From: a virus | Taxonomy: Duplodnaviria; Caudoviricetes | Direction: 5' to 3' (one strand) | DNA: 43,904 nucleotides | Virus record (IMG/VR): IMGVR_UViG_3300032024_000001 | Span: 1 to 43,904 of that record | Shown: positions 1 through 43,904 of the stretch, piece after piece | How positions within the stretch are numbered: position 1 is the stretch's first letter | Layout of the letters: every line of letters starts with the position of its first letter | Position numbers and translations under genes: made by a program | The notes under the pieces: generated by a model | What the model saw: only the letters and a program-made list of their open reading frames with translations | What the model was told of the DNA's origin: nothing | The model's database searches: none

Positions 1-462
1 AGCAGCGTTGGTAGCACTTGTTGCCGCAGCACTAGCACTTGTAGCTGCATTAGAAGCTGACGTACTAGCAGCTGAAGCTGAAGTACTTGCATTAGAAGCT
101 TGGGTAGTAGCGGTAGAAGCACCAGTAGTAGCAGTAGATGCACTACCTGATGCAGAAGAAGCACTGTTAGCAGCAGCAGTAGCACTAGCTGCAGCAGCGG
201 CAGAAGAAGCTTGAGAGGCTGTAATCTGAGCTGTCAGGTCAATACCATCAACAGTAATAGTCTCTGTAGATATACCATCCACATTGGTAATACTATTGTT
301 ATTCATATCTATAGATACTTCCATCTGGTTAGCTTCACCAGTAGGATTATCTCGATATAAGACCTTATTGTTAAACTCTTGCTCTATACTATCAAAGGCA
401 GAGTTGAGTTGTGTTATTGAAGCATAGCCTGATGCTATGGTAGGTAGGGTAATCTTTGCCAT
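1..462 (-). CDS. Tail fibre protein, N-terminal part (continues across the window end into 43904..43272; ~364 aa total)
   Basis: ATG at 462 directly after the TAA of the HNH gene; MAKITLPTIASGYASITQLNSAF...RDNPTGEANQM then an Ala/Ser/Thr-rich repeat; 154 codons to position 1, in frame with 43904..43272. Confidence 0.85.
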   Translation of the reverse strand, partial: MAKITLPTIASGYASITQLNSAFDSIEQEFNNKVLYRDNPTGEANQMEVSIDMNNNSITNVDGISTETITVDGIDLTAQITASQASSAAAAASATAAANSASSASGSASTATTGASTATTQASNASTSASAASTSASNAATSASAAATSATNAA

Positions 463-732
463 TTAGCTAGCTCTCTTTTTTCTATTAGCTTCTTTTGTTA
501 GATTAGTCTTAGCAGACACAACTCTAAGGTTAGATCTAGAATTAGATCCACCAGAAGTAAGAGGTACCTTGTGATCTGCTTGTCTAGAGTCACCTACCTT
601 AAGTCCTACTTTCTTACGAGCTGCATTTCTTTTTGCTCTATCTTCTACTCTTTTAGAACCACCATTAGCATTCTTGTGTTCCCAAGCGAGTTCTTTCTTG
701 TAATCTCTCTTACCATTAGTCATAAACGGCAT
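463..732 (-). CDS. Small HNH endonuclease, possibly packaging-associated
   Basis: DHKVPLTSGGSNSRSNLRVV...N HNH motif; adjacent to the small terminase. Confidence 0.75.
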   Translation of the reverse strand: MPFMTNGKRDYKKELAWEHKNANGGSKRVEDRAKRNAARKKVGLKVGDSRQADHKVPLTSGGSNSRSNLRVVSAKTNLTKEANRKKRAS

Positions 733-734
733 AG

Positions 735-1301
735 CTACTGACCTCCATTCACTACACTTAAACCAAGTCTCTTCATGTCTTCTTCTAGTTCTTTAGAAGC
801 ACCTGCTTGAACTCTTAACTCTCTTTCTACTTCCTCAGAAGAAGGTCTACCTCTTTTAGTAAGAGTAGAGTATCCTTTATCAGCAAGATACTTAGCAGCG
901 TTAAAACCTTTAGAGTCATCTAATCTAGCTGTAGCAATAAGAGCCTTTAGAGCATTAGCTTTGATCCTAATGTCCAACTCTTCTCTCCAAGCTTTGATTT
1001 CTTTCTTGATCATAGGGACTGTGTCATTAGCAAGACGTTGCCAATGATCCCAAGAGTTAAACACATCTAGAGCAAACTCATACTCAAACTCAGGGATGTG
1101 ATCATACGAAAGGTAAATCTTCTTAAGAGAAGGATATAAGATACCCTCCTTCTCAAGGTCATAATCCTTAAGAGTAAAGAAGCAAGGGTACTTCTCCTCA
1201 TCTTCTCTAAATCTCAATTCCCAAAAGAGACTCTGAGTACGATAACGACCCAAATCATCTTTTAGTTCATTGTAAGAGTACTTTTTAACATTATTTGTCA
1301 T
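735..1301 (-). CDS. terS: Putative terminase small subunit
   Basis: First late-arm gene next to the putative terminus; resembles TerS of related podoviruses (YPSLKKIYL, EYEFA...W.HW, AAKYLA, KRGRPS). Confidence 0.65.
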   Translation of the reverse strand: MTNNVKKYSYNELKDDLGRYRTQSLFWELRFREDEEKYPCFFTLKDYDLEKEGILYPSLKKIYLSYDHIPEFEYEFALDVFNSWDHWQRLANDTVPMIKKEIKAWREELDIRIKANALKALIATARLDDSKGFNAAKYLADKGYSTLTKRGRPSSEEVERELRVQAGASKELEEDMKRLGLSVVNGGQ

Positions 1302-1309
1302 ATAAGAGT

Positions 1310-1338
1310 ATTATATCACAAGTAATTAGAAAAGTCAA
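1310..1338 (-). promoter_or_regulatory. sigma70-type promoter for terS (leaderless or nearly so)
   Basis: TTGACT-17 bp-TATAAT with extended -10 TG; ATG 8 nt after the -10; no SD. Confidence 0.8.
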
Positions 1339-1500
1339 GAGATATTTACAGGTAAAGAGGGATATTTATATCTTTAATAGGAAAGATAGACTTGTGGCCG
1401 ATACATCATACATTTGATATAATGTTAAGAGATTAGAGTTTAGTGGGACTTTGTGTGTCATCTATGTCTCTTGTCGCTAAATGCTTTACATCATAAGAAT

Positions 1501-1529
1501 ATTATATCATACTTTAAAGTAAAAGTCAA
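1501..1529 (-). promoter_or_regulatory. sigma70-type leftward promoter
   Basis: TTGACT-17 bp-TATAAT with extended -10; followed after 6 nt by ATG ATG TAA. Confidence 0.75.
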
Positions 1530-1539
1530 TAGATAATCG

Positions 1540-1625
1540 CCTGAGATTCCATAATTTTTATTAGATTTTTTTAAGTTGCAGTGCAATATATGAAGTGCAT
1601 GAGTGATCCCCCCTCTATCCCCTTA
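1540..1625. other. Probable genome terminus / packaging-end region
   Basis: Non-coding gap between the divergent arms next to terS; T-tracts followed by C-runs; inferred from architecture only. Confidence 0.35.
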
Positions 1626-1717
1626 AGTAATACGTGGTTGTAGCTATGTTGTTAAGCTATTAAGCGGTGTAGTTGCTTGATTGTTAATGTTGTTGCATTA
1701 ACTTAACACGCTGTTGA

Positions 1718-1831
1718 CCACATCATCTTGTAGATCTAAGTCATTGACTTTAATAAGTATATGTTGTTGACTACTACATGTAGTGTAGTTAGTTTTAATA
1801 TACACTCTATCTTGTATGTTATATCTTGATG
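1718..1831. promoter_or_regulatory. Cluster of NrdR-box-like palindromes with an IHF-like site
   Basis: Cores CATCATCTTG (1721), GTATATGTTG (1757), CTACATGTAG (1774), CTCTATCTTG (1805), TTATATCTTG (1819) vs consensus CwAtATaTwG; 1774 and 1805 are 31 bp apart; TAAGTCATTGACT at 1737 has one mismatch to the IHF consensus. Confidence 0.55.
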
Positions 1832-1844
1832 AAAGGATTATCTT

Positions 1845-2030
1845 ATGGTTAACTTTGTTCTTCTTCTTATCTTCTTGTTTGTCTTTCTTCTATCTCTTCT
1901 TGTGATTGAGTTATGTGTGCTGTATCTAGGACGCAGACACTATCATCGTAACAAACACGATGATGTGCTTCTATCACTCGGCTATGCCTCGTTGCGAAGT
2001 AGCTGCGGCTATCTGCTGAAGAAGTATTAG
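1845..2030 (+). CDS. Possible small membrane protein
   Basis: AAGGA SD, ATG, ~25 hydrophobic residues then a basic patch; low-complexity CT-rich DNA so it may be spurious. Confidence 0.3.
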   Translation: MVNFVLLLIFLFVFLLSLLVIELCVLYLGRRHYHRNKHDDVLLSLGYASLRSSCGYLLKKY

Positions 2031-2068
2031 TAGTAGATTAACCATTGCTTTAGTCTACAAAGAGGTGT

Positions 2069-2121
2069 TGTGGATAAGTTGTGGATAGATTGTGGATAAC
2101 TTGTAATTAGGTTGTGGATTA
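2069..2121. repeat. Array of DnaA boxes at an 11-bp period
   Basis: TGTGGATAA 2069, TGTGGATAG 2080, TGTGGATAA 2091, degenerate TGTAATTAG 2102, TGTGGATTA 2113 (reverse complement of TTATCCACA). Confidence 0.8.
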
Positions 2122-2125
2122 TATA

Positions 2126-2177
2126 TTACAAATTATTACAATTCATTTACAATTTAGTAACAACTTCATTGTATAAT
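2126..2177 (+). promoter_or_regulatory. Early promoter: -10 TATAAT preceded by four phased T(T/A)ACAA repeats
   Basis: Repeats at 2126, 2136, 2147, 2158; TATAAT 2172-2177; no consensus -35 at 17 bp. Confidence 0.5.
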
Positions 2178-2184
2178 ACCTTTA

Positions 2185-2212
2185 AGCAAGCAAGCGAGAG
2201 CAAGCAAGCGAG
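2185..2212 (+). repeat. Perfect 14-bp tandem repeat in the leader of the first early gene
   Basis: AGCAAGCAAGCGAG x2. Confidence 0.85.
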
Positions 2213-2256
2213 TATCAAAACTTTATCATTATTTATTAAACTAAAAGGAAATAATC

Positions 2257-2988
2257 ATGCAAACAGCTAATAAACAACCATTAAATTTTGAAACAATCAT
2301 CACAGGCGAACAAGGTCACACCTTGCGCCATCTAGGTGCTAGGAACTTGCTTTGGCACTTAGGCGGTGCTATTGCCCGCCACCCAGTAACCAATGGCTAC
2401 GGCTTGACTAAACAAGAGATTGAGCAAGGCGGAGAAATAGCCTTCGCACCTGATGACATGCCTAAACCACAGCACGCAGACTTAGGCACATTGGTGGACG
2501 GCTTTAACTACCTAACCCAAACCCTTGAAGAGATAGCAGAGTTTGAGGACTATGATACACGCACTGGTGCACCTACTCAGCCATTCGCATGGTATCAAAT
2601 CCCATCACTTGAGACTTATGTGCGGAACTTCCAAACCTACAAGCAAGGCAGAGTAAACACAACACGCCAAGACCAAGCTAAGGCACTAGGCATCAAGACC
2701 AACATGCCAGTAAAAGACATGACATCAGAGATTGATGAACTTGTAGCTAACGCCATGGCTGAGATTAGCGGTGTTTCAGACTTCGGCACATTTGAGGACT
2801 TACAAACAGCGATTGCTGAGTTAAAGATTGACCCTCTTTACATCATTCACCAATCAGCCGTTGGTATGCTAGACCGAGCAAAGGCTAGTTTAATGGCGGG
2901 CAAGGCTGGTTATATAGACCCCGAAATTCTAGCCTTTGCACGATGGACTTGCCGACCACAGCAAGGCGCACAAGCCCCACAAGACTAA
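2257..2988 (+). CDS. Hypothetical protein, first early gene
   Basis: 243 aa ORF, SD AAGGA, own terminator; no family recognised. Confidence 0.85.
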   Translation: MQTANKQPLNFETIITGEQGHTLRHLGARNLLWHLGGAIARHPVTNGYGLTKQEIEQGGEIAFAPDDMPKPQHADLGTLVDGFNYLTQTLEEIAEFEDYDTRTGAPTQPFAWYQIPSLETYVRNFQTYKQGRVNTTRQDQAKALGIKTNMPVKDMTSEIDELVANAMAEISGVSDFGTFEDLQTAIAELKIDPLYIIHQSAVGMLDRAKASLMAGKAGYIDPEILAFARWTCRPQQGAQAPQD

Positions 2989-3010
2989 CGCACCCAGTCG
3001 GTCATCAATT

Positions 3011-3036
3011 AAGCCCCTAGAAATAGGGGTTTTTTT
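3011..3036 (+). terminator. Rho-independent terminator
   Basis: GCCCCTA-GAAA-TAGGGGT stem followed by a T-run. Confidence 0.9.
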
Positions 3037-3405
3037 GTATCATCTGCATATCAAAAAAAAATTTTCTCGTCGCTTCGCTCCTCGATGACGCTCCTTCGTC
3101 GCTAGTTAATGCGTCGACTAGTCGTCGACACTTACGCTATTGAAAAGGTTGTTATATGAATAAGCTTTTGTATATGTGTGTGAGTTCTTTAAAAAGCGTA
3201 GCTTGCGCTAGCAGAGGATCGAAAGCTAGTCGCTTTCATCTTATTAACTGCGCTTATGGTTGTTATTATATTGTAACAAGTTTAAGCTATGTGATAGTGG
3301 GTGGTTGTGTGATAAGAGGTATGAACCTTGGGAAAACCTTAAGGTCGGTCACCCCAATCTAAAGCTAGGCAAAGTAATACCAATCTAATTATAGGAGTTT
3401 AACCT

Positions 3406-3597
3406 ATGGATTTATCTAAATATTCGACTGATACATTAAATGAAATGTATTGTCACTTGTATTTTAAGAAGTTTAATAGACTTCCTAAAAGTAGTAGCAG
3501 TATAGACCGTAAGACCTTGATACAGTTAGTATCGAGTTTATCAAACCTTAGTAAGGAGAAAGTAAATGAGACCGTTTACCCACAGTCAGTTCTATAA
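3406..3597 (+). CDS. Hypothetical protein
   Basis: SD AGGAG, 63 aa, overlaps the next gene. Confidence 0.6.
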   Translation: MDLSKYSTDTLNEMYCHLYFKKFNRLPKSSSSIDRKTLIQLVSSLSNLSKEKVNETVYPQSVL

Positions 3598-5119
3598 AAA
3601 CAACAATGAAATACCCAATCTACATCCAGACTTTAAGATGGTGTTAGAACAAACCCAAGACAGTTATGGAAGAGATTTAACCCTTAAGAAATACTATGTC
3701 AAAGGTAGTGCTTTAAGTATTACAAGAGATATGGCAATTATCAATGAAGATTGGTATCACCTATTCTCAGTTAGTAGCAAAAACTGGATCCGTGATTACA
3801 ATTCTACAATAGCTACTGCAGCTGGGCTAGTCCACATCCGTAATAGTTGGGATGGTGAAGCTGCTACATTAGATGCTATGTATTACAAATCTAACCCAGT
3901 TAAACTATTCTTAAAGAATGGGACGCTTCGTAAAGGTATCTACAAAGAAGTATCTCGTCGTCTAGAATCAGATAGATGGTGTAAGAGTGGGTTCACTCAC
4001 AAACTACTTCAGACTTGTATCGCTGCTCAACCTAATGTAATCGTTAATGATGCTGATGCTCTTGTGTCTTACATGAGTAACTTGTATAATATAGAGTTAT
4101 TCAAGTGTCACTTGACAGGGGCGGTGCTTCCTTACTACATGGGTAGAGCCTATGACTTCTCTTGTGGTATTCGTCAAATAACTGCAAGCCTATCTCCTAT
4201 GGATTATGGCTACACTCGTCACGAACGTGGTCACGGTTATGTATTTTTATTAGATGATGAGTGTATCATTCAAGGTAGAGTATACAAACGTAGTGAAGTT
4301 ACTATATGTGAGTGTCCAGTGTGTCATCATGAGGTTCCAGATTTATCTATCATAGATGGGGCATGTCACAAATGTAACGAGAATCTATACAAGATACACA
4401 ACTATAGCACTAAGGTGCCTGAGCTTCTTAAGTTCAAGGCTAAGAATGTTAAACCTTCTACTGTATATCTAGGTATAGAGTTAGAGTATGAGTCAGATGA
4501 TCGTGATGTATCTAAGATCAAGGTAGGTAAAGCTTTACAGGGTCATGCCATTATGAAGTCAGATGGTTCTATTCGTAATGGCTTTGAGATTGTTACTTGT
4601 CCTGCTACTCTAGAAATTCACTTGGAAGAGTTCAAGAAGTTCTATAGTTCTTATGGTTCTCTTGGTCTATTCCCTGATAAGAACACAGGTATGCATGTCC
4701 ACGTAAGTCGCAAACCTCTTAATGTATTTACTATAGGTAAGATGACTGAGTTCCTTAATCGTAATGACAACAAGTCATTCATTGCACACATTGCTGGTCG
4801 TATAGATAACTCTTATGCTAGGATTACTGGTCGATCTGTTACATTCCCATTCATCAATGGGCAACATGGTGAACGATACAATGCACTTAACTTATCTAAT
4901 CGTGATACTATTGAGTTCCGTATCTTCAGCACACCTAAGAATTGGGAAGAGTTCTCATCTAGACTTGAGTTCTGTCAAGCGTTGACTGACTATTGTCAGC
5001 CAGCTCAAGTTAATGTACCACTCAAACAACTTACTGGGCATCGTAGCTTTATGCGTTGGGTTATGCTCAATCGTAAATCATACCCTGAATTATCTAACTG
5101 CTTGAAAGGATTCGCATAA
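3566..5119 (+). CDS. Putative amidoligase (COOH-NH2 ligase type 2) with N-terminal extension and Zn-ribbon
   Basis: GIELE, DGSIRNGFEIVT, GMHVHVS, RYNALN, TIEFRIF motifs; CPVC...CHKC. Confidence 0.85.
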   Translation: MRPFTHSQFYKNNNEIPNLHPDFKMVLEQTQDSYGRDLTLKKYYVKGSALSITRDMAIINEDWYHLFSVSSKNWIRDYNSTIATAAGLVHIRNSWDGEAATLDAMYYKSNPVKLFLKNGTLRKGIYKEVSRRLESDRWCKSGFTHKLLQTCIAAQPNVIVNDADALVSYMSNLYNIELFKCHLTGAVLPYYMGRAYDFSCGIRQITASLSPMDYGYTRHERGHGYVFLLDDECIIQGRVYKRSEVTICECPVCHHEVPDLSIIDGACHKCNENLYKIHNYSTKVPELLKFKAKNVKPSTVYLGIELEYESDDRDVSKIKVGKALQGHAIMKSDGSIRNGFEIVTCPATLEIHLEEFKKFYSSYGSLGLFPDKNTGMHVHVSRKPLNVFTIGKMTEFLNRNDNKSFIAHIAGRIDNSYARITGRSVTFPFINGQHGERYNALNLSNRDTIEFRIFSTPKNWEEFSSRLEFCQALTDYCQPAQVNVPLKQLTGHRSFMRWVMLNRKSYPELSNCLKGFA

Positions 5120-6033
5120 TGTGTATTGCTATTTATAAACCAGAAGGTGTATTGATTGACAAGGCTACACTAGCTCAATGTTATTCTGCTAACTCTGATG
5201 GTGCTGGTTACATGTTCCATAAGAATGATAAACTGTATGTCAAGAAAGGTTTCTTCTCTTTCGAAGACTTCTGGAAATCGTATCGTCGTGACAAGTCTAA
5301 GGAAACTGTTATTCATTTCCGTATCAAGACTCACGGTCTAATCAATGAGGCTAACTGTCATCCTTACAAGATCAATGATAACTTTGCATTCGTGCACAAT
5401 GGTATGATCTCAGGGTATACTGATCCAGCTAAATCTGACACTTGGTTATTCAATGAGGATATCTTGCAACCATTCGTTGACAAGTGGGGCAACTTAGGTC
5501 TATTCCAAGATCCTATACAAAAACTTATCGAAGCTCGTATTGGTTACAGTAAGCTTATCTTTATGGATAACACAGGTAACACTAAGATCTTTAATGAGGA
5601 CAAGGGTGTGTGGGATAATGATGTATGGTATTCTAATTCTAGTTACAAGAAACCTGCACCCTATGTAGCACCTCCACCTTTACCTTACTATCCAACTCGT
5701 CAAGCTTCTTTCCTTCCTCAGAATCGTTACTACGATAACAGGCAGACTTGGGCTTACAAGAAGGAGAACATAGCACTAGGTGAGTTAGTGACTCTGCTTA
5801 GTGGTCAGTATGACTCTGGCACTAAGCAATACTTTAAGCGAGATTCTGTATGGGAAATCGTTGCAGTTAATCGTGACTACTCAGTAGACTTAATGGCTGA
5901 CTCAGCTGATGAGAATAATGATGTGCCTAACTTCCTCTACAACATCAAGTTCATAGACATTGAGTTGTTAGAGGATGACTATGAGGCACCAGTAGAAGAG
6001 AGTAATGTTATTTATCCGTATGGAGGGATCTAA
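5119..6033 (+). CDS. Class II glutamine amidotransferase (Ntn hydrolase)
   Basis: N-terminal MC, NSDGAG, HFRIKTHG, NCHPY, HNG, SDT motifs. Confidence 0.9.
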   Translation: MCIAIYKPEGVLIDKATLAQCYSANSDGAGYMFHKNDKLYVKKGFFSFEDFWKSYRRDKSKETVIHFRIKTHGLINEANCHPYKINDNFAFVHNGMISGYTDPAKSDTWLFNEDILQPFVDKWGNLGLFQDPIQKLIEARIGYSKLIFMDNTGNTKIFNEDKGVWDNDVWYSNSSYKKPAPYVAPPPLPYYPTRQASFLPQNRYYDNRQTWAYKKENIALGELVTLLSGQYDSGTKQYFKRDSVWEIVAVNRDYSVDLMADSADENNDVPNFLYNIKFIDIELLEDDYEAPVEESNVIYPYGGI

Positions 6034-6035
6034 TC

Positions 6036-6419
6036 ATGAGTTTTATTAAAGGTGATAAAATTGTAGTAACTGAGAACTTTGACTGGGATAGTGCTTCTTT
6101 TCTAGTAGGTATGACAGGCACTGTTCTTAAGGTCCATAATAGAAATGACATAAAAATAGTATCTATTGAATGGGATCATGAGGATAGACAAAACTTCCAC
6201 TCATGTGGTGGACTTTGTCTTTCTTATCGAGGATATAATCTAAATGCAGAGACCTGTAGTCTAGCTCTTGCTTCCGATGAAGCGGACATGGGTAACCCTC
6301 TACCTGATGATCCAAGGTTGCGTGGTATCTGCATTAAGATTAAGCAGATGGAGCATAGGTTTAAACTTAAACAGTTACAAAAACTAAAAGATAAGGAGGA
6401 ATTACCTTATGCCTTTTAA
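6036..6419 (+). CDS. Hypothetical protein, SH3-like N-terminus (paralog A)
   Basis: FIKGDKIVV start; C-terminal LPDDPRLRGICIKIKQMEHRFK shared with the next gene. Confidence 0.75.
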   Translation: MSFIKGDKIVVTENFDWDSASFLVGMTGTVLKVHNRNDIKIVSIEWDHEDRQNFHSCGGLCLSYRGYNLNAETCSLALASDEADMGNPLPDDPRLRGICIKIKQMEHRFKLKQLQKLKDKEELPYAF

Positions 6420-6801
6420 GATAGGTGATCGAGTCAGGGCTAAACCAGATAGAAATTACAAACTAGGAGTAGGAACTCTTATAAGTATTACTTATGATGA
6501 TAGAGTTCCTGAACCTTGGTGCTATATCTCATGGGATAAACCCGTAAATATTGATACTTATCCATATTATATTAATGATACAAGATATACAAATGTCTAT
6601 GGACTCTATGCTTGTAATATAGAACTAGTATCTTCTGTAAATACTGATCCTAATCTACCTGCTGATCCTAGACTACGAGGTATAGCTCTAAAAATTAGAG
6701 ACATGGAAACTAGGTTTAAAGATAGGCATAACACCTATGAGTATCTTAGTAAAGAACGAGTACTATCTGACTTTCAAAGGAGTAAAGTATGTACAGGTTA
6801 A
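6409..6801 (+). CDS. Hypothetical protein, SH3-like N-terminus (paralog B)
   Basis: FKIGDRVRA start; LPADPRLRGIALKIRDMETRFK. Confidence 0.75.
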   Translation: MPFKIGDRVRAKPDRNYKLGVGTLISITYDDRVPEPWCYISWDKPVNIDTYPYYINDTRYTNVYGLYACNIELVSSVNTDPNLPADPRLRGIALKIRDMETRFKDRHNTYEYLSKERVLSDFQRSKVCTG

Positions 6802-7577
6802 AGCTATTCCCATATAAGATGGGGTCTCTCTCAAGTAAAGCTCTAGCTAATGCTCTAGGCATTAAGCGTATCCGCCCTACTTATGAGGCTAAACGACGGG
6901 ACATCATTATTAACTGGGGCAACTCTCGTCCGTCAGAGAGTGTGCCTTATGCTGAGAAGGATCTTAATAAGCACAGTGCTATTGCTATTGCATGCAACAA
7001 GCTTAAGACCTTTGATCTACTGTATGAGAATGAGTATCCGTATCTACCACAATATTGTACCACTAGGTATGAGGCAAGTGACATGCTCTATCACGCTACT
7101 AATGGGGGCGAACGATTAGGTAAGGAATCTATTTATTGTAGAACTTCCTTGACAAGTCACAGCGGAGGTGGTATAGTAATAGCTAAGAACATCCTAGACT
7201 TCGTCGATGCTCCTTTGTATACAGTAGGAACTAGGCATAAGTATGAGTATCGTGTCCATGTATTCAGAGAGTCGGTCATAGACGTTCAACAAAAGAAACG
7301 CAGATCTAATTGGACTGGTGGTGGCACTGGTATACGCAATCACTCTAACGGTTATATCTATGCTCGTGCAGACATAGACTATCCACAAGAGATCAAACAT
7401 GCTGCAATACAGGCAGTTAAGTTACTAGGTCTGGACTTCGGTGCAGTTGACATTGGCTATCGTGAACGAGATAATAAAATATTCTTATTCGAAGTCAATA
7501 CAGCACCTGGACTTACTGGTACTACGTTAGATAAATATGTACAAGCTTTTAAGGAGTATTTAAATGCCTCAACATAA
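6789..7577 (+). CDS. ATP-grasp peptide ligase
   Basis: IINWG, NKLKTF, EYRVHV, LGLDFGAVDI, FEVNTAPG motifs. Confidence 0.9.
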   Translation: MYRLKLFPYKMGSLSSKALANALGIKRIRPTYEAKRRDIIINWGNSRPSESVPYAEKDLNKHSAIAIACNKLKTFDLLYENEYPYLPQYCTTRYEASDMLYHATNGGERLGKESIYCRTSLTSHSGGGIVIAKNILDFVDAPLYTVGTRHKYEYRVHVFRESVIDVQQKKRRSNWTGGGTGIRNHSNGYIYARADIDYPQEIKHAAIQAVKLLGLDFGAVDIGYRERDNKIFLFEVNTAPGLTGTTLDKYVQAFKEYLNAST

Positions 7578-7854
7578 ATGGCACAAAGAGATTAAAGCGT
7601 GGGCTGATGGTGCGGAGATTGAATGTAATTTAAGGTTACCATCGACACAAAAATGGGATGGATGGTTTTTAGATAGTGAACCAAACTGGTGTTCAAATGA
7701 AAACTATAAATTTCGCATTAAACCACAGCCTAAAGAGCCACAGTATTTGTCGGTAGAAATAACAGAAAAAGGATTTACTTTTAATTGTGCGCCATTATTT
7801 GACGCTGGCATTACTGGTAAGTTTGCAATTAAATTGGAGGTTGATGATGTCTAA
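7564..7854 (+). CDS. Hypothetical protein (HKWHKEIKAWA family, copy 1)
   Basis: SD AAGGAG; paralog of 8656..8946. Confidence 0.8.
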   Translation: MPQHKWHKEIKAWADGAEIECNLRLPSTQKWDGWFLDSEPNWCSNENYKFRIKPQPKEPQYLSVEITEKGFTFNCAPLFDAGITGKFAIKLEVDDV

Positions 7855-8659
7855 AGATGAAGCATTACATAAAGCATTAAAGGTTCTAAACTGTTTAAAC
7901 AACGGCAGGGTATATGAAACCGCATGGGTAAAAGGTGCAATCAACGCTTGTGAAGAAGCATTAGAACAGGAAGAACGTACACAACGCACAATGCACTGTG
8001 GCACTGCTGATGCTTTTATCGCAATGGATGATGACCATAAACGTAGATGGTTCGTGCAGTCATTAAGAGAATCAAAAAGACGTAAAGAATTAGAAGATAT
8101 ATTAGAACAGCCAGCACAAGAACCTGTGGCGTGTATGTTTGTAAATAATGATGGCGAATGTGAAGAACACATGAGCTGGGCAGAAGGTTTAATTCTACAA
8201 CTACCTATAACCCATGATGGTAGAAACTCTTGGCTACTTAATCATGGCAAAGACTTACAAGCGGAATGGTTGCGAAATAATCACGCTAAATTACAAGAGC
8301 TTTCATCAGTAGAGCATACTGATTATTTAACTAAATCATTACAGTCAATTGTAGATAAATCAACCTGTCCGAATAAGCCATTGGCAGACCAAGCCGCCAC
8401 TATTGCACAGCTACAAGAAAGCGAAAGCAACTTAAAATCACAGTGGATGTACTACCAAGACCTATTATCACTAAATGGCTTTGACGGCATAACTGACATC
8501 ATAGTTAAATTTAAACAGCTACAACTCGACAATGCGAAGATGTGTGAGGCTTTGGAAGATATTTCTAAAGCAAATCACAGCTCTGCAAAGTGTGGTCAAA
8601 CAGACTATTCAAACTATGCCCATGCTATTGAACAGGCATTAAAGGAGAAGAATACATGA
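7847..8659 (+). CDS. Mosaic hypothetical protein
   Basis: Start revised to 7847 (or 7844) after SD GGAGG; QPAQEPVA linker and coiled-coil segments. Confidence 0.7.
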   Translation: MSKDEALHKALKVLNCLNNGRVYETAWVKGAINACEEALEQEERTQRTMHCGTADAFIAMDDDHKRRWFVQSLRESKRRKELEDILEQPAQEPVACMFVNNDGECEEHMSWAEGLILQLPITHDGRNSWLLNHGKDLQAEWLRNNHAKLQELSSVEHTDYLTKSLQSIVDKSTCPNKPLADQAATIAQLQESESNLKSQWMYYQDLLSLNGFDGITDIIVKFKQLQLDNAKMCEALEDISKANHSSAKCGQTDYSNYAHAIEQALKEKNT

Positions 8660-8946
8660 CTAAACAACATAAATGGCACAAAGAAATAAAAGCATGGGCT
8701 GAGGGTGCAGAGATTGAATTTAAAGAGTTAGGTAAAGAGGAATGGAACAATGATGATGACCCTGAATGGTGTGACCCATCTTTTGAGTTCCGCATTAAAC
8801 CACAACCTAAAGAACCACAGTATTTGTATGTTTATTTTGGCAGTCGGGGACTTGGGTATCATCATTTTGTTTCAATGACTAGTCCAAAATATATGAAGGA
8901 ATATAAATACTGTGGCAAATTTGAATTGGAGAGCGAATATGAATGA
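8656..8946 (+). CDS. Hypothetical protein (HKWHKEIKAWA family, copy 2)
   Basis: SD AAGGAG; paralog of 7564..7854. Confidence 0.8.
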   Translation: MTKQHKWHKEIKAWAEGAEIEFKELGKEEWNNDDDPEWCDPSFEFRIKPQPKEPQYLYVYFGSRGLGYHHFVSMTSPKYMKEYKYCGKFELESEYE

Positions 8947-9100
8947 TGCTTTAGAAATACTTGATGACTTAGATACAATATTAGCTATGCATGCTATTAG
9001 CAATGTAGAGTTAATAGCTATTATTCAAGAGTATGTAGAACAAAAACGTATAGAGTGTGCCCCTATTACTAATGCTAAATGGGAGTGTGCATGTGGCTAA
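8939..9100 (+). CDS. Hypothetical protein
   Basis: ATG 8939 after GGAG, coupled to neighbours. Confidence 0.6.
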   Translation: MNDALEILDDLDTILAMHAISNVELIAIIQEYVEQKRIECAPITNAKWECACG

Positions 9101-9308
9101 GTATACAATAGTAATGTTTCCTGATGATACTTATGGAGTGCAACGCAAATCTCTATTTAATAAAAGTTATTTAAGTACCTATAATTTTGGAAATTGGTAT
9201 GAAAATACAGATTATATTTATGAGCACTGTAGGTTCACTACTTTAAAAGAAGCTGCAAATGCCTTACTATTTGTTGAAGGTAATTTTTTAGAAGGGGTTA
9301 AAGAATGA
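9093..9308 (+). CDS. Hypothetical protein
   Basis: Likely GTG start at 9093 after GGGAG. Confidence 0.55.
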   Translation: MAKYTIVMFPDDTYGVQRKSLFNKSYLSTYNFGNWYENTDYIYEHCRFTTLKEAANALLFVEGNFLEGVKE

Positions 9309-9499
9309 GATGTCAAGCGTGTGATTGTGAACTAAGTGACTATGAAGCTACTCGAAAAGATTCTCATGGAGTCTATCTAGATCTTTGTAGTGACTGTTAT
9401 TTTACTGTGCGGGACGAAGTTCCAAGCACAGCTCGTAAAGATTTAGAGACAGTTGTTTCCATTGTTTCGGAGGAGATACCAGAAATTAGTGGAACTTAG
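9305..9499 (+). CDS. Small Zn-finger protein
   Basis: CQAC...CSDC; directly upstream of the primase. Confidence 0.75.
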   Translation: MRCQACDCELSDYEATRKDSHGVYLDLCSDCYFTVRDEVPSTARKDLETVVSIVSEEIPEISGT

Positions 9500-9508
9500 G
9501 AGAAGTTC

Positions 9509-10210
9509 ATGACACAATTCATTAAACATTTACCTTGTCCTAGGTGTAATAGTAAGGACAACTTAGCTGAGTATGACGACCATTTCTTTTGCTTTGGTTG
9601 CAAGTATACTAAGCAGAAGAATGACATAAAGTCAATACGTGAGAAGGTAGAATCACGAACGTCTCTGCTTAATGTGGTTAACGATGTTCGTTCTCCTACT
9701 CTAACTTATGATTTACCTAAGGAAGCAAAGCAATGGTTGTTCAGTTATGGCATTACAAACGATGAAATTACTAACTCTAAAATGGGGTGGGATGTGAAGA
9801 ACCAACTACTAGTTTTACTTAACATGCCTCAGTATTGGCAAGGTCGTAGCTTCATGAAAGGTAGACCTAAGTATTCCTCTTACGGCAGAAAGCCCTTGAC
9901 TTATTATGGGATGAGTGATACTATAGTATGTGTAGAGGATGTACTATCTGCAATCAAGATAGCTAGACTCTCACCATCTTATTGTGCTACACCTTTGTTA
10001 GGTTGTAGTATGACCAAAGAGACTATACAAACGCTATCTAAACGATTTAAGAAGGTCATCCTGTGGCTAGATAGAGATAAAGCAAAAGAAGCGTTACGGA
10101 TATCGAAGGAGTTTAAACAACGTGGAGTTCCAAGTTGTATTGTAGTTTCTCCAGAAGATCCGAAAGAATACACGAAGGAGGAATTAATTGAATGGTTGAA
10201 AAACAAATAA
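9509..10210 (+). CDS. DNA primase (Zn-binding + TOPRIM)
   Basis: CPRC...HFFCFGC; VED and WLDRD TOPRIM motifs; EDPK. Confidence 0.9.
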   Translation: MTQFIKHLPCPRCNSKDNLAEYDDHFFCFGCKYTKQKNDIKSIREKVESRTSLLNVVNDVRSPTLTYDLPKEAKQWLFSYGITNDEITNSKMGWDVKNQLLVLLNMPQYWQGRSFMKGRPKYSSYGRKPLTYYGMSDTIVCVEDVLSAIKIARLSPSYCATPLLGCSMTKETIQTLSKRFKKVILWLDRDKAKEALRISKEFKQRGVPSCIVVSPEDPKEYTKEELIEWLKNK

Positions 10211-11430
10211 TAAATTTATTCATGAGGGATAGAAAAGACTTTACAAAGTATTACAAGTATGTTAATATTAACTATATCAAGAACAACTATGTTAACATCT
10301 ATAAAGTCTTTAACGTTCTCTCAATCTATTACTCTAAGTACTCTACTAAAGACAACTGTAGCGTAGAGGATCTTGAGTTATGTTACTTGAGTAATTATCT
10401 TTTGCAGGACTCTGAGCGTAAGGAACTTAGAGAATTACTAGAATCTATCTTTAGTCTTGAGGTTAACGTTGAGGCTGTGATCTCTCTTCTAGAAGAACAT
10501 CGTCGACGTTCTCTCGCTGGAGACATCGCTAAGATGGCTCTAGATGTAGAGGATGGTAGGAGTCCAGTAGATGATTTACTTTCTCTGTTCTCTCAGTTTG
10601 AGTTACAAGAGGTAGAAGATACTTCTCCAGTAACTGTCAACATGAATCTTGCAGAGTTATACACCTCTCAAGTAGCAACACCTGGTCTACGTTGGAGACT
10701 TAAGTTCTTGAATGAATCTTTCGGTTCTCTTCGTAAGGGTGACTTCGGGTTTATCTTTGCTAGACCTGAGACTGGTAAGACTACCTTCCTTGCTAGTGAG
10801 ATCTCTCACATGGTAGAACAAACAGATGGTAACATCTTGTGGTTCAACAATGAGGAGCAGGGTAACAAGGTTGGTATTCGTTGCTTCCAAGCTGTCCTAG
10901 GTATGACTACTGATACTCTATGGAGTGACCTAGAGCGCAATCAGAAGGTGTATGACATGAAGACTAAAGATCAGATTAAGATCTACGACTTCGAAGATTC
11001 ATCTAGCATCCAACGCATCGAACAGATTCTTAAGACAACTAAACCTGCTCTTATCATCTTCGATCAGATCGATAAACTCAAAGGCTTTAAGGCAGAGAGA
11101 AAGGACCTTGAGCTTAAGGCTATCTATCAATGGGCTCGAGAGATCGCTAAGACATACGCTCCTGTCATCGCTGTATCTCAAGCTTCAGGTGAAGCAGAAG
11201 GTAAGACTTGGTTAACGATGGATATGGTTGATGGCAGCAAGACTGCGAAGCAAGGCGAAGCTGACTGGATCTTAGGCATTGGTAAGGAATCAGATAACAC
11301 AAGTAGATTCAGGTACTTTAACATCTGTAAAAACAAACTGTTAGGTGACTCAGATACTCTTCCTGAGAAACGACATGGCAGTGCCAAGATACTAATTAGA
11401 GCCGAAGTTGCTCGTTACGAGGACCTGTGA
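10192..11430 (+). CDS. DnaB-like SF4 replicative helicase
   Basis: ARPETGKT Walker A, IIFDQ Walker B, VSQA, KNK. Confidence 0.92.
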   Translation: MVEKQIINLFMRDRKDFTKYYKYVNINYIKNNYVNIYKVFNVLSIYYSKYSTKDNCSVEDLELCYLSNYLLQDSERKELRELLESIFSLEVNVEAVISLLEEHRRRSLAGDIAKMALDVEDGRSPVDDLLSLFSQFELQEVEDTSPVTVNMNLAELYTSQVATPGLRWRLKFLNESFGSLRKGDFGFIFARPETGKTTFLASEISHMVEQTDGNILWFNNEEQGNKVGIRCFQAVLGMTTDTLWSDLERNQKVYDMKTKDQIKIYDFEDSSSIQRIEQILKTTKPALIIFDQIDKLKGFKAERKDLELKAIYQWAREIAKTYAPVIAVSQASGEAEGKTWLTMDMVDGSKTAKQGEADWILGIGKESDNTSRFRYFNICKNKLLGDSDTLPEKRHGSAKILIRAEVARYEDL

Positions 11431-12593
11431 TGAAAGAACTTGTACTAGATGTAGAGACTACGATCTCTAACAAAGGTAATCCATTCGATCAGACTAATAG
11501 ATTATGCTATGTTGGAATTAAAGGGGAGAGATTTTCTGACCTATTTGACATTGAATACTCATTAGATCCTTATGTTCCTGAACTTGAGAAAATTCAATTA
11601 CTAATAGATCAATCAGATATCTTAATTGGTTTTAATATTAAATTTGATTTGCATTGGATAAGACGATATGGAATTAATTTTAGCACTAAGCGCATTTGGG
11701 ATTGTCAGCTCGTTCACTTCATATTATCTGGACAGACGACCAGCTATCCCTCACTTAACGGGGTGGCTGCTCATTATGGTCTGGGTACTAAGCTTGACGT
11801 GGTTAGTACTGATTACTGGAAAAATGGTATTGATACCCCTGATATCCCAACTGATATCTTAGAACCTTATCTACAGGGTGACCTTGACCTAACATATCAA
11901 GTCTATCTCAAACAGTTAGAAGAGGTTAAGGCTAGTAGCTTACAACTACAGCGACTAATCAGTTTACACAACCAAGATCTATTAGTCCTACAAGACATGG
12001 AATTTAATGGACTACTTTATAATGCAACAAAAAGTGAGGAGTTAGCAAATGAATTGGATGCACAAATCATCGAGTTGGATAACGAGTTGTATCAGTACCA
12101 TAACTGTGATAGCTTTAATCCCAATAGTGGCGATCACCTTAGCTGTCTACTTTATGGTGGAAGTATTAAGTTATCTCGCAAAGTCCCTGCTGGATTTTAC
12201 AAGACAGGTGCTCGTAAAGGAGAACCAAAAGAAAAGTGGGAAGACTACCAAGTAGAACTACCTAGGTTGTTTACTCCACCTAAAGGTTCTGAGTTAGCTA
12301 AAGAAGGTTACTTCTCTACTGATGAGTATACACTTAAGTCACTCAAGAGTAGGAACCAACACTCTCTCAAAGCCATACAGACACTACTCACTAGGTCTGA
12401 CTTAGAGAAGAGGGTATCAACATACTACAGAGGCTTACTCAAGTTAGCAGCTGAACTTAACTGGAAGGAGAATAAGATACATGGACAACTTAATCAATGC
12501 GTTGCGAGGACAGGTCGATTGTCGAGCAGTAAACCAAACTTGCAGAACTTCGACGGAGGAATCAAAGGGTTATTCTACTCTCGCTTTACTTGA
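11427..12593 (+). CDS. polA: Family A DNA polymerase, N-terminal half (3'-5' exonuclease + thumb)
   Basis: DVET ExoI, FNIKFD ExoII, YLQGD ExoIII; TGRLSSSKPNLQN near the C-terminus. Confidence 0.9.
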   Translation: MMKELVLDVETTISNKGNPFDQTNRLCYVGIKGERFSDLFDIEYSLDPYVPELEKIQLLIDQSDILIGFNIKFDLHWIRRYGINFSTKRIWDCQLVHFILSGQTTSYPSLNGVAAHYGLGTKLDVVSTDYWKNGIDTPDIPTDILEPYLQGDLDLTYQVYLKQLEEVKASSLQLQRLISLHNQDLLVLQDMEFNGLLYNATKSEELANELDAQIIELDNELYQYHNCDSFNPNSGDHLSCLLYGGSIKLSRKVPAGFYKTGARKGEPKEKWEDYQVELPRLFTPPKGSELAKEGYFSTDEYTLKSLKSRNQHSLKAIQTLLTRSDLEKRVSTYYRGLLKLAAELNWKENKIHGQLNQCVARTGRLSSSKPNLQNFDGGIKGLFYSRFT

Positions 12594-12645
12594 TGCATAC
12601 GAGAAAGATGTATACCTTGAACGCTTATGGGAGGACTTATACTAG

Positions 12646-13359
12646 ATGCTACTAAATGCCGATGCAAAACAATTGGAATGGATAGGAGCCACATACTTAA
12701 GTCAAGATCAAACAGCTATCGAAGAGATTCTTAATGGAGTAGACCAGCATGCAGACAACCAACAAAGATTTGGACTACCAAGTCGACTTATTGCTAAAAC
12801 GTTCGTGTTTCGACTCATCTACGGAGGATCAGCGTACTCTTATGCGAATGATCCTAACTTCTCAAGTATTGGAGATGAAACGTTCTGGCAAGGAGTCATC
12901 GATCAGTTCTACGCAAAGTACAGTGGACTAAAGGTATGGCATGAGCAGTTACTAGAACGAGCTATGCGTGATGGTCGTATCGAGATGCCTACTGGTAGGG
13001 TCTACAAGTTTGAACCTGAGGTTAAGTATGGTAAGGTTAAGTTCCCTCGTACTAAAATCTTAAACTATCCAGTACAGGGCTTAGGTGCAGACCTTATGGC
13101 ACTAACTAGGGTGTCACTTCGTAACAGATTAAAAGATAAAGAAGGAGTCTTTATGGTCAACACAGTACATGACTCAATTTTGCTTGACTTTGATCCTAAA
13201 GTATGGGATAATATTAGTCTAGTCAGGTTAGTTACAAACTGTTTTAACGATGTACCACTTAACTTTAAAAAGATATTTGGTTCGGAGTTCAATCTACCTA
13301 TGAGGGTTCAGTGTGAAGTTGGACCTGACTGGGCTAACATGGAGGAAGTTAATGCTTAG
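12646..13359 (+). CDS. polA: Family A DNA polymerase, C-terminal half (palm/fingers)
   Basis: Motif A DAKQLE, motif B RLIAKTFVFRLIYG (Phe at the E. coli 762-equivalent position), NYPVQG, motif C VHDS; own SD GGAGG. Confidence 0.92.
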   Translation: MLLNADAKQLEWIGATYLSQDQTAIEEILNGVDQHADNQQRFGLPSRLIAKTFVFRLIYGGSAYSYANDPNFSSIGDETFWQGVIDQFYAKYSGLKVWHEQLLERAMRDGRIEMPTGRVYKFEPEVKYGKVKFPRTKILNYPVQGLGADLMALTRVSLRNRLKDKEGVFMVNTVHDSILLDFDPKVWDNISLVRLVTNCFNDVPLNFKKIFGSEFNLPMRVQCEVGPDWANMEEVNA

Positions 13360-13642
13360 AATTAAAATTATTGATGTAGGTACCCCTAGCTCTCATCAAT
13401 CAGCTAATGGCTTAGAATATCAAGCTATAGAAGTTATCTTCAGGGATAATGAGGACCAAGTCTTATCTAAAAGATTATTCTCTTTCAGAAATAAGAATGT
13501 GTACAAAGCTGCGAGTAGTTGGACCAAGGGTACCGTAATAGATATTGTAGACGAGGCTGACGCTAAAGGCTTTACTCAATGGGTTGACTTTGATTTAGTG
13601 CAACCTTCAAAGAGTGGAGAGGATGACGATGTTCCCTTCTAG
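13352..13642 (+). CDS. Small beta-rich protein with an SSB-type acidic C-terminal tip
   Basis: Start revised to ATG 13352 (SD GGAGG); ends GEDDDVPF. Confidence 0.7.
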   Translation: MLRIKIIDVGTPSSHQSANGLEYQAIEVIFRDNEDQVLSKRLFSFRNKNVYKAASSWTKGTVIDIVDEADAKGFTQWVDFDLVQPSKSGEDDDVPF

Positions 13643-13723
13643 TAAGACTTGGATCACAGTATTAGAAGTAGTTACTTGTATTCACATTATTGTAAATGTA
13701 TATCATCACTGGAGTATTTAAAT

Positions 13724-14128
13724 ATGGCAATTAAAATTAAAGCAAAGTTGTTCTGGGCTCAACTAAACGAACCTAACGAAATGTCTGGTAAGTATCAAGT
13801 AGACTTAGCTAACCTAAGTGCAGATGCTGTCAAAGAGTTAACTGCTCTAGGTATCAATGTTAACAAGCGAGACGATGACGAGTATGAACGTGGTCACTAT
13901 ATTACATGTAAATCAACCTACCCAATCAAAGCTATTGATGGTGATGGTGTACCTATTTCTACTGATGTTCGTATTGGTAACGGTAGTGAAGCTATTGCCG
14001 TTGTGGATTCTTATGAGTGGAAGTTCAAAGGTAAGTCTGGTAAATCACCTTCTCTTACTACCTTAGCAGTTACTGATCTTGTTGCTTATGAAGCAGCTGG
14101 TTCTATCCCTGAAGGAGCAGCGGTATAA
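13724..14128 (+). CDS. Phage ssDNA-binding protein (gp2.5/DUF2815-like)
   Basis: Start revised to 13724 (SD GGAG); KLFWAQL...GKYQVDL...IGNGS pattern; sits in the replication module. Confidence 0.7.
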   Translation: MAIKIKAKLFWAQLNEPNEMSGKYQVDLANLSADAVKELTALGINVNKRDDDEYERGHYITCKSTYPIKAIDGDGVPISTDVRIGNGSEAIAVVDSYEWKFKGKSGKSPSLTTLAVTDLVAYEAAGSIPEGAAV

Positions 14129-14847
14129 TGATAGCCCTTATAGATATGGATCTTGTTTGCTTTCGTAGTGCAGCTAGTGCTGAGAATGAGTCAGTAGGCA
14201 TAGCCATATCTAGGATGAATGACCTGTTCGATAACATTCTTACTAAGGTAGGAACTACATCTTACAGGGCATTCCTCACGGGACCTAACAACTTCCGTAA
14301 GACTATCAATCCCTTGTACAAAGCTAACAGAACAGCTCCTAAGCCTCGACACTTATCTGCCTTGCAAGACTATGCAGTTAAGAAGTTAGGGGCTGAGTGG
14401 GCTCCTGATACTCTAGAAGCAGATGATGCTATGTCTATTCACCAAGATAAGGTGGGAGGTACTACAACTATCTGCTCTCTAGATAAGGATATGTTACAAG
14501 TTCCAGGGAAACACTTTCAATGGGCTATCGGCACACTTAGTTGGTCTAAACCTGATAACTTTGTAGAACAAACAGAGTTAGAAGGTCTTCGATTATTCTA
14601 TGAGCAATGTATTAAAGGAGATACTTCTGATAACGTTAAAGGAATCAAAGGTTTAGGTGAAGCTAAAGCTAGGAAACTTTTACAAGGTTGTAAGTCTGAG
14701 CAAGAGATGTTTGACATCGTGTATCAGCTTTACCCTAATAAGAATGACTTCTTAGTAGATTCACAGTGCCTATGGCTTTTACGTCACGAAGGAGATAGCT
14801 TTGCTACTCGATATGAGACATTACTAAATGCCCAAGTTCAAGAGTAA
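14128..14847 (+). CDS. 5'-3' exonuclease (T7 gp6/FEN-like)
   Basis: LIDMD, NFRK, YKANR, EADD, DKD, GDTSDNVKGIKGLG. Confidence 0.92.
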   Translation: MIALIDMDLVCFRSAASAENESVGIAISRMNDLFDNILTKVGTTSYRAFLTGPNNFRKTINPLYKANRTAPKPRHLSALQDYAVKKLGAEWAPDTLEADDAMSIHQDKVGGTTTICSLDKDMLQVPGKHFQWAIGTLSWSKPDNFVEQTELEGLRLFYEQCIKGDTSDNVKGIKGLGEAKARKLLQGCKSEQEMFDIVYQLYPNKNDFLVDSQCLWLLRHEGDSFATRYETLLNAQVQE

Positions 14848-15214
14848 GTTAGAAGAAAAGGTTTGGAATTCATTAATTAAAGAATATCCTTCTGTTCAAT
14901 ACGAACCAACTAGGATCAAGTTCACACAACCAGTACAAGATAGAACCTATACTCCAGACTTTAAAACAGATTCGAGTAAAGAGATTTATCTTGAGGCTAA
15001 AGGGTTACTTGACCTAGAGACTCGTAAGAAGATGATATGGTTTAGAGAATGTAATCCAGACATCAGAATAATAATGTTATTCCAGAATGCATCTAATAAG
15101 TTACACAGAGGTAGTAAAACAACTTATGCAATGTGGGCTGAACTTAACAACTTTGAATGGCTTGACTTTAGAAAGGATTGGTTAAATGCGTATAGAGAAT
15201 TGTGTTCGCAATGA
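14828..15214 (+). CDS. Endonuclease I-like Holliday junction resolvase
   Basis: FKSKLE, YEP, YTPDF, EAKG, YAMWAE. Confidence 0.9.
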   Translation: MPKFKSKLEEKVWNSLIKEYPSVQYEPTRIKFTQPVQDRTYTPDFKTDSSKEIYLEAKGLLDLETRKKMIWFRECNPDIRIIMLFQNASNKLHRGSKTTYAMWAELNNFEWLDFRKDWLNAYRELCSQ

Positions 15215-15383
15215 AGAAGATGGTAGCTTGGACTTTGACTTCAATGTTACTGAAGCTGAAGCTGGGTTCCTTATGGACCATGCAATCAAGAACCTAGTGT
15301 TCAATGGTATCATCAAGATTCAAGAATCAGATGTACAACAAGAGTTAGATTTATTTAAACAAGAGGGAGGAATTCCATCATGA
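15186..15383 (+). CDS. Hypothetical protein
   Basis: 65 aa, SD AAGGA, coupled to neighbours. Confidence 0.7.
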   Translation: MRIENCVRNEEDGSLDFDFNVTEAEAGFLMDHAIKNLVFNGIIKIQESDVQQELDLFKQEGGIPS

Positions 15384-15520
15384 GTTCACCTAGAGAACCT
15401 TTTGATGATGTAGATATTCCAGAGGATCTACCAGAAGATTCAGATACAGCTGATGAATGGGATGAAGATCGGATTGATAACATAGGTCAGAATGGTAACG
15501 ATGGAGATCACTATGGGTAA
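15380..15520 (+). CDS. Small highly acidic protein (46 aa; not in ORF track)
   Basis: SD GGAGG, ATGA coupling; MSSPREPFDDVDIPEDLPEDSDTADEWDEDRIDNIGQNGNDGDHYG. Confidence 0.75.
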   Translation: MSSPREPFDDVDIPEDLPEDSDTADEWDEDRIDNIGQNGNDGDHYG

Positions 15521-16292
15521 ACGTATTATGGTAATACCTGATACACAAATTAGACCTGGAGATGATCTTTCTTTCCTTGATGCTATTGGTCGTTATGCAG
15601 TAGAGATGAAGCCAGACATCATTGTTCACCTAGGTGACTTTGCTGATATGCCTTCTCTCTCTTCTCATGATAAGGCTGGTAGTAAGTCAATGGAAGGTCA
15701 GCGTTACAAAGCTGATATCCAAGCTTCTAAAGATGCAATGAAGGTTCTGCTTTCGCCCGTAAGGGCGGAACAGAAGCGTCTAACTGATACTAAGAGAGCT
15801 AGATGGAAACCTCGTCTAGTTATGCTTGGTGGTAATCATGAGCATAGGATCAATCGTGCTATCCATAACGATCCAAAGCTTGATGGTTTAATTTCATTAG
15901 GAGATCTTGAGTATGAGAAAAGTGGCTGGGAAGTTATTCCGTTCCTTCAACCTATTGTTATTGAAGGAATTGCGTTTTGTCACTACTTCGTCAGCGGAGT
16001 TATGGGCAACCCTTGTACTACTGCTCGTATGCTTCTACTTAAGCATCATCAGTCTTGCATAGCTGGACATCAACAGGGACGTGACATTGCTTACGGTAAA
16101 CGTGCTGATGGTACTGAGATGACTGCTCTTATTGCAGGTAGTTGTTATGAGCATGAGGAACACTATCTCAATCACCAGACTAACAATCACTGGAGAGGTC
16201 TCTACATTCTACATGATGTTAACAATGGTTCTTTTGACGAAATGCCTGTAAGTTTGAAATATTTAAGGAAAAAGTATGGAACTAGCAATTGA
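15513..16292 (+). CDS. Calcineurin-like metallophosphoesterase
   Basis: PDTQ, LGDFAD, GNHE, FCHY, GHQQ motifs; start revised to 15513. Confidence 0.88.
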   Translation: MGKRIMVIPDTQIRPGDDLSFLDAIGRYAVEMKPDIIVHLGDFADMPSLSSHDKAGSKSMEGQRYKADIQASKDAMKVLLSPVRAEQKRLTDTKRARWKPRLVMLGGNHEHRINRAIHNDPKLDGLISLGDLEYEKSGWEVIPFLQPIVIEGIAFCHYFVSGVMGNPCTTARMLLLKHHQSCIAGHQQGRDIAYGKRADGTEMTALIAGSCYEHEEHYLNHQTNNHWRGLYILHDVNNGSFDEMPVSLKYLRKKYGTSN

Positions 16293-16494
16293 TAAACAAG
16301 TAGGTGGTGATCACTATAAAGATTTTATAATTCAACCAGCTTATTTCTGTCATGTAAACAATATACCTTATTTAGAAGCAACAGCTATTAAGTATCTTTG
16401 TCGATGGCGAAAGAAAGGTGGTAAACAAGATCTAGATAAGGCTATCCACTTCATTGAGTTACTGAAGGAGTTTGAAATTGCTAACTTTAAGTGA
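16276..16494 (+). CDS. DUF3310 family protein
   Basis: QVGGDHY...IKYLCRWRKKGGKQDLDKA. Confidence 0.85.
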   Translation: MELAIDKQVGGDHYKDFIIQPAYFCHVNNIPYLEATAIKYLCRWRKKGGKQDLDKAIHFIELLKEFEIANFK

Positions 16495-16681
16495 ATTAAA
16501 AGAAAAAGTAGTTGAACAAATGAGTGAATTTGATGTAGTTGATCTGCTAGGATTGACTACTGAAGACATAGTTAATGCGTTTGAGGACAAACTATTAGCT
16601 AAGTATAACTATTTGATTAATGAGCTTGAGTTAAGTGGTTCTAATGACTTTGATAATGAAGATGATGAATACTTAGACTAA
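16472..16681 (+). CDS. Hypothetical acidic protein
   Basis: SD AAGGAG; VVDLLGLTTEDIVNAFED; acidic tail. Confidence 0.7.
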   Translation: MKLLTLSELKEKVVEQMSEFDVVDLLGLTTEDIVNAFEDKLLAKYNYLINELELSGSNDFDNEDDEYLD

Positions 16682-16685
16682 AAAT

Positions 16686-16762
16686 GCCCTGATAGCTCAA
16701 TTGGATAGAGCAACGGATTTCTACTCCGTAGGTTGGGGGTTCGACTCCCTCTCAGGGTACCA
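16686..16762 (+). tRNA. tRNA-Arg (anticodon UCU)
   Basis: Acceptor GCCCTGA/TCAGGGT, D-loop TAGCTCAATTGGATAGAGC, anticodon arm ACGGA-TT TCT AC-TCCGT, GGTTCGA T-loop, encoded CCA. Confidence 0.95.
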
Positions 16763-16788
16763 ATTAATACAACAAAAGGAGATGTTAA

Positions 16789-16980
16789 ATGAGTACAAAT
16801 GACGTAACTGGTGATCGTTTAGTAAGTAAAATAGGTGGTAAAGCTTATGGTGATAACTTTGATATGATCTTTAGGAAGCAAGTCGAAGATCTAGATAGTA
16901 CGGCAGTAGACATGGAAGATGCTGCAGTCTGTCACAATCAAATATCAGATGAAGAACTGTTCAGCTCTAAAAAGAAGTAA
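16789..16980 (+). CDS. Hypothetical protein
   Basis: SD AAGGAG; NDVTGDRLVSK...YGDNFDMIF. Confidence 0.75.
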   Translation: MSTNDVTGDRLVSKIGGKAYGDNFDMIFRKQVEDLDSTAVDMEDAAVCHNQISDEELFSSKKK

Positions 16981-16986
16981 CATAGT

Positions 16987-17026
16987 ATGGGGGGAACTGA
17001 CTCTTCCTCCCATTAATCTCTATAAT
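16987..17026 (+). promoter_or_regulatory. Hairpin overlapping a possible promoter upstream of nrdJ
   Basis: ATGGGGGGAA/TTCCTCCCAT stem; CTGACT-18 bp-TATAAT. Confidence 0.4.
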
Positions 17027-17052
17027 GTACCAAATAACCAAGAGGATAACTA

Positions 17053-18924
17053 ATGGAACTACCAAGTATCTATCAATCCATTATCCATCGTAGTCGATAC
17101 TCTCGCTACCTAGATAAGGAACAACGTCGTGAGTCATGGGAAGAAACAGTAGATCGTTTACTTACATACTTAAAGACACAAACTAAAGATGTAGAGGTAC
17201 CTTATGATGAATTAAGGTCTGCTATCCTCAATCTAGAAGTAATGCCCTCTATGCGTTTACTAATGTCAGCAGGTGAAGCAGTAGAGCGAGATAACATTGC
17301 AGCTTATAACTGTAGTTACCTAGCAGTCAACAACAAACGTGCATTTAGTGAAGCTCTTTACATTCTTATGAATGGTACTGGTGTAGGCTTTAGCTGTGAG
17401 CGTCAAGAAGTTAGCAAATTACCAGCTATTCCTGAGAAACTACGTGAGGTAGACGATGTCATATTTGTGCAAGACAGCAAGCTTGGATGGGCAAAAGCCT
17501 TCAAAAAACTTCTCTCTTCGCTCTGGGAGGGAGATATCCCTAAAGTTGATTACTCAAAGGTTCGACCAGCTGGAGCAAGACTTAAAGTATTTGGTGGAAG
17601 AGCATCAGGACCTGAGCCTCTTAAACGACTCTTTGACTTCACGATTAAGTCATTTAAAGAAGCTAGTGGACGAAAACTCACTAGTATTGAAGTACACGAC
17701 ATAATGTGTATGGTAGGTGAGATTGTTGTGGTAGGTGGGGTACGTCGCAGTGCTCTAATCTCCCTCTCTAATCTTACAGATCGTCGTATGCGTGAAGCTA
17801 AAATGGGAGCATGGTATAATGATAATCCACACCGAGGACTTGCTAACAACTCAGTTGCCTACACAGAACGACCAGATAGTGAGACTTTCATGGAAGAATG
17901 GTTATCTTTGGTTAAATCAAAGTCAGGTGAACGAGGAATATTTAATCGTATTGCTGCTCAAACTCAAGCTGCTAAATGGGGACGACGTTCTAAAGATCAC
18001 AGCTACGGAACCAATCCATGCTCAGAGATTATCCTACGTGATAAACAGTTCTGCAATCTTACGGAAGTGGTTGTACGGAACGGGGACACACTTGAATCTC
18101 TCGAACGTAAAGTTAAGTTAGCCTCTATCTTAGGTACTGTTCAATCTACTCTTAATAAGTTTAACTTCTTGAGTGAAGAGTGGGTAGCTAATACTTCAGA
18201 AGAGCGTTTACTTGGTGTAAGCTTGACAGGTATTATGGATTGTGAGTATACTTCTGATCCATTACCTTCTGCTTTAGTATATTTAAGAGATGTTGCTCGG
18301 AGAACTAATGAAGAACTTGCTGAAAGACTTGGTATTCCTGCTTCTGCTTCTATCACTTGTGTTAAGCCTTCAGGTACAGTCTCCCAGTTGGTGGATAGTG
18401 CTAGTGGCATTCATGCTCGGCACAACGATTACTATTTACGACGTATTCGTATGGATAAGAAAGATCCAATCTACGAGTATCTAAAAAGTAAAGGTGTTCC
18501 AGTAGAAGATGAAGCATTTAGACCTGATTCAACTGCTGTATTTAGTTTCCCAATGAAAGCTCCAGTAGGTGCTATTACTCGTGATTCTAAGTCAGCTATT
18601 GAACAGTTAGAGTTATGGTTAATCTATCAGCGTCATTGGTGTGAACACAAACCCTCAGTCACTATCTCAGTTAAAGATGAGGAGTGGGTTGAAGTAGGTG
18701 CTTGGGTTTGGAAATACTTTGATGAAGTGAGTGGTGTATCTTTCTTACCACACTCAAACCATACTTATGTACAGGCTCCTTACGAAGATATCGATGAAGA
18801 GACTTACAATAAGTTATTAAGCGAAATGCCAACAGATATTGATTGGAGTGATTTTATAGAACTCGATGATAATACTGAAGGTGCTCAACAATTAGCATGT
18901 AGTTCAGGATATTGCGAAGTATAA
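17053..18924 (+). CDS. nrdJ: Class II (adenosylcobalamin-dependent) ribonucleotide reductase
   Basis: MPSMR, YNC, GTGVGF, GGVRRSA, TNPCSEI, VKPSGT, C-terminal CSSGYC; no beta-subunit gene in the window. Confidence 0.92.
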   Translation: MELPSIYQSIIHRSRYSRYLDKEQRRESWEETVDRLLTYLKTQTKDVEVPYDELRSAILNLEVMPSMRLLMSAGEAVERDNIAAYNCSYLAVNNKRAFSEALYILMNGTGVGFSCERQEVSKLPAIPEKLREVDDVIFVQDSKLGWAKAFKKLLSSLWEGDIPKVDYSKVRPAGARLKVFGGRASGPEPLKRLFDFTIKSFKEASGRKLTSIEVHDIMCMVGEIVVVGGVRRSALISLSNLTDRRMREAKMGAWYNDNPHRGLANNSVAYTERPDSETFMEEWLSLVKSKSGERGIFNRIAAQTQAAKWGRRSKDHSYGTNPCSEIILRDKQFCNLTEVVVRNGDTLESLERKVKLASILGTVQSTLNKFNFLSEEWVANTSEERLLGVSLTGIMDCEYTSDPLPSALVYLRDVARRTNEELAERLGIPASASITCVKPSGTVSQLVDSASGIHARHNDYYLRRIRMDKKDPIYEYLKSKGVPVEDEAFRPDSTAVFSFPMKAPVGAITRDSKSAIEQLELWLIYQRHWCEHKPSVTISVKDEEWVEVGAWVWKYFDEVSGVSFLPHSNHTYVQAPYEDIDEETYNKLLSEMPTDIDWSDFIELDDNTEGAQQLACSSGYCEV

Positions 18925-18931
18925 GTAATAC

Positions 18932-18960
18932 TTGACAAGCTCTCACAAATATGTTATAAT
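18932..18960 (+). promoter_or_regulatory. Consensus sigma70 promoter in front of the endonuclease gene
   Basis: TTGACA-17 bp-TATAAT with extended -10. Confidence 0.85.
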
Positions 18961-18981
18961 ATGTGAATAAGGAGTAATATT

Positions 18982-19440
18982 ATGACAAAACATAAGTGGG
19001 AGTTTTATGATGATTCTGGTAGGGTTTGTACTAAATGCAAAACATATAAACCCTATTCAGAATTTCATATACATAAAGATTGTGCAAATGGATTTAATAC
19101 TGTTTGTAAAGTTTGTAGAAAACCTATTTCAAAAGCTTCATATGAATCTTGGAGTATAGAGTATAAGTTATGGTCTAGAGCATTAAGTAGGTCTAAACAA
19201 AGAAATAGGGAATTTACAATAACTTTATCTGATATAATAATTCCAGAAAATTGCCCAGTATTCAATAAACCTTTAATTTATAATACAGAGTATGCTCCAT
19301 CATTAGATAGGTTAGATTCTTCTAAGGGATATACAAAAGACAATATAAGGATAATATCAAGAAGAGCTAATACTCTAAAGAATAATTCTAACATTAAAGA
19401 ATTAGAATCTATAATTAAATATATGAAAGGTGAGATATGA
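18982..19440 (+). CDS. Putative homing endonuclease (Zn-finger + HNH-like domain)
   Basis: CTKC...CKVC; CPVF, PSLDRLDSSKGYTKDNIRIISRRAN; AT-rich. Confidence 0.8.
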   Translation: MTKHKWEFYDDSGRVCTKCKTYKPYSEFHIHKDCANGFNTVCKVCRKPISKASYESWSIEYKLWSRALSRSKQRNREFTITLSDIIIPENCPVFNKPLIYNTEYAPSLDRLDSSKGYTKDNIRIISRRANTLKNNSNIKELESIIKYMKGEI

Positions 19441-19598
19441 TAGAATTTACGTGGGAAACAATTGGTGGATTAGTCTTTGGTGTAGAACTTATGGATAACC
19501 CTGAGTTTGATATTAAAGGAGATAATCTAAAACTAGTATTAGTTATTCATGTAGGGATCATGAGACTAGTGTTCAGTAAATACATTATAGAAAGTTAA
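19437..19598 (+). CDS. Hypothetical protein (53 aa; not in ORF track)
   Basis: ATGA coupling; MIEFTWETIGGLVFGVELMDN...IMRLVFSKYIIES. Confidence 0.65.
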   Translation: MIEFTWETIGGLVFGVELMDNPEFDIKGDNLKLVLVIHVGIMRLVFSKYIIES

Positions 19599-19609
19599 TG
19601 GTTTTACTG

Positions 19610-19657
19610 ATGACATAAAACTAAGGTTATGCTATACTAATTGTATAGTATAACTTT
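19610..19657 (+). promoter_or_regulatory. Possible pqqA promoter overlapped by a 15-bp inverted repeat
   Basis: ATGACA-17 bp-TATACT; imperfect stem 19623-19637/19643-19657. Confidence 0.45.
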
Positions 19658-19734
19658 ATACTATATTTGTGTGTAATATTTATCAATTTATTAGACACAA
19701 ACTATTTTGTATGTAATATATTAAGGAGAATAAC

Positions 19735-19806
19735 ATGTGGACATCACCTCAAGCAACAGAAATGCGCTTTGGCTTTGAAGTTACAATGTATGTAATGAAT
19801 AAATAG
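19735..19806 (+). CDS. pqqA: Pyrroloquinoline quinone precursor peptide PqqA (not in ORF track)
   Basis: SD TAAGGAG; MWTSPQATEMRFGFEVTMYVMNK with the E-x-x-x-Y core (GFEVTMY). Confidence 0.95.
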   Translation: MWTSPQATEMRFGFEVTMYVMNK

Positions 19807-19924
19807 GGTCAAATCGTCATAGACACTACTAGAAGAAGCTACAACGAGTTTAGAGGGGTGGGGAATAGGGCAACCTAGACCTTACCTTTTTAAACGCTTA
19901 TGGAGTGATTGTGAAGGTCAAAAA

Positions 19925-20254
19925 ATGAAAAAGAAATATAGAAACACAGGAAAAGATCAATTTTATAAAAAATGTGTAAAAGATAACAATTTATATTTAG
20001 ATTGTCCTTATTGTGAATCTATTTTCTTTTACTTAGATGCAGAAATAGATCATATAGAGCCTATTTCAGGTTTAGGTACTAATTCTAAATTTAATAGAAT
20101 ACCTGTATGCCAAACTTGTAATAGATCTAAATCAAATAAACCTTTAGTAAGTTGGCTAAGAGCTAATGCAATTTCACCTGAAGCAGTTTATAAAAGATTA
20201 TTAAACCTTAAAAAAACAATTCCAAGTTCCATGTTAGATTACTTAGGTTATTAA
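19925..20254 (+). CDS. HNH endonuclease
   Basis: CPYC...IDHIEPISGLGTN...CQTCNRSK. Confidence 0.85.
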   Translation: MKKKYRNTGKDQFYKKCVKDNNLYLDCPYCESIFFYLDAEIDHIEPISGLGTNSKFNRIPVCQTCNRSKSNKPLVSWLRANAISPEAVYKRLLNLKKTIPSSMLDYLGY

Positions 20255-20303
20255 AGAGTACTTCAACCTATAATTTAAATGCGTTGTAGCTCGATTCTAG
20301 AGG

Positions 20304-21041
20304 TCACTTTTTAGACTTAAGCTTAAATTTAGACTCAAAAGTAAATTTATCACTCATATAAGATCTTAAGTCCTTATTGTAGTCAGAATTTAGATCTTCT
20401 TCTCTTCTCTTTACTTTAGCTAAATGTTCTTTAGCACCATATCGAGCATCCCCATTCCAATTCATAGTTGTTTCATCTATATCCTTACCTTGCTTTGAGA
20501 TCCAAGTAAGTAAGGCTATTTTAGAATTAGCTTGAAGTTGTTCAGGTGGAATATCTTTATTGTATGGTGAGTTTGGATCTTCAGTAGCATATCTTTTACC
20601 TTCAGAAGAAAACTCTCTACCAGTTTTAGTTTCCTTATTAGGTTCATAGAAAGTAATACCTTGACCTGACTTTAACCCATATAAAACATCTGCTGCTTTA
20701 TTTATTTTACCTGGGGTTACTGGATGTTTAATTACGTTGCCTTCTTTGTCTTTAGCATTAACTGCAAAATCATTTCTTAGTTCTTGAAACTGATTAGCAA
20801 TAAATCTATCACCACTTTCTTTGGTTATTAATCCTGTAGTAACACCCATATTAGCAGAAGATACGATGGCATCTACTTGACTTCTATTGATCTTATTACC
20901 TGGACTTGGATCATTAATCTCAGATCCTTTCTTGAAGTAAAGAGCATCTTCCATATAGACTTGACGCTCTTTCTCCACATTGTTCTTTCCTCGTATCTCA
21001 TCTATTAAACCACCTAAGATACCTCTAAAAGAAGCTGACAT
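20304..21041 (-). CDS. Hypothetical protein, probably virion-associated
   Basis: Last gene of the late arm, coupled to the internal virion protein genes. Confidence 0.7.
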   Translation of the reverse strand: MSASFRGILGGLIDEIRGKNNVEKERQVYMEDALYFKKGSEINDPSPGNKINRSQVDAIVSSANMGVTTGLITKESGDRFIANQFQELRNDFAVNAKDKEGNVIKHPVTPGKINKAADVLYGLKSGQGITFYEPNKETKTGREFSSEGKRYATEDPNSPYNKDIPPEQLQANSKIALLTWISKQGKDIDETTMNWNGDARYGAKEHLAKVKRREEDLNSDYNKDLRSYMSDKFTFESKFKLKSKK

Positions 21042-23891
21042 CTATCTTTCTCCCAATAAATTAGCTTCTCTTAATCTAGCTTTTAATACATAGTCTTTAG
21101 TTTCAGTAGGTAGAGCTACTAACCAAGCTGGACCTGCTAAATCTACTGCATCTTGTACTGCACCTGGACCTGCATTATAAGCAGCTAAAGCTTTACTTGT
21201 GTCATTCTTAAATAGTTTAAGCATAGCACCAAAGTAATTCTCAGAGAACTTAATGTACTCTCCTTCAGTAGCATTCTCAGGTAAAGGTGCTACACCATAC
21301 CCAGGGTTACGACCTGTCTTAGGCATAACTTGTGTAATACCTTTAGCACCAGCTGGGGACTCAATAATTTTATTAGTTTTAGGATCTATTTGACGGCTAC
21401 CTGATTCGATAGGAGCAATTACCTGAGTAACTAATTTACTAATATTAGGAGTTAGACCTTGAGTTTCGTACTTATGTTTTAACTCACCAGTCTTCTTATA
21501 GTGATCCATATCCCATGCAATTTGTGAAGGCATAGTAGCTAAATCAACTACAACACCACCTACAGTAGCATAACCCTTATCTATAAGAGTAGATACTGGT
21601 CTAAAGAACTGAGCAATACCATTATAGATTTGTTGACGTTGTTCACCAGCTTGTCGTGTAGCATTATAGTATGCTTGAGAAGAAGCAGGTAAAGGAGGTT
21701 TAGACATAGCATCTGCAATTCTACCTACAGAAAGAGATTTACCTTCTACTTGAGCAACTGCTGATAAGAAACTAGCCATGTTATAAGGTTTACTTAAGTC
21801 TAAGATCTCTCTCTCACCTACACCCATAGTTTTAGCTACTTGTTTTACATAGTCTGATTGAGGCATGTAGAAGCTATTAACTCTTGCATCTTCAGGACGT
21901 AGTACATTTACGATACTAGCAACAGATCGTTTGTTAGTTTTATAAATGTCAAGTACTTTTTGTTGAGAATACTGTACACCTTCTTCAAGAGAAGCAAACT
22001 CTTTAGTGCGTTTAGTAGTAGAATCAACCACATTAGTAATGTTATTCTTAGCACCTCTAGTCTCAAGGAATGTAGCTTGATCAGCAAAAGCATCTCCATA
22101 GTAGTTCACATAGAACTCATCTCTTACTTTATCAGTAGTAGTGCCTTGAAGGTTAGCATAAGCCTTAAGACCTGAGTTAACCCTACCTAATAAGTCTCTA
22201 TTAAAGGTAGTAGAACCACCAGTAGCAGCAAGAGTACCATCAGGAAGCATGCTTAGTTTAATGTTCTCAGTAGGATGATCTTTAATGTAGTTAGCAAAAG
22301 ACATTGCTAATTGATCATTATAGTTATCAACCATAGAACTTACTTTAGATCTAGTATCTTCATCTAAATCTTTCCAAGCTTCAGCTAACTTAGGATCTTT
22401 TAGAATGCTATTAACTTCATCCATTCTAGTAAAGGCATCCATAGCAGTAGGAGTAGCCTTACTATCAAAGATAGAACTAATAGTAGCACCAAATATTTTA
22501 TTTAAAGGTGAGACTGAGTCTGGTTTTTTCTCTACAACAGTAGTAGCAGCTGCTTTTAAAGTAGTAGCTATCTTAGAAGAACCATCTTTAATACTAGGAT
22601 CTTTCTTAAACTCTTCTCCTGTTAAAGGCATACCTTTGATAATATTATTAGACAAAGTAATAATATCCATCTTTAATCTAGTACCTTCAGGCGTATCAAA
22701 GATAGCAGGACCTAACTTTAATGCAGCTTCTGATATAAAATTAAAGGATGCAACATCTACCTTAGACAGTAAGTCAATAGTTTGTTGATCTTGTTTAATA
22801 GTTTTAGTATTAGCTAATGCTTTAGAAGCAGTAGTACCATCTTTAGCATCCCTAACAGCACCAAATAATAGATTAGCTTGTCTACTAAAAGAAGTAAACC
22901 CATCCTTAACTACAGGAACATCCATGTGTTTGCCAATAAATGAACCTGATAGTTCTTGCTCTGCGTCTAGTACCATTCTTTGAGCAGTCTCTACTTTCTT
23001 AGTAATGTCAATAGTATTGTCATTAAATAATGTAGTTAAATTTTGTTCTAGTTTATTAATACCATAGTTAAAGATATCAGCAACAACACCTGATTTAGTT
23101 AATTGTCTTATTTCATTTTCATCTGTTAGTTTAGCTTGATTACTTGCTAATAAGTTAGTATCATAAGCAGATTGAGAGGCTCTATTTTTATTAATTAATA
23201 CACGAGCCTGTGCTAAATCTAATTCACCTGAAGGTAATTGAGGAGGAACAATGTTTCGTTTATCCATCTCACTAGAAATATCAGCATACTCTTTAGCTAT
23301 AGCCTTAGCTTGTTGAGCTGCAAGATTAGTATCTTGTTGGATCCTACCTTGGATACCTGATAACTCTAGAACTGTTTGAGAGCTAGACATAAGTTCTCTA
23401 GCTAATCCAGGATTCTTAGCAACAGCTTCTCTAGTATTCTTGATAACTCTTTCAGCAAACATCTCAGGAGTCATAACACCTTGCTCAGATGCTTTCTTCA
23501 AGTAGTCTAATCTCTTAGCATGTTCTGCTTGAACACCAGAATACTTAGCATCAAATGCTTCCATAGTCTGACCTTCATCCAAAGGTATGAGAGTATTTTG
23601 ATCTAACTGACCCATAACACCTTCTAAAGCAGTTACTTCTTGTGCTACTTCAGCAGCTCTAGTAGGACTTTTAGATAGGTAATCTTCTATCTCACCTTTT
23701 TGTAACTTCTCAAGGTTAGACATAGCATAACTTTTTTGTACATCAAGACCCATCTTACCTACTTCAGCAATTGTAGCTAAGTTAGCAGCAGAGGAAGCAC
23801 CACCTAATTTACTGACTACTCCCTCTTTAACATAAGCTTTAAAGCTAGGATCAGACATTGTTTCTGAGAATTTTGGAGTTTGTGTAGCCAT
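21042..23891 (-). CDS. Internal virion protein with C-terminal lytic transglycosylase
   Basis: IESG...SPAGAKGITQVMP...ALAAYNAGPG...ETKDYV SLT motifs. Confidence 0.85.
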   Translation of the reverse strand: MATQTPKFSETMSDPSFKAYVKEGVVSKLGGASSAANLATIAEVGKMGLDVQKSYAMSNLEKLQKGEIEDYLSKSPTRAAEVAQEVTALEGVMGQLDQNTLIPLDEGQTMEAFDAKYSGVQAEHAKRLDYLKKASEQGVMTPEMFAERVIKNTREAVAKNPGLARELMSSSQTVLELSGIQGRIQQDTNLAAQQAKAIAKEYADISSEMDKRNIVPPQLPSGELDLAQARVLINKNRASQSAYDTNLLASNQAKLTDENEIRQLTKSGVVADIFNYGINKLEQNLTTLFNDNTIDITKKVETAQRMVLDAEQELSGSFIGKHMDVPVVKDGFTSFSRQANLLFGAVRDAKDGTTASKALANTKTIKQDQQTIDLLSKVDVASFNFISEAALKLGPAIFDTPEGTRLKMDIITLSNNIIKGMPLTGEEFKKDPSIKDGSSKIATTLKAAATTVVEKKPDSVSPLNKIFGATISSIFDSKATPTAMDAFTRMDEVNSILKDPKLAEAWKDLDEDTRSKVSSMVDNYNDQLAMSFANYIKDHPTENIKLSMLPDGTLAATGGSTTFNRDLLGRVNSGLKAYANLQGTTTDKVRDEFYVNYYGDAFADQATFLETRGAKNNITNVVDSTTKRTKEFASLEEGVQYSQQKVLDIYKTNKRSVASIVNVLRPEDARVNSFYMPQSDYVKQVAKTMGVGEREILDLSKPYNMASFLSAVAQVEGKSLSVGRIADAMSKPPLPASSQAYYNATRQAGEQRQQIYNGIAQFFRPVSTLIDKGYATVGGVVVDLATMPSQIAWDMDHYKKTGELKHKYETQGLTPNISKLVTQVIAPIESGSRQIDPKTNKIIESPAGAKGITQVMPKTGRNPGYGVAPLPENATEGEYIKFSENYFGAMLKLFKNDTSKALAAYNAGPGAVQDAVDLAGPAWLVALPTETKDYVLKARLREANLLGER

Positions 23892-26800
23892 TATAGTTGT
23901 CCTCTGTTTTTCAATATATCTATAAGATCTTGGGTTACTTTACCTTCTTCTGTTTCAGGATTTAAAGTACTTTCTAATTTAGGAATAATATACTGAACTC
24001 GTTTATCATTCATATCAGCACCATTCTTAACTAAATCCATAAGAATAGAGATATCACTATCTAAGTAACTTTGTCTATCTTTTTCTATTACTTTCTCAAT
24101 TACTTTATTAATTCTACTTTGAGGCCAGTCATTAGAATCTTTAAGAACTGCTATAAATGAATTCATAGCTTGATAATCCATAGCTGCATGGGTATTACCA
24201 TCTCTTTTCTTCTTAAGCATTAACTGTTGATGTATATCAGTAGCCATTTGATCTATGCCAGCTTTGTCTTCCATAGTAGCATTAAAGATCTCATAGTAAG
24301 CCTCTTCTCTAGTAGTAGTGAATCCAAACATCTGAGCTAGAGCTTCAGCCTTAGATGCTTTGAGTCCTAAGTGATTACCATTCTTGGTAACTTTATCACC
24401 CATAGCAAACATGAGTTGAGCTTTAGACCAGTTACTCATACCTGAAGCTACAGAAGCAGCTTCCATAAAGGCTTTACCAGTATTCTCTAACGTTAACTCT
24501 TCAGTTATAAAATAAGATTGAAAAGTATTAATAGCAGAAGTAGCTGTATCTACTGCACCTAGAGCTGGGAATCTAGCAGAAGTAGGTTTATCATCTACTA
24601 ATTTAGCCATCTCAAATAACACATCTACATAAGGTAAACCTATAGTACTGTTACCATAAGGAGACATAGTTGTAGATATATTTACTTCAGAGTACTCAGA
24701 TCCAGTAACTGCTTTTAAGAACTGATTAAATGCTCTATCTGCTAAACCTACTTTTAGATCATCTGCATACTTTCTAACTTCTTCATTCTCCGATCTATCG
24801 ATGTAATAGTAGATTGCTGCACCACCAATAAGACCATACTTAGTACCCCAAAGAGCAGCACGAGTTGCAGCTAAAGCAGCTCTTCTATTTGGAGATAGGA
24901 GTGTAGCATTATCTTGTAGTAAGTTAAGAGTTTGCTTTTGAGAAATAGCAGCAAACTGGAATAGAACAGCTAGTGCACCTTTTTGATAAGGTAAAGAACC
25001 TGCTTTATTCATAGAACCTGCTAACTTATTAGCTTCTACTGAGATGTATTCTTTAGTTTCAAGAGTATCCCAATCCTTGCCTGGGTTTCTAGACTTCCAG
25101 ATATCACGTACTTGTAACCAAATACCAATCCTATTGTTTAACTCAGAGAAGTCAAAACCTACAGCTCTAGATCCTTTTACTACGGCTTTAGGAATAGCAG
25201 TTAAATTTCTGTAAGCACCTTCCCAAGTACCTTCATTCAGACCTCTACTTACATCATTAAATACACCATGTACTAATAAGTTATGGTCAATAGATTGTAA
25301 TAAACCTGAATCTTCGATAGCTTTAACTGTTTTGTTAAACTCTACCTTATCCATACCAGGAGCCATTTTTCTAGCTAGGTCCTCAAATAGAGTAGCCTTA
25401 CCTTTAAATATAGGACTCTTAGAAGCCAATGCAATTCTAATAGCACCTAAATCTGCAAAGTTTTTAAGTGCAGTAGTAGGATAGATTGAGTATAACTCAA
25501 GTAACTGAGCAGGTTGAATTATCCATTGCTTAATTGGATTAAGATGAATAAACATAGTAGAAGCTAACTGCTTAGGTATTTCAGCAATTAAATTACCTTT
25601 ATTAGCTACGTCTCTTACTAAGTTAGCAGGTATTTTCCATTGTTCAAAGATATCAGCTAGACCATGGAATGTATCTTTCCAAACAGCATCTCCAAATGTA
25701 GAGAATGACTTAAGTTTAGCGTAATACTCAAACACTCGATTAGCTTCTTGGAAAGCTCTTAACTCTTCTCTGTTCATATTAGGAAGAGGATGGATATCAT
25801 TAGAACTCTCAGGAAATTTATCATCCACTAAGAACTGTGAGTAATCCTTTACAAAAGCTTTTTGTGTAGTATCTTCCCATACACGCATAGAGTTTTGTCT
25901 AGCTAAAGATTGTGAAGTATCTATAAGAGTAATAAGTCTATCTTCGATAGTACCAGTACCTTCTAGTCTATCTCCTCTTTGCATAGCATTTCTTAATAGA
26001 TTAGCATGAGCTTCAGACTCATCAATAATTCTACCATAGGAAGCACCTCTATCTGGGCGATCTTTAACTATATGATCTGGATACCTTTCTTCAAACTCTT
26101 TACGTAACATATTAGCTTCATACTGAGTTTTAGCAGAAGCAACTGTTTCAGTGTAGGCTCTAAGTATATTAGGATCTGTTACTGTTCTTCCACTAATTTC
26201 TAGTTTAGTAGGAGTTTTATCAATAAAGAAATGAGCATCTGTTTTTACTGGAGAGTACCCTGGAATACGAGGTAATACATTACTAGGTAATATATCTAGT
26301 TTAGTTTTAGTATCCCCAACTAAAGCATAAGGAAAGGTTTGACCAGAATCATTAGTTTCAGATTTTTTTAATTGGACTAATTGTTTTGTGCTCACATCAT
26401 AAATACCTGCTCCTTTTTTAGTAGGTAACATTGTAAATGATACAGCGGAGTTAGTCTCATAATCCCATACTTTTTTAGGAATTTCTCCTTCATGTTTAAA
26501 GGTAATATCTTGTTTAACGGCTCCAATATATTTGCTATCTACATATAAACCTTTTGAAAAGCCATCATTATATAATTCATTAATATATTGATAGTTGGCT
26601 AATGTCCAGTTCCAATGGTTAACTCTTCTCCAATAAACATGAGTTGTAAATAAATCATCTACTTCTTTAGTAGTAAGATTAGGAAATCTAGAAGCAATAT
26701 CTTTAGTACTAAAATGTTCTATACCTTTGCTTTCAGCTTCATTAATTAATTTAGATAATTCTTTTGGATGCTTTGTAGATCCTATTTTACTTTGAATAGT

Positions 26801-28792
26801 CTTCATAACAAGAGCAGTTCTTTTAGCAGCTCTCTCAGACATACGAAGTGCACTGTCCTCGAACCAAGTAGGGAATCTACCTGTACCAAAGATCCAGTTA
26901 CCTACTTTAGATCTAGCTAAAGCAGATACATCCATACCTAAGATAGAAGTCTTAACAGCATCTTTACCAAATAGTCTTAGAGAAAGCTCATCGTACTCTT
27001 TCTTCCAATTCCACTCAAGATAGAACTGCTTAGGCTCTTTAGAAGCTATATTGATTTGTCTTGTAGAGATAACATTAGGTACAACTTCTGTATCTATTTT
27101 ATTGTTATCTGCAATCTTAGCTTCTCTTTCCTGAGTAAGCTTAAGAACTTCTCTATCTTTGATCTCAGTAAGTTTAGCAGCAGCTTCTTCTTTAGTAAGA
27201 GTAGTTTCAGGGTTATTAGTAACTCTTTCATTAAATCTAGTTTCAATAGCAGCTAAACGAGCATCTACTTTAGCTCTAAACTCTTCATCTGAATCTATAA
27301 CTGCTTTAGCTCTTTTAGTACCTGGGATCTCTTGAGTAACTACTTTAATAGTAGGCTGCCATTTAGGATCAGCAATCAAAGACTCAGGAGTATACTTAAC
27401 ACCAGTAGTAGCATCTACTATGTGCAACTCACCTTTTTGATCTTCAGGTAATCCTTTTCTCTTAGCATCAAATACAGAGTAACCATTTACTACATCATTA
27501 ATATCATAGTAAGTGTGAGTAGCATTGGGACCTAAAATAGCTCTACCCTCAAATACATTGTCTGTAATTAAAACATTAGATAAAGATTGATTGTAGTAAG
27601 GACCTCTAGACTCTTGTAAAAGTTTGTAGGTAGCATCTATGTCCTCTAATCTTCTAGTAGCATTCTGAATGTTAGGATCAAACATTTCATTTAAGAAATC
27701 AGAAGAGATCTCTTTGTCTGCTTCTATGATTGCTTTTGCTAAATCAGGATGAGTTTTTAATTCAGCTTTACTTAGAGAATTAGGGAATACAAACTCATTG
27801 ATAAGAGTACCTTTAGTAGTACCTAACGATGTAGCAATAGAACCAGTAGGGTCAGTAATAGCATCATCAATTAAATCTTTAGCTACTGCAGGGTTAGCTG
27901 CAATAGTAGTTTTAAGAGGAGACTCAGGACGAACCTTAGGTCCAAGACCTCTTCTTACTTTACCTAAAGTTTTAGCTGCAATACCTACAGGAACAAAGTT
28001 AACTGGATCAGCAATAACACTGGTTGTTAAAGCAGTACCACCACTTAGACCTGAGTTAATTAAAGTCTCTTCAATCTTCTTAGCAGGTACACCAAGTAGA
28101 CTTAACTTCTCAAAGATAGATTCTTTAATACGAAGAACATTAGGATCAGTAGGATTATCTTGTAAGATAGCTGACCATTCTTTAGCTAAGTCTTGACCTG
28201 CTAGTGCATCCATTCTACCTACAGCAGTAATAACACCTGCTACACCAGCAATAGCACCAGTACCAATATCACTCAATACAGAACCTGAAGCTCCCATCCA
28301 ATCAGAAAGAGTAGTTGCTGAATTAACAATGTCTTCTTTCTGTTGCTCAGATGCAAGTTTACCAAGACGAAGTTGTAAGTTCTTTACAATCTCATCTTGG
28401 GCTTCTTTTTCTTTATGAGTAGTACCTACTTCAGTTGCTGCTACTTTCTGCACATACTTATCTCTAAGATCTTTAGATAGATATCCACCAGTAGCATACA
28501 ACTCAAGAGCACTTCTCTTTTGATCCATAGGAACAGACTCATCCTCTATAAACAATTTTACAGAGTCTTTGAGTGCTAAGTCTTGTTCCTTTTCCCAAGC
28601 TGCCTTTGCATTATCTACTATGTCTGACTGACCTTTTTGACGTAGTTCTGCTGCAATAGTTTTAAAGTCTTCAATAGGATTAGGACTAGAAGAACCAGCA
28701 GTATAGAAAGCAGTATCTAGATTAGCTTCTTCAGATAAAATAGGGTTGCTTGTTTCTACTGGAGGTAGTACTAAGTTTGGATCAAGTGCCAT
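23891..28792 (-). CDS. Large internal virion (ejection) protein
   Basis: 1633 aa; position after the tail genes typical of podovirus core proteins. Confidence 0.75.
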   Translation of the reverse strand: MALDPNLVLPPVETSNPILSEEANLDTAFYTAGSSSPNPIEDFKTIAAELRQKGQSDIVDNAKAAWEKEQDLALKDSVKLFIEDESVPMDQKRSALELYATGGYLSKDLRDKYVQKVAATEVGTTHKEKEAQDEIVKNLQLRLGKLASEQQKEDIVNSATTLSDWMGASGSVLSDIGTGAIAGVAGVITAVGRMDALAGQDLAKEWSAILQDNPTDPNVLRIKESIFEKLSLLGVPAKKIEETLINSGLSGGTALTTSVIADPVNFVPVGIAAKTLGKVRRGLGPKVRPESPLKTTIAANPAVAKDLIDDAITDPTGSIATSLGTTKGTLINEFVFPNSLSKAELKTHPDLAKAIIEADKEISSDFLNEMFDPNIQNATRRLEDIDATYKLLQESRGPYYNQSLSNVLITDNVFEGRAILGPNATHTYYDINDVVNGYSVFDAKRKGLPEDQKGELHIVDATTGVKYTPESLIADPKWQPTIKVVTQEIPGTKRAKAVIDSDEEFRAKVDARLAAIETRFNERVTNNPETTLTKEEAAAKLTEIKDREVLKLTQEREAKIADNNKIDTEVVPNVISTRQINIASKEPKQFYLEWNWKKEYDELSLRLFGKDAVKTSILGMDVSALARSKVGNWIFGTGRFPTWFEDSALRMSERAAKRTALVMKTIQSKIGSTKHPKELSKLINEAESKGIEHFSTKDIASRFPNLTTKEVDDLFTTHVYWRRVNHWNWTLANYQYINELYNDGFSKGLYVDSKYIGAVKQDITFKHEGEIPKKVWDYETNSAVSFTMLPTKKGAGIYDVSTKQLVQLKKSETNDSGQTFPYALVGDTKTKLDILPSNVLPRIPGYSPVKTDAHFFIDKTPTKLEISGRTVTDPNILRAYTETVASAKTQYEANMLRKEFEERYPDHIVKDRPDRGASYGRIIDESEAHANLLRNAMQRGDRLEGTGTIEDRLITLIDTSQSLARQNSMRVWEDTTQKAFVKDYSQFLVDDKFPESSNDIHPLPNMNREELRAFQEANRVFEYYAKLKSFSTFGDAVWKDTFHGLADIFEQWKIPANLVRDVANKGNLIAEIPKQLASTMFIHLNPIKQWIIQPAQLLELYSIYPTTALKNFADLGAIRIALASKSPIFKGKATLFEDLARKMAPGMDKVEFNKTVKAIEDSGLLQSIDHNLLVHGVFNDVSRGLNEGTWEGAYRNLTAIPKAVVKGSRAVGFDFSELNNRIGIWLQVRDIWKSRNPGKDWDTLETKEYISVEANKLAGSMNKAGSLPYQKGALAVLFQFAAISQKQTLNLLQDNATLLSPNRRAALAATRAALWGTKYGLIGGAAIYYYIDRSENEEVRKYADDLKVGLADRAFNQFLKAVTGSEYSEVNISTTMSPYGNSTIGLPYVDVLFEMAKLVDDKPTSARFPALGAVDTATSAINTFQSYFITEELTLENTGKAFMEAASVASGMSNWSKAQLMFAMGDKVTKNGNHLGLKASKAEALAQMFGFTTTREEAYYEIFNATMEDKAGIDQMATDIHQQLMLKKKRDGNTHAAMDYQAMNSFIAVLKDSNDWPQSRINKVIEKVIEKDRQSYLDSDISILMDLVKNGADMNDKRVQYIIPKLESTLNPETEEGKVTQDLIDILKNRGQL

Positions 28793-28816
28793 TGTTTATT
28801 ATTCCTATAAAACTTC

Positions 28817-29470
28817 TTAAGAACTGAATATAGTTTTGATACCACCAAACTGAGTAGATACATCTTTACCTAGAGAAGCTAGGCTAGTCCAACCAGTAGC
28901 TTCATTACTTGCTTGATAAGTAGCACTAGCAGCATTAGCAGCAGTTACGTTACCAGCAGATTGTTCAGAAGCAAAAGATTGAGTTTGATTAATGAAACCA
29001 ATGTTAGCACCTAATTGGCTAGTCAAAGAACCACCTGATCCTATAACAGCAGAAGTACCTGTAGCACCTGTACCACTACGCACAGTAGAAGCAAGTATGT
29101 TACCTCTTCTAATATTCATCTCTCTTATTTGAGAAATACGAGCTCTTTGAGCATTTAGATTAGATTGTCTTTCTTGAGAAGCTTGTACTTCATTAGCAGC
29201 AGCTACTCTAGCTTGCTCACTTTCTTGCATTTGTTGAGCAGCAGCATTAGCTTTAACCATTCCAACACCTTGTAGAGCTAGACCACCCATTGAAGCTAGA
29301 CCTGATGCACCTGCAAGGAAAGGACCACCATAGTAAACAGCAGCAGCTACTGCAGCAACCTTAGCTACTATAGCAATGGTTTTCTTTTCAGCCATAGGTC
29401 TATGATCTTTAAAACCAGCTCTATGATGTACCTCCATAGATTCCCATTTACCACCACCTAAGTATTCCAT
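28817..29470 (-). CDS. Internal virion protein (T7 gp14-like position)
   Basis: Likely start 29470 (SD GGAG); hydrophobic Ala/Gly stretch then Gln/Ala coiled coil. Confidence 0.65.
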   Translation of the reverse strand: MEYLGGGKWESMEVHHRAGFKDHRPMAEKKTIAIVAKVAAVAAAVYYGGPFLAGASGLASMGGLALQGVGMVKANAAAQQMQESEQARVAAANEVQASQERQSNLNAQRARISQIREMNIRRGNILASTVRSGTGATGTSAVIGSGGSLTSQLGANIGFINQTQSFASEQSAGNVTAANAASATYQASNEATGWTSLASLGKDVSTQFGGIKTIFSS

Positions 29471-29471
29471 A

Positions 29472-29771
29472 CTATATCTCCAAATAAGACAAAAAGCTTT
29501 CAGTGCCTTCTGTATCTGTTGCTTTGAATCCTGAGAAAACAAAACCAAACATTTGATTAAACTTTAACTCTTTTTCTGTATCACATATTCCGTAAACACT
29601 TGTTATACCCCTATCAAAAAGCATATCTAAAACACTTTCAAATATTTTTAAATACCTTTTAAATTCAGAAGGACTCCAAGAAGTAACATCTGTATGTAAC
29701 ACATAACTATTTAATTCTTTACTAAAACTAAGTCCTAAGAAAGCACCTGGTTCCTTATAAAGAATTTCCAT
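29472..29771 (-). CDS. Putative GNAT-fold tail assembly protein (T7 gp13-like position)
   Basis: KFNQMFGF motif; directly after the nozzle gene; alternative start 29789. Confidence 0.55.
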   Translation of the reverse strand: MEILYKEPGAFLGLSFSKELNSYVLHTDVTSWSPSEFKRYLKIFESVLDMLFDRGITSVYGICDTEKELKFNQMFGFVFSGFKATDTEGTESFLSYLEI

Positions 29772-29775
29772 TTCA

Positions 29776-32025
29776 TTAGACTTTTCCATCTGCAGTTGCT
29801 GTAATAGCCCATCCTAAAATCCGCATATCCTTACCTTCTTCCGATTGGATATAAAGACTTAAAGATCTACCTACACCTCTTAGTTTATTCTTAGTAACTA
29901 TGACAGCTTCTCCATAGTCAAATGCATCAGATACACCTGAAGGAATGTAGTTTCTTAATAGTTTATAAGCTTGGAAAGAGTTACCCCATTTACCACTATT
30001 AGCTGAGTTAGCCCAGTTCCATTGTGCTTGTACTAAACAAGAGGATTGGTTGTTTAACTCAAGGTTATCATTATCTAATACAAAACCATCTTCTGTTCTA
30101 TCAAAGTAAAAGTGTATGTAAGGTACTTGTTTAAATCTAGATAGATCACCAAACAATTCGTAACCTGTAACCATATAACTTAAATAGTTTTTACCTACAC
30201 CTGAGTTAGCAGAAGGCCAATCAGTAAAAGTAGGACTACTGTACTTAGATAAAGTGAATGAGGTACCAGTAATAGTCAAAAAACTAAACTGAGAGCTTCT
30301 ACTTGATACTACATCTTGTTCAATTACAACAGCATCACCTGATGTAATAATAACAGCATCTGCACCTACAGCAATATCAGTATCAATGTTAGCTACTGAG
30401 TAACCTGGAATATCTACATAGTCACATATGTAAGGTGAGTTAAGATCTAAGCTAGCTATAGTAGAAGTATAGAATGCTTGTAGAGTAAGGTCTAACACAA
30501 GCTCTCTGTTATACTTATTTATGTAAGCAGTTTCAGAGTAGGTATCAGTATCATTATATAACCATCTTACTCTATTTTCTTTCTCATCATAAAAACCTTT
30601 ACAATTGTTTTTAGCTAAGTCAGGTATTTTTAAGAATAAAGATTGAATGGTTGCTAAAGAAATAGTCTGAGCAGTAAATCTACCATTAACTGAATCTTGA
30701 GCTAGAGTATAAATACCAGCTTTAGACCAGTAGATAAAACTACCATTAGTTTCTACAATAGATTTAGCATTAAGAATACCAGTACTAGAGATCTTACTTA
30801 CTTGGAATGATGTAGCAATAAAGCCACCAGTATCACCATATAGTTCCCATATACCATTCTCTGCAAAGATAACAAGAGATGATTGAGATGCTACTATTTT
30901 AATAATATTAGTAGCTTCAGGAATCTGAATAGTACCACCATCTGATGCAATTAAGTCATTAATGTTTTCATCAGTAGGATCAGCCTCTTGATAACAATTA
31001 CCAAGTTTACCATTATCTGTAACAATTTGACTAAAGAATATATAACCAGAGTAGTTAGGAGATTTAGAGTCAGCACCAGTAATGTTAGATGTAATACCTG
31101 AGTAGAACACACGACTAGCATAAGAAGCTACAGTAGTAAATGTACCATTCTCATGATCTGTAGGTAAACCTGTAAGTCCAGTAATAGTAGCTCTTTGACT
31201 GCCTCTTGTAAAGGCATCAATGATGTGACTACCTCTAGATACTAAAGAGTTAGCTACTGAGTTCTTTTGTAGTACAGAAGGAACGTAGTATTCAAATGAG
31301 GAGCTAACAGCATTGCCATCTTTACCTAGAGTCCAGATATCAGCATTACTTGGATAGAAGCTAAGATCAGTGTAAGTCTTATCAATAGCATCAGCACCAC
31401 CTACAGTCTCAATTCTAGGAGACCAGCCTTGATTGCGTAGGTTGTACTTATGTAGATTAGAGAGAGTAGTAGGTCTTTCATCAATGCCTAAGTTATCTGC
31501 TACACCCCAAATATCTCTAGTAAGGATAGATACTTGAGCTTGAGTTACAGCATCAGTAGTAGGATTATAAGTTAGTAGTATGGGTAAAGGTAAATCTTTA
31601 GATACTAAAACTAAACTATTGTTGATAATAGAAGTTTCTAAATCGCTATTAGCTAATCCACTTATAGTTAAAGCTGCACCACCATTAAGTAAAGATGCAG
31701 AAGGACTACTAGCAAGTAAGTCCATAAACCAAAGTTTATTATAAATACGAACTACACCAATAGATACAGATGAGCTGCCTCCAGGTGATGTCCATTTATG
31801 AAAAGATTGTTTACCTGAAGAAAGGATAGATGTAGCAAAACCTGTAGATGTAAGAGCACCATAGTCCTCATAATCCACACCTAGTCTTCTGTATCTAGAA
31901 CCTGTTCTTAATAGAACAAAGTTATCTTCATCTATAGAAGCATTCTCAGGGAATGTAAGAGGACTAGCCTCTGTTACTATACCCTTAACAAAACTTCTGT
32001 AAACCTTTTCGGTAGCAGATGCCAT
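29776..32025 (-). CDS. Tail tubular protein B / nozzle
   Basis: 749 aa beta-rich; FVKGIVTEASPLTFPENAS N-terminus; synteny. Confidence 0.8.
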   Translation of the reverse strand: MASATEKVYRSFVKGIVTEASPLTFPENASIDEDNFVLLRTGSRYRRLGVDYEDYGALTSTGFATSILSSGKQSFHKWTSPGGSSSVSIGVVRIYNKLWFMDLLASSPSASLLNGGAALTISGLANSDLETSIINNSLVLVSKDLPLPILLTYNPTTDAVTQAQVSILTRDIWGVADNLGIDERPTTLSNLHKYNLRNQGWSPRIETVGGADAIDKTYTDLSFYPSNADIWTLGKDGNAVSSSFEYYVPSVLQKNSVANSLVSRGSHIIDAFTRGSQRATITGLTGLPTDHENGTFTTVASYASRVFYSGITSNITGADSKSPNYSGYIFFSQIVTDNGKLGNCYQEADPTDENINDLIASDGGTIQIPEATNIIKIVASQSSLVIFAENGIWELYGDTGGFIATSFQVSKISSTGILNAKSIVETNGSFIYWSKAGIYTLAQDSVNGRFTAQTISLATIQSLFLKIPDLAKNNCKGFYDEKENRVRWLYNDTDTYSETAYINKYNRELVLDLTLQAFYTSTIASLDLNSPYICDYVDIPGYSVANIDTDIAVGADAVIITSGDAVVIEQDVVSSRSSQFSFLTITGTSFTLSKYSSPTFTDWPSANSGVGKNYLSYMVTGYELFGDLSRFKQVPYIHFYFDRTEDGFVLDNDNLELNNQSSCLVQAQWNWANSANSGKWGNSFQAYKLLRNYIPSGVSDAFDYGEAVIVTKNKLRGVGRSLSLYIQSEEGKDMRILGWAITATADGKV

Positions 32026-32310
32026 TTAGTCTTCCTTGCTAGGAGCTACTTTACTTTTAGTTTGTTTAACTGCTACTACTTCTTCTTCTTTAGGAGCTTC
32101 TTTTTCTTCTTGCTTTACTTCTACAGGTTGTTTAGCTAAACCTTCTAGGTAACCTACAATAGCTCTAGATGCAAATGATTCTGAAGTATAAAAACCAGAT
32201 AATTCTTGAGGTAACTCACCACCTGAACCAAACTGAATCTTAATGTGAGCAGTCTTAGGATCTCTTACGATTTGAATTTCTTTACCATTAGGAGTTGTGT
32301 ATGTTTTCAT
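32026..32310 (-). CDS. Hypothetical protein
   Basis: GGELPQELSGFYTS motif; between the tail genes. Confidence 0.75.
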   Translation of the reverse strand: MKTYTTPNGKEIQIVRDPKTAHIKIQFGSGGELPQELSGFYTSESFASRAIVGYLEGLAKQPVEVKQEEKEAPKEEEVVAVKQTKSKVAPSKED

Positions 32311-32408
32311 TTAGGCTTCTTTTTAGTTGGTTTAGATTTCTTTTTCTTACTTACAGTAGACTTACTATACTTTTCTTTATTTACAAAAGAAGTATCAGTT
32401 GATAACAT
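32307..32408 (-). CDS. Small Lys-rich peptide (33 aa; not in ORF track)
   Basis: TAAATG coupling upstream, ATGA coupling downstream; MLSTDTSFVNKEKYSKSTVSKKKKSKPTKKKPK. Confidence 0.55.
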   Translation of the reverse strand: MLSTDTSFVNKEKYSKSTVSKKKKSKPTKKKPK

Positions 32409-33158
32409 TTACTTTCTCCCATAGTTAGGGTAAGAGATACCTCTTTTAATTCTCCAAGCGTCTTGACTCATTCTACGCTTTTGTGACATAGAAGCTTGTT
32501 CTGCTTTAATATTAGGTAACTGTTTAAGAACAGCAAAGCAATTAGACTTAGCTTCATTCAAAAGATAAGAGAACATTTGTACTGGTAGATCTGGAGTAAA
32601 AGAATCTAGAAGAGAGAAGGTTACTGATCTTTTACCGTAACATTGTGTCTTAGAGTTCTGTAATGCAGAATCAATGTCAGAGTCATAAGAGTCAAATACA
32701 AGGTCTTCATCATTAAAGGAAGTGAAGTATTGAGGAGCTCTATCTGTGAATGCATTTATCTTTACTCCACTAGAGTCAGTCTCTACTAAAATATTAGTAG
32801 CAGTACTATCTCTTTTATCTGTAATCTCAAGGAAAGCCTCAGGATCTTTATATATTACTTTAGTTAATTTATTCTTAGTTTCACCTTGCTTAATAGCATT
32901 GTACTTAATCCACTCCAAGTCAATCACTGTACTAGGTAACTTCATAAATGTAGGTTTAGCTGCAACACCACTAGGCTCTAACTGAAATAACTCTTTAAGC
33001 CAAGGGTAATCCTTACCATCAATAATATTGTAGTAAGTAGACTTAATCATCTGAGCTACTTGTAAAGCCTCTACACTATCATTAATAGAGTTTACCTCAT
33101 CAGAATCCATATCTGATAAGATGTCTTGTACAATCTCAAGAAGAGTCATTTTAGCCAT
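32409..33158 (-). CDS. Tail tubular protein A / head-tail adaptor
   Basis: MTLLEIVQDILSDMDSDEVNSI N-terminus; synteny. Confidence 0.8.
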   Translation of the reverse strand: MAKMTLLEIVQDILSDMDSDEVNSINDSVEALQVAQMIKSTYYNIIDGKDYPWLKELFQLEPSGVAAKPTFMKLPSTVIDLEWIKYNAIKQGETKNKLTKVIYKDPEAFLEITDKRDSTATNILVETDSSGVKINAFTDRAPQYFTSFNDEDLVFDSYDSDIDSALQNSKTQCYGKRSVTFSLLDSFTPDLPVQMFSYLLNEAKSNCFAVLKQLPNIKAEQASMSQKRRMSQDAWRIKRGISYPNYGRK

Positions 33159-33161
33159 ATG

Positions 33162-33818
33162 CTACTCCGTTAACCTAATTGCTGTAAGACCTGCTTCATT
33201 TACTGTAATAGTTGTACCTGAAGAAGTAGCATCACCTGCTACATGAATAGATAATACATCATTTGCTGAAACAGTTACAAGACCTGTAGCGCATAGTGAA
33301 ATTAAATCAGCACCATTAGTGTATTTACTTACTTTAAGAATTCTAGAACCTGGAGTACCATTAATAGCATATTTAAAATTATATACAGTACCTGTAGCTA
33401 CAGATGCTGTTGTAAAAGCAACCCAAAAGCTAACCATATAAGTACCAGCTTCTGTAAGAGTAATCGTACCATCGGTACCATTAATTGTTAAACCTTTGTA
33501 TGCACCAGCTGTCCATTCAGAACCTGGATCTAGTTTAGCATAAGCAGAGCCTGCTGAAAGAGTTTGAGAGGTAGCACCTCCATCAATATACATATCAGCA
33601 TATAACTTACCAGCAGGGTATTGCAATGTACCTGCACCTGCACCATTCGTTACATATACTTTATTTGCTACAGCTCCTACAGTCCCTGCAGGTTTAACGT
33701 CCTGCCAACTACCACTACCTGAACCATCTGCTGCATATACTTGATTTGCGAGTGCAGTTGAGGTACCCTTAGGCTCATGGATATCTGGATCTGTAATTAA
33801 TTTATGCTGAATAGTTAT
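33162..33818 (-). CDS. Virion structural protein, probable non-canonical ATA start (218 aa)
   Basis: Frame is open upstream of the track's TTG (33626) to ATA-ACT-ATT-CAG-CAT (xTIQHKLITDPDIHEPKG); in-frame TAG at ~33850 with no ATG/GTG/TTG in between. Confidence 0.7.
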   Translation of the reverse strand: MTIQHKLITDPDIHEPKGTSTALANQVYAADGSGSGSWQDVKPAGTVGAVANKVYVTNGAGAGTLQYPAGKLYADMYIDGGATSQTLSAGSAYAKLDPGSEWTAGAYKGLTINGTDGTITLTEAGTYMVSFWVAFTTASVATGTVYNFKYAINGTPGSRILKVSKYTNGADLISLCATGLVTVSANDVLSIHVAGDATSSGTTITVNEAGLTAIRLTE

Positions 33819-33828
33819 GATTTTACCC

Positions 33829-34170
33829 TTACCTTTCGAGACTTCGTTCTAAGTTTACTACTTTTAAAACAGATTCAACTGTTTGATCTGGGAAAGGACT
33901 AATCTTTCCTCCAAAATGATAATGAAATAAACTATGGCAGTTTGCACATAAAACAACTGCAGTACCTGCTTTTATATCCTGAACATTATACATTAGGTCT
34001 TGACTTCTTTTATACCGTTTAGCTTCTTTGCTTAAATGGTGTACTTCTAAAAAACCAGGATGGTGTTCCTTACATGAAAGGCATCCAATATCCGAGATAT
34101 ATTTCTTTAATTTACTTCTTCTAGTAGCTTGAGATATTCCATTTTTAAGTCTTTTCTCAGCTATCGTCAT
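33829..34170 (-). CDS. HNH homing endonuclease
   Basis: CLSC...LEVHH...LCANCH. Confidence 0.85.
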   Translation of the reverse strand: MTIAEKRLKNGISQATRRSKLKKYISDIGCLSCKEHHPGFLEVHHLSKEAKRYKRSQDLMYNVQDIKAGTAVVLCANCHSLFHYHFGGKISPFPDQTVESVLKVVNLERSLER

Positions 34171-34183
34171 ATCTTTTCCTTAG

Positions 34184-34218
34184 AAAAAAGGGAAGCCCTC
34201 TTTATGAGAAAGCCTCCC
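34184..34218 (-). terminator. Rho-independent terminator
   Basis: GGGAGGCTTTCT...AGAGGGCTTCCC + T6 on the minus strand. Confidence 0.85.
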
Positions 34219-34237
34219 TAATCTTAATATTTACTAA

Positions 34238-34720
34238 TTAAGGAGCTACTGGTAAATATTGAACTACTAAACGAGCTTCACCTGTTAACAAGTCAGCTAC
34301 TGAAGGAGTAACAACTACCTCACCAGCTGCAGCACCGATAGAAGCACCAACCAAGGCACCAGAACCAGTGATCAAACCAACTGCACCGATTGTGTCTTGA
34401 GTAGCGTTAGCAGCAGTTACCAAACCGTCTAGATCGATATCAGTACCATCAGCTTGCTCTAAACCTACAGTTAAATCAGTAGTAGTAGAAGTTGAAGTAA
34501 AGCCTGTGATAATTTCTAAACGAGCATTCAAGATCTTAGCGTAAGCTGGGATAGAATACTGAAGTTTGTTAGTGCCACCTGCAGGTAGATCACTGTATGA
34601 GAATGTCCAGGCTGCTGTTTTAATTAGATCGTCATCTACTTGACCACCAAATTTCTGGTTAGTAGTACGAACACCGTAGTGGTTTGCAACGCCACGTTTT
34701 GCATCAATTTCGAAAGTCAT
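34238..34720 (-). CDS. Structural protein (head decoration / minor capsid candidate)
   Basis: Follows the major capsid gene; beta-rich. Confidence 0.65.
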   Translation of the reverse strand: MTFEIDAKRGVANHYGVRTTNQKFGGQVDDDLIKTAAWTFSYSDLPAGGTNKLQYSIPAYAKILNARLEIITGFTSTSTTTDLTVGLEQADGTDIDLDGLVTAANATQDTIGAVGLITGSGALVGASIGAAAGEVVVTPSVADLLTGEARLVVQYLPVAP

Positions 34721-34754
34721 TTTATATCCTTTTAATAATTAGATTTAAGATTTA

Positions 34755-34781
34755 GAGAAGAGGGTTACCTAAATAACCCCC
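34755..34781 (-). terminator. Hairpin / weak terminator after the major capsid gene
   Basis: GGGGGTTA-TTTAGG-TAACCCTC then TTCTCT. Confidence 0.55.
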
Positions 34782-34793
34782 TAACACTAATAC

Positions 34794-35777
34794 TTAGTAA
34801 GAAGAACCACTAGTTAAGATAACACCTAGAGTATCTAAACGTTGAGCACCGAAGCCAAAGCGTGAGGTTACTTGGAACTTATCAGCACGTTCTTCGCTAT
34901 CTCTCCAACCTTCTGTTAATGGATTGCGTCTCCAAGCATGCATGATAGGTTTAGTACTATCATCAGCAACACTCATAAACACGTTAGCTACGTCACCGAT
35001 TTCAGCAGTGTCATTAGCTAGACCATAAGAAGAAGCGTTCAATGCTTCAGTTGCAGTTTTAACTGGCAAGTAGTTAGAAGTCCAGATATCAAAGCCCATG
35101 ATGTTTTTAACGAACTTGTGATCACGAGAGAAACCTTCTGTTACGATACCTTCAAACATTGGGTTGTTTGATACGTTAACCAAGTTAGTCAAGCTATTTA
35201 AAGTAGCTTCAACGATTGGGTCAACGATAGCAATACGACCACCTGCAGGTACACCAGCTTTATCAAAAGCTAATTTCATAGCAATGAAGTCTGACAAAGT
35301 CATAACACGGCTAGTACCAGCAGCACCACCAGCAACCCAACGATGTGGACGACCATTTACTAAGTTAACGTTAGCTGCAGTTTGAGCAGTACCAGCTACA
35401 GATAAGAAACGAGACTCATGGTTCTCACCTAGAGCACGAGTAGATTCCATAGCACGCATAGCCATCAATGAGTCTACTTGTGAACCATCTTCACGTAGAT
35501 CATCAGATACTTTCCAAGCATCACCAACATAGTCAGTAATAGCCAAAGAGATAGTACCAGTATCAATTGGATTGAATACTAATGGTGTATCTTCAGCTGC
35601 ATCTTGAAGAGTTACAGTACCAACTGTTTTAATGTTTAGATTAGTACCAGAACCGAAGTCAGATACATCTCTCCACATACCTTCAGGTAGCAAGTAGTCA
35701 TGCAAGTTATCTAAAATAAATTGAGAATATTGCTGTGCCTCGACAAAGGCAGTTGTATTAGATGTTAATTGTGACAT
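34794..35777 (-). CDS. Major capsid protein
   Basis: 327 aa after the scaffold; GFDIWTSNYLP and RFGFG motifs. Confidence 0.88.
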   Translation of the reverse strand: MSQLTSNTTAFVEAQQYSQFILDNLHDYLLPEGMWRDVSDFGSGTNLNIKTVGTVTLQDAAEDTPLVFNPIDTGTISLAITDYVGDAWKVSDDLREDGSQVDSLMAMRAMESTRALGENHESRFLSVAGTAQTAANVNLVNGRPHRWVAGGAAGTSRVMTLSDFIAMKLAFDKAGVPAGGRIAIVDPIVEATLNSLTNLVNVSNNPMFEGIVTEGFSRDHKFVKNIMGFDIWTSNYLPVKTATEALNASSYGLANDTAEIGDVANVFMSVADDSTKPIMHAWRRNPLTEGWRDSEERADKFQVTSRFGFGAQRLDTLGVILTSGSSY

Positions 35778-35807
35778 TTTTATTTCCTTTATTATTAATT
35801 AAATTTA

Positions 35808-36515
35808 TTAAGTATTTGCTGTTTGTTTAATCTTTTCGCCAGCTACTTTCCATGCAGATACCATATCTCTAGTAGTAGCTCCTTTCGGAACTCTAGATGT
35901 TAGATTAGCATTAGCTTGTGTATTACCTACACTCTGAGTATTAACAGTGCCCTGAGGGGTAGATACAGGGGCAGTCTGTGTGATACCTAGTCCTGCTAAT
36001 TTTAGTACTGCTCCTGGGGAGCTTGCAGCTAAAGAGTTTAATTGCTGAACAGTTAAACCTGATTCCTTAGCAATAGTTAAGTAAGCTTCTTCTGCCTTCT
36101 CACCATACTTCTCGGTGAATTTAGATACAACAGAACTAGCATTAGTTTTAGCTACTCTAAGTTTCTCTTTATTCTCGATTGTTTGTTCAACAATTTGAGA
36201 TATCTTATTTGGATCAAAGTCTACAGTCTGAGTTTGTGGCTCTCTTGTTAAACCAGATCTTACTTCTTGAAGTAGTTCTTCAGCAGTAGCTCTCTTACTT
36301 AATTCTTCTTTTACATTAGCTAGTTCAGTCTCTAAAGTCTGAATGTGCTTTTGTGCATGAGGTACAGATTTAAGTGCATCTTCTACTGATTGATACTTCT
36401 TACCAGCTCCTACTAATTCTGCAGCTTCTGTCGGAATCTGGAATTGAGGTGCTTGGTTTACTGCAGGTTCTTGATCACCAGGGGTCTGATTATCAAAAAT
36501 ATTTTCATTACTCAC
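35808..36515 (-). CDS. Capsid scaffolding protein
   Basis: Coiled-coil, KYQSVEDALKS...HIQTLE; between portal and capsid. Confidence 0.8.
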   Translation of the reverse strand: MSNENIFDNQTPGDQEPAVNQAPQFQIPTEAAELVGAGKKYQSVEDALKSVPHAQKHIQTLETELANVKEELSKRATAEELLQEVRSGLTREPQTQTVDFDPNKISQIVEQTIENKEKLRVAKTNASSVVSKFTEKYGEKAEEAYLTIAKESGLTVQQLNSLAASSPGAVLKLAGLGITQTAPVSTPQGTVNTQSVGNTQANANLTSRVPKGATTRDMVSAWKVAGEKIKQTANT

Positions 36516-36736
36516 TTGCTTTCTCCTTGGTCAGGTATTGCATCTTTAAGCTTAAAATAAGCTCTTTGGATTCCTAATTGATAAGCTTGAAACTCAGGCC
36601 AACTTGGCAAAGAGAAGCTATCTTCTGATAGAGTCTTACGTCTAGATAATTCTATCTGTTCATCCAGATATTCTCTAAGTAAGATAAATACTTCTCTTTT
36701 AGTTAAATCTTTTGCTTTCTCTGATTTTAAATCCAT
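36512..36736 (-). CDS. Hypothetical protein
   Basis: PSWPEFQAYQLG motif; leaderless start. Confidence 0.75.
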   Translation of the reverse strand: MDLKSEKAKDLTKREVFILLREYLDEQIELSRRKTLSEDSFSLPSWPEFQAYQLGIQRAYFKLKDAIPDQGESK

Positions 36737-36742
36737 AACTCT

Positions 36743-36771
36743 ATTATAACATACTAATATAGAAAAGTCAA
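36743..36771 (-). promoter_or_regulatory. sigma70-type promoter for the capsid operon (leaderless)
   Basis: TTGACT-17 bp-TATAAT with extended -10; ATG 6 nt after the -10. Confidence 0.85.
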
Positions 36772-36776
36772 GTCTT

Positions 36777-38543
36777 TTATTGTGGTGTCAACATGTCTTC
36801 TTCTACAGGAGTAGCTTGCTCTACTTGGAGAGTTTGTTGTACTTGATTAACTAACTTTTGAGTTTCAGCTTGTTCAAATACAGCAACGTTCTCTTGTATA
36901 AAGTCATACTGTTCAAAACCCATATACTCTTCAACCATTTGTGCCAAGCGTTTAGCAGAAACATGTGGAGCAATCTGTTGACCAATAGGACTATTAAATA
37001 CACCTAGTAGATTTTGTACTAGTTGTGCTCTTGCTGCAAAGTGTCTTGCACCAATAGGACGTAGTTTACCTTTAGCAGTAATATCATCTTTAGTAATAGA
37101 TAAGAAGTCTGCAACACCTAGGTCTGTATCAATCACTTTTGCTATCTCTACTAAGTCAATGTTACGTCTAGCTAATTCTAACATAGAGTTGATTACTGGT
37201 TCTAGTAACTCTACTTCAAATTTATTTACCTTGTGTTGGAAGATTCTACCAGCAGCATTCTGAAGTTGTTGTACTTCAAAAGCAGTCTTTTCACCTGGAG
37301 ATCTGATACCCATAGCTTCTTTAGGAGCACCAGCCATCTCTTCCATAATATTTAGTAAAGCAGCTATCTCATTGTTTACTTGGAAAGCAGCACTATTAGG
37401 AGCCATAGCTTCTACATCACCATCTTCTGGAATGTGGATAGTAGCCTCAGGACCCCATTCAAATGGTTCTACATCACCTTTTATTTTTAGTGGGGGATGG
37501 ATTGTTAGATCTAGTGCATCAGCCTTTAAGTTCTCTAAGTGATCTAAACGATACTGTAAACCAACTAAGTTATCTAAAGGACCCATTGAATATAGGTTAT
37601 CTGGACGATCTCTCCAACCCACATGGTGCTTAGTATCTCTACCTAACCAAGAAGGGTTCTCAATGTTTCTAATAACATAAGATCTGTCTATGATTGTGAT
37701 AATACGACGCTCGTGTAGAGTATCATTTACTTCATCATAGATATCACCTTCAAACTCTAGTATTTCTACTAGACCTGATTGGTAGTACTCTTGTAGTGAA
37801 CCAAAGCCTTCAAACAAATAAGCTTCTGCTTTGTTAACATCTTCCATTTTAAAAGCTGAGATATTCTTACGAGCATTAATAGCTTTGTTAAAGGCAGCCT
37901 CATCATAATTAAGATCTGGACGAGTTAAGAGATCTTTCTTCAATTCACCTACTGTTTTAAGATAGCGTGTGAATTTAGGAGAGTCCTTAAATGAGCTAGA
38001 TGTAGGGTTAAATACAATATCAAAAGGAGATACTCTTTCTAACTTAGGACCTCTGTATGTAGTTACCTCTTCACCAGTCACTTGGTCTATGTGTTTCTTG
38101 TCTACAAAAGTAACATCAGCAAACACATTACCATAGTCAATGAAGTCATATAATAGTTTAGATACAGTTTCTCTAAACTCAGACTCTCTTAGTTTGGTTT
38201 TAACATAAGCTTCAATAGCAATACGTTTCTTAGCAGTTACTGACTCTAAGTTGTAGCCTTCCCACTTCAACCAGTTATCATTAGGGAATAAGGCATCCAT
38301 ATAGTTAGCATGCAAGTTATCTCTAATCTGTGTTAGTTTAGGAAGGGTTGTTTTATTCTTCCAGGGTAACTTACTGTTAGTAGTAGTGGTAGTATCTGTT
38401 GCAAACAAATAGTTACGCAACTCTCTCCACTCTGCCTCTTTTTCACGACGTTGTGTCCACCAGTTATTATAGAGACCTGACAATGTTCTTGCCATTGTAT
38501 CTCTATTAAGTAACTCTCTAATTTGTGCGACTTTACCTGCCAT
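36777..38543 (-). CDS. Portal protein
   Basis: 588 aa after TerL; PWKNKTTLPKL, RVSPFDIVF, GIRSPGEKTAFEV. Confidence 0.88.
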   Translation of the reverse strand: MAGKVAQIRELLNRDTMARTLSGLYNNWWTQRREKEAEWRELRNYLFATDTTTTTNSKLPWKNKTTLPKLTQIRDNLHANYMDALFPNDNWLKWEGYNLESVTAKKRIAIEAYVKTKLRESEFRETVSKLLYDFIDYGNVFADVTFVDKKHIDQVTGEEVTTYRGPKLERVSPFDIVFNPTSSSFKDSPKFTRYLKTVGELKKDLLTRPDLNYDEAAFNKAINARKNISAFKMEDVNKAEAYLFEGFGSLQEYYQSGLVEILEFEGDIYDEVNDTLHERRIITIIDRSYVIRNIENPSWLGRDTKHHVGWRDRPDNLYSMGPLDNLVGLQYRLDHLENLKADALDLTIHPPLKIKGDVEPFEWGPEATIHIPEDGDVEAMAPNSAAFQVNNEIAALLNIMEEMAGAPKEAMGIRSPGEKTAFEVQQLQNAAGRIFQHKVNKFEVELLEPVINSMLELARRNIDLVEIAKVIDTDLGVADFLSITKDDITAKGKLRPIGARHFAARAQLVQNLLGVFNSPIGQQIAPHVSAKRLAQMVEEYMGFEQYDFIQENVAVFEQAETQKLVNQVQQTLQVEQATPVEEDMLTPQ

Positions 38544-38558
38544 ATGTATATTCCTTAA

Positions 38559-40094
38559 TTAATAACTTACACCACCAAAACGACTATGAGTTACTACATT
38601 CTTACCTATAGTAAAAGCTCCCATGTGCACTTTGGGTATTACAGCAATAGCCATAGCATTAGCTAAAGCATCTTTAATATCATCATGTGGTGGATGATTC
38701 ATTACTAGTTCTTCCTCTAGAGATTGACAGTTACCACCTCTGTAGTGCCATACTTGTAAGTTATCATACTTAGGTTCAAGTATAGCATTAATACGCTCAT
38801 TCTTATCACCTTGATGTCTAGTAGGTCTATGTTCATCAATTGATAAAGGGATACCATTAGGCTTAAGGTAACTCTCTTTTAGTTCTTTTACAATAGTTTG
38901 TTGAGCTACTGTAATCTCTGCTCTTAGCTTTCTAAAGCCCCACTTCTCTTGAGCAGCTACAATGTGGTTATAATACTCTACAATACGATCTGTTTTAAAT
39001 CTATCTATCTCTAAGATATAGAAATTACCTTGAGAATCTACACCAACAGTTACTAATGCAGTATAGTCGGCTTGTTTCCTTAATGAGAACGCAAAGTCAA
39101 TTGCTGCATATACATTAAGTTTTCTATCTTTTATGTACCAATCACCTTCTCTATTATTGAGAAGAGATCTCTCAAAGTATTGGAACTTCTCTTGGTTTAT
39201 TCTAGAGTTCTCAAGACTGTTAGGGTTATTGTAGTACTGAGCATAGAATTGAGTAGTATCTACATACTTAGCCTTAATCCTAGCTAACTCTTTATTATCA
39301 AATCCAAAGGTCTTACCATCAGGTCTAGATTGTTTAGGCCATAGGAACTCACCATTTGTTTCTACAGTCTTTTGAAAGAGTTCATAGACCTCTTCCTCTG
39401 ATTCTAAATCTCCATCTTGATTAAAGATAGATTCTTTCATTTGAACCATTGTATTATAAATGTCTTTAGGGTGGTATCTAGTACCTACAACCCATTCCAT
39501 AGCTCCAGGGTTCTCAATAGAAGCTAGTTGTGAGTAAGCAGAAGCTACTTTATCTCTACCATCCTCAGTATAAGCATTACCTGGAACCACAATATCGTCT
39601 AGTACTACAACGTCAGCATGGAAACCAGTAGTATTAGAGGTTAGACCTACAGCCTTACATGTAGCATCTCGAATACCTTCTAGCTTACGCTTAGGGTGAT
39701 CTACTGATATCTCTGCTACAGCCCACTTCTCTCTCTTACCCTCTTCAGGATTAATCATCTCAGGCCAGTATCTTAAGTAGATAGGACTGTCAATGATTTG
39801 CTTAATAGCATATAACTGCTTCTCAGCTAAGTCAGCAGTAGCTGATACATAAAGTATAGTAGTCTCAGGGTTCTTAGTAATCCACCAAGCTGTTCTATAA
39901 GCAGCTAACTTACTCTTCATGTGACCACGAGGGAGTAGGACTAACTGGTTACTCTTGGCATCCTGTCTATTCCACCACTCTATTAGTTCGTAGTGTACTG
40001 ATCCTAGTAGAAGATGTGGAGCTACTAACTTAATAAAAGTAGATAGATCAGCTTCTGCGGATTCTCTGATTGCCTGAAATTTATCTTGCAACAT
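38559..40094 (-). CDS. terL: Terminase large subunit
   Basis: PRGHMKS Walker A, VVLDD Walker B, GTRYH, IDFA nuclease motif, HDDIKDA. Confidence 0.93.
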   Translation of the reverse strand: MLQDKFQAIRESAEADLSTFIKLVAPHLLLGSVHYELIEWWNRQDAKSNQLVLLPRGHMKSKLAAYRTAWWITKNPETTILYVSATADLAEKQLYAIKQIIDSPIYLRYWPEMINPEEGKREKWAVAEISVDHPKRKLEGIRDATCKAVGLTSNTTGFHADVVVLDDIVVPGNAYTEDGRDKVASAYSQLASIENPGAMEWVVGTRYHPKDIYNTMVQMKESIFNQDGDLESEEEVYELFQKTVETNGEFLWPKQSRPDGKTFGFDNKELARIKAKYVDTTQFYAQYYNNPNSLENSRINQEKFQYFERSLLNNREGDWYIKDRKLNVYAAIDFAFSLRKQADYTALVTVGVDSQGNFYILEIDRFKTDRIVEYYNHIVAAQEKWGFRKLRAEITVAQQTIVKELKESYLKPNGIPLSIDEHRPTRHQGDKNERINAILEPKYDNLQVWHYRGGNCQSLEEELVMNHPPHDDIKDALANAMAIAVIPKVHMGAFTIGKNVVTHSRFGGVSY

Positions 40095-40097
40095 TAA

Positions 40098-40370
40098 TTA
40101 CCACTTAACCTTATCTGCCCAGTAAGCAGCACTCATCTTACCTTTAGCAATGTTATCAGCATGACGAGCTTTAAAAGACTTCTGTCTAGCTTTTTCAGAA
40201 GCAGTTTTAGGGTTAGATCCAGCACCACTAACACCCTGTTGACCAAAGCGAATTAACTTCTCTTTATCACCTACTTTTGCTAAAACAGCATGAGATTTAG
40301 TAGGGTGACTAGGAGTACGTTTAGGTTTATTGTAGCCACTAAATGTTTCTTGTCCCTTTTTAATAGTCAT
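40098..40370 (-). CDS. Basic phage protein
   Basis: IRFGQQG...RQKSFKARH...SAAYWADKVKW. Confidence 0.75.
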   Translation of the reverse strand: MTIKKGQETFSGYNKPKRTPSHPTKSHAVLAKVGDKEKLIRFGQQGVSGAGSNPKTASEKARQKSFKARHADNIAKGKMSAAYWADKVKW

Positions 40371-40372
40371 AC

Positions 40373-40747
40373 TTATTTCCTTAAAGTTAAATACATACGT
40401 TCACCGATGACAAATGACATACACGCACCACTTAGGTCAAGCATAATAAGAGTGATAGCTTCAGGTACAGTAGTAGAGAATACCGCACCAATAGTAGCTA
40501 ACCAAATAACGATAATAGATATATACCTAAAGCTAGACCTTAAGTTATTTACCCAAGGAGCTGGTTCACCTGCAGGTTTATCTATCTCTGCTAGTGCTTG
40601 CAAACGAGCTGTCTCTGCTTGCATGAGTTGAATACGCTCAGTTACATTGACAGGATTACCTCCTGCCCCTTTAGTAATCTTAGCAAAAATACCACGAACA
40701 CCATCCGTAATAGCTGGAAGAAGTGCTGGAAATAGAACTGACCACAT
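40373..40747 (-). CDS. Putative holin
   Basis: Hydrophobic segments, WVNNLRSSFR, FVIGER; adjacent to the endolysin. Confidence 0.7.
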   Translation of the reverse strand: MWSVLFPALLPAITDGVRGIFAKITKGAGGNPVNVTERIQLMQAETARLQALAEIDKPAGEPAPWVNNLRSSFRYISIIVIWLATIGAVFSTTVPEAITLIMLDLSGACMSFVIGERMYLTLRK

Positions 40748-41163
40748 TATACAATCCCCTTTACGTATTTGCCTTTACCCTTGAGTGTGAGAATATTCCC
40801 ACGCATACGAGGGTCAAAGGATATATGAACCCAAGTCTTTTCATAAATCAATTGGTCAAACTTTAGATTACTCTTACTTAAGATATTAGATATAGTAAGA
40901 GGAGTGTGACCATAGGCTGTAAAATCCACAGCATAACCATGAGTATGTGATGAGTTACTAGTACCACCCACTTGACGATTGACATCAGGACTACGGTAGC
41001 CACTATTGATAGTGATAGCCACATTGCCTAGTAACTCTCTCACCTTCTCCATGTAGAAAGCAGTAGTGCGTAACACTTCTACTATTTCTTTAGATGGAGT
41101 GTTGTCTAACTTAGTCTTAGTAACAGTTAGTTCAGCAAGAGAGAAGTGAGGTGTTAATTGCAT
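40747..41163 (-). CDS. Endolysin, peptidase M15 family
   Basis: Start revised to MQLTPHFSLAEL; SGYRS, SSHTHGYAVD, WVHIS Zn ligands. Confidence 0.9.
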   Translation of the reverse strand: MQLTPHFSLAELTVTKTKLDNTPSKEIVEVLRTTAFYMEKVRELLGNVAITINSGYRSPDVNRQVGGTSNSSHTHGYAVDFTAYGHTPLTISNILSKSNLKFDQLIYEKTWVHISFDPRMRGNILTLKGKGKYVKGIV

Positions 41164-41191
41164 ATTCTGTTTACTTGGAGCAGAGCGACAA

Positions 41192-41401
41192 TTAATGTCC
41201 AACAATAGCACGAGATAGATATGAGATAATTGCACCTACAAGAGAAGCAATCATCATACCCATCCAAAACCCACCACGGCCTTTATTAGCTAAGGCAAGT
41301 AGTTCATCTAGGGCTGTTTCCATCTTGTCTATCTTCTTCTCAAGGGATTCAACCTTTGAGATAAGCTTACCATATTCAACTGGGTCTATTGGTTCTGACA
41401 T
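41192..41401 (-). CDS. Small coiled-coil + transmembrane protein (lysis accessory candidate)
   Basis: Coiled coil then GGFWMGMMIASLVGAII. Confidence 0.7.
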   Translation of the reverse strand: MSEPIDPVEYGKLISKVESLEKKIDKMETALDELLALANKGRGGFWMGMMIASLVGAIISYLSRAIVGH

Positions 41402-41417
41402 TTATATACTCTCTCAG

Positions 41418-41663
41418 TTATTTATATGGATATTGAGCGTGAACAGCAGCTACTGCATCAAGCCACTCTTGTTCTGTCTTTTGACCTCGTTGCCATTGAA
41501 AGAAGATAGGGTCTGATTCTGTTGGATAAGCAGCAGCAGTCGTCTGCGTAGTTGCATCAGCAAATGTAATCCCTGTGGTATTAATTGTATTTGGAGTAGT
41601 CGCACCCAGTGCGCCATTTAAAGGAGTTACAACCCCTGATGTTCCGTCTAATATTATTGGCAT
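41418..41663 (-). CDS. Chimeric tail-associated protein (probable deletion fusion)
   Basis: Fibre-like N-terminus (GITFADATTQTTAA) joined to AYPTESDPIFFQWQRG...YPY. Confidence 0.6.
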   Translation of the reverse strand: MPIILDGTSGVVTPLNGALGATTPNTINTTGITFADATTQTTAAAYPTESDPIFFQWQRGQKTEQEWLDAVAAVHAQYPYK

Positions 41664-41678
41664 AGGTTTTCCTTAAAT

Positions 41679-41900
41679 TTAAGCTATTAGCGTTTTTAGT
41701 TCTTCTAGCGTTTGTACGCTATCAGCTAATTTAGTAATATCACGCAAGCGTTGTTTCTCCGTCACGATAGCAGCAGTATCAGCACCTGTTTCTAATGCTC
41801 GTTGAAAGGCTATATCTTGTGCTACAAGTAAAGGCTCACGCTCTGTGCGTAATCGTGCCTTAGTAATCTCTTTAGCTTTATCTATGTTAATAGTAATCAT
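41679..41900 (-). CDS. Tail fibre assembly chaperone-like protein
   Basis: LRTEREPLLVAQD...KQRLRDIT motif. Confidence 0.7.
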   Translation of the reverse strand: MITINIDKAKEITKARLRTEREPLLVAQDIAFQRALETGADTAAIVTEKQRLRDITKLADSVQTLEELKTLIA

Positions 41901-42280
41901 GCTGATTTCTCCCTAAATGTTTTTGAAGCTTTTGCTTGGCACAATTTGCAAATGCGCCTGTTATTTCTTAATGTGTATTCATTTCCACATTTACAATGTT
42001 TTTTTCTAGCATTAAAATTATCTTGAATTTTAACATTATCAGCTCTTGTAAGTAGTCTTAAATGATTTGGATTAACACAACTTCTTACTTTACATATATG
42101 GTCTACACATAAATCTTTCGGTATTTGTCCTTTAAAAAGATTGTAAGATACTCTATGAGCCTCATGCACAGTCCTTCCAATTCCAAATCTACCATACCCG
42201 TCTTTACTAACATGAGCAGTCCAAAGTAAACATCCAGAATTTGGCTCTGGTATTGTTTTACTTAAAAACCTATCAAGCAT
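41897..42280 (-). CDS. HNH homing endonuclease
   Basis: Start revised to MLDRFLSK; GCLLWT, GYG, AHRVSY, DHICKVRSCVNPNHL. Confidence 0.9.
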   Translation of the reverse strand: MLDRFLSKTIPEPNSGCLLWTAHVSKDGYGRFGIGRTVHEAHRVSYNLFKGQIPKDLCVDHICKVRSCVNPNHLRLLTRADNVKIQDNFNARKKHCKCGNEYTLRNNRRICKLCQAKASKTFREKSA

Positions 42281-42467
42281 TAGCAAACTCCCATGCGTCA
42301 CGAAATGTTCTGTCTGACGGAATGTCTGACTCGTCAACAATCTTAAACTCAACACCAGCAGGTAGCTCTTTAGCTAAGTCTTCTATTGAGTGCGTTTCTA
42401 AATACTCTGGTGTAGGAATAACAATTGCTACACCACCTTCTGCTGTTTTGTATATAATTCTTTGCAT
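42273..42467 (-). CDS. Tail-associated hypothetical protein
   Basis: GGVAIVIP...IPSDRTFRDAW. Confidence 0.75.
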   Translation of the reverse strand: MQRIIYKTAEGGVAIVIPTPEYLETHSIEDLAKELPAGVEFKIVDESDIPSDRTFRDAWEFANA

Positions 42468-42488
42468 AATTTATCCTTTATCTAAAAA

Positions 42489-42986
42489 TTAGTTACTAAA
42501 TACGACTACACCGACATAAGGTGGGTCAAATACAGTGCCACCATCGTCAGCAGTAGCAATCTGCAATGCACTTGTTGTAAAAGTTCCACCATATCTAGGA
42601 CCAATCGTGCCTGTCTGTGGGAAACCACTTCTAGTAATAGAGCCAGCCATCATGTAATTAGCATTACTCAAAGCAGTAGTAAAATTTACTGTGTAGTTAC
42701 CTACACCATTATCAGTAATACTTGTCACATTTCCACTAGTACGAACAGCAACCGTTCCTGTGCCATTAAAGTTGACCCAAGCCCTTGCTGAATAAGATGG
42801 TGCAGAGCCACTAGCAGTTGATAATGCTGTAGGAGTAGGTAAATTAGTTAATGCTGAACCATTACCATTAGTTAATAGCATAGTTCCACTTGTTGTAGGT
42901 AAGGTAATGACAGTAGAACCTGCTACTGCTGGAGCATCTAATGTTACTGAACCGCTTGTATTGCCTGCTATAATTACACCGCTCAT
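42489..42986 (-). CDS. Short tail fibre / tip protein
   Basis: ARAWVNFNG...NVTSITDNGVGNYTVNF domain. Confidence 0.75.
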   Translation of the reverse strand: MSGVIIAGNTSGSVTLDAPAVAGSTVITLPTTSGTMLLTNGNGSALTNLPTPTALSTASGSAPSYSARAWVNFNGTGTVAVRTSGNVTSITDNGVGNYTVNFTTALSNANYMMAGSITRSGFPQTGTIGPRYGGTFTTSALQIATADDGGTVFDPPYVGVVVFSN

Positions 42987-42989
42987 TAT

Positions 42990-43262
42990 TTATCCTTTAT
43001 CTAAAAAATTGAAGTTAACCCATGCTCTTGCAGAATATGATGGAGCTGAACCTGAAGCCGTAGTTAATGATGTAGCTGAAGTAGCAGTAGCGGCATTACC
43101 GGTAAATCCACCACTAGCACTTAATGTCCCTGTTATTGCAACACCAGCAGATGTAACTGCTGCAACCGTAGCTCCACCACTTTGTATGTTTAAATTACCA
43201 GTGTTGTCTGATGTAGTAATTACACCACCAACCCCAGCTGTACTTGCGTCTATTGAAGCCAT
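42990..43262 (-). pseudogene. Truncated short tail fibre / tip paralog
   Basis: Ends at SAPSYSARAWVNFN, then reads into intergenic RBS sequence (FLDKG*). Confidence 0.6.
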
Positions 43263-43271
43263 ATTATTTCC

Positions 43272-43904
43272 TTAAAGAATTACCCAACGAGCACCACTTG
43301 GAACAGTTACAGCTGCACCACCGTTAATGGTGATTGGGCCAACGCTCATAGCTGACTTGCCTGTTGATAACGTGTAACTTGTTGTGACAATCAAGCTGTT
43401 CTCTTGGAACACAGTATCACCACCAGCGCCAGTTGCCCCACCACCGCCACCAATAGAACCCCAAACAGAGCCGTCGTAACCCTCAAAGGCACCTTCTTCA
43501 GAGTTGAACCTAAAGTAACCAGCACCTGGACTAGCATCACGTTCAGCAGTAGTGCCACTAGGGATATCAGCAGAACCAGTTGCAGCAGTCTGTGCTACAA
43601 AGCCATCACCTGAAACGTAAGCCGCCACCCAGGCAGAGCCTGTGTACAACTTCATTACACCACTAGAAGAATTAAAATACAAAGCTCCAGCTATTAAAGC
43701 ATTACCATCATTGTCAACAGATGGATCAGACGCTTTAGCCCCCAAGTATCTGTCATCAAATGAGTCAAAGGCTGCTAAAGTAGAATCACGAGCGGATTCT
43801 GCAGCTGTTTGTGCAGATTGTGCAGCAGTTGCACTGGAAGAAGCATTAGTTGCTTGTGTTGTAGCTGTAGATGCACTAGTAGAGGCACTGGATGCACTAG
43901 AAGC
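43272..43904 (-). CDS. Tail fibre protein, C-terminal part (continuation of 462..1)
   Basis: Open frame from the window end; FDDRYLGAK, GALYFN, GTTAER, ENSLIVTTSYTL...GPITI...RWVIL. Confidence 0.85.
   Translation of the reverse strand, partial: ASSASSASTSASTATTQATNASSSATAAQSAQTAAESARDSTLAAFDSFDDRYLGAKASDPSVDNDGNALIAGALYFNSSSGVMKLYTGSAWVAAYVSGDGFVAQTAATGSADIPSGTTAERDASPGAGYFRFNSEEGAFEGYDGSVWGSIGGGGGATGAGGDTVFQENSLIVTTSYTLSTGKSAMSVGPITINGGAAVTVPSGARWVIL

Follow-up and report, generated by a model that had tools for sequence, protein, structure and literature searches.

NrdR is treated as a repressor specific to ribonucleotide reductase (RNR) genes, and the architecture of its operators is well described: two boxes lie 31-32 bp apart (PMC2892513), a distance of three helical turns (PMC9110341), and as a rule they are placed over promoters (PMC2892513, PMC9110341). 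As described in the latter report, NrdR binds such pairs only when carrying dATP plus ATP or ADP, blocking the promoter, and bends the DNA strongly, by about 180 degrees (PMC9110341). The bacterial RNR operons covered by these two reports (nrdAB, nrdDG, nrdHIEF and nrdRJ) carry 16-bp palindromes spaced by 31 bp, the same elements that we find in the phage locus described here. DnaA binds in vivo to pairs of boxes 2-3 bp apart, and its described E. coli targets include sites upstream of nrdA and nrdD, genes that NrdR likewise controls; in the nrdA, nrdD, dnaA and mioC promoters, as here, a sigma-70 -10 hexamer is preceded by double boxes with 2 bp between them (PMC11317965). In the minimal datA locus of E. 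coli, an IHF site lies between DnaA boxes 2 and 3, within 183 bp (PMC5742627).

Sites for host regulators in phage control regions are a known kind of element. The report of cyanophage genes under host PhoBR control (PMC10976474) provides a precedent for host control of phage promoters, the T5-like phages have clustered DnaA boxes near the left end together with replication genes of their own (bioRxiv 10.1101/866236), and DnaA boxes have been noted in one predicted phage origin (PMC11512268). NrdR as the sensor is unusual; a literature search, mostly of open papers, returned none on phage NrdR operators or on phage DNA that titrates DnaA. DnaA control of the lambda pR promoter was reportedly described by Glinkowska in 2003.

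The present locus combines a pair of NrdR boxes with an array of DnaA boxes. In contrast to the bacterial operators, the NrdR pair fronts two early genes of a lytic phage that do not encode RNR, and the phage RNR gene is 15 kb away, behind a terminator-like site and with no pair of its own; on both counts the locus falls outside the canonical NrdR regulon. In T5 there are eight DnaA boxes, in pairs 3 bp apart, set in inverted repeats within the terminal repeat (bioRxiv 10.1101/866236), whereas the four boxes here share one strand, with 2 bp between neighbours in three of them, lie outside the predicted repeat, abut a promoter candidate and are absent from most relatives. The combination of DnaA and NrdR is that of the host nrd promoters, although here each input has its own candidate promoter, the two being separated by about 250 bp and a gene. 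As in the cyanophages, the genes of a lytic phage appear to be wired to a host sensor (PMC10976474), but the sensor is another one, and the tandem repeats beside the DnaA array failed a Pho-box test for betaproteobacteria.

The window, by which we mean the whole stretch of DNA analysed, is a 43,904-base virus record of a freshwater phage. Its primase, helicase, polymerase and class II RNR are all annotated on the plus strand, in agreement with the first-pass annotation, which had credited the phage with these four functions, and its structural genes are on the minus strand. The large terminase is 77-78% identical to those of the Methylophilales phages MEP401 and MEP402 (Zobellviridae). A tail-fibre frame runs stop-free across both ends of the window, and because of this open frame we read the record as a permuted complete genome; it is that of a Zobellviridae-type podovirus. 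GC and AT skew track gene direction and mark no origin. GenBank phages contained no DNA similar to positions 1300-3100, and a comparison of positions 1200-3500 with Rfam returned no structured RNA at E≤0.1.

The phage encodes a PqqA peptide at 19735-19806, and methylotroph-family genomes matching the window DNA numbered 150 of 151, with all of the matches listed being to pqqA; we therefore infer that the host is likely to be a Methylophilaceae-like bacterium. NrdR was found in 59 of 61 Burkholderiales genomes searched, a tally that includes the unpublished genome G031. Two streamlined methylotroph genomes gave one RNR match each, a B12-dependent NrdJ without the ATP-cone, and in both the gene is preceded by one NrdR pair with 31-bp spacing. 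The phage RNR, encoded at 17053, is likewise without an ATP-cone.

The region studied separates the last leftward late gene (735-1301, minus strand) from the rightward early arm. This end-proximal gene is conserved (phrog_8035, function not known) and marks the context of a genome end, its product being 36% identical to that of the gene beside the mapped terminal repeat of phage ICBM1. A motif followed by a C-run (1554-1625, plus strand) is conserved across the family, and the ICBM1 repeat begins 26 nt past this motif, so that the left end of the packaged genome is predicted near 1580. The terminal repeat is predicted to run to about 1740-1755; the direct terminal repeats reported for cobaviruses, which belong to the Zobellviridae, are 159-173 bp long (PMC6775973). 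The window shares with the cobaviruses a two-arm genome, a homologous end gene, the pre-repeat motif and a C-rich start, and in these features it fits the Zobellviridae terminal cassette; the motif is present in ICBM1 and was not found in ICBM2 at 2 mismatches. Homology to a mapped repeat in this way supports the earlier placement of the region at the genome end. A near-consensus sigma-70 late promoter (1501-1529, minus strand; 11/12 matches; repeat family D5), with a second copy at 1310-1338, would, given a terminus near 1580, fall at the packaged genome's right end.

Close to the predicted end of the repeat is an IHF-type site with 1 mismatch (1737-1749, minus strand). By itself this site is at chance level, as the window contains 113 sites with at most one mismatch, and the argument for it comes from its position, which is conserved in the family. 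We compared 37 non-redundant left ends that have the anchor, the C-run and 400 nt of sequence. In the zone 115-215 nt from the anchor, the same strand carries an exact IHF consensus in 17 of the 37, and a site with at most one mismatch in 32; an equal zone further along gave 1/37 and the opposite strand 4/37. The 1737 site is thus part of a family-wide terminal cassette, although the terminal repeats of ICBM1 and ICBM2 contain no exact IHF consensus. The IHF-like site proposed in the first pass therefore survives by its position and not by its score, and the proposed order of motifs does not hold, since the site lies between a first NrdR-like palindrome and the NrdR pair instead of past all of the NrdR-like boxes. 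A further exact IHF consensus at 2213 is outside the DnaA array and is not conserved in relatives.

The two NrdR boxes are at 1771-1786 (16.9 bits, rank 1 of 43,889) and 1802-1817 (12.3 bits, rank 5 of 43,889), 31 bp apart, a spacing also found in two more distant relatives (L144 and L152). The first probes were the consensus motifs of DnaA, IHF, NrdR and sigma-70; for the scores given here the NrdR profile was built solely from 11 distinct partner boxes of bacterial RNR promoters. These came from a scan of GTDB genomes for box 1 followed, 31 bp on, by the first three bases of its partner, which returned 21 bacterial loci, 14 of them beside nrdA, nrdD, nrdE/I, nrdJ or nrdR; three profile positions (CAC) are consequently fixed by the query and shared with the phage, a small circularity. 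The 16-mer of box 1 is letter-identical in four betaproteobacterial nrdA promoters. The pair scores 29.1 bits, against 12.8 for the next-best pair in the genome and 19.5-29.5 for four Burkholderiales RNR promoters, and this score was reached in none of 2000 intergenic and none of 200 whole-window shuffles. The 1771/1802 pair reads as a textbook NrdR operator, which sharpens the earlier proposal of NrdR-box-like palindromes into a tandem pair.

The earlier observation that site sequences for the host proteins NrdR and DnaA lie far from any RNR gene was also correct, the RNR gene being at 17053. Control of this gene by NrdR was considered and rejected: there is no pair nearby and the only box, of 12.5 bits, is inside the gene at 17694. 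Nor does the 1771/1802 pair simply control it, because a site resembling an intrinsic terminator, with a hairpin and T run (3011-3040, plus strand), closes the first transcription unit. A third NrdR-like palindrome at 1718-1733 (12.1 bits, rank 6) overlaps a DnaA-like 9-mer with 2 mismatches at 1714; it keeps its 12.1 bits in one close relative (L140), scores 1.1 bits in L141, L003 and L142, and is therefore lost from three of four close relatives.

Both the NrdR and the DnaA module lie on or just upstream of candidate early promoters, a placement that the first pass did not take into account. The first of these (1767-1795, plus strand) pairs a -35 hexamer at 1767-1772, which NrdR box 1 overlaps, with a weak -10 at 1790-1795; box 1 falls in the spacer, and the methylotroph nrdJ promoters place it similarly. 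When the boxes were held fixed and the remaining sequence shuffled, the overlap with a promoter was not above chance in the window (p 0.30) or in five relatives (p 0.34-0.85). This is a weak test, which 4 of 14 real bacterial NrdR operators pass; of 96 NrdR pairs in viral contigs, 16 pass at p≤0.05 for overlap with a sigma-70 promoter, where about 5 would be expected, a rate that we liken to that of the real operators. In all four close relatives (L001-L004), box 2 is followed, 2 bp on, by a perfect extended -10, which in the window is degraded (1820-1825) while both boxes are retained. The independent NrdR pair of L152 (60% protein identity) stops 3 bp short of a perfect -10, and that of L144 (68% protein identity) lies inside the predicted terminal repeat, about 600 bp from the first ORF.

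Downstream of box 2 is the first early gene (1845-2030, plus strand), which encodes a 61-aa protein with a hydrophobic N-terminus and is preceded by a ribosome-binding site (1831-1837). A ribosome-binding site and the conserved gene follow box 2 in the window and in L002-L004, and homologues are present in all eight related loci examined (L218-L222, L224, L225 and L227); in the window, a deletion has fused two ORFs that are adjacent in L003 and L004. The description of the region as mostly non-coding was thus partly wrong.

The DnaA-box array (2069-2121, minus strand) has boxes at 2069, 2080, 2091 and 2113, with 0, 1, 0 and 1 mismatches respectively, and includes the only two perfect DnaA boxes in the window. 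Clusters in shuffled sequence never exceeded two boxes (0/300 whole-window and 0/2000 intergenic shuffles). Four of the five boxes that had been proposed at an 11-bp period are therefore real, and the fifth slot, at 2102, is degenerate with 4 mismatches; in three relatives (L003, L004 and L219) there are five boxes and the helical phase is retained. The last box, the repeats that follow it and a rightward -10 hexamer stay fixed with respect to each other, while the boxes upstream have moved by 22, 23 and 42 bp, close to whole helical turns. A mismatch in the last box is conserved and creates a perfect leftward -10 hexamer (2118-2123, minus strand), invariant in three aligned variants, which may belong to an antisense promoter. 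An oriC-like origin would have two opposed box arrays beside an unwinding element; two opposed, degenerate DnaA arrays were seen in a distant relative, L185. TAG triplets at 2028-2036 were considered as DnaA-trios and were rejected; they are about 32 bp from the first box, and stacked stop codons explain them.

Between the array and the rightward -10 are four T(T/A)ACA direct repeats (2126-2162, plus strand), at 2126, 2136, 2147 and 2158, which cover the rightward -35 zone. The first pass had noted these phased repeats, and their spacing of 10, 11 and 11 was reproduced in 0/3000 shuffles, with the caveat that the pattern was chosen after being seen. In relatives the TTACA cores are kept and the spacers vary. 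The perfect -10 hexamer (2172-2177, plus strand) has no recognisable -35, is invariant in aligned relatives, and lies upstream of the second early gene (2257-2988, plus strand; 243 aa, mostly helical; 40 homologues). As low-affinity DnaA sites the repeats are weak candidates, scoring poorly as DnaA boxes: measured against a DnaA box, the TTACA 9-mers show 3-5 mismatches, with variation at positions 1-4 of the box, and 0/84 viral DnaA arrays have such tandem repeats alongside.

From family knowledge and genomic contexts, the repeats are likely to be sites for a regulator of the OmpR/PhoB family. Triple TTACA repeats outnumber reversed-pattern controls in the Burkholderiales (29 matches against 7 in 401 genomes) and more strongly among methylotroph-family genomes (29 against 6 in 81). 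Of the Burkholderiales loci, 4 of 21 are at phosphate genes; of those from the methylotroph family, 4 of 24 adjoin a gene for a CpxR-like regulator, three with a confirmed Spy/CpxP-like partner. PhoB, suggested by the phosphate loci, was rejected on two tests. With a Pho-box profile derived de novo from 55 betaproteobacterial pstS promoters (of 59 loci), the phage repeats score 4.7-4.8 bits (ranks 56-61 of 87,776), which 1527 of 2000 shuffles matched, against 9.9 or more for 52 of the 55 pstS sites and 10.0 for the L003 variant of the repeats; the gap to the -10 is 11 nt in 44 of 45 pstS cases and 12 nt for the leftward -10 of the phage. CpxR is a lead only. Profiles built on 29 promoters of spy/cpxP type, taken from 30 loci in the likely host family, did not place the phage above shuffles in three tests (487/1500, 439/2000 and 1722/2000); these profiles transfer poorly, as four other cpx loci also score low. 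The 10+11 register of the phage occurs in 0/29 spy/cpxP-type promoters, and the two loci that share this register and its 46-bp distance to a -10-like hexamer (L574 and L576) were found using the pattern itself. Across viral sequences the distance from TTACA to the -10 has no preferred value (9 nt in 5/47; 14 nt in 5/47).

Conservation of these elements was assessed in 48 upstream regions: that of the window plus those of 47 loci, chosen from 79 by setting aside duplicates and regions shorter than 600 nt. An NrdR pair beyond all 100 shuffles is present in 7 of the 48: the window, its four close relatives, L144 and L152. Their spacing is exactly 31 bp throughout, and the offset differs in each of the three lineages (+80 in L144, +214-217 in the window group and +257 in L152). 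The close relatives are near-identical over the boxes and the linker, and their conservation therefore says little on selection. A metagenome scan added 11 loci, and the four with enough upstream DNA held neither a strong pair nor an array; the MEP401, MEP402 and MW202697 genomes likewise had no strong pair (best in these loci and genomes ≤13.7 bits) and are without the DnaA module as well. A pattern search for the IHF site plus the NrdR pair matched only in the four close relatives. DnaA arrays were found in 5 of 33 left ends. Two of these (L207 and L209) are 36% distant and have the array on the opposite strand, adjoining the IHF site; nearby, no gene starting rightward was seen. Motifs and spacing are thus kept in close relatives and in some lineages, with a patchy distribution overall, and in the tests against shuffled controls the NrdR pair and the DnaA cluster both exceeded every shuffle.

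The modules are exchanged independently. L219 has the DnaA/TTACA block on another left end with no NrdR pair, indicating that the block moves with the downstream gene and not with the terminus; L001 keeps the IHF site and NrdR pair and diverges just past box 2; L220-L227 have neither module, and no DnaA array accompanies the gene 2257 homologues of eight loci. Contigs from environmental DNA runs revealed variants but no termini. Breakpoints lie at 1823, beyond which L001 and contigs of runs X3 and X9 diverge after retaining NrdR box 2, and at 2087. On this pattern, the region is a mosaic of four parts: the terminal cassette, the NrdR module, the 61-aa gene and the promoter module with DnaA boxes and repeats.

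Similar elements recur in viral collections, with raw counts of about 240 stretches that have three DnaA boxes at an 11-bp period and about 350 that have an NrdR pair. Among the first 80 of the roughly 240, 62 of 63 non-redundant DnaA arrays are intergenic, and a terminase subunit is the nearest ORF for 10 of 60 arrays (89 of 105 ORFs scanned). By raw count, a gene starts within 400 bp downstream of 52 of 66 NrdR pairs. The genes downstream of the pairs (62 of 73 scanned) encode RNR in 2 of 62 cases, and a terminase, portal or scaffold protein in 12. Only 1 of 66 viral pairs has at least three DnaA boxes within 500 bp. The window is thus a clean, small case of a widely recurring pattern and not a unique system.

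We tentatively favour, at slightly less than even odds, the reading in which the NrdR and DnaA sites are host-sensor operators on the first early promoters, gating or timing their transcription. In the first module, the NrdR pair would sit over the promoter candidates of the 61-aa gene. Since binding to such pairs requires NrdR loaded with dATP plus ATP or ADP, a non-replicating host would keep this promoter off and a host that is making DNA would have it on, and it may be shut again once the phage RNR, being without an ATP-cone, raises dATP. In the second module, the phased DnaA array and the four TTACA repeats precede a -10 without a -35 that would drive the unit from gene 2257 to 3011, and DnaA together with an OmpR/PhoB-family regulator may set its activity. 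Late in infection, NrdR and DnaA would then also be titrated, as a side effect of the operators. In favour of operators are the match to bacterial NrdR operators, the -10 just past the second box in the close relatives and in L152, the rate of promoter overlap among viral pairs, the movement of the DnaA block with its downstream gene, and the fixed register of the promoter-proximal DnaA box, repeats and -10. Several observations count against operators: the chance-level promoter overlap in the window, the loss of the perfect -10 after box 2 while the boxes are kept, the sites without an evident promoter in L144, L207 and L209, the absence of the modules from 41 of 48 (NrdR) and 28 of 33 (DnaA) regions, and the rarity with which NrdR pair and DnaA array occur together. 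If operators they are, such phages could sense or perturb both of the host systems through which dNTP supply and replication are coupled, which bears on the timing of infection by phages of slow-growing, streamlined bacteria and on early-gene shut-off in T7-like phages without an RNA polymerase of their own.

A sink, plausible once the phage DNA is amplified, is compatible with operators, and both could be true. Here each module would act separately, as tens of replicating phage genomes titrate NrdR, derepressing the host RNR, and DnaA, stalling host initiation. We hold this to be rather unlikely as the main function, and likewise the wider notion that bare phage DNA is the effector, first reading the replication state of the host and later draining NrdR and DnaA with no protein made. 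Extra copies of datA and clusters of DnaA boxes are reported to impair initiation (PMC5742627). In the streamlined methylotrophs NrdR is perhaps the main overall brake on RNR, and one easily outnumbered, since the sole RNR matched is an NrdJ without an ATP-cone behind one pair. The sites that persist without an evident promoter, or after loss of the -10 in the window, also suit a sink, as do the breadth of both elements in viral stretches, the intergenic placement of the arrays and the scarcity of RNR genes downstream of the pairs. On the other side, each genome carries a single NrdR pair and four DnaA boxes, which would have no effect before replication, the phage encodes its own RNR, the geometry of datA is lacking, and the promoter-proximal box, repeats and -10 are held in a fixed register that a sink does not need. 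The position of the sites cannot separate operator from sink, because the end region is the largest gene-free space. Were a sink the answer, NrdR pairs and DnaA arrays repeatedly gained at genome ends would unlock the host's only RNR and stop initiation.

It is improbable that the sites as a set have a structural role, with bound IHF, NrdR and DnaA shaping or tethering the terminus while DNA enters, the terminal repeat is duplicated, DNA is packaged or an origin opens; the IHF site, taken by itself, is likely to have such a role. The family-wide IHF site at a fixed zone of the terminal cassette is consistent with it, as are the T5-like phages that carry paired DnaA boxes in the terminal repeat (bioRxiv 10.1101/866236), the turn of about 180 degrees that NrdR imposes on DNA (PMC9110341), and the terminase, portal and scaffold genes beside viral arrays and pairs. 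The most A+T-rich part of positions 1500-2300, at 88% in 2121-2160, abuts the DnaA array. The unwinding element of oriC has a defined orientation relative to its DnaA boxes, and the A+T-rich stretch is on the opposite side; moreover, absence from most relatives fits an essential role poorly, and the ICBM1 and ICBM2 repeats are without the exact IHF consensus, their ends also being without a DnaA array.

That the sites are functionless relics, fragments of host or other-phage promoters caught in recombination-prone non-coding DNA, we regard as very improbable: the patchy distribution, the two breakpoints and the degraded -10 of the window would fit, but the exact NrdR spacing at three offsets in three lineages, the DnaA arrays in lineages 36% apart, the changes of box number with phase kept, and the TTACA cores retained between variable spacers argue against it. 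The single datA-like array proposed in the first pass is rejected. The same-orientation DnaA boxes in non-coding DNA do resemble datA, and extra copies could titrate DnaA, but the IHF site is part of the terminus, 320 bp from the nearest strong DnaA box and not between boxes, the 61-aa gene lies in the middle, and the NrdR and DnaA modules occur apart.

The product of gene 2257 belongs to no known family, with DUF6633 as an Atlas lead at 0.90 only, and a whole-chain model (pLDDT 76) had no Foldseek match at E≤0.001, its best VIA hit having a Z of 5.5. Two RNA runs from one study cover only parts of diverged relatives of this gene.

Arrays of DnaA boxes were also found in distant relatives of the phage. 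Positioned relative to the conserved anchor, the arrays of L207 (+77..+147) and L209 (+158..+300) both lie on the opposite strand and adjoin the IHF site, and the L185 locus carries two opposed, degenerate arrays at +380..+490. In the L209 array, perfect DnaA boxes pass gradually into TTAACA repeats. Three small viral contigs (L030, L059 and L074) carry DnaA-box triplets upstream of replication-initiator genes (phrog_942); these triplets are probably true DnaA-assisted origins, and most likely form a class distinct from the genome-end arrays.

The non-coding early region of the window also contains short hairpin-forming and CAAG/CGCT-rich repeats (1983-2010, 2187-2212 and 3060-3135), which are found again in the same non-coding early zones of many relatives. 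The first large early gene, gene 2257 (2257-2988), has 40 homologues, none of them named, and its predicted structure is a confident helical model for which a known fold was not found; we consider its product a candidate host-takeover protein. Upstream of the homologue of this gene, the related viral loci L219-L227 display a second type of left end, with tandem ATGTAGT-like repeats following a C-run. The early promoters of this type differ, and the early genes joined to them are the same.

In the viral contigs L287-L366, the gene downstream of a NrdR pair is often not RNR but one for a terminase, portal, scaffold, anti-repressor, excisionase or integrase. Among the bacterial loci, an Accumulibacter contig (L228) has a good NrdR pair at 411-444, where a cGAS/DncV-like nucleotidyltransferase gene begins; through this pair dNTP sensing may be coupled to a defence gene, although the pair may instead serve a gene beyond the contig end. 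At four further bacterial loci with good-looking pairs (L234, L237, L243 and L245), RNR was not found among the neighbouring ORFs scanned, where the neighbours were a SprT-like gene, a Peribacteria ORF without a family and a cyanobacterial aldehyde dehydrogenase family gene.

The strongest pointer to the host of the window phage is a gene for PqqA, the PQQ precursor peptide, of 23 amino acids (19735-19806, + strand; Pfam E-value 7.5e-10, with a score exceeding the NCBIfam cut-off), at which a ribosome-binding site is present. The Methylophilales phages MEP401 and MEP402 also encode a similar PqqA-like peptide, missing from their annotation, and the gene is possibly an auxiliary gene serving methylotroph hosts. 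Elsewhere in the window, a tRNA-Arg (TCT) gene (16686-16762, + strand) lies upstream of the RNR region. Directly 3' of the RNR gene, a consensus sigma-70 promoter (18932-18960, + strand) is followed immediately by a single DnaA consensus box (18962-18970, - strand), and the two precede an HNH/endonuclease VII gene.
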